Assembly (NCBI GenBank): GCA_963703315.1
Contig: OY969811.1
Coordinates: 416,001-480,000, forward strand
DNA length: 64,000 bases
Source of the DNA: an uncultured cyanobacterium
GTDB taxonomy: Bacteria; Cyanobacteriota; Cyanobacteriia; Pseudanabaenales; Pseudanabaenaceae
Reading direction: 5' to 3'
Both the position numbers and the translations under genes were made by a program. The notes beneath the pieces were generated by a model. It was given only the letters and a program-made list of their open reading frames with translations. It ran no database searches and had not been told where the DNA came from. Below, in pieces: positions 1-64,000 of the stretch (position 1 is its first letter; every line of letters begins with the position of its first letter).

Positions 1-1
1 C

Positions 2-676
2 ACTCATAGCCCAATAGAGTTGCAAGCAGCGTGGGAAAGTATGCACAAAGTCCCAGCGATCGCCGAAGCTTGTATTCCCTTTGAATCAGAATTAGCGGTG
101 ATTGCAGCGCGATCAGAATCAGGTGAACTAGTCATTTATCCTGTTGTGGAGACTATACAAGCTAATCAAGTTTGTCGTCGCACGATCGCCCCTGCAAGAA
201 TTGCGCCTCAAATCGCGGCAAAAGTCAATCACATTGCTCAGCAAATTGTGACTACTCTTGAGGCGATCGGGGTATTTGGTATTGAATTCTTTTTGACAGC
301 AACAGGCGAAATCACCGTTAACGAAATTGCTCCGCGCACTCATAATTCAGGACATTACTCGATCGAAGGCTGTCAGACTTCTCAATTTGAGCAGTTATTG
401 CGCGTGGTCAGTGGTCAGCCCTTGGGAAATGTGGCGATGGTTGCCCCTGTGGCGGTAATGGTCAATTTACTAGGTTTTGAAAAAGCATCTGGGGCTGATG
501 CCAATTATGTCGAGAAACGTCAAGTGATCGCGAGTTTTCCCAACACCCATATTCATTGGTACAACAAAACTAGTTCTGCTGTGGGACGCAAACTCGGTCA
601 TGTCACAGTCCTAGCAGAAACCCACGATGTTGCTATTGATCTGAGCGATCGCATTGAGAGCATCTGGTACAGCTAA
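2..676 (+). CDS. purK: N5-carboxyaminoimidazole ribonucleotide synthase, 5' end outside window
   Basis: ATP-grasp motifs NEIAPRTHNSGH and GRKLGH; frame open to the window edge. Confidence 0.93.
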   Translation, partial: THSPIELQAAWESMHKVPAIAEACIPFESELAVIAARSESGELVIYPVVETIQANQVCRRTIAPARIAPQIAAKVNHIAQQIVTTLEAIGVFGIEFFLTATGEITVNEIAPRTHNSGHYSIEGCQTSQFEQLLRVVSGQPLGNVAMVAPVAVMVNLLGFEKASGADANYVEKRQVIASFPNTHIHWYNKTSSAVGRKLGHVTVLAETHDVAIDLSDRIESIWYS

Positions 677-682
677 AACCCG

Positions 683-858
683 AAAGTCTGTGGCGCACGC
701 GCAGCGTGCGCCACAGACTTTTGTGTTTTATATTTAATTGCGCTCAGCTACTTATACCAATTCACGAAAGTGTGACAACACTTTCGTGAATTAAAAACCA
801 AATCCAGTAAGGATTTTCAAAACTAAAAATGGCATAGCCATTTTTAGTTTTGGTATTA
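683..858. repeat. REP-like hairpin, MITE end and second palindromic MITE-like element
   Basis: aaagtctgtggcgcacgc-gca-gcgtgcgccacagacttt; end motif tttaattgcgctcagctactta shared with 13119-13234, 41560-41663 and ~51540-51559; adjacent hairpin-rich element with ends ataccaa...ttggtat. Confidence 0.7.
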
Positions 859-1106
859 GCTAACTATTGGCAATGCAAAAAATGGTACATCAAGCCAAAA
901 TGCTGATATAGAAAGCGTTTCAAATAAGCGCTTTAGCTGATGAAAACCCTTTTCGCTTCGTGGGAACTTATAGATGCGTCTCAATTGTTTCATTGAACAA
1001 GAGTTAGCGGGAAATGGATTTACTGACGTTGCCATTACCCGCTATTTTTTTCGCGCAAAGCGCTATAAAATCCAAAAATAAAGTGAGGGCGCTTTGCGCC
1101 CTCACT

Positions 1107-1973
1107 TTATTTTTGGGCAAGATTACTAGCATGATAAGAACTTCGTACCAATGCCCCCGATCGCACATGGGCAAACCCAATTGACTTGGCGATCGCCCCT
1201 AATTGATCAAACTCTTCAGGAGTCCAATATTTTTGTACAGGCAAATGCTCAAGGGATGGACGCAAATATTGACCAATGGTGAGCGAACTGCAACCAACAG
1301 CATATAAATCTTGCATGGTTTCCGTTAACTCAGCCACCGTTTCGCCATGCCCCACCATCAGCCCAGATTTAGTAATAATGCGATCATCAAGCTCTTTGAC
1401 GATCTCTAACACCGAAAGCGATCGCTCATATTTTGCCCCACGCCTTACTTTTCCCTGCAAGCGTCGTACCGTCTCAATATTGTGGTTATAGCAAACAGGC
1501 TTAGCCGCAACTACTGCCTCAATGCAACGGCGATCGCCCCGAAAGTCGGGAGTTAACACTTCGATCTTGGCATGGGGGCGTGATTTCCGAATGGCTTGCA
1601 TCGCCTCCACAAAGCAACTAGCCCCCTGATCTGCCAAATCATCCCGCGCTACTGAGGTCAACACCACATAATCTAAACCCAATAATTCCACTGCCTCCGC
1701 TACCTTGTTCGCCTCATCAGGATCAAGGGGCATCGGCTGATGTCCTTTATCGACTTGGCAAAATCCACAGGCGCGGGTGCAGGTTGGACCCATTAATAAA
1801 AAAGTTGCCGTCTTTTGGGCATAGCACTCTGCTCGATTAGGACAACGCCCCTCTTCACAAATGGTATGAATTCCCCTCTGTTTAACAATTTTCTGCACCT
1901 CAGAAATTTCACTAGCCTTACCAATCTGGGGACGCAACCAACTGGGTAAACGCAACTCTTCTTTCGCGGGCAT
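1107..1973 (-). CDS. lipA: Lipoyl synthase (radical SAM)
   Basis: [20 protein letters not shown] and C-terminal VRSSYHA. Confidence 0.96.
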
Positions 1974-2278
1974 ATAGTTTAAGACTTAGATATATTTTGT
2001 GTTTTGCCGTTTAGGATCGGTGGTGCTTCGCGCCGTCCATCCTAAATCTTGTCAGAAAAAGTCAGATAAAACCTGATCAAAACCCTTTACAGATGCAACT
2101 CTATTGACTAGCATATTGCACTGACACATTTTACTGCCATTACAGCATGAGGACTATCAGAGCTTTTATCTTGCCACAGGCAAAATAAAAACCTCAACCC
2201 CTTACTGTGATTATTTTTTATTTTGCAAATGAGTATGTACTCATTTGCAAAACGCTATAAGAGAATTTTGGAGGGATC

Positions 2279-3682
2279 TTGTTCGATCTATTAACCAATA
2301 TTCTGATCTGGATTATTGCAGTCCCAGTTTTTCTGATCCTATTTAGAGCCATCCCTAAAGATTGGTTTCGTATTTTTGGTCTGGTCATTTTTACGGCACT
2401 AATTATTATTGTTTTTGCCAACTTCCGATTTGTTGAAGATCCCACCCCAAAAATTGTTATTGACTTTCTCTCCTTTCCATTTACATTAACTGGAATCATT
2501 CTACTTTTACTGTTTTTTAATTTTCAATTAAGGCTAAAAGATGCCAAGATCAAAAGTGGTGATAAGGTTGATAACAAAGGAGTTGCTGATAGAATCAGCA
2601 TTGTTACCAGAGAAATATTAATAGTTTTAATTCTGTTTGCGATCGCCACAAATAACGCCACATCAGATCTATTTAACTGTTACTTAGAACAGCAATCGGT
2701 TAATGCCAGCGAACAATCCTTACGTCGCCCGATCCTCAACCTATCCCAACAGGATTTAGCCCAAAGAGAAGTATTTGATCTAATTGTTGTGCTTGCCGAT
2801 AATCCGCCCTCCGTTCCCCGTCTCCAAGAAGCCTTGAAAAGATGGAATGATTCCCCACGCAACCCGAAACCTTACATCCTCCTAAGTGGTGGCAGAAGAA
2901 CCACGTACCAACCAACCAAAGGCTATCCCTGCCTGATCTCACCAGAAGCTTTACCCAATCGCACCAAAGCGACAATCAGAGATGAAATTATTAGCTTAGG
3001 CTATGACTCTCGCTATGAAGATTACTTTTTAAATAGTCCTACAGTGACAACTGCCGCCCTTCCACAAATTGATTTGACCGAAGCCGATCAAATGTGTGAC
3101 ATATTAATTAACTTAGCCTTTCCTAATACACCAAATATTGCGGCTCTTCGGGCTTCAATAATTATTGAAGCATCGGGTAAAAGCATTCGCAGTAGCGGTG
3201 ACGAAATTAGAAAACTGATTAAAGATATTCAAACCAAGAAAATCCCTTTCATTTCCGATCAACTTAGAGATGATGCTCGCAATGGTCAAAGAACTTTACT
3301 AATTACCTCACCAATTGAAGGCACTCGTGCTTTTTTGTCCTTTAGAAATCAAGAATTCAATACTTCTTTAATAACTACTGACTATCGTTCTTGGCGATCG
3401 CGTCCCATCCCCTTGACCAGATATATCCCTGAAAAACAAAGTCAACTTGAAAGTAAATGTCCTGCCCCAATTGCTAAACAATTTAAGATCCGCCCTGAAT
3501 ATTTTCTGTTTAGCGCCAGCTCTTTTCTGCAATCAGAACGCTCATGGACAGAAATTAAAGAGCTTATATTCTATACCCTCAGATTTTGGTTGCGTCCACC
3601 CTTAACTGATGAAAAAGCTTATTTTCCTCAACAGCAAGGTCTTCCTGAACAAGCAATACCATCTCCTGCGATCGGTTCATAA
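2279..3682 (+). CDS. Membrane protein with divergent YdcF/ElyC (DUF218)-like domain
   Basis: N-terminal hydrophobic helices; LLSGG, TEADQM, IIIEASG and LLITS..RA resemble DUF218 motifs. Confidence 0.55.
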   Translation: MFDLLTNILIWIIAVPVFLILFRAIPKDWFRIFGLVIFTALIIIVFANFRFVEDPTPKIVIDFLSFPFTLTGIILLLLFFNFQLRLKDAKIKSGDKVDNKGVADRISIVTREILIVLILFAIATNNATSDLFNCYLEQQSVNASEQSLRRPILNLSQQDLAQREVFDLIVVLADNPPSVPRLQEALKRWNDSPRNPKPYILLSGGRRTTYQPTKGYPCLISPEALPNRTKATIRDEIISLGYDSRYEDYFLNSPTVTTAALPQIDLTEADQMCDILINLAFPNTPNIAALRASIIIEASGKSIRSSGDEIRKLIKDIQTKKIPFISDQLRDDARNGQRTLLITSPIEGTRAFLSFRNQEFNTSLITTDYRSWRSRPIPLTRYIPEKQSQLESKCPAPIAKQFKIRPEYFLFSASSFLQSERSWTEIKELIFYTLRFWLRPPLTDEKAYFPQQQGLPEQAIPSPAIGS

Positions 3683-3711
3683 AAAAAGCCCCGCTTTGCG
3701 GGGCTTTTTTT
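3681..3711. terminator. Bidirectional intrinsic terminator
   Basis: A7-gccccgc-ttt-gcggggc-T7 between convergent genes. Confidence 0.85.
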
Positions 3712-3719
3712 ATTGGAGA

Positions 3720-4235
3720 TTACTTAGCTACACCTTGAGCTTCTAGAAGTTGTTGCTTCAAGCGCTCAAGATCAGATGCCCAACGGGGATCAGGTTGATG
3801 CGCTTCGGAAGAGCTACTACTAGAACTAGATGAACTTCCAGTAGACTTTTTGTTATTACTACGCTTCTTGCGTTTAGCCGCAGCTTTAACTGGTGCAGCA
3901 ACTGAGCTTGTAGATGAAGATTCGCCTTCTGCCTTAACAGAATCATCCGAACCTTCTTCATCGGAGCCATCCTCACCTTTACCTTTAGTACGAGGCAAGG
4001 CTTTTTCCAGTTTTAACACAGCACCGTTGAAGTCATAACCGTTAAATTTTTCAATGACTGTATCGGCAACTTCATCAGAACCTACAGTCACAAATCCAAA
4101 ACCTCGGCATTTACCAGTTTTGCGATCCGTTATAACTTTTAAAGATACTGAATCACCTGATTCATTGAAAATTTTTTCTAGAGCTTGGCGATCTAATTCT
4201 GCTGGCAGGTTGCCAACATAAAGGCGAATGGACAT
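3720..4235 (-). CDS. RRM RNA-binding protein with long Ser/acidic/basic tail (Rbp family)
   Basis: RNP2 LYVGNL, RNP1 RGFGFV, C-terminal PDPRWA. Confidence 0.9.
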   Translation of the reverse strand: MSIRLYVGNLPAELDRQALEKIFNESGDSVSLKVITDRKTGKCRGFGFVTVGSDEVADTVIEKFNGYDFNGAVLKLEKALPRTKGKGEDGSDEEGSDDSVKAEGESSSTSSVAAPVKAAAKRKKRSNNKKSTGSSSSSSSSSSEAHQPDPRWASDLERLKQQLLEAQGVAK

Positions 4236-4688
4236 GATGATAGAAAACCTCTACGCTATGAAATCTTCAGCAGGTGACTAGAGCAGCCGCTACAAAAAAC
4301 TTGTTTAAAAAGCTTGTTTACTACTTGCTAGCTTAAATTGGAGCTATTGATTAGGTGCTACCTGCGATCAATTTAATGAATGTTTAATTCGACACCCTTG
4401 TGCCATACAACAACATAACATACAAAATGCTCATCTTTCAAACAAAATGTAATGAAAGTATCAAAATCGGATCTATTCCCTTCCCAGTGAATAATTTAGT
4501 GGTGCATGGCTTCGGCGCTCACCACTAAATCTTGGCGTTGTCTCTTTAGAAATTTACCAATGATTTTAGGGTTTATGTTAAGTTCTATCACTTTTATTTG
4601 TGATTATTTGTGGTTATCTAAAATTTACTTGACTAATAAAATTTAAGGAAATTAATATTCACCACAATGAATTTACATTAAATTTTAT

Positions 4689-4847
4689 ATGGAAATTATT
4701 GGGGCTTTACTTATTAGCGGCTGCGTGTATCTTTCTCAACTTCTCAATGCTTCTGACGAGAAGAAAGAAAAAGAAATGGAGAAAAAAATTAAGGAAAAAC
4801 TCAAAAATGATCAATATGTCAATATTCGCATCATCGAGAAACCTTAG
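4689..4847 (+). CDS. Small hypothetical protein (52 aa), absent from ORF track
   Basis: MEIIGALLISGCVYLSQLLNASDEKKEKEMEKKIKEKLKNDQYVNIRIIEKP: hydrophobic N-terminus and charged tail, followed by a hairpin. Confidence 0.5.
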   Translation: MEIIGALLISGCVYLSQLLNASDEKKEKEMEKKIKEKLKNDQYVNIRIIEKP

Positions 4848-5039
4848 AATTTAGAGCAAGGGTTAGCTAGATCCAGAAGAGGAGTGGCGGCGCGAAGCGC
4901 CGCCACTCCTCTTGTCCTAAACAAAACTTTTTTTGCTATAGGCGTTGCAAAGTAAATAATTAGTGGTGTGCAACTTTGTCACACACCACTAATTATTTAC
5001 TGGGAAGGGAGTAGGTATACTAGAAAAATCTAAACTTGC

Positions 5040-5681
5040 TTGAAGTCTGGAGTGAAAATCGTGAAGCAAAAGTTGCAAACAGTGAGTGGAGAACTCAAAC
5101 AGCAAGTGAAAATCTTGGCAGGTTTGGTGGCAACTTTTTGGATTATTGTCATTTTTAATGAAATCATCCTTGAACGTATTTTAGTAATTGCTAATGGTTG
5201 TGGATTGAGTCGTGGACTCAATGGTTTGGGGATCGTTCCTCACAGCTTGATTGGGTTGCGCGGTATTTTATTTGCACCATTTTTGCATGGCAATTTTTAT
5301 CACGTTGCTGCTAATACTGCGCCCTTTATTGTTTTGGGCTGGTTTGTTATGTTACGAAATATTAGTGATTTTTATTTTGTATCGGCAATCTCGGCATTGG
5401 TCGGTGGGTTAGGAACTTGGTTAGTTGGTAGACCATGTTCAGTGCATATTGGGGCAAGTGGCGTGATTTTTGGCTATTTTGGCTATTTATTATTCCGAGG
5501 CTATTTTGAACGGAGTTTTGTGGCGATCGCTATTTCGATCGCGATCGCGATTACCTATGGAGGGCTAATTTGGGGAGTGCTGCCTACACGCTCTTATATT
5601 TCATGGGAAGGTCATTTATTTGGTTTCATCGGTGGGATCATCGCTGCCAAGTTGTTATCTCCCAGCAAAAATCTGACATAA
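5040..5681 (+). CDS. Rhomboid family intramembrane serine protease
   Basis: H..AN, GASG and HLFG motifs; multiple TM helices. Confidence 0.92.
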   Translation: MKSGVKIVKQKLQTVSGELKQQVKILAGLVATFWIIVIFNEIILERILVIANGCGLSRGLNGLGIVPHSLIGLRGILFAPFLHGNFYHVAANTAPFIVLGWFVMLRNISDFYFVSAISALVGGLGTWLVGRPCSVHIGASGVIFGYFGYLLFRGYFERSFVAIAISIAIAITYGGLIWGVLPTRSYISWEGHLFGFIGGIIAAKLLSPSKNLT

Positions 5682-5714
5682 AAAAGGAACCGCATTTAAT
5701 GCGGTTCCTTTTTT
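5680..5714. terminator. Bidirectional intrinsic terminator
   Basis: aaaaaaggaaccgcat-tta-atgcggttcctttttt. Confidence 0.85.
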
Positions 5715-5735
5715 ATGAATGTTATGAATGTTTAG

Positions 5736-6113
5736 CTAGGCAACACTTTTGATTGCTTCTAGCAAGCTACGAGTGCAAGCGCCTTTATCACAAAAAGCAT
5801 CAATATTTGCCCCATTAGAAATAGCTTGAGCTTTGCCCCCATCGGCTGCTGAATAAGCGACAATTTTAATATGAGGATATTCGGTCTTAATGGCGTTAGA
5901 TGCTGTCCATCCATCCATTACGGGCATATGTAAGTCCATGACTACGATATCAGGCTCATCCCTATGTACTTTAGCGATCGCCTCTTTACCATTAGTGGCT
6001 ACTTCTACAGATCCGATACAGGATTGTAGTGAAAGAGCTAGCTGCAATGTACATCGTGTTAGTTCGTGGTCATCTACCACCAAAACACGCAAAGTTTTTG
6101 TAGAAGATGTCAT
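5736..6113 (-). CDS. Single-domain response regulator
   Basis: VVDDH and MDLHMPVMDG. Confidence 0.9.
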   Translation of the reverse strand: MTSSTKTLRVLVVDDHELTRCTLQLALSLQSCIGSVEVATNGKEAIAKVHRDEPDIVVMDLHMPVMDGWTASNAIKTEYPHIKIVAYSAADGGKAQAISNGANIDAFCDKGACTRSLLEAIKSVA

Positions 6114-6533
6114 TTTAGGCTCGGCAAGAAGGGCTTGACAATTACTTTGTTATGTAATTTAAGATACCTCTTTTCTAATGAGAAAGCTTCTATCGCAGGG
6201 ACTAATACCAATCCCAAAAATGGCGTTGCCATTTTTGGGATCTCCAAATCTTGGTGGATTTGTTTTTTAATTCCCTGAAGTGTTGCTGCATTTCATGGAA
6301 TTGTTATAAGAATTGAGGCGCGAAGCGCCTCAATTCTCTTTTGATTGGTGATCCTTTCGATGTATATTCGTAATCAATTTTTAACTAACTCAGGCGAATT
6401 TTTCATATATTTTGCCCTACTCACGCAATTTAGCGGATCGCAGCCTTCAATTGGCGAGTGTAAGCTATTGAAATAAGACAGCCAAGAGTAGTTAAAAACT
6501 ATTCACTAGTTAGACTAGGACGATTAGTCAAGT

Positions 6534-7655
6534 ATGCTTTCGATTGCCGAGCTTGCCCATAAACGAGATCCAGAGGCGATCGCCGCAATAATTCGTCAGG
6601 AATTACAACCTCTCGATATTGAGAGACTTGAGGTTGAGGTGACGATTGTCGATAGCAGCTTAGAACTACAAGTTCGCACAGATTCTGCCATTGACAAGGA
6701 AAAACTCCTGACATTAGTTCGTGGCGAACTGCAAAATTTACAGATAGAATCAGTAGCAAAATTTAGAATTCACAATTGGCGTAATGATCCAGAAATGCAT
6801 GAGCAACGCCTTTTGTGGACGGAGCAGTTTATGCTAGATTCGCCAAAATCATCACCTGTAGCTACTTCATCTCATGGCGAGATTGAGCCAGATAAGTTGC
6901 GATCGCCTGAAAATCGCCCACCAGAGCCACAATTATCTAAGCATTCCGTATTGCAGCAGGCGATCGCCAAAATTGCCCTGTCTAATCCTGAAGCCAAAGC
7001 TAATTTACTAGATGCTGAATTAAACCCGCAGTCCAGAGCAAACGCAAATAATGCAAATAATGGTGCAGCTAATACTGCAATTGTCCTTAATACTAATAGG
7101 AAAAAACAATCTCCAGCAGCTTTTGAGGATAACTACTGGCACTTGTTATTAGTGGGCTTATCGATTGTCTTGCTGGGACTGGGCATTGGGGCAGCAGTCA
7201 AGGCACTGACATTCAAGGGTGTAACCGAAGCAAATTCTTCGGCAGCCACGTCCGTTAGCAATAACTCCGTAAAAGATGCAGCGACAGCTAAAATCTCTTC
7301 CAGCAAGGATATTGATGCATCTTCTGCTTCTAAAAATTCATCTCTAGCCAACCGTTCTTCTACATCGGAAGCGATCGCCCCGACAACAAATATTGTTAAT
7401 CCTGCAAACACATCACCGATCGCTGTACAGGAAGAGGAACAAGTTATAACTTTAGAAAAGTTTAATCGTATTCAAAAAGGAATGACTATTGAACAGGTGG
7501 AAAAAATTTTTGGCGCATCTGGAAAAGTTATTGCCGAAAATAATTCGAGTAATAGTATTGGGCGCGTTTATTCGTGGAAAAATCCACAGGGTAGCAATGC
7601 CATCATTGAGTTTAAGGACGGTCAAGTAGTGGCTAAAGCTCAAGCTGGTTTATAA
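6534..7655 (+). CDS. Hypothetical membrane-anchored protein with C-terminal BLIP/SmpA-like (DUF3862-like) domain
   Basis: Single TM helix, Ser/Ala-rich linker, C-terminal TLEKFNRIQKGMTIEQVEKIFG...YSW...F.DG.V..KAQ.GL. Confidence 0.6.
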   Translation: MLSIAELAHKRDPEAIAAIIRQELQPLDIERLEVEVTIVDSSLELQVRTDSAIDKEKLLTLVRGELQNLQIESVAKFRIHNWRNDPEMHEQRLLWTEQFMLDSPKSSPVATSSHGEIEPDKLRSPENRPPEPQLSKHSVLQQAIAKIALSNPEAKANLLDAELNPQSRANANNANNGAANTAIVLNTNRKKQSPAAFEDNYWHLLLVGLSIVLLGLGIGAAVKALTFKGVTEANSSAATSVSNNSVKDAATAKISSSKDIDASSASKNSSLANRSSTSEAIAPTTNIVNPANTSPIAVQEEEQVITLEKFNRIQKGMTIEQVEKIFGASGKVIAENNSSNSIGRVYSWKNPQGSNAIIEFKDGQVVAKAQAGL

Positions 7656-7837
7656 GACCAGAGAGGTTTACCCGCCGAAGGCGGGTAAACCTCTCTGGTT
7701 GGGATAGGGAAGGTGATTTATGCTTTCTCTAATTTTTTGTGTCTATTGCTATAAAATTACATACTGGGGAGGCTAACTAGCTTTTTGATGTAGCCAACTA
7801 GTAACCCCTAACCAAAGACTAGTGGGAGAACAATTTC

Positions 7838-8476
7838 TTGGGTATCGATTTACGCAGCTACGTTTATTTAGACAACTTACAAAAACAAAACGCTGCTTAC
7901 TTAGGAACGATCGCACAAGGATTTTTACCCTTACCTGGTGATACCTCTCTTTGGATCGAAATTTCCCCTGGGATTGAAATTAATCGCATTACTGATGTCG
8001 CCCTAAAATCAACTTCAGTACGTCCTGGAGTCCAAATTGTTGAGCGCTTGTATGGCTTATTAGAAATTCATTCGGCAAGTCAGGGGGAAACCCAAGCCGC
8101 AGGTCGAGCAATTTTAGAGATGCTGGGCGTAACTGAACAAGATCGCATTAAACCTAGATTGCTGTCCAGTCAGATTATTCGCAATGTTGACGCACATCAA
8201 ACGCAACTGATTAATCGCTTTCGTCGTGGACAAATGCTCTTGTCGGGGCAGACTCTATACATTATGGAAGTGGAACCTGCCGCCTATGCTGCCCTTGCAG
8301 CGAATGAGGCGGAAAAAGCGGCTTCGATTAATATTTTAGAAATTGTGGCAGTGGGTAGCTTCGGGCGCTTATATCTTGGCGGTGAAGAGCGCGATATTAT
8401 GGCAGCCTCGGCGGCGGTACTAAATACCATCGAAAATATTAAGGGTCGTGATATCTGGAACGATCGCCAAGAGTAA
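7838..8476 (+). CDS. ccmP: Carboxysome tandem-BMC shell protein
   Basis: [30 protein letters not shown] and [10 protein letters not shown]. Confidence 0.9.
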
Positions 8477-8501
8477 TCAAAATTTGTTTTGCAAATTTTG
8501 A

Positions 8502-8792
8502 TTACAGATCATCTTCCCAACCACAACATCTACAACGCCATTGCTCTGGGGGGATTCGCATTCTTGAAAAGTAAGTGCGACATTCAGGGCATTTACCCGT
8601 AAAGATTGGATGCCAACCATATTCTGTTTCCATTGCAGGGTCATAATGTGTGAGATCTTCAGGTTCCCACAATTCCGCCGAGGCAAAATCTGAGCAAACG
8701 CCCCAATCAGGACCGTAAGGATGTACTGCACAGACTAAAAGTTGGCTGTGAGAGTAAAAGTTACAGCGATCGCATAGGGATATTTTTGCCAT
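8502..8792 (-). CDS. Small Cys-rich (putative zinc-binding) hypothetical protein
   Basis: CDRC, CAVHP, CPEC and CRCC motifs. Confidence 0.7.
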   Translation of the reverse strand: MAKISLCDRCNFYSHSQLLVCAVHPYGPDWGVCSDFASAELWEPEDLTHYDPAMETEYGWHPIFTGKCPECRTYFSRMRIPPEQWRCRCCGWEDDL

Positions 8793-8801
8793 ATTTGTAT
8801 T

Positions 8802-10166
8802 TTAACTAAACCGCGCAATCTCAACCCCATTCTGAAAAATAACTAACTCTAGATTAAGTGAACTAGCAGGGAAAATCGCATCCTTGGCAACTGCTCGAAT
8901 TTCATAGGGAGATTTAAGTTCACTAGCTACTCTAAACAGTTCAGTCAAGGCTTCAGGTGAAAAATTACCAACTTTTCCTGTCAACGGATTTCCGAGAACA
9001 CCTTCAGTACGAGCGCGAATGCTAACTAGCAAGAAGAGTTTTTCAATCTCGGATGCGATCGCTTGGGGTGACAGATTTGGATTGAATTGGAGGGTGGCAA
9101 TTGCATAGCCACGAGCAAAAATCTGACGGTTGAGGTTAACATCAGCCGTAATCGCAATTTTGGTTTCCCGTTTCAAAAAGTTACCTGCGGAGAAAATCCG
9201 AATTACATAACTTCTACCATCTTTGATCCGATTGAGCAATCCTTCAAGCTGGGCATCAGTAACTTTGATGACAGGTTCTTGGGGAGCTTGATCGGGTAAA
9301 AAATCTAAGGCTTCACGAGCATTACGTTCTGCTTGTTGCAGTATTTGCATACTGGCTTGCCGTAGTTCAGATTGGCTCAAGTTGGGACGCACAACCCCAA
9401 TCGATAGAATTTGATCGGCAAAAATTGCTACGTTGCCTTTGCGTAAAGCTGCAAGGCTGACTAGTAATTGCTCACGGGCAGATTCAAGAGATGCTACCTC
9501 TGCACCCAGCGAGACTCTTTGCTTTTCAATTTCCGCTAAACGCTGTTCTGATTCCCCAACTCTTTGTTTGAGAGTTTCGCGATCGCGAGAAATAGTGACC
9601 AACTCACTGGCAATACGTTCTTTTTCATTGCGAAGTTGACTACTTTCAGCTTGGAGACTTTCTTGCTCTGCGGTCAAACTTTGAATGCGATCGCGCAGAT
9701 CCGCTTCCTGCTTTGAGGCTTTTTGTAACTCCTCATCAGCTTGGGCAAACTTGCTTTCAACGGCTTTTAATAGTTTTTGAGTCTCTAGTTGTTTCTGCAC
9801 AGCTTGAACTAAGGACTTATTGATTTCGCCCAAACGTTGTTGGGCTTTTTCCTGCTCAGTTTTAGCGGCATTTAGCTCAGTTTCAATCTTTTGCTTTTGT
9901 GCTTGACTACTAGATAACTCAGAGCGAATACTTTCGAGGCGAAATAGTCCATCCCTTAACTGTCCACTGAGAAGTAATAAAATCCCTAAAGTTGAGGCAG
10001 AGATCATGCCTCCAGTGGCGATCGTCACTAAAGTAGCAGTGTCACGCGGTCTGAGGTTAAATATGCTAAGTCGCGCTCTACCAACCTTAGTACCAATGCG
10101 ATCGCCTAATGTTGCGATCATGCCTCCTAAGATCAAAATCGCTAAAATCAGCGTATATCCAGCCAT
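8802..10166 (-). CDS. DUF3084-type coiled-coil membrane protein
   Basis: GDRIGTKVGRARLSIFNLRPRDTA N-terminus followed by a long coiled coil. Confidence 0.85.
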   Translation of the reverse strand: MAGYTLILAILILGGMIATLGDRIGTKVGRARLSIFNLRPRDTATLVTIATGGMISASTLGILLLLSGQLRDGLFRLESIRSELSSSQAQKQKIETELNAAKTEQEKAQQRLGEINKSLVQAVQKQLETQKLLKAVESKFAQADEELQKASKQEADLRDRIQSLTAEQESLQAESSQLRNEKERIASELVTISRDRETLKQRVGESEQRLAEIEKQRVSLGAEVASLESAREQLLVSLAALRKGNVAIFADQILSIGVVRPNLSQSELRQASMQILQQAERNAREALDFLPDQAPQEPVIKVTDAQLEGLLNRIKDGRSYVIRIFSAGNFLKRETKIAITADVNLNRQIFARGYAIATLQFNPNLSPQAIASEIEKLFLLVSIRARTEGVLGNPLTGKVGNFSPEALTELFRVASELKSPYEIRAVAKDAIFPASSLNLELVIFQNGVEIARFS

Positions 10167-10499
10167 GTAACTCCTGAGTCCTCACGGTGTTGATTTTAGC
10201 AGATTCTCGCCGTAGGGGGTAATTCATGAATTATCTCTTGTAAATCTATCGCCAGTCTGGTTATTCCCTTCCCACTCTAAAATAGGTGTTATAGGCATAG
10301 CCAAGCAAGTTAAGACATAAAACCCAAAAGAGAGTGGCGGCGCTTCGCGCCGCCACTCTCTTTTGGGTTCTGGTAAAGTGAATAATTGGTAGTGCGCGGC
10401 GCAGCCGCGCACTACCAATTATTCAGGGAGTAAAATATGGTTTTTAAGGCATTTTTGCGTAAGTCTTATCTGTCTCAAATGTAATGCAAGTGAATAACT

Positions 10500-11171
10500 A
10501 TGATTCAATTGGAAAATATTCGCAAAGCCTACCGTCTTGGTGAAGTTGATGTCCCTGTACTGAGAGGTATTGATTTAGATATTCAGTCTGGAGAATATGC
10601 TGCGATTATGGGAATGTCGGGATCTGGCAAATCAACGCTGATGAATATCATTGGTTGTCTCGATCGCCCTTCATCGGGTAAGTACTATCTCGAAGATCGA
10701 GAATTGACAACCTATAACGATGATGAACTTGCTTATATTCGCAATCGTCGGATTGGGTTTGTATTTCAGCAGTTTAATTTGCTTTCACGTTCCACTGCGC
10801 TAGAGAATGTGATGCTACCAATGATTTATTCTAATATTCCCAAAGAAAAGCGTCGTCGTCTGGCAACCGAAGCCCTAACCAAAGTGGGACTTAAGGATCG
10901 GATGCTCAATCGTCCTAATCAACTATCAGGTGGACAACAGCAGCGTGTAGCGATCGCCCGTGCTTTAGCTAATCGCCCTGCCCTGATTCTTGCCGATGAA
11001 CCGACAGGTGCATTAGATACGCAAACCTCCCATGAAGTGATGGAGTTGTTAGGAGACTTAAATGAGCAGGGAATTACGATTGTTCTGGTTACCCATGAGC
11101 CAGATGTTGCCGAGAGGACTCGTCGCATTATCCGTATTCAAGATGGCTTAATTTCTACTCCCTCCCACTAA
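10500..11171 (+). CDS. ABC transporter ATP-binding protein (LolD/MacB-like)
   Basis: GMSGSGKST, LSGGQQQRV and ADEPTGALD. Confidence 0.93.
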   Translation: MIQLENIRKAYRLGEVDVPVLRGIDLDIQSGEYAAIMGMSGSGKSTLMNIIGCLDRPSSGKYYLEDRELTTYNDDELAYIRNRRIGFVFQQFNLLSRSTALENVMLPMIYSNIPKEKRRRLATEALTKVGLKDRMLNRPNQLSGGQQQRVAIARALANRPALILADEPTGALDTQTSHEVMELLGDLNEQGITIVLVTHEPDVAERTRRIIRIQDGLISTPSH

Positions 11172-11228
11172 TAAGAATAAGCGATCGCCTAGTTCTTGTG
11201 CTGCCTGCTAAGCGGGCGGCATAAGCTT

Positions 11229-13046
11229 CTATGGTTTAAGTGAAGAAGAGATAAATCCATTCTTGATTAAACTCTTAGCAGATTCAGCATTTACAGGTCT
11301 AGAAAATAAATACCCCTGAGCAAATGTACAACCTAATTTTTTGATTTCTGCTAACTGCTCCTCAGTTTCCACCCCTTCCGCGATCGTATGCATCTTTAAA
11401 CTCTGAGCTAGAGCAATAATTGCACTGATAATCTCTGTATTCTTGCCATTTTCCCCAATTCGCATTACAAAGGAGCGATCTATTTTGAGATGATCGATGG
11501 GTAATCGATGGAGATAGCTGAGTGAAGAATAACCTGTCCCAAAATCATCGATACTCAACTGAATATGGCGATCGCGCAATTTTTCAATAATCTTGCCAGC
11601 AAAGTCGGCATTCTCCATAATGTCACTTTCGGTAATTTCTAGTCTTAAAGAAGCTCCATCAATTCCAGTTTCCAACAGAATATTATCGATCTGCTTCAAT
11701 AAGTCAAAACTCATAAAATGTTTTACAGAAAGATTGACATTCATCGTCAGAGATGGGGCAACCACCCCATCATTTCGCCATTGACGCAATTGCTGACAGG
11801 ATTGACGCACCATAAAGAGATCAATTGCCACTACTAATCCTGTATCTTCAGCGATCGGGATAAATTTAGTAGGAGCGACTTGTCCTTTTTCAGGATGATT
11901 CCAGCGCACTAATGCTTCCAAGGAAGAAATTTCGTTAGTGTTAATGTCAACTATTGGCTGGTAATAAGCTTCAAATTCATTCCTCTCTAAGGCGTGTCTT
12001 AGTTCAGACTCTAATTGAAAGTTATGGAGAGCATGGCTATGCATGGTTTGCTCAAAGACCTGATAGCAGGCTTTTCCATTTGCCTTGGCGCGATACATGG
12101 CGGTGTCAGCATCACGCAAGATATGTTCAGGCTGTGTGTAAATATTACTACCCATAACAATGCCAATACTGACATTGGTAAATACCTGATAATCAGCGAT
12201 TTGGAAAGGTTCAGACAATTCACGCAAAATCTTATTAGCAATTTGGGTTGCCGTAGAGACATCATCAATATTGTGGAGCAGGATTACAAATTCATCGCCC
12301 CCTAGACGACAAAGCATGGAACTAGGATGCAGGCATAGCTCGATCCTGCGAGCGAGTAAAACTAATAGCTGATCTCCAACGGAATGACCGAGGGAGTCAT
12401 TTACTGATTGAAAGCGATCGCAATCTAAAAATAAAACCGCAAAGTGATAACCGACCTGATTATTGGCTTGTTGGAAGATCTGCTCTAAGCGTTTCATAAA
12501 CCAAGTGCGATTAGGTAGCCCCGTGAGGACATCGTGTAGCGCTAGATGCAAAAGTCGCTCTTGCGCTTGTAGACGCTCGGCAATTTCTTGTTCTAGCTGG
12601 ACAGTTCGCTGGCGTACCCTTTGTTCAAGTTCAGCATTTAGTTGGTTGATTTCTTTTTGGGCGGCTCTTAAACTTAAGTGGGTTTGAATACGGGCTAAAA
12701 CTTCTTCTAACTGAAATGGTTTGGTGATGTAGTCCACACCACCCACACTAAAAGCTTTAACTTTATCGATGACTTCATCTAAAGCACTCAAAAAAATTAT
12801 GGGAATATCACAGGTTTTTTCATTGGCTTTTAGACGTTGACAAACTTCGTAGCCATCGATATTGGGCATCATGATATCGAGCAGAATCAAGTCTGGATTT
12901 GCTGCTTGAGCTACTGTCAAAGCCATTAAGCCATCAGTAACACTCCGAACCTTATAGCCTTGCTCCGTTAAAGTTGTCGATAAAAAGCGTAGGTTATTCG
13001 GCATATCATCGACTATCAAGATGTCTCCACTATATTCTCTAGTCAT
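11229..13046 (-). CDS. REC-GGDEF-EAL c-di-GMP signalling protein
   Basis: Receiver domain, RLGGDEF, EAL, DDFGTGYSS and AEGVET. Confidence 0.93.
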   Translation of the reverse strand: MTREYSGDILIVDDMPNNLRFLSTTLTEQGYKVRSVTDGLMALTVAQAANPDLILLDIMMPNIDGYEVCQRLKANEKTCDIPIIFLSALDEVIDKVKAFSVGGVDYITKPFQLEEVLARIQTHLSLRAAQKEINQLNAELEQRVRQRTVQLEQEIAERLQAQERLLHLALHDVLTGLPNRTWFMKRLEQIFQQANNQVGYHFAVLFLDCDRFQSVNDSLGHSVGDQLLVLLARRIELCLHPSSMLCRLGGDEFVILLHNIDDVSTATQIANKILRELSEPFQIADYQVFTNVSIGIVMGSNIYTQPEHILRDADTAMYRAKANGKACYQVFEQTMHSHALHNFQLESELRHALERNEFEAYYQPIVDINTNEISSLEALVRWNHPEKGQVAPTKFIPIAEDTGLVVAIDLFMVRQSCQQLRQWRNDGVVAPSLTMNVNLSVKHFMSFDLLKQIDNILLETGIDGASLRLEITESDIMENADFAGKIIEKLRDRHIQLSIDDFGTGYSSLSYLHRLPIDHLKIDRSFVMRIGENGKNTEIISAIIALAQSLKMHTIAEGVETEEQLAEIKKLGCTFAQGYLFSRPVNAESAKSLIKNGFISSSLKP

Positions 13047-13118
13047 TAGTTAGCCATATAACCATAAAGTTTTTTGCTTAAAGCTTTCCCAATGACAACT
13101 AGGTGTCACCGAATCTAA

Positions 13119-13234
13119 TAAGTAGCCGGGCATAATTAAAAGCCAGAGCCAAAACCTGTGGCGCACGCGCAGCGTACGCCACAGGTTTTGGGACAGGTTT
13201 TGGGATTTTATATTTAATTGCGCCCAGCTACTTA
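13119..13234. mobile_element. MITE with TAAGTAGC...GCTACTTA ends and internal REP hairpin
   Basis: Terminal inverted repeats; related full copy at 41560-41663. Confidence 0.7.
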
Positions 13235-13424
13235 TTAGCAAGGCATCATTAAGCATTGATATTAAGCTAGCCATTGATTTTAAGTCTATTATTACAATCC
13301 GTTTTATGTTTTTTATTTAGGGAGGTACAAATGACTCTTTACTCTAAAAAGCAATGATGGACTGCACTGCTCAAAGTTTATAATGGATGTACCAATGATC
13401 AAGGCGATCGCGACGATTACTTAT

Positions 13425-16400
13425 CTACTTATCAAGATTCTGCTCAAGAGCTTCTTGAGCTAGACCCATGATCTGATTGTAACAAAAATTATCAGCAAGA
13501 CTGAGTAAAGAATGAATTAAAGCCGTGTTATTGCTGGGAATATCCTCCGCTAATTCGGCAATTAAGTCACTGTCTGCCATACTTGCAGATCGATGTAGTT
13601 TTTTGAGCCAACTAGTCGGCATTTGCGGCAAAAATTGTTTGAGATAGGAGATTGATGTTTCAAGGTCAATGTTTTCCCTGCCAATATTACCCATGACATC
13701 AGCATTCGTTTCAGTTTCGTATAGATAAACTACTCCGAGATATTCTGCCAACTTTTCTAAAATTAATGCTTCTCGAAATGGTTTCCGCACAAAGTCATCA
13801 CATCCTGCCGATAGAATAATCGTTTTTTCTTCTTCTAAGGCACTGGCGGTTAAGGCAATAATTACGGTCGCCTGTCCTTTTAAGTGAGCTTTAATCTGCC
13901 TTGTGGCTTCATACCCATCCATAACTGGCATTCGCATATCCATCCAGATAAGTTGGGGCTGCCACTCTTCCCAAATGACGATCGCTTCTGCCCCATTTTC
14001 GGCTTCACGGACTTGGAAGCCCACAGCTTCGAGCAATTTAACTAGCAAATGCCGACTTTCCCAACGATCTTCGACAACTAGAAGTCGATATTCAGGTTGG
14101 TTGGGGGCTAAGCCAATCACATAGCGATCGCTTAGTGGTTTAGACACAGCAGGAGCTTTAGGTACATCTACTGGTAGAAAAACCTCAAAACTACTGCCTT
14201 CTCCAACCCTACTACTGACAGCAATCTTACCCCCTAAAAACTGAGCAAACTTACGGCTGATCGGTAAACCTAAACCTGTTCCTTCGGAGGATTGTTTACC
14301 TAGTTCCGTTTGTTCAAAGGCTTCAAAAATCTTTTCTAAAGAGTTGGAGGGAATCCCTTCACCAGTATCAGCTACGGTAAATTTTAAAATCGTCTGATTT
14401 TCTAATCTGACAACTTCTGTGGGAATTACGGATGGCTCGATCGCCTCAGCAGCTAAAGTCACAGATCCAAAGGTAGTGAATTTAATCGCATTACTCAACA
14501 AATTAATGAGAATCTGACGTAGTTTTCCTTCATCGGTATTAATCCAGCGTGGGACTGTTGGCGATCGCGTAAAGTTTAGCTGCAATGCTTTATCGTTAAC
14601 TTTCAGGCGAAACATTTTTTCGATAGTATCGAGCAGATGATATAGATCGAAACTAGTAATGTTTAGGGTGATGCGTCCAGATTCGATTTTGGACATATCT
14701 AAAACATCATTAATTAGTTCCAATAAATGTTCACCGCTATTATGAATTATTTTCAGATAGGAACGATGCGTATCCTTGAGCGTTGGATCGCGTGCCATTA
14801 GTTGAGCAAATCCCAGAATCGCATTTAGAGGTGTACGCAGTTCATGGCTCATCCTTGCTAAAAACTGTCCCTTTGCTTGGCTAGCGTCTTCAGCAGCTTG
14901 TTTCGCCTGTTGGAGTTGTTGCTCAGTGTGTTTGCGCTCAGTGACATCACGAGTTACCCAAATTACCGTTTCCGTATTAATCGGCGAGATACTGGCATTC
15001 CACCAAACTGGTTGACTGTCAGGGTGAAAACAATATTCGATATTTAAAGTTTTCTGTGTATCTAAGACTTGGCGTACAGAACTGGTGAATAACTCTGCGA
15101 GATCTGCTGGCAGGATTTCGGAAGGAAGTTTGCCAATTACCTCATTAGGTGTGAGCCATCCCACTTCGCGACGGGTGGGCGGGATTTTGAGAATCCGTCC
15201 TGTGTGATCGCGTACCAAGATCACTTCATCCATCGCCCCGAACAAGGCTTGCATTTCATCATTAGCTATTTTGAGTTTTTCTTCTGCTTGCTTATGATCA
15301 ATTCCCACCGCGATCGCATTGGCAATCAAATCGATAACTCGGACATCGGTATCTAGATGGGAATGCGAAATCATGATCATGATACCAATGACCTTGTTTT
15401 TGACAATCAGAGGATATCCCACTAGCGAAGCAATTTCTTTTTCTTGTAACCAGAGACGATCAGCCTCTGATAAATCTGCCAAAATCTGATCCGTTAATAG
15501 AGGCTGAAAACGCCCTTGGGTAATCGACCACATTTTGTCTTTCCCAATCAGAGTACTCAGGCGATCGCTATCTGATTGATTGTATTGACCAGTACTGACT
15601 TGTAAATCTAAAGTAGTTCCTAAGGGATTCATTGTCCAAATCTGAGCAAAAGCCACATTCATGTGTCGCCATAGAGATTCGACAAAGGATTGGAGGACAT
15701 CCTCTAATGTATAAAGTTGGGTTGATGCCGAACCAATTTCTGCCATTAAAATTGATAAATGCACGCGATCTAACAGTTCTGCTTCTACTTGCTTGCGATC
15801 GCTAATGTCAAAAATAGCTCCATCTAGCCACAATTGATCATCGTCACTGAAAACTCCTTGTCCTTTTTCATAAAGCCAACGAATATTGTCTTGAGCGTCA
15901 ATAATCCGATATTCAAGACAATATTGCTGTCTACAAGCTAGACTTTCACTAATATCCCGCCTAACCATCTCACAATCATCTGGATGAATGATACTTGACC
16001 AACTGCGGATTTGATTTTGGATAAAGTCTTCGGGCTGATAGCCTGTAATCTCGGTAACGGCTCCACCGATAAACGTCATTGTCCAATCGAGATCGTAGTC
16101 ACAACGATAAACAATCCCTGAGAAATTGGCAACTAAACTTCTAAACTGTTCTTCAGATGCTTGCAGCTCAGATGTACGTTCCTGAATTCGCAGTTCCAGA
16201 TTTTCATTAGTATTCTTTAATTCATAAAAAGAATGTTTTAGCTGGGTTGCCATTTGGTTAAATGATTGGGATAGCAGATTGAGTTCATTAATCCCCACAG
16301 GAGGGACTTCCCGATCTAATTCTCCATTTGCCAAAGCCTGACTAGCTAAAGTCAATCGCTGTAATGGTCTATTGATATATTGAGTAGTAAAAATCCCTAA

Positions 16401-17510
16401 GGCGATCGCACTACCAATTGATAGACAAGCAAATAGAATGGTTGTCTGCCGATTGATATCAATCTGCTCTGTAAAGTCTGACTCAGGCATGACCACCACA
16501 ATTAGCCAGTTAAGCCCATAGTCATCTCGATAAGGAAGTACTTTGAGAAATATTTGCTTCCCATCAATCCCAAATTTAATATTCTGCTCACTATTGATCT
16601 GCTCCCAGCCACCACGACCTTCTAAATATGCGGCGGCGGCTCGAATCGTTGATTGATTAATATTCTTAGCTGATATCCTTTGGAGATCTGGAGAGTTATT
16701 AGTGGTTGTATATAGATTCTCAGAAGTTGAGCTAGCGACTAATAGTCCAGAAGATTCGACAATAAAAGCTTGTCCTGACTTTCCGATGTTCAATTCACGC
16801 AGAAATTGACTAATATTTCCCAAAGCCAAATCTGTTCCCAAAATGCCAATGCGATCGCCATTCGCTCCATAGACCGCGAGACTAGCTGTAATTACCTGTT
16901 CAGGCAATTTGGAATCTTGATAAATGGGACTCCAAATCGGTTTCGCTGTTTTTAACGCTACTTGATACCAAGGTCGTTGACGAGCATCATAGAATTCTGG
17001 TTTCTCTTGAATTTGCAGACGGTTGCCTTGAGCATCAAGCGCATAATAATAACGCTGAAAACCACCCACATTCACTGCTAGCTGTAAAGACTTCTCTGGG
17101 CTGTATCCCTTATTCAAACGAGTGACTCCCACAAATTCCCCAGCCTTTTCGCCTCCATAATAAATCCAAGCAACTGTCGGGAAGTTCTGAATTTGTTGCC
17201 AGAGATACTTCTCACTAGCCTGACCTTGAGTTTTTAAGATGCCTTGCTGCACAGCATCGGCATTCAGTTTATTGACTAGATGCGGAGTTCTCAGATAAGA
17301 AGTTAGTTTTTGTTTGATGCGATCGCTGATTTCATTCTGGAGTTGCTCTACTAAGTTAGAGGTTGTCTGCTGCTCACTGCGCCAAGACAACCACGCAATT
17401 AAGCCCAATATACCAATAATCAAGGTCACAAACTGACCAATTAGAATAAACTGCAATGGCAACTTTCGCGGTTTACCAGAAAGAGATTGCGGCAAAAGGC
17501 GATCGTTCAT
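13425..17510 (-). CDS. Hybrid sensor histidine kinase (Cache-HAMP-PAS-GAF-PAS-HisKA-HATPase-REC)
   Basis: YDARQRPWY, MSHELRTPLN, NAIKFT, GTGLGL and WMDMRMPVMDG. Confidence 0.93.
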   Translation of the reverse strand: MNDRLLPQSLSGKPRKLPLQFILIGQFVTLIIGILGLIAWLSWRSEQQTTSNLVEQLQNEISDRIKQKLTSYLRTPHLVNKLNADAVQQGILKTQGQASEKYLWQQIQNFPTVAWIYYGGEKAGEFVGVTRLNKGYSPEKSLQLAVNVGGFQRYYYALDAQGNRLQIQEKPEFYDARQRPWYQVALKTAKPIWSPIYQDSKLPEQVITASLAVYGANGDRIGILGTDLALGNISQFLRELNIGKSGQAFIVESSGLLVASSTSENLYTTTNNSPDLQRISAKNINQSTIRAAAAYLEGRGGWEQINSEQNIKFGIDGKQIFLKVLPYRDDYGLNWLIVVVMPESDFTEQIDINRQTTILFACLSIGSAIALGIFTTQYINRPLQRLTLASQALANGELDREVPPVGINELNLLSQSFNQMATQLKHSFYELKNTNENLELRIQERTSELQASEEQFRSLVANFSGIVYRCDYDLDWTMTFIGGAVTEITGYQPEDFIQNQIRSWSSIIHPDDCEMVRRDISESLACRQQYCLEYRIIDAQDNIRWLYEKGQGVFSDDDQLWLDGAIFDISDRKQVEAELLDRVHLSILMAEIGSASTQLYTLEDVLQSFVESLWRHMNVAFAQIWTMNPLGTTLDLQVSTGQYNQSDSDRLSTLIGKDKMWSITQGRFQPLLTDQILADLSEADRLWLQEKEIASLVGYPLIVKNKVIGIMIMISHSHLDTDVRVIDLIANAIAVGIDHKQAEEKLKIANDEMQALFGAMDEVILVRDHTGRILKIPPTRREVGWLTPNEVIGKLPSEILPADLAELFTSSVRQVLDTQKTLNIEYCFHPDSQPVWWNASISPINTETVIWVTRDVTERKHTEQQLQQAKQAAEDASQAKGQFLARMSHELRTPLNAILGFAQLMARDPTLKDTHRSYLKIIHNSGEHLLELINDVLDMSKIESGRITLNITSFDLYHLLDTIEKMFRLKVNDKALQLNFTRSPTVPRWINTDEGKLRQILINLLSNAIKFTTFGSVTLAAEAIEPSVIPTEVVRLENQTILKFTVADTGEGIPSNSLEKIFEAFEQTELGKQSSEGTGLGLPISRKFAQFLGGKIAVSSRVGEGSSFEVFLPVDVPKAPAVSKPLSDRYVIGLAPNQPEYRLLVVEDRWESRHLLVKLLEAVGFQVREAENGAEAIVIWEEWQPQLIWMDMRMPVMDGYEATRQIKAHLKGQATVIIALTASALEEEKTIILSAGCDDFVRKPFREALILEKLAEYLGVVYLYETETNADVMGNIGRENIDLETSISYLKQFLPQMPTSWLKKLHRSASMADSDLIAELAEDIPSNNTALIHSLLSLADNFCYNQIMGLAQEALEQNLDK

Positions 17511-17542
17511 AAAAATAACTTAGGGGCAAGTTTTTGTATGTT

Positions 17543-17875
17543 TAGGACTTACGCAAATTAAAAACTGCCCTCATCCCCCACCCCCTTCTCCCAGAGAGGG
17601 AGAAGGGGAGTAAGAATTTTTTCTTGTTCCCCTCTCCTCTTTGGGAGCTACCGTGTACACACAAGTCTAACTGTCTACGTTTCGATTGATCTAAGCCCCC
17701 TAAATCCCCCAATTCTGGGGGACTTTGAAAGAATTTTATTTTCTTGTTCCCCCAGAATTGGGGGCTAGGGGGCGATTAATTGTTGACTTGACTAGGTTTT
17801 ATGACTTGTGTGTACACCGTAGCTTTGGGAGAGGGGCTAGGGGTGAGGGTCTTAGCAACTTCTGCGTAAGTCCTA
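17543..17875. mobile_element. MITE with TAGGACTTACGCA terminal inverted repeats
   Basis: taggacttacgca ... tgcgtaagtccta; contains C-rich/G-rich hairpin arms and a nested element. Confidence 0.75.
17648..17822. mobile_element. Nested 175-bp MITE with 20-bp TIRs and 9-bp target duplication
   Basis: ctaccgtgtacacacaagtc ... gacttgtgtgtacaccgtag; ctttgggag repeated at 17639-17647 and 17823-17831. Confidence 0.85.
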
Positions 17876-17896
17876 ATGTTTTCAGATTATCTTACC

Positions 17897-18577
17897 CTAG
17901 CTCAAGGTTTTGACTGTGATAGCTTGTAAACATCTGGTAATTCTTGCCGCAATGCGTAACCGCTTTGCATACCAATTAGCAACTGGATCTACCCCTGAGA
18001 GTTCGCTGGTCGCAATCCGATTCAGTCCATGATCGGCTCCAGAGCTATGGATATATTTGTCATCACCAATATAGATGCCGACATGAGTTGCTTTTTGAGC
18101 AGTCCCAAAAAAGACAAGATCACCGATTTGCATTGCATAAAATGGGATTGGCTCACCAAAAGCCTCTTGTTGATAAGCATCACGGGGAATCCAAATCCCA
18201 ACTGAGGCAAAGGCTGCTTGCATTAATCCCGAACAGTCATAATTTGGTGCAACCGTCCCGCCCCATAGATATTTATTGGGGACTGCCATTGCTTGTTTGA
18301 TAAAATCTATTACCTGCGGCAGGCGATCGCTGATTTCCTGAGCAGTTAAAACTGGCGGTAAATTATCAACAAAACTTGGGCGATCGCTTGGTACTAACTT
18401 CTCAAAATCTCGGCGATCGAGCAATCCTGTATAACTATCTTCGAGTAATTGAATTTTTAGGAAACTGGGCTGAGATTCTACTACTTGCAAATATCTACCC
18501 TTTGCCATCTGGGTCGCGAGGCGATCGAGCTTTGGTGAATCGTAAATATTAATGTCAGCCAAACTACGATAAATCAT
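17897..18577 (-). CDS. NlpC/P60 (C40) peptidase
   Basis: YLWGG, DCSGL, GDLVFF, HVGIY and YIHSS. Confidence 0.92.
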   Translation of the reverse strand: MIYRSLADINIYDSPKLDRLATQMAKGRYLQVVESQPSFLKIQLLEDSYTGLLDRRDFEKLVPSDRPSFVDNLPPVLTAQEISDRLPQVIDFIKQAMAVPNKYLWGGTVAPNYDCSGLMQAAFASVGIWIPRDAYQQEAFGEPIPFYAMQIGDLVFFGTAQKATHVGIYIGDDKYIHSSGADHGLNRIATSELSGVDPVANWYAKRLRIAARITRCLQAITVKTLS

Positions 18578-18714
18578 AAGTACAGTCTATTAAAAATTTC
18601 TCTGGGGTTTCATTATCTGCATGAAATGGATATTTCAGAATCATCCCACATTAGCTGTCCAGTGCCATACTTGTTGTATCTAGAGGTTGTTACTTGTAAT
18701 CTGGGAATAAAGTC

Positions 18715-19995
18715 TTGTCAATAACAATGTCACAACAAACAGTGTCAAAACGAAGAAGCGATCGCTTGGTGTTATCTAATGGCATTGTGGTCTTAGTAAC
18801 CGAAAATCCAACGGCTGACATTATCGCAGCACGTTGCTTTTTTGCAGGTGGAGAGCGCGTTGAAACCCCTCAAAAGTCTGGTCTAACCCATTTAGCGGCT
18901 TCATTGATGACACGCGGTACGACCCACTATTCTTCGTTAGAAATTGCTGAACAGGTGGAGTCCATTGGCGCATCACTAGGTACTGAGTCTTCTAGTGATT
19001 ACTTTTTGCTATCTCTCAAAACAATTACTGCTGATTTTCATGACATCCTGTTGCTAGGATCAGAAATTTTGCGATCGCCTAGCTATCCCAATAGTGAACT
19101 GGATCTGGAGAGACGACTGACCATCCAATCAATCCGATCGCAGCAAGAGCGTCCCTTTACGATTGCTTACGATCGCTTGCAAAGGTTGATGTATGGCGAT
19201 CATCCCTATGGATTTTCTAGTTTGGGGACTGAAGAAAGCGTTAGTGCGATTACTCGTAATGATCTAGTAGATTTTCATCAACATCATTTGCGCCCCGATC
19301 AAATGGTGGTCAGTATCGCTGGCAAAATTTCTCCTGAACAGGCGATCGCACTGGTTGGTGAAGCCTTTGGCGATTGGCAAAGTCCTGCTCAACCTCAGAT
19401 AATTACTACGCCTACACCCCAGTTTCAACCATTGTTAGTCACCCATGAACAGGATACCCAACAGGCGATCGTGGTCATCGGCTATCCTGCCCCATCGGTT
19501 AGCTCTCCTGACTATGCAGCTTTAAAAATTATTTCAACTTACTTAGGCAATGGTTTATCCAGTCGCCTATTTGTGGAGTTACGGGAGAAGCGTGGACTTG
19601 CCTACGAAGTTTCGGCATTTTATCCCACTCGTTTAGAAGCATCGCAGTTTGTCGCCTATATTGGCACGGCTTCGCAAAATACGGGTACGGCTTTGGCAGG
19701 TTTGCGCCATGAGTGCGAGAGATTGGCAATGGTTGCCCTCACGGAAGATGAGCTATCAATTTGTAAAAGTAAGCTGCTCGGACAATATGCCCTCGGTAAG
19801 CAAACTAATAGTCAACTCGCGCAAGTCTATGGCTGGTATGAGGTAATGGGGCTAGGGCTAGAGTTTGATCACCAATTTGTCGAAGCGATCGAGTCGGTGA
19901 CTGTCGCTGATGTTCAGAATGTGGCTCAAAAGTATTTTGCTACGCCTGCGATTTCTGTGGTTGGTTCTGTAGATGCTTTGAAACAGGTAAACTAG
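18715..19995 (+). CDS. M16 peptidase family, non-catalytic subunit
   Basis: SRLFVELREKRGLAY; HxxEH replaced by HLAAS. Confidence 0.9.
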   Translation: MSITMSQQTVSKRRSDRLVLSNGIVVLVTENPTADIIAARCFFAGGERVETPQKSGLTHLAASLMTRGTTHYSSLEIAEQVESIGASLGTESSSDYFLLSLKTITADFHDILLLGSEILRSPSYPNSELDLERRLTIQSIRSQQERPFTIAYDRLQRLMYGDHPYGFSSLGTEESVSAITRNDLVDFHQHHLRPDQMVVSIAGKISPEQAIALVGEAFGDWQSPAQPQIITTPTPQFQPLLVTHEQDTQQAIVVIGYPAPSVSSPDYAALKIISTYLGNGLSSRLFVELREKRGLAYEVSAFYPTRLEASQFVAYIGTASQNTGTALAGLRHECERLAMVALTEDELSICKSKLLGQYALGKQTNSQLAQVYGWYEVMGLGLEFDHQFVEAIESVTVADVQNVAQKYFATPAISVVGSVDALKQVN

Positions 19996-20001
19996 TTTGG
20001 T

Positions 20002-20166
20002 ATATAGCTCTCGCCATTTGCAAGAACAAATCAAAACCCAAGAAGCGCTTCGCACCGCCAAGCGTCTTCTGGTTTTGTGTCCTAACAAGACTGTGAAGTA
20101 CAAGATTGTTTCCCCGCCGAAGGCGGGGAAACAATCCTCTTACCTCGCTTGCTTGAAAAGCGCTAT
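20002..20166. repeat. MITE/REP-like element
   Basis: tatagc...gctata ends; the gattgtttccccgcc-gaa-ggcggggaaacaatc hairpin and its flanks recur inverted at ~51400-51480. Confidence 0.65.
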
Positions 20167-20206
20167 AAAACTTGTAAATCATGTATTTAATGGAGTGAAT
20201 TTATCT

Positions 20207-20665
20207 GTGTTGAATCTCAAAGGTTATGGGAAAAGCTTTAAACAAGTCGCGATCGCCTTTTGCTTGATGGTTATACTAGTTGGGACGATGTTTTTACCAG
20301 TTTTAACTCAACCTGCACTAGCTCAAAGTGGAGCGACCGCCTCAGCCCGAAATGCATCTATCGAAAAGTTGCAAGTGCTTAGCGATCGCTTTGATCGTCT
20401 CGAAAAATTTGTCTATCAGCGCAACTGGAACGATGTCATCACTTATATTCATGGTCCCTTTGGCGAAATTCGCCGTGAAATCAGAGCGATCGTCGGTCAG
20501 TTAGACAAAACTCAGAAGAGCAAAGCTACTGATTTGGCAAATGACCTATTCAAAAACTTTATAAAAATTGATAATGCTGCCAAAGATAGAGATGGAACTG
20601 CGATCGATGCTGCATTTAAAGACGCACTCCAATCTTTTGAAGCCATCATTGATTTAGTCATCTAA
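20207..20665 (+). CDS. psbQ: Photosystem II extrinsic protein PsbQ/CyanoQ (start codon uncertain)
   Basis: NWNDVITYIHGPFGEIR and LFKNFIKIDNAA; signal peptide; the longer ORF-track N-terminus lies in a repeat element. Confidence 0.8.
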   Translation: MLNLKGYGKSFKQVAIAFCLMVILVGTMFLPVLTQPALAQSGATASARNASIEKLQVLSDRFDRLEKFVYQRNWNDVITYIHGPFGEIRREIRAIVGQLDKTQKSKATDLANDLFKNFIKIDNAAKDRDGTAIDAAFKDALQSFEAIIDLVI

Positions 20666-20710
20666 ATTATAAAAGGGACGCTTTGCGTCCCTTTTATAAT
20701 TTATGGGTTT

Positions 20711-21850
20711 ATGCAAAAACCAATTTATCTTGATTGTCATGCTACTACACCTGTCGATGAGCGGGTGTTAGAAGCAATGTTGCCCTATTTTCGAGAGTCA
20801 TTTGGGAATCCTGCTAGCGGGCATCTGTACGGATGGGAAGCGGAGTCGGCAATTAAATTAGCGCGTGAGGCGATCGCCCATTCCATTAATGCGATACCTG
20901 AAGAAATTGTTTTTACCAGTGGTGCAACTGAAGCTAATAATCTGGCACTGAAGGGAGTTGCTGAGGCTTACCACCAAAAAGGGCGGCATATCATCACGGT
21001 TCAAACCGAACATAACGCCATTCTCGATCCCTGTAGTTATTTACAATCTCTAGGATTTGAGATTACCTATTTAGCTGTTCAATCCGATGGTCTCATTGAT
21101 TTACAGGAATTAGAAGCTGCGATTCGTCCAGATACAATTTTAGTCTCAGTCATGGCGGCAAATAATGAGATTGGGGTGTTGCAACCGATCGCTACCATTG
21201 GTGCAATCTGTCGCGATCGCCAAGTTCTCTTTCATAGCGATGCCGCTCAAGCGATCGGTAAAATCCCCCTTGATGTGAAGGCAATGCAGATTGATTTGAT
21301 GTCGCTCACTGCCCACAAAATCTATGGTGCAAAGGGAATTGGTGCTTTATATGTAGGTCGTCGTCCTAGAGTCAATCTTGCACCACAGTTACATGGAGGC
21401 GGACATGAAAGGGGAATGCGTTCTGGAACTCTCTACACTCCACAAATTGTTGGTTTTGCTAAGGCGATGGAAATAGCGATCGCTTCTCAAGTTGAGGAAC
21501 AACATCAAGCTCTAACACTAAGACAACATTTATGGGAACGCTTAAGTGAGCTTGATTGTGTACTGCTCAATGGACATCCTAGCCAACGACTTGCGGGTAA
21601 TCTCAATGTTAGTTTTAAGGGAATTAATGGAACTGCTTTAATCTTAGCTTTACAACCAGTTGTTGCCATCTCTTCAGGTTCCGCTTGTAGCTCCGCCAAG
21701 ACTTCCCCTTCCCATGTTCTCACGGCTCTCGGACATTCCAAAGAACTAGCTTATGCTTCCATTCGTTTTGGTATTGGCAGATTTAATACCTTTGATCAGA
21801 TAGAAACTGTTGCCAATCATGTGATTGTGTCAGTGCGATCGCTTCAGTGA
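20711..21850 (+). CDS. iscS: Cysteine desulfurase (IscS/NifS class)
   Basis: YLDCHATTP, SGATEANN, AHKIYG and SSGSACSS. Confidence 0.9.
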   Translation: MQKPIYLDCHATTPVDERVLEAMLPYFRESFGNPASGHLYGWEAESAIKLAREAIAHSINAIPEEIVFTSGATEANNLALKGVAEAYHQKGRHIITVQTEHNAILDPCSYLQSLGFEITYLAVQSDGLIDLQELEAAIRPDTILVSVMAANNEIGVLQPIATIGAICRDRQVLFHSDAAQAIGKIPLDVKAMQIDLMSLTAHKIYGAKGIGALYVGRRPRVNLAPQLHGGGHERGMRSGTLYTPQIVGFAKAMEIAIASQVEEQHQALTLRQHLWERLSELDCVLLNGHPSQRLAGNLNVSFKGINGTALILALQPVVAISSGSACSSAKTSPSHVLTALGHSKELAYASIRFGIGRFNTFDQIETVANHVIVSVRSLQ

Positions 21851-22219
21851 TTTGGAGTCTGCCATAAATCGTTACAGTTATTGATCGCCAAATCAGGCAA
21901 GATCTATTGCTAAAGGTTCTCAAAATTTCTTCAGCCTTTAGTTTATAAGTTCTCAGAGAAATGTCAATCTTTGCGAAGCTTAGTAAATAAATGTGATGAT
22001 AATCAAATTTGGTGCTTTTACAGTAGATATAATTAGAACGTATCAATGGATTTAAGGTATTTATACCAAGCAAAAAACTTGATTTTAAGACTTAATTAAT
22101 GAGTCATTTATCGAAAAGTTCTTAATTAATCTCTTAACTAGTGTTTGAGGCTGCAACTTGATCCATCTTGATCCATGAATTTGATCTAATCATTAACTTG
22201 GTTAGGGAGTTAAATTATC

Positions 22220-24658
22220 ATGACTAGCTTGACTTTCGCTTCAGAAACATCTAGAAATATCCCCAAGGAACAAGCGTTAGTTCTTTGGTTTGACGAGGTA
22301 GGAATTTCGGATATTCCTCTAGTGGGTGGGAAAAATGCTTCTCTAGGAGAAATGATTCGGCAACTGCAACCCAAAGGGGTAAATGTTCCCAATGGCTTTG
22401 CAACTACTGCCTACGCTTTCCGTTATTTTATTGAGAAAGCAGGTCTAGAAGTCAAACTGCGTGAACTCTTTGCCGATCTCGATATTGAGGACATGAATAA
22501 CCTGCGCGATCGCGGTCGGCAGGCACGAGCTTTAGTTCTCAGCACCCCATTTCCTGACGATCTGCAAATGGCGATCGCTATGTCCTATCAGAAACTCTGC
22601 GATTGCGAGACTTCCTGCGGTAAAGAAGCTGATGTCGCTGTCCGTTCTAGCGCCACCGCCGAAGACTTGCCCGATGCCAGCTTCGCAGGACAACAGGAAA
22701 CCTATCTGAATGTCTATGGTGCGAACGAAGTTGTCGATGCTTGCCATCGCTGCTTTGCCTCACTATTCACCGATCGCGCCATTTCCTACCGTACCATCAA
22801 TGGTTTCGATCATTTCGATGTAGCGCTCTCCGTCGGTGTACAGAAAATGGTACGTTCTGATCTTGCCGCCTCTGGTGTCATGTTTTCTATCGACACCGAA
22901 ACAGGCTTTAAAAATGCAGCGTTAATCACCGCCGCCTATGGCTTAGGTGAAAATGTCGTGCAGGGTGCAGTCAATCCCGACGAGTATTTTGTTTTCAAAC
23001 CCACTCTCAAACAAGGATTCCGTCCCATTCTCGAAAAGCGCCTTGGTACAAAGGAAATCAAGATGGTCTATGACATTGGCGGCGGTAAGCTGACCAAGAA
23101 TATTTCCGTCCCCATTTCCGAACGGGTCAAGTTCGCGATTACCGATGATGAAATCCTCAAACTCGCAGAATGGACTTGTATCATTGAAGATCACTATTCG
23201 GAAGTACGCGGCAAGCTGTCACCAATGGATATTGAATGGGCAAAGGATGGCAAAACTGGTGAGTTGTTCATCGTTCAAGCCCGTCCTGAAACCGTTCAGT
23301 CGCAAAAATCTGGCAACATTCTCAAGAACTACAAGCTGAATGGATCTAGCAATGTCCTGATTGCAGGTCGTGCCGTTGGCGAAATGATTGGTCAAGGCAA
23401 AGCCAACGTAATTCTGGAAGTGAATAACATTGAAGATTTCCAAGCGGGTGAAGTACTGGTCACGAACAAGACTGATCCTGATTGGGAACCCATCATGAAG
23501 AAGGCGAGTGCGATCGTCACAAATCAAGGTGGACGCACCTGCCACGCCGCCATCATTGCGCGAGAAATGGGTATTCCTGCGATCGTTGGTTGCAGCAATG
23601 CTACAGGTGTGATCAAAACTGGTCAGGAAGTCACGATTTCCTGTGCAGAAGGTGAAGAAGGCAAGGTTTATGAGGGGCTAGTTCCCTTTGAAGTAATCGA
23701 AACTTCCCTCGATAATTTGCCTACACTTTCCACCAAAATCTTGATGAATGTGGGTAATCCCGAAGAAGCCTTTGGTTTATCTTCCATTCCCTGCGATGGC
23801 GTTGGCTTAGCCCGTATGGAGTTCATCATTGCTAACCACATCAAAGCCCATCCCCTCGCCCTGATGAACTTCGACACCCTCGAAGACAAAGCGGCGAAAT
23901 GGGAAATCTCCCAACTGACAGCACGCTATGAAAACAAGGCTGACTTCTTTGTAGACAAGTTGGCTCACGGTATCGGCACGATCGCCGCCGCATTTTATCC
24001 CAAGCCTGTTGTGGTGCGAATGTCCGACTTCAAGAGCAACGAATACGCCAATCTCCTTGGTGGTCGCGCCTTTGAACCTACCGAAGAAAATCCGATGATC
24101 GGCTGGCGTGGTGCATCCCGCTACTACGATCCTAAATATCGCGAAGCCTACGGTTTGGAATGTCAAGCCCTGAAGCGTGTCCGCGATGACATGGGCTTAA
24201 CCAACGTGATTCCCATGATTCCTTTCTGTCGCACTCCTGAAGAAGGTCGTAAGGTGCTTGCGGAAATGGAAAAACATGGCTTGAAGCGTGGTGAAAATGG
24301 ATTAGAAGTCTATGTGATGTGCGAAATCCCCAGTAACGTGATCTTGGCGGATGAGTTCTCCCAAGTCTTTGATGGCTTCTCGATTGGTTCCAATGATCTC
24401 ACACAGTTGACCCTCGGCTTAGATCGTGACTCTTCTCTTGTTGCCCATATCTTTGATGAGCGCAATGAAGCGGTTAAGTCAATGGTTCGCACGGTTATTC
24501 AAAAGGCAAAGGCTAATCACCGCAAGATTGGTATTTGTGGTCAAGCTCCTAGTGACTATCCAGAGTTTGCGAAGTTCCTTGTTGAGCAAGGCATTGACTC
24601 CATCAGTCTCAATCCTGATTCTGTCTTGAAGACAATGCTCGAACTCGCGAAAATGTAA
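22220..24658 (+). CDS. ppsA: Phosphoenolpyruvate synthase
   Basis: VGGKNASLGEM, VRSSATAED, GGRTCHAAI and IGSNDLTQ. Confidence 0.97.
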   Translation: MTSLTFASETSRNIPKEQALVLWFDEVGISDIPLVGGKNASLGEMIRQLQPKGVNVPNGFATTAYAFRYFIEKAGLEVKLRELFADLDIEDMNNLRDRGRQARALVLSTPFPDDLQMAIAMSYQKLCDCETSCGKEADVAVRSSATAEDLPDASFAGQQETYLNVYGANEVVDACHRCFASLFTDRAISYRTINGFDHFDVALSVGVQKMVRSDLAASGVMFSIDTETGFKNAALITAAYGLGENVVQGAVNPDEYFVFKPTLKQGFRPILEKRLGTKEIKMVYDIGGGKLTKNISVPISERVKFAITDDEILKLAEWTCIIEDHYSEVRGKLSPMDIEWAKDGKTGELFIVQARPETVQSQKSGNILKNYKLNGSSNVLIAGRAVGEMIGQGKANVILEVNNIEDFQAGEVLVTNKTDPDWEPIMKKASAIVTNQGGRTCHAAIIAREMGIPAIVGCSNATGVIKTGQEVTISCAEGEEGKVYEGLVPFEVIETSLDNLPTLSTKILMNVGNPEEAFGLSSIPCDGVGLARMEFIIANHIKAHPLALMNFDTLEDKAAKWEISQLTARYENKADFFVDKLAHGIGTIAAAFYPKPVVVRMSDFKSNEYANLLGGRAFEPTEENPMIGWRGASRYYDPKYREAYGLECQALKRVRDDMGLTNVIPMIPFCRTPEEGRKVLAEMEKHGLKRGENGLEVYVMCEIPSNVILADEFSQVFDGFSIGSNDLTQLTLGLDRDSSLVAHIFDERNEAVKSMVRTVIQKAKANHRKIGICGQAPSDYPEFAKFLVEQGIDSISLNPDSVLKTMLELAKM

Positions 24659-24694
24659 ATAAAAAAGCGGCGCTTAGCGCCGCTTTTTTTATGA
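24602..24694 (+). repeat. Direct repeat, left copy (ppsA 3' end plus terminator)
   Basis: 93 bp nearly identical to 29387-29480 (4 substitutions and 1 indel by eye). Confidence 0.9.
24661..24690. terminator. ppsA intrinsic terminator
   Basis: aaaaaagcggcgc-tta-gcgccgcttttttt. Confidence 0.85.
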
Positions 24695-24746
24695 CTTAAC
24701 TTACTAGCATCAATTAAAATATGAGTAATAGTCTTTAATAATCAAT

Positions 24747-25004
24747 ATGCCTCTCAATGAGCTTTTACCAACTGTTAGCCAATTAAACCATGAGGATAAA
24801 CTTCGGTTAATCCATTTTCTTTTGCTTGCTGTAGCGAAAGAAGAAGGTTGTAATTTGGAAGCAACACAGGTTAATCCAGAACAAAATCTACTCAATCAAT
24901 TAGCATCAACTCATGCAGTCGTATGGTCGCCTCAAGCTGATGCTCAAGCAGTTACAGCCTTATCAGATCTTTTGAGAGATGCAAAGGAAAAAGCAAATGC
25001 TTAA
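24747..25004 (+). CDS. Small hypothetical protein, translationally coupled to an aspartyl protease
   Basis: 85-aa ORF whose end overlaps the next ATG. Confidence 0.75.
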   Translation: MPLNELLPTVSQLNHEDKLRLIHFLLLAVAKEEGCNLEATQVNPEQNLLNQLASTHAVVWSPQADAQAVTALSDLLRDAKEKANA

Positions 25005-25416
25005 TGGACAACGCTTTAATTTTATCGAGAAAATTGATAGCGCTGGGCGATCAGTCGTTATGCCCTATTTGCCTTTGCGGCTTACTAATGGCAGTCAATC
25101 TATAGAAGTCCTAGCTTTATTGGATACAGGGGCAAGTGTAAACGTATTACCCTATGACATGGGCTTACAATTAGGAGCAGTTTGGGAAAAGCAAATAGTA
25201 AAAATTCCATTAAGTGGCAATCTTTCTCGCAATGAAGCAAAAGGTTTAGTTTTGTCTGGTACTGTTGGAAATTTCTCAAGCACCTTATTCGCTTTTGCTT
25301 GGACTCAATCAAATGATTCACCTGTAATTCTTGGACATATGAACTTCTTTACTGAGTTCAATGTTTGTTTCTATCGCCATGAATTAGCTTTTGAGATTAG
25401 CTCAGTATCAAGGTAA
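24997..25416 (+). CDS. Retropepsin-like (clan AA) aspartyl protease
   Basis: ALLDTGAS and VILGHMNFF motifs. Confidence 0.8.
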   Translation: MLNGQRFNFIEKIDSAGRSVVMPYLPLRLTNGSQSIEVLALLDTGASVNVLPYDMGLQLGAVWEKQIVKIPLSGNLSRNEAKGLVLSGTVGNFSSTLFAFAWTQSNDSPVILGHMNFFTEFNVCFYRHELAFEISSVSR

Positions 25417-25552
25417 TGCGATCACCTAACACACTAAAAAACCTGTAAATTTATTTATCACAAATAAAACAATAATTCAGCAATTATTTGTTAGCTAACT
25501 ATTGACAAAATAGATTTTGCTGTAGTTAAATAAATCAGGACAGAAAATATCC

Positions 25553-25738
25553 AATATTTGGGTATACGTCTTAAGCAGAATACGAGCGCTTCTCAGTTCA
25601 GTGTATATTCATTATTTTGACTTAGCACTAATTGAATGCATTTTGGCAATTATACAAAGAGTACTAGTTCAACATACTGAGTATGCACCGAACTGAGAGG
25701 CGCTTGTATTCTGCTTAAGACGTTTACGGTCAAATATT
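25553..25738 (+). ncRNA. Long stem-loop (64-bp stem, 30-nt loop); candidate structured RNA or RNase III site
   Basis: 25566-25629 pairs with 25660-25723 (54 Watson-Crick, 5 G:U, 5 mismatches); flanking aatatttg/caaatatt also pair; TTGACA at 25502-25507. Confidence 0.65.
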
Positions 25739-25833
25739 CTAGAGAAGTATGCTATCTATGCATAGGCTTTTCGTATATTTGGCAATTTGATATTTCAAGT
25801 CTGTTAAACAATTATTTAACGGAGCTATTTGAA

Positions 25834-26121
25834 ATGCCTAAGCAAATGAATAAAAAACAAAAGGATGCTCTAAAGTATCAACTTGCCTACGTTATAGGGT
25901 TTGGGGTGTCTTGTTTTTGGAAAACTTGTTGTTCTTCGTCTGATGTATTTACGCTTGATGAGCTAACTCTTGATCATCTAATCCCTAAAAGTAAAGGTGG
26001 CTCGAATAACCGAGAGAATTTACGCCTTACCTGTATTCATTGTAATAGGTCGCGCGGTAATAGCTTATTTCCACCTTCACAAAAGTATAGAAGTTCATCT
26101 TTGAACAACTCTGATAAATAG
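25834..26121 (+). CDS. Small zinc-binding HNH endonuclease (95 aa)
   Basis: CFWKTC...LTLDHLIPKSKGGSNNRENLRLTCIHCNRSRGN. Confidence 0.88.
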   Translation: MPKQMNKKQKDALKYQLAYVIGFGVSCFWKTCCSSSDVFTLDELTLDHLIPKSKGGSNNRENLRLTCIHCNRSRGNSLFPPSQKYRSSSLNNSDK

Positions 26122-26129
26122 CTTTTGTG

Positions 26130-26166
26130 CAACTAAAACCTAGATTTTAAATTTAGGTTTTAGTTG
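26130..26166. other. Hairpin between HNH and RNase III genes
   Basis: caactaaaacctaga...tttaggttttagttg. Confidence 0.55.
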
Positions 26167-26206
26167 ATTTAGACAACTATATTTCTAACAAATAAACTCA
26201 ATAAAA

Positions 26207-26887
26207 ATGCATAAACTTTTGATTTTTAATGACGAAAAATTACTTCGTCGTGCGCTTACTCATCGCTCTTTTGTGAATGAAAACTTTGATGAATCTGGAC
26301 ATAATGAAAGACTAGAATTTCTTGGCGATGCCATTCTTAATTTCATTAGTGGAGAATATCTATATGAACAAAACCCTGAAATGGCAGAAGATGAAATGAC
26401 TCGCAGACGTTCTGCTCTTGTGGATGAAAAACAACTTTCTCGATTTGCTACTGAAGTTGGACTAGATTTTAGAATCCGTTTGGGAGAAGGTGCAAAAAGA
26501 GAAGGTGGTTTTACTAATCCTAATATTCTGAGCAGTACATTTGAAGCGGTTGTTGGCGCTTATTACTTAGATAATAAGCGTAATATCGATGTACTTCGTC
26601 CTTTAATAGCACAACTATTTGACTCTGTGCCAAAAGATGTCATGGTTGTTCGCTCTAGTATAGATTCCAAAAATAAACTTCAGGAATTTGTGCAGGCAAA
26701 TGGAGAACCAAAGCCAGATTATAAAACTGAGCAGGTCGGCGGAATGTCTCATGCTCCAGAATTTCTAGCTAAAGTTTATGTCAATGGCAAAATTTGTGGT
26801 GAAGGGAAAGGACGTAATAAGAAAGAGGCAGAGAAAGAAGCTGCGGCTGACGCACTAGCTAAACTAAAAAAGCGGGGATTTCTTTAA
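26207..26887 (+). CDS. rnc: Ribonuclease III (accessory paralogue) with dsRBD
   Basis: ALTHRS, NERLEFLGDA, STFEAVVGAYYLD and dsRBD GKGRNKKEAEKEAA. Confidence 0.93.
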   Translation: MHKLLIFNDEKLLRRALTHRSFVNENFDESGHNERLEFLGDAILNFISGEYLYEQNPEMAEDEMTRRRSALVDEKQLSRFATEVGLDFRIRLGEGAKREGGFTNPNILSSTFEAVVGAYYLDNKRNIDVLRPLIAQLFDSVPKDVMVVRSSIDSKNKLQEFVQANGEPKPDYKTEQVGGMSHAPEFLAKVYVNGKICGEGKGRNKKEAEKEAAADALAKLKKRGFL

Positions 26888-26934
26888 ATACTCAATTCAA
26901 AAGCAATTGGTACATTGGTTGGCTTGAATATCTT

Positions 26935-27129
26935 GGCGATCCCTGTTTGATATTGAGAGAATAGACGATTAGGTTTGTTGGTTATGAGGGGAGATCGCTG
27001 TTTGGTTTTGAGATTTAGGCGATCGGGTTTATGGGTGGTGAGGGGCGATCGCTATTTGATTGGGGAATAGGCGATCGGGTTTATGGGTGGTGAGGGGTGA
27101 TCGCTGTTTGATTTTTATGGAGGGGCGAT
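26935..27129. repeat. HIP1-anchored tandem repeat cluster 1
   Basis: Alternating units GGCGATCGCTGTTTGATT... and GGCGATCGGGTTTATGGGTGGTGAGG, ~53-bp period. Confidence 0.85.
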
Positions 27130-27465
27130 TCAACTTAAAATTACTAATATCGACTCAGATGGATTGCTGTCTAGCAAATAAATTTGTTCCTTATATTTAG
27201 TGATTAGTGCTACGAGAATATCACGATTACAATTGCCAATTCTCAACCAGACAAGCTTCGGCGGATGCCCATAAAGCAAACTCCGTTGATAAAAATCTGA
27301 ATCCTTGGAAACTATTGTAAATCCATTGTCTTGAGCATATTCCCAAACATCCTCATCAGGAAATCCCTTCAATCCGCAATCACGAACGTGCATACTCTCT
27401 GGAAAATCTACAGATAATATACGCGGCAACTTTGGAGATAAATTCTCATCAAACAGCAACTTCAT
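27130..27465 (-). CDS. DUF5615 PIN-like putative toxin
   Basis: MKLLFDENLS, IVSKDSDF and PPKLVWLRIGN. Confidence 0.85.
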   Translation of the reverse strand: MKLLFDENLSPKLPRILSVDFPESMHVRDCGLKGFPDEDVWEYAQDNGFTIVSKDSDFYQRSLLYGHPPKLVWLRIGNCNRDILVALITKYKEQIYLLDSNPSESILVILS

Positions 27466-27688
27466 AGGGAACCACTGTTAAACTGCGATCGCGATCAGCT
27501 GCAAAAGCAAAACAAGCCTGTATATCCGCAAGGGTTAAATCAGGAAAATCATCTAATACTTCGTCAACAGTCATCCCACCGCCAAGATAGTCAAACACAT
27601 CTGATACGGCAATGCGTGTATTAACTATACATGGCTTACCACTACGAATATTCGGACTGATGCGTATGCGATCGCGATATTTTTTCAT
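27449..27688 (-). CDS. DUF433 putative antitoxin
   Basis: PNIRSGKPCIVNTRI and DFPDLTLADIQAC. Confidence 0.85.
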   Translation of the reverse strand: MKKYRDRIRISPNIRSGKPCIVNTRIAVSDVFDYLGGGMTVDEVLDDFPDLTLADIQACFAFAADRDRSLTVVPYEVAV

Positions 27689-27748
27689 AACCAAGATTTG
27701 CACATAACTAATTTCATAATAACAGCGTCCTTAAAAGAATTTAGAGAT

Positions 27749-27828
27749 TGAGGGGCGATCGCTGTTTGATTTGGGGGGAAGAGGCGATCGGGTTTTAGGG
27801 GTGATGAGTGGGCGATCGCTGTTTGATT
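27749..27828. repeat. HIP1-anchored repeat cluster 2
   Basis: Same units as 26935-27129. Confidence 0.85.
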
Positions 27829-28107
27829 TTAAGCAACCTCACTCAAAGCGTCACGAATCACCTCATCACTCACACCGTGCCGCTTTAAGCTCTCAATAAA
27901 TATAGAAACAGTATCCCCATCTAATCTCTCAAGATCAGCACGAAGCCCTTGACCAATATAAGCACGAACTAAAGGCTGATATCCAGAAAATCCTAACAAT
28001 GGTGCAACTTTTTTCAAATCTTCAATTACATCCTCAGGAATACGGATTGTCACCGTTGCCATCGGACGATTTCGATCCAATCGTTTTTTTAAAGCTTCAG
28101 TTTTCAT
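27829..28107 (-). CDS. BrnA/CopG-like antitoxin
   Basis: VTIRIPEDVIEDLK...GYQPLVRAY ribbon-helix-helix pattern; overlaps the BrnT gene. Confidence 0.75.
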   Translation of the reverse strand: MKTEALKKRLDRNRPMATVTIRIPEDVIEDLKKVAPLLGFSGYQPLVRAYIGQGLRADLERLDGDTVSIFIESLKRHGVSDEVIRDALSEVA

Positions 28108-28393
28108 AATATTCATGCTCCTTGCGAGTTGCTTTTCTTGCAGAAATAATCCGAACTAGATCGTTCTCCCGTTCAACATAAACAACGTAAAGAAGATTCC
28201 ATCGTTTATCTAAAGCAATCACAGCGTCTCGTTCCTCATCATTACGACTTGCATCAACTACTACTAAAAATGGATCAAAAAAGGCTTCAGTAGCTTGCTG
28301 AAATGTCACACCATCATGATTAATCTGATTAATTCGAGCCTTCTCCTCATTCCAAACAAATTTAATCCCGTTCAGTACAAAATACACATCCGT
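28097..28393 (-). CDS. brnT: BrnT family toxin (start uncertain: ACG 28393, GTG 28387 or TTG 28411)
   Basis: FVWNEEKARIN..NH.GVTF...RIISARKAT. Confidence 0.8.
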   Translation of the reverse strand, partial: TDVYFVLNGIKFVWNEEKARINQINHDGVTFQQATEAFFDPFLVVVDASRNDEERDAVIALDKRWNLLYVVYVERENDLVRIISARKATRKEHEYYEN

Positions 28394-28400
28394 ACCGTAT

Positions 28401-28430
28401 ATTTTAGCCAAAGCGTATTTACGTTGTCAA
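28401..28430 (-). promoter_or_regulatory. Sigma70-type promoter of brnT
   Basis: TTGACA-N18-TAAAAT on the minus strand. Confidence 0.6.
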
Positions 28431-28460
28431 TACAAATTTATCCAAAGATTTTGTGCTGGT

Positions 28461-28579
28461 GGTGATCGCTGTTTGATGTGGAGATTTAGGCGATCGCTGT
28501 TTGATTTGGAGGGATTGGCGATCGGGTTTTGTGAGTTGTGAAGGAGCGATCGCTGTTTGATTTGAGGGAATAGGCTATC
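28461..28579. repeat. HIP1-anchored repeat cluster 3
   Basis: Same units as clusters 1 and 2. Confidence 0.85.
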
Positions 28580-28837
28580 TTATGCCACACTAGCCATAAG
28601 CCTAACTGATGGTCTATCCGCACGAGTCGGCAAACGGAAATAACTCATCGGCAAAGTGACAACTGAAACTGTATTACCCAGCATATCGAAAAACTCAACA
28701 CTATAACCAGTTTCCAATCCAATGACATCATGCCGTTCTACCACCGTTCCAATATCCCCAGCATAAACTCCCTCATCAGGTAGATTAGTTAATAGAATTA
28801 CATCAGAATAAAGTGGAAAATTCATTGCAGCCTCCAA
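28580..28837 (-). CDS. DUF4926-like protein
   Basis: V.LL.NLP..GV.AGDIGTVVE....GYSVEFFD. Confidence 0.75.
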   Translation of the reverse strand: MEAAMNFPLYSDVILLTNLPDEGVYAGDIGTVVERHDVIGLETGYSVEFFDMLGNTVSVVTLPMSYFRLPTRADRPSVRLMASVA

Positions 28838-28843
28838 ATATTG

Positions 28844-29176
28844 CTAATCGGGAACTAAAGTAATTAAGCGAGCAAAATCTGTACCTTTATCTATTTGCCA
28901 TACCGTCTTAACAAATAACTGTCTATTTATCGGAGTCAGTAAATTTGCACTAATTTCATATCTCACACCATACGCAGTTTCTTTAACTACATTAGCATCT
29001 ACCCCAAGATGAAATTTACGAATGTCGGCTTCTAACTGTTGCCAATTTTCTAGTGAATATCCAAACAAAATTAATAATTTAGCCTTTGTGCCACCGCGTT
29101 TATGCTCACTATTGAGTAGATATTCAGTTAACTTTGACGGCTCAATGACTGCGCGATCGCTATTCGGAATTCTCAT
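28844..29176 (-). CDS. DUF6883-like protein (putative toxin partner of DUF4926)
   Basis: AVI..SKL.EYLLN.EH..GG.KA...GY...N and TVWQID....RLITL.P. Confidence 0.7.
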   Translation of the reverse strand: MRIPNSDRAVIEPSKLTEYLLNSEHKRGGTKAKLLILFGYSLENWQQLEADIRKFHLGVDANVVKETAYGVRYEISANLLTPINRQLFVKTVWQIDKGTDFARLITLVPD

Positions 29177-29224
29177 GTATTTTAGCGCTTATCGCTTTAC
29201 TTGAGCCTATCATAATCAATGCGT

Positions 29225-29314
29225 GCGATCGCTGGTTAATTGGAGATTTAGGCGATCGGGTCTTATGGGTGGTGAGGGGCGATCACTGTTTGATATTGAG
29301 GTTTAGGCGATCAC
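29225..29314. repeat. HIP1-anchored repeat cluster 4
   Basis: Same units as clusters 1-3. Confidence 0.8.
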
Positions 29315-29315
29315 A

Positions 29316-29480
29316 TTTGAGCCTACTGAAGAAGACTCCATTGATTGTCGAACTCCCGAAGTTTGAGCAAGGCACTAAGGCACTCGATCAGTCTCAATCC
29401 TGATTCTGTCTTATAGACGATGCTCGAACTCGCCAAAATGTAAATAAAAAAAGCGGCGCTTAGCGCCGCTTTTTTTATGA
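29316..29480 (+). pseudogene. Eroded duplicate of the ppsA 3' region plus terminator (right direct repeat)
   Basis: Colinear fragments matching ppsA 24071-24099, 24227-24242, 24582-24593 and 24602-24694. Confidence 0.8.
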
Positions 29481-30113
29481 GTGCAGCATAGAGGTGACTA
29501 AAATCGCAATCTCAGTTCTATTTCGCAGATTTAACTGACTTAAGATATTCGTAATATGATTTTTGACAGTTTTTGTTGAGATGTAGAGATTGGAAGCAAT
29601 TTCTTCATTATTAGCACCAGTAGCAATTAACTTGACGATTTGTCTTTCTCTCGGTGTGAGCTTATTCCAATCCCTTGTCGATACTTCTGAAACCTCAGGA
29701 ATTCTGGCAATTACTTTCCTACCCAAATTCAAATCTAAATGCATATATCCTCGATGCACTGCCTGAATCGCAAAGGATAATTCTTCAGGGAGCGTATTTT
29801 TTAAGATATAGCCCGATGCTCCAAATTTTAAGGCTTGGGAGATATATTCTTCGGTATCATCAACTGTCAGAATTAGAACTTTAGTGTTCGGAAAGAGATC
29901 GCATATTTGTTTAGTAGCTTCGACTCCATCTAGATGCGGCATCTGCACATCCATCAGTACGACATCAGGTTTGAGGAGTTCGACTTGCGTGATCGCTACT
30001 TGCCCATTTTCCGCCTCTCCCACAATCTCTAAGGAAGTTTCATCACCGAGCGAAATCTTCAACGCCCGCCGAATAAAAGAATGATCATCTACAAGCAAAA
30101 CACGGATTTTCAT
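29475..30113 (-). CDS. NarL/LuxR family response regulator
   Basis: REC domain plus LTPRERQIV...STKTVKNHITNILSQL. Confidence 0.93.
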   Translation of the reverse strand: MKIRVLLVDDHSFIRRALKISLGDETSLEIVGEAENGQVAITQVELLKPDVVLMDVQMPHLDGVEATKQICDLFPNTKVLILTVDDTEEYISQALKFGASGYILKNTLPEELSFAIQAVHRGYMHLDLNLGRKVIARIPEVSEVSTRDWNKLTPRERQIVKLIATGANNEEIASNLYISTKTVKNHITNILSQLNLRNRTEIAILVTSMLHS

Positions 30114-30185
30114 GGGATTTGCCTAGTTATGGGAGACTGCTAAAACCTAGCTTAGCGCTTGCGATCGCTTCCAGCAAGTAACAAT

Positions 30186-30231
30186 AGTCTCAATTATTGA
30201 TAGGACTATAGTCCTATCAATAATTGAGACT
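30186..30231. promoter_or_regulatory. Perfect 46-bp palindrome between divergent response regulator genes
   Basis: agtctcaattattgataggacta|tagtcctatcaataattgagact. Confidence 0.6.
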
Positions 30232-30306
30232 TCCTCTTCATGTGTAATTTAAGTTTCCACTTTAGGATGGAAATGTAGAAATTAGGAATTAGAGAGGTTT
30301 ATAGCA

Positions 30307-30675
30307 ATGTTCAAGGTTTTAGTTGTTGAAGACAGCAAAGTTCAAAGAGAAATGATGGCGAGTTTACTCAAAGAGAATAACTTTGAAACTACTACGGCTA
30401 GTAATGGGTTAGAAGCGATCGCTCAGGTTAAAGCAAGTCATCCAGATGTGATCATTTTGGATATCATTATGCCCAATATGCATGGTTATGAGCTTTGTCG
30501 TAAACTGCGAGACAATCCTGATACTTGGGATATCAATATCGTGATGTGTTCATCCAAATCTACAGACGCTGATCGCTATTGGGGATTTCGACAGGGTGCT
30601 AATGCATATATTAGCAAGCCTTTTGCACCTGATGATTTAGTTGATACTGTCAAAGAGCTATTGAAGAATAAATGA
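30307..30675 (+). CDS. Single-domain response regulator (PilH/CheY-like)
   Basis: VVEDS, LDIIMP, DRYWG..QGA.AY..KPF. Confidence 0.9.
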   Translation: MFKVLVVEDSKVQREMMASLLKENNFETTTASNGLEAIAQVKASHPDVIILDIIMPNMHGYELCRKLRDNPDTWDINIVMCSSKSTDADRYWGFRQGANAYISKPFAPDDLVDTVKELLKNK

Positions 30676-30683
30676 TATCCAAT

Positions 30684-30720
30684 AAAAAAAGCAGCACCAC
30701 TAAGTGGTGCTGCTTTTTTT
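30684..30720. terminator. Intrinsic terminator
   Basis: A7-gcagcaccac-taa-gtggtgctgc-T7. Confidence 0.85.
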
Positions 30721-30810
30721 ATTCCAAATTTTACCTTTCCCCTTATCAGCGCGGAGTAATGAAATCCAGTTTAATGCTATTATGTATATACAAAATGTAT
30801 TTATATTTCA

Positions 30811-31095
30811 ATGCAATTTGAGTGAGACGAAAATAAAAATCAGTTAAATCAGCAGAAACACGGTATTAGTTTTGAAGAGGCAAAGGAAATTTTCTATGAC
30901 ACCGTTTTTACTTCCATCAGTGAAAAATTTGACTATGGTGAAATCAGAGAAGTTAGTATCGGTGCAATTCAGAAGGTTTTGATTGTGGCTGTAGTGCATA
31001 CAGATCGTAGTGGTAAGGTTCGGATTATTTCGGCAAGAAAAGCTACCCTTAAAGAAAGAAGAAAATATAATGAATATCTCTCAGAAGCGCCTTGA
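30811..31095 (+). pseudogene. brnT: BrnT toxin with in-frame TGA at codon 5
   Basis: MQFE*DENKNQLNQQKHGISFEEA...RIISARKAT; TGA at 30823-30825 where the family has Trp. Confidence 0.8.
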
Positions 31096-31324
31096 AGAAA
31101 TCCTTAATATCCCTGATGATGCGATCGATACTTCAGATATTCCCGAACTGGGCGATCGCTTTTGGGAGAATGCAAAAATGGTAACTCCGATCACGAAAAA
31201 GGCGGTTTCGATTCGTTTGGATAGTGATGTTTTGGATTGGTTTAAGGGGCAAGGGAAGGGTTATCAATCAATAATTAATAATGTCTTGCGTACTTACGTC
31301 CATCACCAACAAAACAAAACATAA
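31070..31324 (+). CDS. brnA: BrnA antitoxin
   Basis: IDTSDIPEL...KKAVSIRLDSDVLDWFK..GKGYQS.IN..LR. Confidence 0.85.
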   Translation: MNISQKRLEEILNIPDDAIDTSDIPELGDRFWENAKMVTPITKKAVSIRLDSDVLDWFKGQGKGYQSIINNVLRTYVHHQQNKT

Positions 31325-31364
31325 ATCCTAATTTTTCTTTTTACCGTAAATATTGTAAACATTC

Positions 31365-31548
31365 GTAGGGGCATAGCATTCCCGCGACAATTTCTAAATT
31401 TTCAGGTTCCCTTGATTTGGGAATGCTATGCCCAATACCTGACAACGCAGGGACAATTTATCGATGAAAGCGAAGAGGGTTCTGCATTTGCGATTGGAGG
31501 TTTATGTGGGGTGTTTGAGAATGGTGGCGCAAATGCAAAACCCCTACA
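31365..31548. repeat. GTAG-type REP doublets
   Basis: gtaggggcatagcattccc...gggaatgctatgccc and gggttctgcatttgcg...cgcaaatgcaaaaccc-ctac. Confidence 0.6.
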
Positions 31549-31568
31549 AATTTTTTCCTTTTACGTTT

Positions 31569-31844
31569 TTACTTTTGCCTTGTCGCGTGGAGTTCTTGGA
31601 CTAGATTTGTTGCTAATCCTTCTAAATAGAGGGTGTCGTAACTGAGGTCTATTCCATTTGACCATTCCACTGAGCCAGCAACGACTCGTACTGAGGTAAA
31701 TAGCGCTGTGTTTTTTAGTTGGGTAAATACACCTTTGTTGAGGTATGGTTTCAAATCGAAAATTTTTTGTTCGCCATTTTCAAACCAGAGCATTAAACAA
31801 TAGTTCTCAAGGGGCTTAACTTTTTTGACGTAGGGATTCATCAT
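31569..31844 (-). CDS. DUF2442 family protein
   Basis: VKPLENYCL.L.FENGE...FDL.PYL..GVF..L....F..V......VEW.NG.D. Confidence 0.8.
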   Translation of the reverse strand: MMNPYVKKVKPLENYCLMLWFENGEQKIFDLKPYLNKGVFTQLKNTALFTSVRVVAGSVEWSNGIDLSYDTLYLEGLATNLVQELHATRQK

Positions 31845-31906
31845 AATCTAGGTTTTAATTTTAGCTCCAAAAAAACTACAATAAACTTAGTTTAAATTAT
31901 AAATTT

Positions 31907-32146
31907 ATGCAAAAGCCATTTGATCGCATTACGTTCAATCCGCAGATTATGGGCGGTAGAGCTTGTATTCGGGGAATGCGAATTACGGTTTCTTTGGTAT
32001 TAAGCTTGATTGCTAATGGTTTAACGAATATGGAAATCTTGAGCGAGTATCCTGATCTTGAGGCGGAGGACATTAGGGCGAGTCTTTTGTATGCGGCTTT
32101 TTTGGCGAATGAGGAGGTGCGGAGTTTTGTGGGGATGAGTGCGTGA
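31907..32146 (+). CDS. DUF433 putative antitoxin
   Basis: RITFNPQIMGGRACIRGMRI and EYPDLEAEDI. Confidence 0.88.
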   Translation: MQKPFDRITFNPQIMGGRACIRGMRITVSLVLSLIANGLTNMEILSEYPDLEAEDIRASLLYAAFLANEEVRSFVGMSA

Positions 32147-32505
32147 AGCTTTTGGCAGATATGGGAGTTTCCCAAACGGTTGTGAAGTCGTTGAGGGAAA
32201 TGGGGTATGATGCAAAACACTTAAGGGAAGAGGGGTTGCAATGTTTGCCAGATCCGTTGATTATTGAGAAAGCAAAAATTGAAGGTCGGGTGATCTTAAC
32301 TTTCGATTTGGATTTTGGCGATTTGATGGCTGCGAGTCAGGATGATCTGCCGAGTGTGATTATCTTTCGCTTAAAAAACACGTCACCTTTGTTTGTTTTG
32401 AGTAGATTGCAAGGTGTTCTAGAAAGTTGCTCTGAGGAGCTAACAGTAGGTGCTTTGGCGATCGTATCTGATGAGCGTTATCGGCTAAGACGCTTACCAA
32501 TTTAG
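32143..32505 (+). CDS. DUF5615 PIN-like putative toxin
   Basis: MKLLADMGVS, ILTFDLDFG and PSVIIFRL. Confidence 0.85.
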   Translation: MKLLADMGVSQTVVKSLREMGYDAKHLREEGLQCLPDPLIIEKAKIEGRVILTFDLDFGDLMAASQDDLPSVIIFRLKNTSPLFVLSRLQGVLESCSEELTVGALAIVSDERYRLRRLPI

Positions 32506-32586
32506 CTTTTTCCTTTTACCCTTTTACTTTTGCCTTGTCAGGGGTTAGTTCTTTTTCTGGTTGAATGGTTTCTCGTTCCTATGGTT

Positions 32587-35500
32587 CTAAGGTTTCGTAT
32601 TGAAGACTTCGGGAATTGCTGTCCAATCGCCAGAAGAGATAAAGGCTGCCCAATAGTAAGGATATTGATATTTTTTGAGTAGATCTAGCTGAATCGTTTT
32701 GAGAGATTGGCTGCGCCCTTGATTTGCCTTGAGATTTTTGTAATAGCTCTCGACTAACTCCCTTGTGGTTTGGTCATTGACTTTCCAGAGGCTCATTACT
32801 TGACTCTCGGCTCCTGCGAGGGTAAAGGCGCGGCGTAAGCCATATACGCCTTCGCCGTTAATGACTTCGCCTAGCCCTGTTTCATTTGTGGATAGAAATA
32901 CGAGCTTAGTTCCGCGCAGATCGATGGTAGTGACATCTTGGGCTGTGAGTAAGCCATTGCAATTTGAGTCGGAGTCACTGCAAGATTGGCGCTGATTGAA
33001 GTTAGCGAGAACTAGGGCGGAACGTGAGAGGGGATTTTGACGGATCGGGGTGTCGGGGTTGGTGTTGGGTGGATCGGGTAGGAAGAATCCGTGGGTGGCA
33101 AAGTGGAGAATACTAGGGCTGCGGAGTTGTTTAGCGGCGGCTTTAGTGGCTTGGGAATGGCTCAGTAATCGTGATTGTGGCAACAGCGTCAGAATTGCAT
33201 TGGTTTCGGCGGCAACATTTGGGATAGGACAAAATATTATGTTGACTAAAGGAGTTATTTCTTCACCTTTTTCTTTATCTCTGGGGGCAATTTTGGATTC
33301 GCAGGGGTTGCGACCAATTAAACCAATTAATTTGTCTGAGGGGTTGCCGAAGTCGGGATCGGAGAAAAGAACGGGATTTTGGAGATTGATGCCTGTGCGT
33401 TTTAGGTGCAGCAAGTCTCGACCAGATGAGAGATAGGTGATGTCGTAGGTTTCGAGGAGGAAGCGGTTCTGCTCGTCAACTAGGGCGGCAAAGGGGATGA
33501 GGTTGAGTTGGCTATCAGGTGAAATGAGCAGATGACGGGCGTTGCCTAGTAATGGACGGATCGGTTGCATTAGTTTTTTGTCAAGTTCACGGGCGGATTG
33601 TTTGACTTCGGCTATGGTTAATTGCGGATCGGAGTCGCGATCGGGATTTTTGGGGTTGCGTCCTATGGCTTGGCGAAATGTTTGAATTGATGGCTCTAGG
33701 GTTGCTGCTTCGCCGAGATCTACCCATTTGGGTTCGCCTTGGGAATGGAGGATATAGGCAACGTAGCGAGGATTACCCCATTTGTCTTTATCCAGTGCGG
33801 CTTTAGGATTGAATGGACTGTAGCGAAATAGTTCGATGAGGACAGCATCGGTGGGGATTTGTTTTTGGACTGCCTCGATAGCGACAGTTTCGTTGAGCGT
33901 TTGCAGTTCAGCACTGCGTCGGTTAAGGTTGGATTCTAGTTCTTCGGTTTGTTGCTGGAGGGTGCGATATTTGTCGATGGGGGTATTTTTTAGGGCCAAG
34001 TTGGCGAGTTGGCTTTTGAGGGATAGCCAGCGATCGAATTGTGGTTGGATGTCGGGAGTGATGTATTGGCGGAGGGTTTGCAGGTTGGTTGATAATATAT
34101 CGAGCAAGCGACCTTTGCGTTGCAAAATGGCGGTTAGGGCTAGACGAATGGCGGCGGGATTTGTGGGGGCGGATTGGACGTGGAAGGAAATAGTGGACTT
34201 CGTTGTTCCAGAAACAGTTTGGATATAAGCCTGTTTTTGAGTTTCCGTGCCAAATGCTAGATTAAGTTTCAGGTTATGTTCTTCAACTTCAAGCCCTTTT
34301 TGGAAAAATGTAACTGCGCGATCAATATTCCCCTGTCCTTGATACAACACCGCGAGATTATTGAGACTTTTAACGACATCGGGATGCTCGGTTCCTAATG
34401 CTTTTTCTCGAATCGCGAGGGAACGTTTATATAGTGGTTCGGCAGCTAGGTCGTTCCCCTGTGACCGATATAACTCTGCTAGATTGTTGAGGCTTTGAGC
34501 AACATCAGGATGTTCGGTTCCTAATGCTTTTTCTTGAATCGCAAGGGAACGTTTATATAGTGGTTCGGCAGCTAGGTCGTTCCCCTGTGACCGATATAAC
34601 TCTGCTAGATTGTTGAGGCTTTGAGCAACATCAGGATGTTCGGTTCCTAATGCTTTTTCTTGAATCGCAAGGGAACGTTTATATAGTGGTTCGGCGGCTA
34701 GGTCGTTCCCCTGTGACCGATATAACTCTGCTAGATTATTGAGGCTTTGAGCAACATCAGGATGTTCGGTTCCTAATGCTTTTTCTTGAATCGCAAGGGA
34801 ACGTTTATATAGTGGTTCGGCGGCTAGGTCGTTCCCCTGTGACCGATATAACTCTGCTAGATTATTGAGGCTTTGAGCGACATCGGGATGTTCGGTTCCT
34901 AATGCTTTTTCTAGAATTGCGAGGGAACGTTTATATAGTGGTTCGGCGGCTGGATAGTTCCCCTGTGACCGATATAACACTGCGAGATTATTGAGGCTAG
35001 ACGCGACATTGGGATTCTCGGCTCCTAATACCTTTTCTCGAATTGCGAGGGAACGTTTATATAGTGGTTCGGCGGCTGGATAGTTCCCCTGTGACCGATA
35101 TAACACTGCGAGATTATTGAGGCTTTGGGCGACATCGGGATGCTCGGCTCCTAATGCCTTTTCTCGAATCGCGAGGGAACGTTTATATAGTGGTTCGGCG
35201 GCTGGGTAGTTCCCTTGTATCTGATATAACGCTGCGAGATTATTGAGACTATTGGCGACAAGGGGATGCTCAACTCCTAATGCTTTTTCTTGAATCGCAA
35301 GGGAACGTTTATATAGTGGTTCGGCGGCTGAGTAGTTTCCGAGTTTTTCGTATGTGACACCTAGATTACCTAGTGCCCTGCTCTCACTCAATATGTCTCC
35401 ACTTTTCTTCGCGATTGCTAATACATGTTGTTGGTACTCAATAGCTTTTTCATATTTGCCAAGGGTATTGTAAAGGATACCTAAATTTTCCAGTGCTAAG

Positions 35501-35904
35501 CGTTCACTCAGATTATCTTTGATTTCTCGCGAAACGACTAATGATTGTTGATAAAAATCTACAGCTTTTTGAAGTTGTCCAAGACTATCATAGACTAAAC
35601 CTAAGTAGTTAAGGCTTTGACCCTCTACTTTCCGATCTCCATTCTTTCGACTTATAGTTAGGATCTTTTGAAAGGATACTGCTGACTGAGCTAGATTACC
35701 CTGTTGGTAGAATGTAGTCCCCTCTTGAAAAATGTTGTTGTTTGATGTATCTTCAGAAACACTCAATATTCGAGAAGTAGAAATAATCTCGATATTATCT
35801 TTTCCTAATACAGTCTCTTGAACTTTTTTGAGAATCTCTAATGTCTTTGAACTCTTATCATTATAAGCTCTTGCTAAGTCGCTTACTAATGGTTTTAATG
35901 AAGC
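32587..35904 (-). pseudogene. C-terminal part (TPR array plus CHAT-like domain) of the IS-interrupted AAA_35-TPR-CHAT gene
   Basis: Frame open up to the IS630 junction; 42-aa TPR repeats; LHFATHG; LSTNETG where CHAT domains have LSACET; PYYWAAF. Confidence 0.85.
34345..35340. repeat. Eight near-identical 126-bp coding repeats (kinesin-light-chain-type TPR)
   Basis: gggaacgtttatatagtggttcggc at 34419, 34545, ... 35301 with an exact 126-bp period. Confidence 0.95.
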
Positions 35905-35906
35905 TA

Positions 35907-36862
35907 TAGCTATAGCCAGCTAGGTTAGGACATAAAATAGAAAGAAACCGAGACATCTGAGCAACAACAATGCCAAAACCATATAGTTACGATTTGCGTC
36001 AAAAGGTAATGCAAGCAATCGAAATGGATGGACTGAAGAAAAATGAAGCCAGTCAATTGTTCGGGATTAGTCGAAACACAATCAACTTGTGGTTTGAGAG
36101 ACGGGAAGAAACAGGAGATATAACCGTGAAGGCAAGAGCATCGTCTAGTCAGAAGCCCAAAATTAGCGACTGGGAAAAGTTTCGAGAATTTGTCAAAGAG
36201 CATGAGGATAAGACCCAAGCAGAGATGGCAGAATTATGGGGAAATATCAGTCAAAGGTCTATATCACGAGCGTTAAAACAGATAGGATTTACCCGTAAAA
36301 AAAAACTTATGGTTATCGGGAACGAGATGAAGAAAAACGTAATGAGTTTCGCACAGCCTTAGGCGATCCAAAAGCATCCCACTTAGTTTACGTTGATGAA
36401 TCAGGTATGGATGAACGTGATAATTATGGATATGGATGGTCTGCAAAAGGTGAGCGAATTCATGGACTCAAAGCAGGTCGTCGCCAAGGACGTATTAATA
36501 TGATTGCGGGATATCGAGATGGACAACTAATTGCCCCCTTTACAATTAAAGGCTGTTGCAACCGCAACGTATTTGAAATCTGGTTAGAATCTTGCTTGAT
36601 TCCAACGCTCAAGGCTGGGCAATGGGTAATTATCGATAATGCTACTTTTCATCATGGTGGACGCATTCAGGATTTGATAGTAGCAGCAGGATGTAAGGTC
36701 GTCTATCTACCTCCATATTCTCCAGACCTTAATCGCATTGAGAAATGTTGGGCTTGGCTGAAATCTCGCATCCGCAAACTCCTACGTGATTCAGCTAATC
36801 TTCATGATGCTATTGACTCCGTTCTTGCCCTTGCTGCGTCCTAACTTGACTGGCTATAGCTA
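35907..36862 (+). mobile_element. IS630 family insertion sequence (956 bp)
   Basis: 25-bp TIRs (22/25 match); TA duplicated at 35905-35906 and 36863-36864; HTH orfA plus DDE orfB. Confidence 0.93.
35970..36844 (+). CDS. IS630 transposase, two ORFs joined by a -1 frameshift at an A9 run (36297-36305)
   Basis: MPKPYSYDLRQKV; the -1 frame reads KTYGYRERDE...YVDESG...IDNATFH...YLPPYSPDLNRIE. Confidence 0.88.
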
Positions 36863-38704
36863 TAACTTGCTTTGAACCTGTGTTAATTCACTCATAGCAT
36901 TACTTTGCTCTAGCTTTACTCTTGCTACTTCAGTTCGTGCGGTTTCTGCCTTTTTAATAGCCTCTTCAGCTTGCCTATCTGATTTGTCTAAGTTATCCCT
37001 AGTTGCTATCAGATCTTGATTTACCTGTTGGAAGTTTTCTTCAGAAGACTGTTGCGCTAACTCTGCCTCTTGTTGGGCTTTTCTTGCTTCCTCAGCTTGT
37101 TTTTCCGCTTGTTGCTTATTTTGAATCGCTATTTGAGAACTTTGATTAGCATCCTGAATTTGCTTCGCCAATCCATTTTTTTCTGACTGTAAATGATTCT
37201 TTTGTTGTTCTAAATTGGTTTTTTCTGCCTTAATCCCATTCAGTTGTGCTTGAGCATTGCCTAAATCTAGATTTTTCTGACCCGCAAACACTGTTGCAAT
37301 AGCTGCTCCTGACAGGGATAGACTGAGAATGATTAAACTAAAGAGAATTTTTTTGTTAGCTTTTCTGTGAGCTTGAGATAGAACTTCATTCGCTTCCTTT
37401 TCGGCTGTGAGAGCAAGTTGAATATTACGCTTCTCTGCATTTCGACTATCACGCAAAAACTGCTCATCTTCATCACTCAGTCGTTTCCCCTTTGCCCAAT
37501 CTTCTGCACCCTCTAGAGCTTGTCCTCGCAGTAAAAAAGACTCTTTCTGTTCATCACTTCCTACTTTCCAAGCTCTAAAAGCTTCCGCATAAAACTCTGG
37601 ACGCAAATCCGCTAACTGACCCTCCACCCAAGCATTATTAAACACCGCCCCATAGATCGGATTATAGGAAACCAACCGCCCATCCCGTCGCACCACCAAC
37701 CCCGTCAACCGCAACTTCGATCGCTCCTCACTGCGATCATCTTCCAACTCCCCATCCGCCAACACCTGCTGATAGCAACCCAACATCCGCCCCCGCAGCT
37801 TCTCCTCCACACTCAGCACGCGATCCCTAATCGTCGTCAAATGTGGCGGCGCATCCTGCGATTCCCAATTCGTGACAATCCGTTCCTGTACTAAATTCTC
37901 AACCCAATCCGCAATATTTTCAGGCGGTGCGATTCCTGCTAACTCCTTCTCCATCATTCCCAACAATCGCTGAATCAGAAAAGGCTGTCCACCCGTCCAT
38001 TTCACCGCCTCAGCTAGATAATCCTGTGGATTCGCCACCTTACTCGCTAAACCCTGCATCAAGGGCAAAGCCTCCGTCAGTGTAAACCCCGCCATCTCCA
38101 CCGCATAGCCAATATTAAATGCCGAAGTATTATGACTCTGAATCAAATCCGTCGGTGTCGCCACTCCCAAAAATGAAAAAGTGAGGCGGTTATAGTCAGG
38201 CTTAGTGGGACGATCTTCAAAAAACGATCGCACTAAACCAAAGAAATCATCCATGCCAAACTTGAGACTCAACAGGCGATCTATTTCTTCCACAAAAATC
38301 ACAATCGGCGTATCAATCTCTTGCAACACCACTGTCTCAATAAATTCCGCAAAGCGTTGCACAGGTGACAGCAATTCTCGTTCCCTAATCCAGCTCCGCA
38401 AATCAAACTTACTTTTTAAATCCAGATCTCCCACCAAACTGCGAATTGCACTGGCATACCACTGCTCGCAAGTCACCTCCACGCCAATCTTCTGCGGATC
38501 GATCGTCGCGCATACAATCCCCTCCGCTTGCAACTTATGCGTCACCCGCACCCGCAAACTCGATTTCCCCATCTGTCGACAGTTAAACACATAGCAATAT
38601 TTCCGCTCCTTGAGTAACTCGTAATAGTCGCGATCGCATTGACGCTCCACATAACTAGGCGCATCCGCAGGGAGACTACCACCAACTTGATAATTAAAAG
38701 TCAT
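36860..38704 (-). pseudogene. N-terminal part (AAA_35 NTPase, TM, coiled coil) of the IS-interrupted gene
   Basis: YQVGGSL, RQMGKSSL, FVEEID, FNIG and WTGGQPFL; its stop codon lies in the IS end. Confidence 0.85.
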
Positions 38705-38750
38705 AGCTTTTGTTGCTTGTACTGTGGTTTAGGGCGGGTGATTGCAATCT

Positions 38751-38823
38751 GTAGGGTGTGGCGTCAGCGTAACGCACTCAATAACCGCAAATGATGCGTT
38801 ACGCGATCGTTAACACATCCTAC
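38751..38823. repeat. GTAG-type REP doublet
   Basis: gtagggtgtg...gcgtaacgca...tgcgttacgc...cacatcctac. Confidence 0.6.
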
Positions 38824-38842
38824 GACGCATAGTTTTTTTAAC

Positions 38843-39178
38843 TTAAGCGATCGCATAACCAGTATAGGGACGCACATCCGCAGGATGAAAAGCTAACACA
38901 ATATCACTAGCTGGGATTCCTGCTGCAACTAATTCTAGAGTTACACCATCCTCAGTTTCATCGCGCTGTACCCATATTTTCCCATTGATAATATCAAGAT
39001 GAATCAGGCAACCATGTACGCGGGTTTTCCGATCCCAGCCAAGAGTCATTAATAAATAACTATCATGTACTTCGTCAAAGAGAGGCTTACAAATTAATTC
39101 CCCGTGAGAATAAGGGATTTCAGTATAAGTAAGCAAAATTGACTGAACGATCTTGCGGTATTTAGCTAGCTTTTCCAT
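38843..39178 (-). CDS. xisI: XisI family protein
   Basis: LIHLDIINGKIWVQRDETEDGV..ELV.AGIP..DIVLAFH. Confidence 0.92.
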   Translation of the reverse strand: MEKLAKYRKIVQSILLTYTEIPYSHGELICKPLFDEVHDSYLLMTLGWDRKTRVHGCLIHLDIINGKIWVQRDETEDGVTLELVAAGIPASDIVLAFHPADVRPYTGYAIA

Positions 39179-39582
39179 TGTAAAATTTCCTCCTTTTCAG
39201 CATCAAATATAATTAGTTTAAGATTCTCATCTTCAATTAAAATTTGTCCAATTGGCTCCTCAAAAAAAGACGTGTAGATAACATCTCGAATTGCTAGATA
39301 TAAAATGAAATCTGGATAAGTGCGACGTAAAACAGCGCGATAGATTGCAAATTGACCTACAGCATCTCGGAAAGACTGCATTTCAGATAACCCAAGAAAG
39401 CTTTTGACTTCCACTGCAATTTTCTGTTCTGACCTCTCGGCAATAATTAATCTTTTCGCGCCCAAATCCACATACATATCTTTGCGTCCCCATCTTAGAT
39501 GTAAAGGATCATGCGTGATTGTCCAACCATCTTTAATGAGGGCTTGTTTAGCAGCATTGTGATAAATGTCAAGGGCTGGCAT
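39166..39582 (-). CDS. xisH: XisH family PD-(D/E)XK-like protein
   Basis: ALIKDGWTITHDP, DLGA and KIAVEVKSF. Confidence 0.92.
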   Translation of the reverse strand: MPALDIYHNAAKQALIKDGWTITHDPLHLRWGRKDMYVDLGAKRLIIAERSEQKIAVEVKSFLGLSEMQSFRDAVGQFAIYRAVLRRTYPDFILYLAIRDVIYTSFFEEPIGQILIEDENLKLIIFDAEKEEILQWKS

Positions 39583-39591
39583 AAGGCTAAT

Positions 39592-41202
39592 TTACACTCC
39601 TAAACGGTTTTGGAAATAGCGCCGATATAGCTCATTGCGGATCTTTACACCTGTTTCTGTGCGTAATATTAAACCCATTCCATCTAACTTTGCCGTAGTC
39701 GCCAGATCAAAACGGATTGGTTGTGGTGAGTTAACCAGCGATCGCAAAACTTCGCTGAGATGAACATCTTTCTCAACCTTGGCTAAACGTGTGGTGAGGT
39801 GTTTGCCAAAAAGTCCCACTTCCGTCGCCGCACTTTGGAGGATCTGCTCAAGAGAATTTGCACCACTAGCTAAATTATAGAAAGCCATCCGTACAAGGTA
39901 AGGATGACCACCCACCAAATTAGCGATCGGTTCTATTTGTGTGGCTGATAATCCGTGCAATGTTGCCAATTGTTGAACTTGAGCAATAGTGAATTCATCC
40001 AAATCGATTGGTGTACCAACATTAAAAGGAGATTGATTAATATCTTTGGTGGTAAAAGATTCCATCGAATAGGCAAGCACTAGCCGCAACTTGCCCCATC
40101 TTTTGTCATGCTTACCCTGCTCATGCCAACCGCGCAACAAACCGCAAAAATCCACCTCGATCGCTTCGTGTAGAAATATGCGATCCAGATTTTCGATCGC
40201 AATCACCAACGGGCGATCGTCATCATCATTCAATAAATATCTTTCAAAAAATTCCTCACAGTTGCTGTTAGCGCCAAACATCTCATCCCAATCATCCGTC
40301 GGTTTCGCCTTCACTCCAAAATCACGCCCAATCACCGCACAAAACCACTGCAAAAAGCGATCCATATTTTCAAAGAACTTACGATCGCACTTTTGCAAAT
40401 CCAACCATGTCGTGCGATCACCCAGCCGTCGCGCTTCTTCCAAGACGCGCACCAACAGCGAAGACTTACCCATGCGATCAGGTGATTTTAAACGCAGCAA
40501 GGCATGGGGCATAGCGATCGCTTTAAAACATTGTTCCTGTTGCGGCGATCGCGGAATATAAAAATCTGAACCAATCCGTACCGCGCCTTCAGGTTCTTCG
40601 ATCGCGATATTTACCTTCGGCAAGACCTGACTTTCATGACTGCGCTCTAATAAAACAGGCGTTTGCGCTTCAGGGATATTTTTAAGAGCTATTAAGTTTT
40701 TACCCAACTCAAAAGCCTCTTTAACCGATCGCCCCTCAAATAACGCTCCATAAAATCCCTTAGCAAACTCGATCGCCGCCAAATCACCGATCGCCTGATT
40801 CATCCCCAATACATACGGCACATAACGAGCGATCGCCTCCGCTTGAAACTCTGAGAAGCAAGCATTCAGCACCACGCAGTCAATCCCATTTTGGAGAATG
40901 CGAAATAAATTTGCCAAAGCTTCAGTGGGTGCAAGTTGCCATTCGCCTGCATCATTTTCCAAAACCAAGCCATTCGCCGCCGCCCCATGTCCTGAGAAAT
41001 GCACTACACGCGGCACTTCCTGAAGCAAAATTGGCTGCAAGTCATCAATGCGTACTGCTGCCTTAGCGACAATGGCAAAGCGATCGCGCAAACTCGACTT
41101 CTGTAAGCATTCTTCAATTTCGCGAAACTCGGCTTCTACCCGCAAGCGATCAGTATTCGCAGGATTAGCAGACAGCAGCAGTACTTTTTTCTTATCTATC
41201 AT
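39592..41202 (-). CDS. CHAT (caspase-like) protease fused to AAA_35 NTPase
   Basis: LLSANP, VVHFSGHG, VVLNACFS; PDRMGKSSL, SPFNVG and GGHPYL. Confidence 0.88.
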   Translation of the reverse strand: MIDKKKVLLLSANPANTDRLRVEAEFREIEECLQKSSLRDRFAIVAKAAVRIDDLQPILLQEVPRVVHFSGHGAAANGLVLENDAGEWQLAPTEALANLFRILQNGIDCVVLNACFSEFQAEAIARYVPYVLGMNQAIGDLAAIEFAKGFYGALFEGRSVKEAFELGKNLIALKNIPEAQTPVLLERSHESQVLPKVNIAIEEPEGAVRIGSDFYIPRSPQQEQCFKAIAMPHALLRLKSPDRMGKSSLLVRVLEEARRLGDRTTWLDLQKCDRKFFENMDRFLQWFCAVIGRDFGVKAKPTDDWDEMFGANSNCEEFFERYLLNDDDDRPLVIAIENLDRIFLHEAIEVDFCGLLRGWHEQGKHDKRWGKLRLVLAYSMESFTTKDINQSPFNVGTPIDLDEFTIAQVQQLATLHGLSATQIEPIANLVGGHPYLVRMAFYNLASGANSLEQILQSAATEVGLFGKHLTTRLAKVEKDVHLSEVLRSLVNSPQPIRFDLATTAKLDGMGLILRTETGVKIRNELYRRYFQNRLGV

Positions 41203-41287
41203 GCGATCGGCATTAAAGTTATCTCTAGGTGAATTTTAGATGGCAATGCCAAGAGAGCGCTTGAATTTGCTTTGTTTTAAGATTTTA

Positions 41288-41556
41288 CTAAGATTCTGCT
41301 TTCTTAGGAAATACACATTTAACTGTAATTTTGAGATTAGAACTTGCGCCACCCGATGCGATGAAGGGGACACCTGCTTTAGCATCAAGACTTACGCCAA
41401 ATTCGAGGGTAACTTCGCTAACTTCAGCATTGCCTAAGCGGCTTGGGCATTGGCATCGAGGGTGAAGGCACGGGTTGTTGTTGGGTTTGTACTTTCTTCA
41501 ACTTGGAAATAAATGATGCTGCCATCTTCGATCTGGGTGGGAACAAGTTGGGACAT
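41288..41556 (-). pseudogene. Trypco1/CU044_2847-like protease co-occurring protein, frameshifted
   Basis: MSQLVPTQIEDGSIIYFQVEE... stops at 41434-41436; a second frame reads EVSEVTLEFGVSLDAKAGVPFIASGGASSNLKITVKC. Confidence 0.7.
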
Positions 41557-41559
41557 AGT

Positions 41560-41663
41560 TAAGTAGCTAGGCATAAGTAAACTTAAAACCTAGAAGCTTG
41601 TGCCGCCCGCTACGCGGGCGGCACAAGCTCTGGTTTTGGTTTTTAACTATGCTGAGCTACTTA
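41560..41663. mobile_element. MITE with TAAGTAGC...GCTACTTA ends and internal REP hairpin
   Basis: Same family as 13119-13234. Confidence 0.7.
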
Positions 41664-41707
41664 GTTACTCGATTTATGAGTTTGCATCGATTTGCATTTT
41701 AATTAAT

Positions 41708-41742
41708 AAAAAAGAGGATGCGCTTAGCGCATCCTCTTTTTT
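41708..41742. terminator. Terminator of hup
   Basis: aaaaaagaggatgcgc-tta-gcgcatcctctttttt. Confidence 0.85.
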
Positions 41743-41749
41743 GAAAGAA

Positions 41750-42049
41750 TTAGTCAGAAGGAGGGCTGACTTGTTCTTTGAAGGACTTACCAGCAGAGAA
41801 GGCAGGAACCTTAGTCGCAGGGATTTCCATCTTTTCGCCAGTTTTAGGATTACGACCTTCACGGGCTTTGCGATCGCGAGCTTCAAAGGAGCCAAAGCCA
41901 ACCAAAGTTACTTTGTCGCCACCAGCTACAGTATCGATGATTACTTCAAGCGTTGCAGAAAGAACTTCGTCGGCAGTCTTTTTGTTGACTGATACGCCTT
42001 TTTCAGCAGCTTTTTTCGCAATAGCATCAACTAGTTCACCTTTGTTCAT
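41750..42049 (-). CDS. hup: DNA-binding protein HU
   Basis: MNKGELVDAIA, VTLVGFGSF and GRNPKTGE. Confidence 0.95.
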   Translation of the reverse strand: MNKGELVDAIAKKAAEKGVSVNKKTADEVLSATLEVIIDTVAGGDKVTLVGFGSFEARDRKAREGRNPKTGEKMEIPATKVPAFSAGKSFKEQVSPPSD

Positions 42050-42434
42050 AGGTTTCCCCTTTTATAAATATGAGTTGAGTATGAGTTAAGTCGTTAAATT
42101 CCAAAGTAAAATCTGTGCGATCGCTTTTTGCGAAAGCCGCACTGAATATGACTTCTGTTTGATCATTCTAATAGCAACTTGCCACTTGTGTATATACACA
42201 ACGGTTAATTTATATGGATTTGAGCAGTTTTTTTTAAATACTTATTGCTGCAATTCTTGTCTGAAACGCTAAAATGCTTTACCTGTAAGGGTTTTAGATT
42301 TTTGAGCTTGCGCTAAATTAGTGTAAGTCATACAGGGCAAGCACTTCACAAAAGTTCAAAACTATGGGTTTTGAGCAAGTTAATATGGTTAATATTTTTA
42401 GTACGTCCGCAACTAAACTTCACAATCCTAAAAT

Positions 42435-43520
42435 ATGCAGTCATCTACACCAGCTAATACTTCTGGGCTAACTCGTCAGTCACCTTTAGTAATTGCCCCA
42501 TTTTTCCTGTGGGGAACGGCGATGGTGGTCATGAAAGCCTTGATGCCTGAAACTAGCCCCATGTTTATGGCGGCATTCCGCTTGATTCCCGCAGGAATCT
42601 TGCTAATTTTAGGTGGAGTGTATTTTGGCAGACCTCAACCTAAAAATTGGCAAGCGTGGTTATGGATTAGCTTGTTTGCCTTGGTTGATGGCACGATGTT
42701 CCAAGGATTTTTGGCACAGGGTTTAGTGCGGACAAATGCAGGACTTGGCTCGTTGCTGATTGACTCACAGCCCCTTGCGGTGGCGGTACTGGCGGCGATT
42801 TTATACAAAGAGAGAATTGGCATCGGTGCAACGCTGGGCTTATTTGTAGGCATAGTGGGAATTGGACTAATTGGGTTGCCATCGGAATTGATGACAGCTT
42901 TACTAGCAGGGGATTTTGCGACAGTTTTAGCCGCAGGTATCTTTACCATCGGTGAGTGGTTTATGCTCGGTGCATCCTTATCAATGGCGATCGGTACGAT
43001 TTTGATTCGTCCTGTGGTGCGCTATGCCGATCCTGTGATGGCGACGGGTTGGCACATGATTATTGGTGGGTTGCCCTTATTGCTAATTTCTAATCAAATT
43101 GAGCAGAATCAGTGGCAAGATTTGAGTGCTTGGGGGTGGCTAGGCATGGCATATATGGCGATTATGGGCAGTGCGATCGCCTATGGATTATTTTTCTTTT
43201 TTGCATCTTCAGGTAGCTTGACAACCCTTAGCGCCTTGACCTTTTCCACACCTGTATTTGCACTGATGTTTAGCAGTTTATTTTTAGGTGAAAATCTCAC
43301 CTTGGTGCAGTGGATCGGCGTGATTTTGACCTTGGGTAGCATTTATCTTGTCAGTATGCGCGGTGCAGGACAAGATGGTAGTGAGGGTCGAAATGAAGAT
43401 GTAGATCTTGAGATTGCCACTGGCAATATACTGCCTGCGACTGAACAAGTTGCAGTTAGTTCAGCTTTACCCGTTTTGCAACAGCCCGTAAATGAACCAA
43501 TTATCCGCGAAAAATCTTAG
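42435..43520 (+). CDS. EamA/DMT family transporter
   Basis: About 10 TM helices; PFFLWGTAMV and LIDSQPL. Confidence 0.88.
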   Translation: MQSSTPANTSGLTRQSPLVIAPFFLWGTAMVVMKALMPETSPMFMAAFRLIPAGILLILGGVYFGRPQPKNWQAWLWISLFALVDGTMFQGFLAQGLVRTNAGLGSLLIDSQPLAVAVLAAILYKERIGIGATLGLFVGIVGIGLIGLPSELMTALLAGDFATVLAAGIFTIGEWFMLGASLSMAIGTILIRPVVRYADPVMATGWHMIIGGLPLLLISNQIEQNQWQDLSAWGWLGMAYMAIMGSAIAYGLFFFFASSGSLTTLSALTFSTPVFALMFSSLFLGENLTLVQWIGVILTLGSIYLVSMRGAGQDGSEGRNEDVDLEIATGNILPATEQVAVSSALPVLQQPVNEPIIREKS

Positions 43521-43580
43521 AAAGACTTGCTTTGCAAGTCCTTCTAAGATTTTTCGCATCACTAATTTGAGAGATGCTCT

Positions 43581-44654
43581 ATGCCTACTTTATATATTGC
43601 AATTACCAATCATGGCTTTGGTCATGCGACGCGCACGGCGGCTGTACTTGCTGACCTACAACAGCGATCGCCTGATATCAAGTTGATTATTGCGACGACG
43701 GCTCCGCGTTGGTTGTTGGAAGAATATATCGAAGGTGACTTTGTTTATCATCAGCGAGTCTTTGATGTGGGCGTGATTCAGCTTGATAGTTTGCAAGTCG
43801 ATCGCGAGGCAACCTTTGGATTATGGGAAAGCATTTACAAACAACAGGCTGATTTAATTTCTGAAGAAGTGAAATTTTTACAAGAGAATCAAGTTGATTT
43901 AATCTTTGGGGATATTCCGCCGATGGTGGCGGAGATTGCGAAGGCGGCGCAGATTCCTTGTTGGATGGCGGGAAATTTTGGTTGGGATTTTATCTATCGC
44001 GATTGGGGAGGGAAGTATGTGGAACTTGCCGATCGCTTATCAGAAACCTATAGCCATTGCGATCGCCTATTTCGATTACCCTTTGCGGAACCGATGAGTT
44101 CCTTCCCTAATATTCAAAATGTGGGATTAACTGGTGCAAAACCCAATCACTCACCTGAATATTTGCGTGAGAAGTTTAATCTGGACGGCGATCGCCCGAC
44201 GGCTCTACTTACTTTTGGCGGCTTGAGCTTGCAATCGATTCCCTATCAAAATTTGGCGAAGTTTCCCGATTGGCAATTTGTCACCTTTGATCGCGATGCG
44301 CCTGAATTACCTAATCTCACTAAAGCTAATTGCGATCGCCTCCGTCCTGTGGATCTTATGGTGGTATGCGATCGGCTGATCACTAAGCCTGGTTATGGCA
44401 CATTAGCGGAAGCTCTACGGGTGGGGATTCCCGTTGTTTGCTTGACCCGTGAAGGTTTCTTAGAAGCAGAAACTCTGATTGCTGGTGTCAAAAACTATGC
44501 CGATCATTTGATCATTTCACCGCAAGAATTTTATGAAGGTGATTGGTCATTTTTAAACGCACCATTTCAAGCTCCAGATTTAGAGAATGCGAAGGAATTA
44601 GATATGCAAGGTGAAGCAACAATTAATCAGGCAATTTTGGATTACTTAAGTTAA
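43581..44654 (+). CDS. GT-B glycosyltransferase-like protein
   Basis: TNHGFGHATR and ITKPGYGT. Confidence 0.8.
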   Translation: MPTLYIAITNHGFGHATRTAAVLADLQQRSPDIKLIIATTAPRWLLEEYIEGDFVYHQRVFDVGVIQLDSLQVDREATFGLWESIYKQQADLISEEVKFLQENQVDLIFGDIPPMVAEIAKAAQIPCWMAGNFGWDFIYRDWGGKYVELADRLSETYSHCDRLFRLPFAEPMSSFPNIQNVGLTGAKPNHSPEYLREKFNLDGDRPTALLTFGGLSLQSIPYQNLAKFPDWQFVTFDRDAPELPNLTKANCDRLRPVDLMVVCDRLITKPGYGTLAEALRVGIPVVCLTREGFLEAETLIAGVKNYADHLIISPQEFYEGDWSFLNAPFQAPDLENAKELDMQGEATINQAILDYLS

Positions 44655-44717
44655 GTGAGTGGCGATGGAATCATCGCCACTCACTTATTTGCCTAAGTTG
44701 TCCCTAGCTTTTTACTC

Positions 44718-46121
44718 TTAAGCCTTCACTAATTGCTTACTCTTAATCACTTCCGCCGCACACATCTTGCCCGAAAGTGTCGCACCTTCCATACTGTCGA
44801 TGTAGTCTTGCATCGTATAGCTTCCTGCCAAGAAGAAATTCTTGACTGGTGTGGCTTGAGTAGGACGGAAGGGATCTTTGCCGGGGGCTTCACGATACAG
44901 GGACTGGGCGAGTTTGACCACACTTGACCAAGTGACATTCAGCTTATTGGAAGAAGGGAAAATCTGATGTACTTGAGCAATCATCTTCTCAACGATCGCT
45001 TCATTGCTGAGCTTAATATAATCATCCGCAGGTGTAATTACTAACTGCAAGAGAGAGCCTTCTCCTTCTTTGTAATAGTCAGTCGGGCTAGTAATCGCCA
45101 AATCCGCAAAGGTGGAGAAATCTACTTTCACAGCATAGAGCAAGTTATCAATATCCGTTACCCAACCATCAAAGCGCAGTTGCACGGTAATTACAGGTAC
45201 AGCGTCAAGCTTATAGATATTGTCAAACTGCGACCATGCCCGCCATTTCTCAGGGATAATTCTCTTTACTCCCGGAACATCAGTGGCGCAGATATACACG
45301 TCAGCATTCACGATTTCTTCGCCATCTTCTTTGCCAATGATCAAACCTGTGACGCGAGTATCTTCACCTTCGCCTTCAAAGAGAACTTCACGCACACCAC
45401 GCCGTAGATGAAACTTACCGCCTTTAGATTCAATGAGCTTCACAATGGGCTTATGCAGAAACTCATCGGGCGCACCTTCAAGCATTCTCAAAATTGAAGC
45501 TTCAGTTCTCGATGCAAAGAATTGGAAGATGGTGAGCATACAGCGTGCGGAAATATTCTCGCAGTCGATGAAGCCTAATCCATAGGCGATCGCATCCCAC
45601 ATCAGGTCGAGACTCGCTTGTGAGCCGCCCATGCCCAAAAACCAATCTTTAAAGCTGATGTTGTCGAGGGCGCGGATTTCTTTCATTGCGCCAACATGAT
45701 CGACTAAGCCGCGAATTAATGGACTGCGCCCGATCGCGATCGCATTTTGGATTTTGTCCTTAAGTGGTAATTGTCCTGTGGTTACAAAGGCTTTCAGTCC
45801 ATGAAAGGGTGCGCCGCCAAAGTTGCGAAAATCAAGGGCTGCTTGCTTGCCACCGGGATTGACGAAAATATGTGTATGTTCCTTGAGACGGAGATGCTCG
45901 AAAGCGCCTGTTTTTTTCATCAGCGCAAATAGGTTGTAATAGCAGCCAAAAAATACGTGCAAGCCCATTTCGATATCGTTGCCATCTTTGTCTAGCCAAC
46001 TGCTGACCTTGCCGCCCACAAAGGGACGGGATTCAAAAAGTTCTACCTCGTAGCCCTGCTCGCTGAGTTCGACCGCAGTACTCATACCTGCTAAGCCTGC
46101 ACCAATAATCACTGCTTTCAT
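44718..46121 (-). CDS. crtQ: Zeta-carotene desaturase
   Basis: [27 protein letters not shown] and [10 protein letters not shown]. Confidence 0.92.
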
Positions 46122-46209
46122 GTTTATGCTCGACCCTTACTGTCGTTACCTTATTGTTAAATTTTGCTTAACATATTGTAATCTTGTTTGGATCATTGGG
46201 GGATAGCCA

Positions 46210-49200
46210 TTAGCTTTTAGTCTGTGTTCCCTCAACGATCGCTATTTCTTCTTCTGTTAAACCATACAACCGATAGACGATCGCATCAATCAGCTTGTCA
46301 CAGTTTGTTAGTTGTTCTTTGATAGGTAAAAGAGTATTCAGGCTATCTTGATATTCTTTTTCTAGAGATTGTTGTTCTTTTCGGGCGACTGGATCAATTT
46401 TAATTTTCTTTTTGTTTTTCTTGAGGACTTCGATTAGGTCGTCAAAACTAAGGCTTGATTCATTTTTGTAATAGTCACCTAAATAGTTCTGGATTTTCGA
46501 TTTATTGGTAAGTGTGTCAATTTCGCATCCGATAAAGCGCTCTAGCCACTTTAGAAAACTTTTGATTTCAGTTTGTTTTTGCTTATTGAGTTCAATCATT
46601 TGCTCAGCAAGATAAGCCAATAAGTCATGGATTAAATCTTTAGCTGCAAAATCAATATATTCAGAGATTTCGCTTAGGAAAAAGTTAGATTGATTACAAT
46701 ATTTGATAAATTGAGATAGTAATTCTTTTCTATCTATTTCAGTCAAAGAGAAATTAATAATTGGAATTGGTAGATTTTTAAGTTCCTCATAAGTTACTTG
46801 TGGAAAATCATCTTTAACAGATATAGTTGAAGAGCTTGTATAAAGCCAAGAAACTAGTTTTGAATTAATTAGTGCTGTTATAAACCTAGGATTAATATCA
46901 ATGTTTAAGACTAGGATACTCAGAATATTATCTGTTGTAACTAAAGTTTCTTCGCAGTAGCAAGACATAAGCTCACCTCGTCTTGATAATAGCCTTCTTA
47001 GGACAATTCTGGGACTAGTAAATAAAATTTCCTCTCGTTTACTAGCCAAATTATTGCAATATTTTATATAACTTCTCTTTTGTGGTTGTAGACGATAGCG
47101 AGATAATTCCTCTCCAAGTAGTTCGGGGTAATAAATATCTTCAGATTCATTTAATTTATGTACTCGCAAAAAATCATTTTTTATTTGCTCTTTGGTATGT
47201 TTTTTTGTGTCGTAAAGCTGTACGCCTCTTTCAATTCTAGCAAAGGATCCTAAATTCGTGAATTGCGAATCTTTTTTGATTTTTTGGATTCTTAATAATT
47301 CTTTACTTAGAATAAATTTAAAATTAGTATCTTCTTTCCATTCTTGAATACTAATTTCTTGATAGGTTATGTTATTTAAAAGATGCAAATCATCTTTTTT
47401 GCCCATTTTTTTAGTGTATACGAAATAGCTTTCTTGTCTTCTATTGACTTGAGTTACGATAATGCAAGTGTCAATATATGCTTCAGCAAAAATATCATAA
47501 GGTAGAGTAACTACTTCTTTTATGCAAGAAATATTGAGTATATTTTGACGTAAATCTGTATAGTTTATTCCTGTTAAAATTGCCGCAGGAATAATAAAAG
47601 ATGTGTATCCTTGATCACAAGTGCTTTTTAGTCCAAAGTTCCAAAAATAAACAAAAGCATCATTGTATGAATTAGATGACCACTTTAACGGTTCAATTAG
47701 TCCATAGGGAGGGTTACCAATTACTGCGTCAAAACCAGCATTCTCCTGCCAACAGGCATTTTCTAAGTCGATAAATACTTCTGGAAATTCGAGATCCCAA
47801 TGAAAGAAGTGTTTTTCATCACTGAGTTTTTGAGCATTTTTATATACGGCTGCATCTGCCTTATTCATTTTTGTGTGATCAGCCGAAATTGCATTTGTTC
47901 CAAAGACACGCAAGAAATGATCGGCACGTTTTAGTCCAAAGAATTTCGATACATAGATATCTAGTAAACGTTTATAGGGCTTGGCAGCTTGATCAAATTG
48001 TCGAAATAGCTTTTCACTTTGTTCAAGCTCGGCAAATGTGGCATCACTGAGAATACTCACCCCACGCATAATTTCGGCGGCGCGTAGCAATCCTACAAAT
48101 GGACCTGCAAGCAAATTAAACTGTCCAGTTGATTCCTTGACCATACTGGCTTCAGCTTCCTTTACAGTTGTCCCAATTAGCGAATTACCACAACGTAAAT
48201 GGTGATCTAAAAAGCTTAATGGAGCGCCGACAGTAAAAGAGTGTAACCACAAGCTGACCTTTGCTAACTCCACTGCCATTTGGTTTAAATCCACACCATA
48301 AATACAACGCTTCATCACCACACGCTGTAAAAGTTGGGTTGGTTCTAACCGATCTGGACTAATCCTAATTCCTTGTTTTGCTAAATTATCTAAAATGCTT
48401 TCACGAGTCTGATTGAGCATTTCTAAAATTGGATTATGCTCAGGATATTGATTCAAAATTAAAATCAATTCATCGGTCAAATAATCTACAGCTTCCACCA
48501 AAAAATGACCACTTCCCATTGATGGATCACATATTTTGATGTCAAGCAATGTTGTTTGTGCTTTTCGCTCTAAACGTTGCAAATCTTTCTGTAATCCATT
48601 GCGACTTTGCACGCCTAAACGCTTATCTTGCAACTGTTGATGTAACTGGCTAACCTCTGCCATTAGCTCAGAAAATCTTTGCGATCGCTTTTCTAATATT
48701 GGCTTTAAAGTATGGCTGACAATATATTTAACAATGTAATCAGGAGTGTAATAAGAACCCGTTGATTTGCGATCTCCTTTATCATTTTCTAAATGTACTT
48801 CTCCCTTTTCTGCATTGTCAATTACGACACGATATTCTAATAAGCCTTCATAGATAGAACCTAATTGACGCACACCTAAAAAACTATAGTCAATTGGAAG
48901 TCCTTCAAATCTGGCTAATTTATCTAGGGCAGGCGCTAAAATTGCATCTGCAAGCTTAAATCGGAATAGGAAATGATTGGCAGGATAATCAACCTGATCA
49001 TCAGCTTGATTAAAGTCAAAGTGAAATAGTCCACCGTTATAACGCGGTACATCCAAACTTGGATCGCCACGATCAATAATTTGAAATAAGCTTAGCAGGC
49101 GATCATATAGTCCTGTTCCTGTTTGACTAAATTTCTTGTGATTTCCTATTCCTTGTGCTACCTCTTTCGACATCTCAATTAGACTATAATCTCGATAATC

Positions 49201-50100
49201 GCTATTAATTGGTAGTAAATTTCTCGCCTCAGCATAGAGCAAAAATAGAAGCTTATAGAGAAACGATAATGTCGCCTCATAAATCTCTTCGGGCGTTACT
49301 TGATGTTGCAATCGGAAAGCATTTGCCGCAAATCCTCCCGCCACACTTGGAAACACCTTCTCAAACACCAAAGCTTTTAGCTCTTTGCCTACCTGTGTTG
49401 CATAAGTAGTACTACCTTCCCGTACCCGTTCTAAAAAATTATGCCCCTGTGGATCTTTAACAAAACTATTGCTACAGAAAAACAACCAAAAATATTTAAA
49501 CTGTTCTAAATCCCCTGATTCTAACAATTCCACCAGATCTACTTGATAGAACTCTGTCGCCGTCGAAGAAGCCAAGCGATAATATAGCCGCCACTCACGC
49601 CCATTCGTCAAAATCCCCCAATCAACCCCAGTTCCCACTAAGTAATTTGTAATCTGAAACGATGGATTAGCATTTTTATAAATATCTCGCTGATCATTTG
49701 CCGAAGCTTTACTGAGTGCGCGTTCCCAATACTTAGCCTCAGCGATCGCACTCACCCGCGCATAAAAAGCCGTCTCATTACTTTGTAATGGATAAGCACT
49801 ATCGCGATCGCTTTCACTGGTAAACAGTGCATAATCTGGACGCTCAGCCCTGCCCTTTCCATGCGTTGTCACTTGAGGAATATTACTAAATCCCAAGATA
49901 TCCAATACAGGTTTAATAAACTCTGCTTCTGTTTGCGCTTCACTTAGTTTTGGCAACAAATCCTGTTTAGACAAATAAAGTTTTTTCAGAGCTTCAAACT
50001 TATCCACTACATCAAGTTGCCATTCAGAACATTCCTGAATTCGATGATCCAAGTAATGCTGCGAAAATAGTGGTTTGTTTGTCTTCTGTACATCCGTCAT
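46210..50100 (-). CDS. Type IIG (Eco57I-like) fused restriction endonuclease / N6-adenine methyltransferase with TaqI-C-like specificity region
   Basis: RPDYAL...AEAK, LTNGREWRLY, YNGGLF, GSYYTP, DPSMGSGHFL and IGNPPY. Confidence 0.9.
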   Translation of the reverse strand: MTDVQKTNKPLFSQHYLDHRIQECSEWQLDVVDKFEALKKLYLSKQDLLPKLSEAQTEAEFIKPVLDILGFSNIPQVTTHGKGRAERPDYALFTSESDRDSAYPLQSNETAFYARVSAIAEAKYWERALSKASANDQRDIYKNANPSFQITNYLVGTGVDWGILTNGREWRLYYRLASSTATEFYQVDLVELLESGDLEQFKYFWLFFCSNSFVKDPQGHNFLERVREGSTTYATQVGKELKALVFEKVFPSVAGGFAANAFRLQHQVTPEEIYEATLSFLYKLLFLLYAEARNLLPINSDYRDYSLIEMSKEVAQGIGNHKKFSQTGTGLYDRLLSLFQIIDRGDPSLDVPRYNGGLFHFDFNQADDQVDYPANHFLFRFKLADAILAPALDKLARFEGLPIDYSFLGVRQLGSIYEGLLEYRVVIDNAEKGEVHLENDKGDRKSTGSYYTPDYIVKYIVSHTLKPILEKRSQRFSELMAEVSQLHQQLQDKRLGVQSRNGLQKDLQRLERKAQTTLLDIKICDPSMGSGHFLVEAVDYLTDELILILNQYPEHNPILEMLNQTRESILDNLAKQGIRISPDRLEPTQLLQRVVMKRCIYGVDLNQMAVELAKVSLWLHSFTVGAPLSFLDHHLRCGNSLIGTTVKEAEASMVKESTGQFNLLAGPFVGLLRAAEIMRGVSILSDATFAELEQSEKLFRQFDQAAKPYKRLLDIYVSKFFGLKRADHFLRVFGTNAISADHTKMNKADAAVYKNAQKLSDEKHFFHWDLEFPEVFIDLENACWQENAGFDAVIGNPPYGLIEPLKWSSNSYNDAFVYFWNFGLKSTCDQGYTSFIIPAAILTGINYTDLRQNILNISCIKEVVTLPYDIFAEAYIDTCIIVTQVNRRQESYFVYTKKMGKKDDLHLLNNITYQEISIQEWKEDTNFKFILSKELLRIQKIKKDSQFTNLGSFARIERGVQLYDTKKHTKEQIKNDFLRVHKLNESEDIYYPELLGEELSRYRLQPQKRSYIKYCNNLASKREEILFTSPRIVLRRLLSRRGELMSCYCEETLVTTDNILSILVLNIDINPRFITALINSKLVSWLYTSSSTISVKDDFPQVTYEELKNLPIPIINFSLTEIDRKELLSQFIKYCNQSNFFLSEISEYIDFAAKDLIHDLLAYLAEQMIELNKQKQTEIKSFLKWLERFIGCEIDTLTNKSKIQNYLGDYYKNESSLSFDDLIEVLKKNKKKIKIDPVARKEQQSLEKEYQDSLNTLLPIKEQLTNCDKLIDAIVYRLYGLTEEEIAIVEGTQTKS

Positions 50101-50424
50101 GTTCAGCTTTCCTTGTGGTTTAGTGATAGCACTAAGCTCTATAGTCAGTCATCTGAATTATATCCCAAGTATTCTATTAGAGTGGCGACGCTTCGTGCCG
50201 CCACTCTAATAGAATCGAATTTAATATAGGGGACAGTGAAATAAAAACCAGATATTTGGCGGCGCAGCGAAGCCGCGCCGCCAAATATCTTATATTCGTG
50301 AATCTGATATTTTGGTTTAAGATGGCATTGCCCTGATAACCATTGTTTTTGTGAGATATTTACGCTTTGTAAAGTTATAATTGAGCGTTAGCCCCGATAA
50401 CTATGTAGAAATTAATAGATAAAT

Positions 50425-51399
50425 ATGGCAGAGGTTACTTTTTTTAACGCCCTCAGAGCAGCGATCGATGAGGAAATGGAGCGCGATCCAGCCGTTTATG
50501 TTTTAGGCGAAGACGTGGGGCATTATGGCGGCTCCTACAAAGTAACCAAGGATCTTTACAAAAAATACGGTGACTTACGCTTACTCGACACCCCGATCGC
50601 CGAAAATAGTTTTACTGGTCTAGCGATCGGTTCCGCCATGACAGGTTTACGCCCGATCATTGAAGGGATGAACATGGGCTTCTTGCTGCTTGCCTTTAAC
50701 CAAATTTCTAACAATGCAGGAATGTTGCGTTATACATCTGGCGGCAATTTCAAAATTCCCATTGTGATTCGCGGACCTGGTGGCGTTGGTCGTAACCTCG
50801 GTGCAGAACATTCACAACGTCTCGAAACCTATTTCCAAGCAGTACCAGGCATTAAAATGGTCGCTTGTTCCACACCTTACAATGCTAAGGGCTTGCTGAA
50901 GTCAGCAATTCGTAACGATAATCCGATTCTCTTCTTTGAACACGTTTTGCTATATAACCTCAAAGAAGATATTCCTGACGAAGAGTATTTGTTGCCTCTC
51001 GACAAGGCAGAAGTCGTGCGCGAAGGTAGTGATGTAACTATTCTTACCTATTCACGGATGCGTTATCACGTTCTCAAAGCTGTCGAAACACTGGTTGATA
51101 AGGGATACGATCCTGAAGTAATCGACTTGATTTCCTTAAAGCCCCTTGATATGGAAACAATCGTTACTTCTTTGCGAAAAACCCATCGCATCGTGATTGT
51201 CGAAGAAGGAATGCGTTGTGCCAGTATCGGTTCGGAAATTATTGCTTCAATTAATGATAGTTATTTTGATGAACTTGATGCACCAATTATTCGTCTCGCG
51301 GCACTAGATGTTCCTACTCCCTATAATGGTGGATTGGAAAATCTGACAATTCCTCAACCTGAAGATGTAATTGCCGCAGTTGAGAAATTATTAGCTTAG
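50425..51399 (+). CDS. pdhB: Pyruvate dehydrogenase E1 beta subunit
   Basis: [20 protein letters not shown] and GAEHSQ. Confidence 0.96.
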
Positions 51400-51570
51400 T
51401 TATAGAGCTTTTCAAGCAAGCGAGGTATAGAGGATTGTTTCCCCGCCGAAGACGGGGAAACAATCCCGTACTTCACTAGATTAAAAAACAAATCCAAAAT
51501 CTGTGCGTGCGCCACAGATTTTGGATTTGTTTTTTTATTTAATTGTGCCTAGCTACTTAGCTCCTAACTC

Positions 51571-52713
51571 TTAGGAACGTCGAGAGGAAACCCATGAGAG
51601 TAAATGTGATAGCCAACCATGCTTTTGTGATATGGAAGATTTCTTAATAGCGGTTTTACTCCTGTTTCCTTTAGTAGCGCTACTTTGAGCAAGATCAGAT
51701 TCATTCAATTCCAAAATATGCTTTAGGGCTAGAGCCTCTTGCGGATTAATATAAAGCGATCGCTTAAAGCTCGCCTTCGCCATTTGGGGTTGATTCATAT
51801 TTGTGTAAACCACACCTAGCAGAGCCAGACATTTACTATTGTTCTCATCACTTCTCAATATTGAGCGCAAATCTTGAAGTGCCGCTTTCCAATTTCCCTG
51901 CAATATGTAGATTTCGCATACCTTTATGCGATCTTTAATCTCCTGATCCTCCTCCTCCTCTCTAGTCTGAATTATGGTTTCATCACTTTTACCTCTCCCC
52001 TGAAGGATAGTTTCATCGCTTTTACCTCTCATTTGAATTACGGTTTCATCAGACTTAGCTTGCAGATTGCTGATGTATTGTTCAGGTGAATACTGAAGGT
52101 TATATGTGTAGCTAGGTTTTGAGGGCGGCGGCAGAAAATTTTGGGTATGTGATTTAGTGCTTGTAGGAGTTAACAATGGTGCAAGTACTGGGGGCATATT
52201 CACTGCTCCATGTCGATATCCCTCTTTATAAAGAATGTACACCAGATTTAGTTCACTGATCTGCGCTGTAATATCCAGAATTTCGTTGAGCGATTGATAT
52301 TGCACTTTGGCGAGTTCCGTAACCAATCGCTCGTAAATATCATCGCTAGGAGTCATGATTAACTCACAAGCACTGTCCGAATGAATTTGGATATTCCGCG
52401 ATCTTTGCATTAAGCGTTTGGCTAGTAACTTAAATATCGCTTGATATGCCTTGCGATTCTGTTCATTCATCAGACCGTTATAGGCAGGATTGACCAATTT
52501 AGCCAGATATTGCGTGGCAATGATTTTCTCATCTGCCGAAAAGCCATAGACATCAGGATGCAAGATGCGGGCAATCCGCAAATATACATTACGAATGTAC
52601 ATAGGATTGCTAATGATTGGTAAACCCAAGGCAGCGTAATAGTCATGGTTGTACTGACCAATACCACGATCAAAGCGGATAAACTGAAGTTTTGAAACCT
52701 TGGACTGACTCAT
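51571..52713 (-). CDS. J-domain protein with C-terminal TPR
   Basis: DYYAALG...ARILHPD; TPR-like C-terminus. Confidence 0.8.
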   Translation of the reverse strand: MSQSKVSKLQFIRFDRGIGQYNHDYYAALGLPIISNPMYIRNVYLRIARILHPDVYGFSADEKIIATQYLAKLVNPAYNGLMNEQNRKAYQAIFKLLAKRLMQRSRNIQIHSDSACELIMTPSDDIYERLVTELAKVQYQSLNEILDITAQISELNLVYILYKEGYRHGAVNMPPVLAPLLTPTSTKSHTQNFLPPPSKPSYTYNLQYSPEQYISNLQAKSDETVIQMRGKSDETILQGRGKSDETIIQTREEEEDQEIKDRIKVCEIYILQGNWKAALQDLRSILRSDENNSKCLALLGVVYTNMNQPQMAKASFKRSLYINPQEALALKHILELNESDLAQSSATKGNRSKTAIKKSSISQKHGWLSHLLSWVSSRRS

Positions 52714-53000
52714 GTTTTCATGCTTTGTCCATGACTAAATGATGCTGGTGCGCTAAGTCAATTATATATACCAAATAAAGCCAAAAAAACAGAAAGATAT
52801 TTACTTTGACTTACTCAAAATCATAGCCTCTTCCATAGTAATGCAAGTTTTGCTTAGGACGTAAAACCCAAATAAATGGAGGCAGCGCAAAGCGCTGCCT
52901 CCATTTATTTGGGTTTTATCTAACAATAAAATCGGGTTTTCTAGGCATTTTTGCGTAACTCCTAATCAGTTAATATAGAGCGATCGCAAAAATTATAAAT

Positions 53001-54338
53001 ATGCAAATATCTTTAGCAAATCTATTAGAAGAATTGTCTGGCATTGAAATAATCACAAATCCTACGCAAGTTGCGAAACTTTCTGAAGATTATGCTCACT
53101 TTAGCCCAGTTCTTGTGCCACTACTAGCTAATAAAGTTGGGGATGTCGTAGTCCGTCCGAGTAACGAAAGCGAAGTTCTCCGAATTGCTAAAGCCTGTGT
53201 GAAATATCAAATTCCCCTGACGGTGCGTGGTAGTGGAACAGGGAACTATGGACAATGCACTCCACTCAAAGGTGGTGTGATTTTGGAAACTTCTCGACTG
53301 CAAGAAATTAAATGGATTAAAGCAGGACTTGCTTGTGTAGAAACAGGCGTAAAACTGGCAGCACTGGATAAAAAAGCTCAAGAAATTGGTTGGGAATCAC
53401 GCATGGTTCCTTCAACAGTACGCAGTGCAACCGTGGGTGGATTTATCGCAGGTGGTAGCGGTGGGATTGGCTCGGTGCTGTATGGACAACTGCGCGATCG
53501 CGGCAATTTGCGAGCCGTACGTGTAGTTACTCTCGAAGATGAACCGCGAATTATCGAACTACGCGGTGATGATGTGCAGAAGGTAGCTCATGCCTATGGA
53601 ACAAATGGCATCATTACCGAATTGGAAGTTCCCCTTGCGCCTGCCTATGGATGGGCAGAATTTATCGTTACATTTACTGATTTCATGACTGCGGCTAGAT
53701 TTGGGCAAGCCCTTGGCAATAGCGACGGCATCATCAAAAAGATGATTAGTGTCCATGCTGCGCCGATCCCTGATTATTTCACCGCTTTACAGAGTTATAT
53801 TCCTACAGGTTGCCATTGTGCTTTGGTGCTAGTTGCCGAAAGCGATCGCGAACCATTTCAGAGCCTTGTCCAAGAATTTAAGGGTGAGATTTGCTACGAG
53901 AAAAGCGCTCAGGACGCAGGTAAAGGAATTAGCCTAGTCGAATTTTCGTGGAATCATACTACTCTCCATGCCCGTGCTGCCGATCCTTCCCTTACCTATC
54001 TGCAAAGTCTATTTCTCAACGATCCCAAATTGGAACTTGTGCAGAGAATGCATGATTATTTTGGTGATGAAGTGATTATGCATTTGGAATTTATCAAAGT
54101 AAATGGAGTTGTGATTCCTGCGGCGATTCAAATTGTACGTTTCACGACGGGCGATCGCCTGAATGAGATCATTGAATACCATGAGTTGCAGGGCGTATTT
54201 ATTGCCAATCCCCACACCTATATTCTCGAAGATGGCGGCATGAAAACCATTGATTACGATCAGCTAAACTTCAAGCGCATGGTTGATCCCTACGGTTTGA
54301 TGAACCCTGACAAAATGAGAGGCTGGCAAACTAAATAA
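53001..54338 (+). CDS. FAD-binding oxidoreductase (FAD_binding_4)
   Basis: RGSGTGNYGQ, ATVGGFIAGG and DPYGLMNP. Confidence 0.88.
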   Translation: MQISLANLLEELSGIEIITNPTQVAKLSEDYAHFSPVLVPLLANKVGDVVVRPSNESEVLRIAKACVKYQIPLTVRGSGTGNYGQCTPLKGGVILETSRLQEIKWIKAGLACVETGVKLAALDKKAQEIGWESRMVPSTVRSATVGGFIAGGSGGIGSVLYGQLRDRGNLRAVRVVTLEDEPRIIELRGDDVQKVAHAYGTNGIITELEVPLAPAYGWAEFIVTFTDFMTAARFGQALGNSDGIIKKMISVHAAPIPDYFTALQSYIPTGCHCALVLVAESDREPFQSLVQEFKGEICYEKSAQDAGKGISLVEFSWNHTTLHARAADPSLTYLQSLFLNDPKLELVQRMHDYFGDEVIMHLEFIKVNGVVIPAAIQIVRFTTGDRLNEIIEYHELQGVFIANPHTYILEDGGMKTIDYDQLNFKRMVDPYGLMNPDKMRGWQTK

Positions 54339-54389
54339 TCAAAGGTGACGCTTTGCGTCACCTTTGATAGGCGATCGCAAGTTAAACTA

Positions 54390-54407
54390 TTTACATAACT
54401 TTACAAT
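54390..54407 (+). promoter_or_regulatory. Putative HLR1 (RpaB-binding) motif
   Basis: TTTACATA-ac-TTTACAAT fits the (G/T)TTACA(T/A)(T/A)-N2 direct-repeat consensus. Confidence 0.55.
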
Positions 54408-54426
54408 GTATTTAAATTGAGTTGCT

Positions 54427-55845
54427 ATGACTGCCAATACTTTACTGAAAGATGAGCCTAAACCTGATGATGCCCAGCGATCGCAAATTTTGCCTGCGGG
54501 TGGACAAGATCCTGAGCGCTTTGATTGGCAAGAAGTTTGGTATCCCGTTTTTTACATTGAAGATTTAGACAAAACTAAACCTGCCAAATTTACTCTACTA
54601 GAGCGTGATTTGGTGATTTGGTGGGATCGCCATACAAACTCATGGAAAGCTTTTGACGATCGCTGTCCCCATCGGTTAGTACCTCTATCGGAAGGCAGAA
54701 TTGCCGAAGATGGCTTATTGGAATGTCCCTATCACGGTTGGGCATTTCAAGGTGATGGAAGTTGCGATCGCATTCCTCAACAGCCTGAAAATGGTACGGC
54801 TCACCTCTCACAACGGGCTTGCGTAAAGTCTCTGCCCACCACCGAGCGTCAAGGTTTATTATTTGTCTACGCTGGTAAACCTGAAAATGCACCCCATGTC
54901 AAAGTTCCCATTGTCGAACCTCTAGAAACTGATACCGAGAAATGGACTCTATTCGGAACCTTTCGCGATTTACCCTACGATGCGATTACTCTTTTAGAAA
55001 ATGTTCTCGATGCCAGTCATCTTCCATTTACCCATCACAAATCTGTTGGTAATCGCGCTAATGCCGCACCAATGGTTTTAGAAGTTCTCGAAACTGATAA
55101 GCATGGTTTTACAGGAACTTGGGAAGAAGGTCCCAGACGTGGCAAATTAGGAAGGCAGGATACAACTTTTGTTGCACCGTCGCTTATGTGGCATGACCTC
55201 ACATCTAAGCAATTTGGGCGCACTATGACTGTGGTATATGCCACACCCACCCGTAAAGGTGAATGTCGGATGTTTGCGCGATTTCCGTTTCAATTCAATT
55301 CCGCAATTCCTCGATTTTTTATTGGGATTACTCCCCGTTGGTATTCGCATATTGGACAAAATGGAATCTTAGAAGATGACCAGATTTTTCTCCATTATCA
55401 AGAACGTTATCTCGAACAAGCTCTTAAGCAAGATAATAATCAAAACTATGCTAAAGCTTTCTATTTAGCAACCCCAGCCGATACTTATGTTTCCGAATTG
55501 CGGAAATGGGTAAATCGCTATGAAGCCGATCCCTTTGTGGATAAACGATTAGCTGCACCTTTATCGAAGGAAGTTCTCTTAGAGCGCTATCATTCCCATA
55601 CTTCTAAATGTGCAAGTTGCAGTCAAGCTTTGCGAAATGTCCGTAAGCTTAAGACTATTAGTTTAGCGATCGCCGCGATCTCATGGACAGTCACGCCGTT
55701 AATCAGTTACTTTGTCCCAGCTAATTTAATTGTGATTTTGCTTGGTTCGATTACGGCGGCGATCGCGATTATTGTATGGCTAATCTGCAATAACCTAGAA
55801 CGTAAATTCATTTATGGACAAGAAACTCCATTACGCAATTTATAG
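54427..55845 (+). CDS. Rieske oxygenase, pheophorbide a oxygenase (PaO)-like
   Basis: CPHR...CPYHGW, ENVLDASHLPFTH and RYHSHT..C.SC. Confidence 0.88.
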   Translation: MTANTLLKDEPKPDDAQRSQILPAGGQDPERFDWQEVWYPVFYIEDLDKTKPAKFTLLERDLVIWWDRHTNSWKAFDDRCPHRLVPLSEGRIAEDGLLECPYHGWAFQGDGSCDRIPQQPENGTAHLSQRACVKSLPTTERQGLLFVYAGKPENAPHVKVPIVEPLETDTEKWTLFGTFRDLPYDAITLLENVLDASHLPFTHHKSVGNRANAAPMVLEVLETDKHGFTGTWEEGPRRGKLGRQDTTFVAPSLMWHDLTSKQFGRTMTVVYATPTRKGECRMFARFPFQFNSAIPRFFIGITPRWYSHIGQNGILEDDQIFLHYQERYLEQALKQDNNQNYAKAFYLATPADTYVSELRKWVNRYEADPFVDKRLAAPLSKEVLLERYHSHTSKCASCSQALRNVRKLKTISLAIAAISWTVTPLISYFVPANLIVILLGSITAAIAIIVWLICNNLERKFIYGQETPLRNL

Positions 55846-56014
55846 CTGTCGCCACCCCATAAGCGAGAGCTATAAAACCATACGATAGGGGGGACGTGAT
55901 GCAACCATCAATCTTATATACTGGCGATTGCAGAATGAGTGGCGGCGCATTGCGCCACCACTCGCTTCTTGGTTTGCTATATCTTCTAAATTTTGAGAAT
56001 AATTAGGGAAAACT

Positions 56015-56566
56015 ATGATTAAACTCTATGGTGGCGCGAGAAGTCGTGCCTCAATCGTTAAATGGTATCTCGAAGAATTGCAAGCTCCCTATGAATTTCA
56101 GTTGCTTGATATGAAAGAGGGTGAACATCTAAAACCTGAATTCTTAGCAATTAATCCCTTTGGCAAAGTTCCTGCAATCAATGATGATGGCTTGATCCTA
56201 TGGGAATCTGGAGCAATTATGCTTTACCTTGCCGAAAAATATAGCGAGGTAAAGACTTTAGAAGCAAGAGCGATCGCTTCTCAATGGGTATTGTTTGCTA
56301 ACTCTACATTGGCTACTGGCTTATTTGTTGCCGAAAGTCGCGAGAAAGAAACACCCCGTTTGCTAGATGGCTTAAACAAGATTCTCGAAAACAAGTCCTA
56401 TATTACTGGTGAAAACTTCACGGTATCAGATGTGGCAATTGGTTCGATTCTGGGCTATGCGATCATGATGCTGCAAATGTCCTATGCTGACTATCCTGCG
56501 ATCGATGCGTACATGAAACGAATTAGCGATCGCCCCGCTTACAAAAAAGCAATTTTAGGCATCTAG
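56015..56566 (+). CDS. Glutathione S-transferase
   Basis: SRA, INPFGKVP and LWESGAI. Confidence 0.92.
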   Translation: MIKLYGGARSRASIVKWYLEELQAPYEFQLLDMKEGEHLKPEFLAINPFGKVPAINDDGLILWESGAIMLYLAEKYSEVKTLEARAIASQWVLFANSTLATGLFVAESREKETPRLLDGLNKILENKSYITGENFTVSDVAIGSILGYAIMMLQMSYADYPAIDAYMKRISDRPAYKKAILGI

Positions 56567-56616
56567 AGTTTTTGCCGCCCGCGTAGCGGGCGGTAAAAGC
56601 TTCTAGATAAATGCGT

Positions 56617-56652
56617 AAAAAAAGAGGGGGCGCATTGCGCCCCCTCTTTTTT
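56617..56652. terminator. Bidirectional terminator
   Basis: A7-gagggggcgc-att-gcgccccctc-T6. Confidence 0.85.
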
Positions 56653-56660
56653 ATGGAAAG

Positions 56661-56780
56661 TTAGCTGGCAGAGCCAAGACCAACATAGGAACCATAAAAG
56701 AAAAGACCGACAACAACTAGTACACCAGTACCAGCAACAGTTGCAACTAGCCAAAGCGGAATGCGTCCATTTTGAAGCAT
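56661..56780 (-). CDS. psbJ: Photosystem II protein J
   Basis: [17 protein letters not shown]...[13 protein letters not shown]. Confidence 0.95.
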
Positions 56781-56878
56781 GAATTTAAACCTCCAGAGAA
56801 AATGATTTTATGAAATGAATTACTATGTGACTTAAATCATGTTTAGAAATGATTTACATCTACAAAAAAATTTAGTAC

Positions 56879-56995
56879 TTAGTTGAAGAAATAGCTGGAA
56901 AATAACAAAACAGTTACGAAAATGAGTAATAGTCCCAAGAAGAGAGAAGTACGATTTAACTCTACAGGTTGGCTATTTGGATTTTTAGGAGCCAT
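56879..56995 (-). CDS. psbL: Photosystem II protein L
   Basis: [20 protein letters not shown]...FSSYFFN. Confidence 0.95.
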
Positions 56996-57049
56996 AAGTA
57001 AATAGTTTTCTTGTATTTGTTTCTAGATTGCGTCTTGAATGAAAAAGAA

Positions 57050-57184
57050 TTAGCGGCTAATGAATTGCATTGCTGCGATCGCGCCGATAAAAAACACGGT
57101 AGGAACGCCTAAACCGTGAACTGCTAGCCAACGGAAAGTAAATACGGGATATTGAACGGGTTGGTTAGGATTGTTGCTTGCCAT
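57050..57184 (-). CDS. psbF: Cytochrome b559 beta subunit
   Basis: [31 protein letters not shown]. Confidence 0.96.
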
Positions 57185-57270
57185 AGTTGATGAGTAAAGT
57201 TTTGCAGTGTGTTAATGCGTTTAACAGAATGAACGGAGCTTTGCAATATTGGAAGTGAAATAATTAGGAG

Positions 57271-57516
57271 TTATTTCCCAGTTGCGGAAATTTCTGCGTC
57301 AACATTGTAGCGATCGTTCAAGATGGGAGCTGTTTGGCGTTCTTGAGAGTAGTATTCGTTGGGGCGTGGTGTGCCAAATACGTCATAAGCCAAACCTGTG
57401 CTTACAAATAACCAACCTGCTAAAAACAAAGCAGGGATGGTGAGGCTATGAATTAGCCAATAACGAACGCTAGTAATAATGTCGGAAAATGGGCGTTCTC
57501 CAGTAGTACCTGCCAT
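57271..57516 (-). CDS. psbE: Cytochrome b559 alpha subunit
   Basis: [19 protein letters not shown]. Confidence 0.97.
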
Positions 57517-57737
57517 AACAGTCCTCTAAATGTGTAATGTCTAAAATCTTTATTTTAAATAATAATTTACTATTGTACCAAGTTGCGATCGCGGAGCTAA
57601 AACAATACCTCCATTAATTCTAAATATTTTATGAGAGTGCGCCCAAAGGGGCGCACTCTCATAAAATATTTAGATGAGTGACATATCTTTTGACATATCT
57701 ACAGGTTGTCTACAACTGAGTAGGCGATCGCCCAAAC

Positions 57738-57969
57738 TCACATAATTTCTTCAGCCAAGAGCTTACCCTTGACCCGTTTATACTCATTTTCCAGAAACCA
57801 TTCTTGGGCGGCTTGATAGTTGGAGTGAGAAACTACAAGTTTGTAATCTGCGGCAGGATTAAAAATATTACATCAGAATTTTCGGTAAAAAAGGGACTGG
57901 ATTAACCCAAAGTTCGATAAATTTCCAAGTCTTAGCCTGGTTTTCGAGGGCTGGTGCGAGGGATTGCAT
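57738..57969 (-). pseudogene. Frameshifted duplicate of 58476-58733
   Basis: High identity with a 26-bp internal deletion. Confidence 0.85.
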
Positions 57970-58058
57970 TATTTTTGTTTTTGGTGAATAGGCGATCGCT
58001 GAGAGTAATTGATTCAGGCTATAATCACCTTGAAACTTTGCGCTAGAAGAGTCTCTCT

Positions 58059-58313
58059 ATGTCAATAGTTGTTACCCTTAATCCCAAATTAGAAGCATTG
58101 CTCCACCGCAGAGCCGCAAAACAAGGTCAAGATATTAATTCTATTGCATCCGAATTATTAGCGAGTATTTTAGATTGGGAAGAAAAAGACTCTGAGGAAG
58201 CTATTAAGGGCATTCAAAAAGGACTAGATGATTTTGAGTCAGGACGATATCGGTCTTTTCAAGATTTTGCTGAAGAACAACGCCATAAGTACAATCTGCC
58301 AGCCAATTCATGA
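58059..58313 (+). CDS. Putative antitoxin (ParD-like/RHH)
   Basis: AIKGIQKGLDDFESGRYRSF; ATGA overlap with a toxin remnant; TATAAT at 58020. Confidence 0.7.
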   Translation: MSIVVTLNPKLEALLHRRAAKQGQDINSIASELLASILDWEEKDSEEAIKGIQKGLDDFESGRYRSFQDFAEEQRHKYNLPANS

Positions 58314-58430
58314 ACTACCGCATCGAAATCTCAAGTATTGCTGAAGCTGATAGTGCTTTTTTACGACCTTCATATTCGCCACGCATACCAGCAAACAATT
58401 GGGGAAGATCTAGAATCAGGCGCAACTTAG
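58310..58430 (+). pseudogene. RelE/ParE-type toxin remnant with large internal deletion
   Basis: MNYRIEISSIAEADSAFL then LHIRHA in another frame. Confidence 0.65.
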
Positions 58431-58475
58431 GCGATCGCCTTACTTTAATTTTTATGAATAGGCGATCGCCCAAAC

Positions 58476-58733
58476 TCACATAATTTCTCCAGCCAAGAGC
58501 TTACCCTTGACCCGTTCATATTCATCTTCCAGAAACCACTCTTGGGCTGCTTGATAATTCGAGTGAGAGACTACCAACTTGTAATCTGCGGCAGGATTAA
58601 AGACATTGCATTTGCCATCATGATCACCAATAAGCATCAGGATTTTAGGTGGAAAAGGAATTGGATCAACCCAAAGTTCGATAAATTTCCAAGTTTTAGC
58701 CTGTTTTTCGAGATCTGGTGCGAGGGATTGCAT
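58476..58733 (-). CDS. Small hypothetical protein
   Basis: Intact ORF; duplicated nearby as a pseudogene. Confidence 0.7.
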   Translation of the reverse strand: MQSLAPDLEKQAKTWKFIELWVDPIPFPPKILMLIGDHDGKCNVFNPAADYKLVVSHSNYQAAQEWFLEDEYERVKGKLLAGEIM

Positions 58734-58823
58734 AATAATCACTCATGTTTTCTGTTCGGAAATTGAATCATTAATTCCTACCAGCAGACAATCTCAAAAA
58801 AAGAGATAAACCTATGAAGAATA

Positions 58824-59339
58824 TTAATTTGCGTCTGGCTCCCAACCCATTTTAAATGTACCGATGTTGTGATCCCAAATTGATTTGTGAATAGGAGAGC
58901 CAGTTACTTGCCGTGTAAACTTTTGTTGTTCACCCTCTGACACAAGTATACGTTTGTGATCTTCAAATCGATATAAATTCGGTTCGCGCCAAAAAATTGT
59001 CTCCAAGCAACTTGTTGGGTCAGTCTCTACCCTCAAATCCGAAACGTGTCTTGCTTCAAGATAAGGATTATGTCCACATATTATGATTCCACTAGAAATT
59101 TCTGCTCGGTATGGGTTATTAGAAGGTCGTTTCGCATAACTTGCAAGCTCAGACACAGTTGAATTCAAAACGGCATATAACAACTCAACAGAACTTGAAA
59201 CACGATCTTCTGACCATTGAGGTGGCAGGATACAAACGATACGGTCTGCTAATGCTGCTGCATCATTTGCCCATTCCCAAGTAACGAGCCAAGCTTTCAT
59301 CAAAACACCTGAGCAATGATGATGTAAACATTTTATCAA
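58824..59339 (-). CDS. Hypothetical protein (start possibly MKAWLVTW)
   Basis: 171-aa ORF with no recognised motif. Confidence 0.6.
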   Translation of the reverse strand: MIKCLHHHCSGVLMKAWLVTWEWANDAAALADRIVCILPPQWSEDRVSSSVELLYAVLNSTVSELASYAKRPSNNPYRAEISSGIIICGHNPYLEARHVSDLRVETDPTSCLETIFWREPNLYRFEDHKRILVSEGEQQKFTRQVTGSPIHKSIWDHNIGTFKMGWEPDAN

Positions 59340-59801
59340 AAAACTATAAAAATATATAAATTTTTTCTCTAAAAGTTATCACAGTCAACAAAATATTTTA
59401 AAGACAATATCGTCAGTAAGTAAATGTAAGTATGCCATTTTAGCGATCAATTAACCTCACTCTTACAAGTAACCATAGTAAATAAGTAATGATTAACTAG
59501 GTAAGGTTAGATTAGAATCTATAATCACGATAAAATAATATATTGATAAAACCACTAATTTGCTAGTTTTTCTCACAAACTCAAGCCTCAACATGACGAT
59601 ATACTGAGAACCATCAAGGTATATCTACTTAATTAACATAACTAATAGAGTCATTTGCTGAAGCAATCGCTCAACCAGTGACTTAAAATAACAAAGATTT
59701 GGGATTTGTCGCGCTTAGCACAACAGATCCTAAATAACTAGCAAAAACTAGCACCACTAGCCAAAGCAACAGTTTACAGAGTAAAGAGGCGATCGCAAAT
59801 C

Positions 59802-60983
59802 ATGGTGATGATTGAAACCAAAGCCGAACGCATGGTCATAAATATGGGACCTCACCACCCATCCATGCACGGCGTTCTTAGACTTATCGTCACGCTAGAC
59901 GGCGAAAACGTAGTCGATTGCGAACCTGTTTTAGGTTACTTGCATCGCTCCATGGAAAAAATCGCTGAAAACCGCACGATTATCCAATATTTGCCCTACG
60001 TGACCCGATGGGATTACCTCGCGACCATGTTCACCGAGGCAATCACCGTCAATGCCCCCGAAAAACTAGCCAATGTGCCAGTGCCGCGACGCGCCAGCTA
60101 CATTCGGATGATCATGCTAGAACTTAGCCGCATCGCCTCTCACCTACTGTGGCTCGGCACATTCGTCGCAGATATCGGCGCACAAACCCCATTTTTCTAC
60201 GTCTTCCGCGAACGGGAAATGATCTATGATCTGTTCGAGGCAGCAACAGGGATGCGGATGATGCATAACTATTTCCGCATCGGGGGCGTTGCCGCTGACC
60301 TACCCTATGGTTGGATCGAGAAATGTGAAGATTTTTGCAATTACTTCACCCCTGTTATTGACGAATACGAAAAATTAATTACCAATAACCCGATCTTCCG
60401 TAAACGGATTGAAGGCTTAGGCACAATTACCCGCGATGAAGCCATTAACTGGGGCTTGTCAGGACCTATGTTGCGCGGTTCAGGTGTAAAACTCGATTTG
60501 CGTAAAGTCGATCACTACGAACTTTACGATGAACTCGATTGGGATGTGCAGTGGGACAACGGCGGCGACTGTTTAGCTCGTTATTTGGTGCGCGTCCGTG
60601 AAATGCGCGAATCCACCAAAATGATCCTGCAATGTCTCAAGCAAATTCCGGGAGGATCTTACGAGAACCTTGAAGCACAGCGCGTTCTGGCGGGACCTAA
60701 GAGCGAATGGAACTCGATGGACTATCAGTTTATTAGCAAAAAACCATCTCCCACCTTCAAGGTTGCGGCTGGCGAGCATTATGTCCGCGTCGAAGCGCCC
60801 AAGGGTGAACTGGGTGTCTATATCATTGGTGAAGATAGCGTCTTCCCTTGGCGTTTCAAGATTCGTCCACCTGGATTTATCAATTTACAGATTTTGCCTG
60901 AACTGGTGCGCGGCATGAAGCTTGCTGACATCATGGCAATCTTAGGAAGTGTGGACATTATTATGGGTGAGGTCGATCGCTAA
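59802..60983 (+). CDS. ndhH: NDH-1 subunit H
   Basis: [15 protein letters not shown] and DIIMGEVDR. Confidence 0.97.
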
Positions 60984-62101
60984 TGTACGGTGGAATTGAT
61001 TTACAAAGATCTTTAATTGAAATCCTGACAGGGCTGGGCTTACCCGCCGATGTCGCCAAAGTAATTTGGATGTTATTGCCAATGGCAGTAATGGTTTTAG
61101 GCGTAACTGTAGGCGCACTCGTCTGCACATGGCTAGAGCGGAAAATCTCTGCCGCCGCTCAACAACGGATTGGTCCCGAATATGCGGGCCCATTTGGTTT
61201 ACTAATTCCCCTTGCCGACGTTGGTAAACTCTTAATTAAGCAAGGCACGATCCCTGCTAAAGCCGATCCCTTGCTCTACACGATTGGACCTGCCCTAGTA
61301 TTTACATCTGTTTTCCTTTGCTATTTAGTGATCCCCTTTGGTCAGAATATGATCATTTCGGATATCGGCACAGGCGTATTTTTTATCATTGCTATTTCTA
61401 GCGTTGCGCCTATCGGTTTACTGATGGCAGGTTATTCTTCTAACAACAAATACTCGCTGCTTGGTGGGTTACGCGCTGCCGCACAGTCGATTAGTTACGA
61501 AATTCCTCTAGCATTAGCAGTGCTTGCGATCGCCTTGATGACCAATGGACTTAGCACCATTGATATTGTTAATCAGCAAGCCGAGTACGGAATTTTGTCT
61601 TGGAATATTTGGCGACAACCGATTGGCTTTGTAATCTTCATCATTGCGGCTTTGGCGGAATGTGAACGCTTACCCTTTGACTTGCCAGAAGCAGAAGAAG
61701 AACTCGTTGCAGGTTATCAAACCGAATACTCAGGGATCAGGTTCGCCTTTTTCTATGGCGGTTCCTACGCTAACCTTTTGCTCGCTGGTTTACTTGCATC
61801 GATTCTTTACCTCGGCGGCTGGGAATTGCCTTTCCCTATTGACAGAATTAGCGATGCTTTGGGAATTCAACCAAATACAGCTTGGTGGGAAGTTCTAGCA
61901 GCTTTCATTGGTTTAACTGCCACCCTAGTTAAAACCTATGCCTTCATCTTCTTTGCAATCCTGTTACGTTGGACAGTTCCCCGCGTGCGGATCGACCAAT
62001 TGCTAGATTTGGGCTGGAAATTTTTACTGCCCATCGGATTGGCTAATCTTTTGATTACCGCCGCTTTGAAACTAGCTTTCCCCTTTGCGTTTGGTGGATA
62101 A
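60983..62101 (+). CDS. ndhA: NDH-1 subunit A
   Basis: [16 protein letters not shown] and [14 protein letters not shown]. Confidence 0.97.
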
Positions 62102-62186
62102 GCCCTCACCCCTAGCCCCTCTCCCAGAGGGAGAGGGGGACAAGATTTTTGAATTTAAAGCAGAAACTTAAAACCCAATTACCACA

Positions 62187-62774
62187 ATGCTGAAATTTCT
62201 TAGTAAAGTTGGTGAATACACCAAAGAAGCAGTCCAAGCGGCGAAATATATCGGACAAGGGATGTCAGTAACCTTTGACCATATGCGCCGCCGTCCAATT
62301 ACGGTGCAGTATCCTTACGAAAAGTTGATTCCTTCTGAGCGCTTTCGCGGACGCATTCACTTTGAGTTTGATAAGTGCATTTCCTGTGAAGTTTGTGTGC
62401 GCGTATGTCCGATTAATTTGCCTGTAGTGGATTGGACATTCAACACCGAAATCAAGAAAAAGGAACTCAAGAGTTATAGCATCGACTTTGGAGTATGTAT
62501 TTTTTGTGGTAACTGTGTGGAATACTGCCCCACTAATGCCCTATCCATGACTGAAGAATACGATCTGTCCACCTTCGATCGCCACGAATTGAACTTTGAT
62601 AGCGTTGCCCTCGGACGGATGCCGACCAAAGTTACGGAAGATCCTTTTGTGACACCAATTCGTGAGTTGGCTTACTTGCCTAAGGGTGTGATTGAGGGAC
62701 ATGAAGTACCACATACCGCCAAGCGTGCAGGTCAGCGACCTGAAGAAATTGCTGAAACTTCTGAAGAAAAATAA
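62187..62774 (+). CDS. ndhI: NDH-1 subunit I
   Basis: Two CxxCxxCxxxCP motifs. Confidence 0.97.
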
Positions 62775-62846
62775 CTAAATTAATAAAGATGCTACGCATC
62801 TTTTTAATTTAGTTTTTAAGATTAGGACTAATAAAGGAAATTTAGA

Positions 62847-63452
62847 ATGAACAATATTGGTTTAGGTGATGGTTCGCAAACCGTATCTCTAGTTGTCTTA
62901 GCCGCAATGATGACAGCTTCGGCGATGGGTGTGGTGCTGTTGCAAAATATTGTCTATGCGGCATTTTTGCTCGGTGCAACTTTTATCAGTGTGGCGGGGC
63001 TATATCTGTTGCTCAATGCTGATTTTGTGGCAGCAGCGCAGGTTTTGATTTATGTCGGTGCGGTAAATATTTTGATCCTATTTGCGATCATGCTGGTCAA
63101 TAAGCGTCAAGACTATCAAGATGTGAAATATGGTGCTTTACGCAGTGTCGTCACAGGCGTAGTTTGCTTAGGACTGTTTGCATTGCTAGGAGTTACGGTA
63201 ACTTCAACAAATTGGGCGATCGCTCCTGTCGCCAAGCTTTCCTCCACAATGGTAGTGATTGGTCAGCACTTCTTTAGTGATTACTTACTACCCTTTGAAT
63301 TAGCATCAATACTGCTATTGGTGTCTCTGATTGGTGCGATCGTGCTGGCACGTCGGGAGTTTGTACCTGATGCTGTAGTCGGACAAACAGATTCAGAAGA
63401 GTCTCTTGAATTGTTAGAAAAGCCAAAAGAACAACTTGTTGCTTCTAAATAG
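62847..63452 (+). CDS. ndhG: NDH-1 subunit G
   Basis: AAQVLIYVGAVNILILFAIML and PFELAS. Confidence 0.96.
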   Translation: MNNIGLGDGSQTVSLVVLAAMMTASAMGVVLLQNIVYAAFLLGATFISVAGLYLLLNADFVAAAQVLIYVGAVNILILFAIMLVNKRQDYQDVKYGALRSVVTGVVCLGLFALLGVTVTSTNWAIAPVAKLSSTMVVIGQHFFSDYLLPFELASILLLVSLIGAIVLARREFVPDAVVGQTDSEESLELLEKPKEQLVASK

Positions 63453-63519
63453 ATTTTCGCCCTCACCCCTCGCCCCTCTCTCGCAGGAGAGGAGAACAAG
63501 AAACTAATAGTAAACAGAT

Positions 63520-63825
63520 ATGTCTTTAGAACCTTTTTTGATTATTGCTGCTGCACTGTTCTGTATTGGTATCTACGGATTAGTCACCAGTCGCAATGCA
63601 GTACGTGTATTGATGTCAGTAGAGTTAATGCTCAATGCTGTTAACTTGAACCTGATGGCATTTTCTAATTTCTTAGATTCAGCTAGTATTCGTGGTCAAG
63701 TATTTACGATTTTTGTGATTTCGATCGCGGCGGCGGAAGCGGCTGTTGGTCTAGCGATCGTCCTATCAATCTATCGTAGTCGCGACACAGTGGATATGGA
63801 GCAATTTAACTTGTTACGTTGGTAA
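63520..63825 (+). CDS. ndhE: NDH-1 subunit E
   Basis: [15 protein letters not shown] and [11 protein letters not shown]. Confidence 0.96.
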
Positions 63826-63900
63826 TAATTTGAGTTTTCATTTTCCCTATGGTGAAATGAAAACTCAAAATCTAGCTAATAAAAGCCAATTCTTAAAGCT

Positions 63901-64000
63901 ATGTCAGAATCTCAACCCTATCAAGACCCTGTTGCTCAACTTCTTACTTTCGATACTCCAACTAACTGGCAAGATAATTGGATTGACTACCCTTCTCAGT
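63901..64000 (+). CDS. Hypothetical protein, truncated by window end
   Basis: MSESQPYQDPVAQLLTF... open to the edge. Confidence 0.5.
   Translation, partial: MSESQPYQDPVAQLLTFDTPTNWQDNWIDYPSQ

Follow-up and report, generated by a model that had tools for sequence, protein, structure and literature searches.

A conserved cyanobacterial hairpin leader upstream of exchangeable nuclease genes and rnc: a predicted sensor of RNase III activity

Introduction

Why should a long inverted repeat, a 95-aa HNH nuclease gene and an RNase III gene (rnc) follow one another in the same orientation in a cyanobacterial genome, and what might the repeat be doing there? The question is raised by positions 25,417-26,887 of a 64,000-nt stretch of DNA (the window) from contig OY969811.1 (GCA_963703315.1), which belongs to an uncultured Pseudanabaenaceae cyanobacterium. 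A sequence-only reading of the window had proposed that the three parts form one module, in which RNase III processes an RNA hairpin either to keep the nuclease mRNA silenced, as a guard, or to release a small RNA that binds or guides the nuclease. Here we examine this locus and its relatives computationally, and we lean towards a form of the first proposal, in which cleavage of the leader would keep the nuclease off.

Layout of the locus

On the + strand the order is promoter, long hairpin, nuclease gene and RNase III gene. The accessory-island setting that had been proposed was confirmed, as the module is flanked by a 70-nt duplication of the ppsA 3' end (24597-24666 and 29382-29451) that bounds an island of 4.8 kb. 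A PADLOC candidate pair, PDC-M52A/B, lies upstream, and the opposite strand carries DUF433/DUF5615, BrnT/BrnA-like and DUF4926/DUF6883 pairs. Short repeats are abundant in the island.

A -35 element, TTGACA, occupies 25502-25507 on the + strand and, from spacing, would place the transcription start near 25537-25540. A generic promoter scan did not call this site as a promoter; despite that silence we assign it a promoter role because it is conserved across leaders, TTGAC standing 55-110 nt upstream of the stem base in 73/76. The long stem (25566-25723, + strand) is followed in MFE folds by a second, shorter leader hairpin at about 25729-25783 on the same strand, which is variable in sequence and holds the same position in the HNH-type leaders viewed. 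The HNH gene (25834-26121, +) and rnc (26207-26887, +) are separated by a short A/T-rich palindrome (26130-26166) that is conserved in the genus.

No terminator was predicted between the leader and rnc at this locus. The generic scan gave a weak promoter-like match just before rnc (26170-26198), and an extended -10 stands directly before rnc in 6/76 loci; together these suggest that rnc may not always share the transcript. Among 24 RNA runs with small shares, four were viewed as assembled contigs, in which start, strand and level are unreadable; contigs span the leader, HNH gene and start of rnc in two of the four, although contigs cannot prove one transcript. One RNA-library contig starts at 25544, close to the predicted start, which is a hint at most.

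The leader is conserved and varies as an RNA would

The 64-bp stem described from the window alone proved exact in its coordinates. Positions 25566-25629 match 25660-25723 through 54 Watson-Crick pairs; of the remaining 10 positions, 5 are G:U on the + strand, 2 could form G:U on the - strand and 3 are mismatched on both. With G:U allowed, no break occurs in the first 34. The other details held equally well, namely the upstream TTGACA, the loop stem of AATTG (25630-25634) and CAATT (25647-25651), and an HNH start codon (ATG, 25834) 110 nt past the stem. The fold has a z-score of -13, with 0/100 shuffles equally stable, and a motif-free stem score of 111 on the + strand and 93 on the - strand is exceeded at only three sites in the whole 4.57-Mb genome.

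Comparison among leaders points to selection on the RNA. Two-sided changes occur at 38/56 stem pairs in HNH-type leaders (n = 19) and at 42/64 in leaders of a second type (n = 18), a level of covariation reached by 0/500 shuffles, and slid controls pair in 29-48% of cells against 93%; both structures were drawn from the same alignments and are somewhat favoured by this. On the sense strand G:U outnumbers A:C by 546 to 232, with an excess of G:U in 70/76 loci. The base motif of the stem, GTCTTA (25568-25573) and TAAGAC (25716-25721) on the + strand here and GTCTYA...TRAGAC in general, is kept throughout, and its changes are compensatory, a result that is partly circular since the motif served as an anchor. 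The span from base to base varies fourfold (82-341 nt), and the long perfect stems reach about 170 bp. That the span varies while the base motif is kept fits a substrate rather than a fixed scaffold. A 22-nt ladder of stem lengths was looked for, and no clean pattern was seen.

An inverted repeat in surroundings where short repeats abound could also be a DNA-level element, such as a MITE remnant, a cruciform or an attC-type site, lying upstream of the nuclease gene by chance. However, the hairpin is single-copy in the genome, the G:U bias follows the sense strand, and in 40/40 loci the stem keeps a constant place after the -35 box and before the nuclease gene. The single copy and the constant context exclude a dispersed MITE, and we consider any DNA-level element highly improbable. 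Integron attC sites have core motifs at both ends, lie downstream of the cassette gene and are under about 140 bp long. By inspection, the ends of this repeat are without core motifs; the stem sits behind a promoter and upstream of a gene, and 68/76 spans exceed 150 nt. On this comparative evidence the hairpin is selected at the RNA level, as the earlier reading had modestly favoured from the G:U pairs of a single copy.

By DNA similarity the leader occurs in 13/48 genomes of the genus Pseudanabaena, the present one included, and the unit recurs there in differing chromosomal contexts. A related leader is found in at least 28/121 genomes of a second family, which we take to be Nostocaceae. Rfam gave only sub-threshold, miRNA-type matches to the stem, with no gathering-score match in this region of the window and none in six other leader loci. 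The leader appears from its sequence to be a conserved, apparently undescribed cis-regulatory RNA present in several cyanobacterial families.

Leader, nuclease and RNase III genes occur together

Searches were made from each part of the module. Starting from the leader, with one locus per genome and the present genome excluded, a nuclease gene and then rnc followed in 40/40 loci (17 HNH, 22 NYN and 1 YoeB), and the three-part module is therefore real. Starting from rnc gave 110 loci, a count without duplicate loci, broken or partial rnc genes (L058, L075 and L096) and one paralogue (L269). Seventy-four of these have an intact nuclease gene and a leader (42 NYN, 31 HNH and 1 YoeB), 4 have a leader with a broken nuclease gene, 30 have neither, and 2 have an intact nuclease gene at a contig edge, the contig ending less than 500 nt upstream of it. 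A locus was scored here as having a leader if it combined a motif pair and a stem, if its stem score was at least 60 or, at seven loci, by manual anchoring, and nuclease intactness was judged by profile coverage. All testable intact nuclease genes before this RNase III have a leader (74/74). A stem score of at least 60 was obtained before 66/74 intact-nuclease loci and before 0/122 other RNase III genes (85 non-cyanobacterial, 20 viral, and cyanobacterial sets of 12 and 5, all 0).

The searches from the nucleases were less uniform for HNH than for NYN. In the second family, all 30 loci returned by the NYN search have a stem score of at least 70 and rnc (4 more matches had no locus). The HNH search returned 30 loci: 14 with leader and rnc, 3 with a leader and a HEPN-RNase III fusion, 2 with a leader and no rnc within 1.5 kb, 10 with neither leader nor rnc, and 1 cut by a contig edge. 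The ten, which include one close intact homologue (L389), mean that the HNH protein is not always leashed, and the two indicate that a linked rnc is not always needed. The expected hairpin is present upstream of other HNH-rnc loci, and the expected linkage of HNH and rnc holds in other genomes, though not at all HNH loci. As the searches from leader, rnc and nuclease overlap and the genomes are related, their counts should not be read as independent trials.

A FastTree phylogeny built from 124 RNase III proteins shows empty loci intermixed with HNH and NYN loci throughout one clade (support 0.94), a pattern that suggests repeated exchange and loss. Several empty loci (L226, L260, L235 and L240) retain one leader arm or a nuclease stub. 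A plasmid collection held ordinary RNase III genes only, at less than 60% identity. In viral contigs the RNase III matches were 28-39% identical, apart from one 39-residue piece, a long stem was present in 0/20 testable cases, and the 34 matches to HNH were short and generic. A metagenome scan found at least five cyanobacterial-type loci among the 80 matches listed.

The nuclease slot is exchangeable

Pfam confirmed that the 95-aa reading frame is an HNH protein followed by an RNase III gene. The former matches PF01844 (E = 9e-12), is McrA-like, and keeps H48, N62, N71 and three zinc-type cysteines invariant in 24 sequences. The PDB entry that best matches its AlphaFold model (pLDDT 85.7) is a small HNH nicking endonuclease (E = 0.0025), and the resemblance to small HNH nickases and to the HNH domains of Cas9 is weak. 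The NYN proteins match the NYN domain of MARF1 and keep D24, N27, D88 and D114 in 17 sequences. Many of them have a C-terminal domain that resembles OST-HTH/LOTUS at an ESM Atlas score of 0.87, which is a lead only, and Pfam gave no match of note to this domain. One slot is occupied by a gene for a YoeB-family toxin. Judging from these comparisons, the middle gene is an exchangeable effector slot, filled by HNH, NYN or a YoeB-like protein.

This exchangeability bears on the second of the original proposals, that RNase III releases from the stem a small RNA which would attach to the nuclease and act as its antitoxin, scaffold or guide. Stems of the length found here could yield several duplexes, the base motif is highly conserved, and the HNH protein resembles the HNH domains of Cas9 and IscB at a generic level. 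However, leaders with about 90% identity as far as the stem base stand before NYN genes in some loci (L205 and L212) and HNH genes in others (L211, L213 and L215), two unrelated folds. The stem varies fourfold in length, and its arms change by covariation rather than by spacer turnover. A comparison of the arms with phage and host sequences, which had been suggested as a check, gave no match in 50,697 phage records and none in the rest of the genome, and a 14-mer of the stem recurs elsewhere in its own locus in 1/76 loci. Finally, the HNH protein scores 33 bits against an IscB model whose cut-off is 175. The guide branch is disfavoured because near-identical leaders precede unrelated nucleases and the arms lack targets, and a small-RNA function of any of these kinds seems improbable to us.

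A predicted switch at the nuclease SD

A further element was found at the two ends of the leader. At its inferred 5' end the transcript carries GACAGC, GGCAGC, GATAGC or a variant, and a complementary segment (GCTGTC, GCTGCC or GCTATC) lies 25-50 nt before the nuclease start. In 56/68 loci this target overlaps one arm of a small hairpin, the arm that would pair with the SD region. In the window, the 5' end (25538-25551, +) is predicted to pair with 25789-25805 in a duplex of -10.5 kcal/mol. The target forms part of a putative expression platform (25789-25824, +) that also contains the overlapping hairpin (25801-25822) and the SD, GGAG (25821-25824). Thus the 5' end of the transcript is predicted to pair with an arm of the hairpin that hides the nuclease SD. 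The match has some specificity: ranked against its own shuffles, the native 5' end is in the top tenth in 44/68 loci, and ranked against foreign 5' ends it is in the upper half in 50/68.

The modelled cost of opening the SD agrees with this arrangement. With start codons picked independently of the 5' end, transcription starts inferred and the cut 5' fragment assumed to leave, the median cost is 5.2 kcal/mol for the full leader and 7.6 after a cut in the 3' arm; it is 7.9 with the first 18 nt deleted and 7.5 with them shuffled. After the cut, opening becomes harder by more than 1 kcal/mol in 40/68 loci, becomes easier in 1/68 and does not shift in 27/68. Removing the first 18 nt makes the SD harder to open in 43/68 and easier in 2/68, and shuffling them does so in 41/68 and 1/68, respectively. 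The SD being harder to open after loss of the 5' end suggests that an uncut leader would favour translation of the nuclease and a cut leader would disfavour it. The copy in the window follows the trend with a shift of only about 2 kcal/mol (5.6 uncut, 7.7 cut).

The mechanism that we propose is a cis-acting sensor of RNase III activity, in which the leader with its long dsRNA stem, the nuclease and rnc would lie on one mRNA from one promoter. In an uncut leader the first 15 or so nucleotides would pair with the 5' arm of the hairpin that buries the SD, and translation of the nuclease would be permitted. RNase III, for which the long stem is the predicted substrate, would cut that stem and detach the 5' end; the anti-SD hairpin would then refold, nuclease synthesis would be low, and the cut mRNA would gain a processed end. 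Inhibition or depletion of RNase III, or its saturation with other dsRNA, would let uncut leader build up and the nuclease be made, probably together with more RNase III. We think it somewhat probable, from these models, that RNase III thus keeps the nuclease off and that the nuclease reports the loss or saturation of RNase III. Of this scheme, the gene order, the conservation and covariation of the leader, the exchange of effectors and their co-loss with the leader are observed, whereas the switch and its sign are predictions from folding, and RNase III cleavage of the leader and a growth-inhibiting output are steps that we infer. The silencing or guard branch of the original reading has gained specific support from the predicted 5'-end/anti-SD switch and from the pattern of loss, with a leader at all testable nuclease loci.

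The sign of the switch could be the reverse, so that cleavage or binding by RNase III activates translation of the nuclease, or another dsRNA-binding factor could act on the stem. RNase III can stimulate translation, as described for lambda cIII in part of one account (PMC5829567), in the window's copy the SD is buried even in the MFE fold of the full leader, and the fold prediction is void if the cut 5' fragment stays paired. The folding results speak against such a reversal, since removal or shuffling of the 5' end eases SD opening in just 1-2/68 loci and hardens it in 41-43/68, and we rate it as very doubtful. A more specific version of our preferred reading is a guard system of a new class, in which decoy dsRNA monitors RNase III activity or dsRNA load. 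A phage that inhibits or saturates RNase III would then release a DNase or RNase effector that aborts the infection, and stem length (about 30-170 bp) would tune the sensitivity. This stronger version is possible but we hold it only tentatively; given the switch itself, phage as the trigger could as well be right as wrong.

The RNase III gene

The RNase III of the window has 226 aa, with a catalytic domain and a dsRBD by Pfam, and scores 223 bits against TIGR02191 (cut-off 166). ERLEFLGD is kept in 107/108 members of its clade, and E113 is invariant in 16 aligned members. The position that we take to match E. coli D114 is a serine in all 16. With catalytic residues kept in the RNase III, HNH and NYN proteins alike, all three look active from their sequences. 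The clade is present in 69/401 genomes of the phylum and includes HEPN fusions; the HEPN-RNase III fusion that follows leader and HNH in 3 loci is more distant.

The enzyme had been called extra and dedicated, and this is partly so. Two other RNase III loci in the genome (55% and 22% identical) make the window gene a third copy. However, 4/5 of the further genomes checked have just one RNase III gene besides it, and rnc persists alone, with neither leader nor nuclease gene, in 30/110 loci. It occurs in 46/46 genomes of one family (f30), mostly at recurring chromosomal sites and often after a SigF-type sigma factor, chlD and a Uma2 gene.

Such persistence would suit a homeostatic RNA-decay operon, in which the leader is an rnc operator and the nuclease a non-toxic partner or passenger, co-induced when RNase III is overloaded so as to clear structured or double-stranded RNA, with an unchanged cut but no guard or toxin function. 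HNH relatives without a leader also fit this reading, and NYN joined to an OST-HTH-like domain is an architecture proposed, in part of PMC5499597, as a stand-alone RNA-degradation system. But the leader tracks the nuclease and not rnc, as nuclease-less rnc loci are without a leader in 30 cases and have one in 4. The predicted switch acts on the SD of the nuclease, and one slot holds a gene of the YoeB toxin family. We therefore judge a purely homeostatic operon rather unlikely, and continue with the sensor as the preferred reading.

Relation to known systems

The rnc operon of E. coli includes era and recO, and the module has no era/recO context. RNase III autoregulation through 5' UTR structure is described for E. 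coli, S. aureus and S. coelicolor in part of a study (PMC5829567) that did not see it in Synechococcus PCC 7002. The rncO-type leaders of those bacteria, S. coelicolor absB included, likewise have a stem upstream of, and co-oriented with, the RNase III gene, and a self-cut that lowers expression is predicted to be shared. In contrast, the module has a nuclease gene between leader and rnc, keeps its leader only with the nuclease, has a much longer stem and is predicted to act through an SD switch on the nuclease.

B. subtilis RNase III silences foreign toxin mRNAs of type I toxin-antitoxin pairs (txpA/RatA and yonT), according to part of one report (PMC3531473), and the module would resemble these in that RNase III silences a potentially harmful gene by cutting dsRNA on its mRNA. 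In the module, however, the dsRNA is intramolecular and the RNase III gene travels along. A separate antisense RNA gene was not found at the locus (6 promoter-like matches against 6.2 expected by chance, without a terminator). Its effectors are HNH, NYN or YoeB nucleases, not small hydrophobic membrane peptides, and type I was therefore rejected. By analogy, the module would join the autoregulation of RNase III to the kind of toxin-gene silencing that this enzyme performs in B. subtilis.

In the type V system GhoST, the endoribonuclease GhoS neutralises a membrane-peptide toxin encoded at the same locus by cutting its mRNA. The module is analogous in that a locus-encoded endoribonuclease would cut the mRNA of its partner, but here RNase III takes the place of GhoS, the predicted cut is in a leader stem, the partner nuclease can be exchanged, and other RNase III enzymes of the host may substitute. 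The co-loss pattern fits type V logic, which the leaderless HNH relatives and the leader-HNH loci lacking rnc weaken. With RNase III and nuclease domains instead of GhoS and a membrane peptide, the module was not assigned to type V. Nor was it assigned to type III, as none of the 20 largest direct-repeat families falls in the leader and a self-BLAST of the leader gives just the inverted match.

OMEGA IscB proteins combine RuvC and HNH domains and are associated with an omega/HEARO RNA. Here too a structured non-coding RNA stands upstream of an HNH-containing gene in cyanobacteria, but the protein is a bare HNH of 95 aa without RuvC, and the same kind of RNA, a simple long stem, also precedes NYN genes. 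This assignment was rejected on the IscB model score and the Rfam result given above. Among the anti-phage systems of PADLOC-DB 2.0, the RNase III has no model, the HNH protein matches only weakly to PtuB/REase-type models and the NYN protein partially to a generic LabA-like one, so that no catalogued system is matched by the proteins as a set.

Swt1-like HEPN-RNase III-dsRBD fusions are known in cyanobacteria from part of an earlier paper (PMC3710099). Like the NYN-OST-HTH proteins (PMC5499597), they join a conflict-type nuclease to RNase III or dsRNA handling, without a leader RNA, an HNH/NYN-rnc operon or a regulatory switch being described in the available text of those papers. The main text of a 202-genome screen of cyanobacterial RNA structures (PMC12873609), as far as available, does not mention HNH, NYN or rnc. 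We did not find the module described in the literature covered, which largely leaves aside subscription journals.

Significance

The leader is a new entry among covarying cis-regulatory RNAs, absent from catalogues yet widespread in cyanobacteria, both filamentous and other, and the module offers a testable reason for the several RNase III genes that cyanobacteria have. If the predicted switch is real, it would be a compact, one-transcript sensor of RNase III activity driving a nuclease, which could let bacteria sense dsRNA or sabotage of RNase III and could be a portable RNase III reporter. There is a real chance that the module is a new class of sensor. Should the guard reading hold as well, the mRNA leader would itself encode a protein-free dsRNA sensor.

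The outcome of RNase III knock-outs in cyanobacteria may also depend on whether the strain retains leader and nuclease. In Anabaena PCC 7120, alr0277 encodes the group 3 sigma factor SigJ, according to part of one study (PMC2779892), and from this position Alr0280 is probably a member of the present RNase III clade. Part of another report states that Alr0280 cleaves dsRNA and that its gene could be inactivated (PMC10989914). The gene numbering of PCC 7120 leaves little room for a leader and nuclease gene at that place.

Variation in the leader stem

Among homologous loci from other genomes, the leaders of L060, L062, L063 and L074 contain near-perfect stems of about 150-170 bp, which are unusually long for bacterial mRNA leaders. 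The base motif that closes the long stem (GTCTYA...TRAGAC), elsewhere invariant, is altered on both sides in the variant leaders of L253, L255, L238, L203 and L209, and the L253 leader is a short-stem version of the L255 leader. When the motif-free stem score was run over the whole 4.57-Mb genome, three sites on contig C1 of the window's own genome (G000:C1:3076170-3076620, 2716001-2716450 and 2957356-2957778) outscored the module hairpin (window 25566-25723), and the leader profiles had no match at any of these three sites.

Effectors and RNase III relatives

The effector slot, the position between leader and rnc, is held by a YoeB-family toxin gene in L008 (1121-1441) and L049, and no antitoxin ORF adjoining this gene was seen between leader and rnc at either locus. 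The small HNH protein of the window (25834-26121) has a sister subfamily (L405-L411), whose gene stands alone and is accompanied by neither a leader nor rnc.

Swt1-like HEPN-RNase III-dsRBD fusions were found at L219, L224, L256 and L257, where they fall in the module's RNase III clade and have no leader, and at L391, L392 and L401, where they are more distant from this clade and are located behind a leader and an HNH gene. In two genomes of the latter set, a further RNase III gene lies directly behind the fusion. The 588-aa product of L349:3636-5402 combines two RNase III-like stretches with a NACHT-associated NCH2 domain at its C-terminus, and its gene is flanked by vWA/phosphatase-like and kinase-like genes.

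The genomic island

The 3' end of ppsA is duplicated over 70 nt (window 24597-24666 and 29382-29451), and the two copies, each accompanied by an identical terminator-like palindrome, flank a 4.8-kb island. This bracketing resembles what site-specific integration leaves behind; no integrase ORF was seen within the island between the two copies. Farther along the window, a transposase-like element of two ORFs with 41-nt terminal inverted repeats lies at 35891-36878.

Directly upstream of the module is PDC-M52A/B (window 24747-25416), a PADLOC candidate defence pair composed of a small protein and an aspartyl-protease-like protein. Homologues of the pair are also found 5' of the module in L008 and L009, and a PDC-M52A homologue alone precedes it in L003 and L050.

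Short repeats rich in GCGATCGC occur between consecutive toxin-antitoxin-like gene pairs at window 26935-29318, and similar clusters are present at other genomic positions, among them C1:2189600-2193500 and C1:4510000-4522000.
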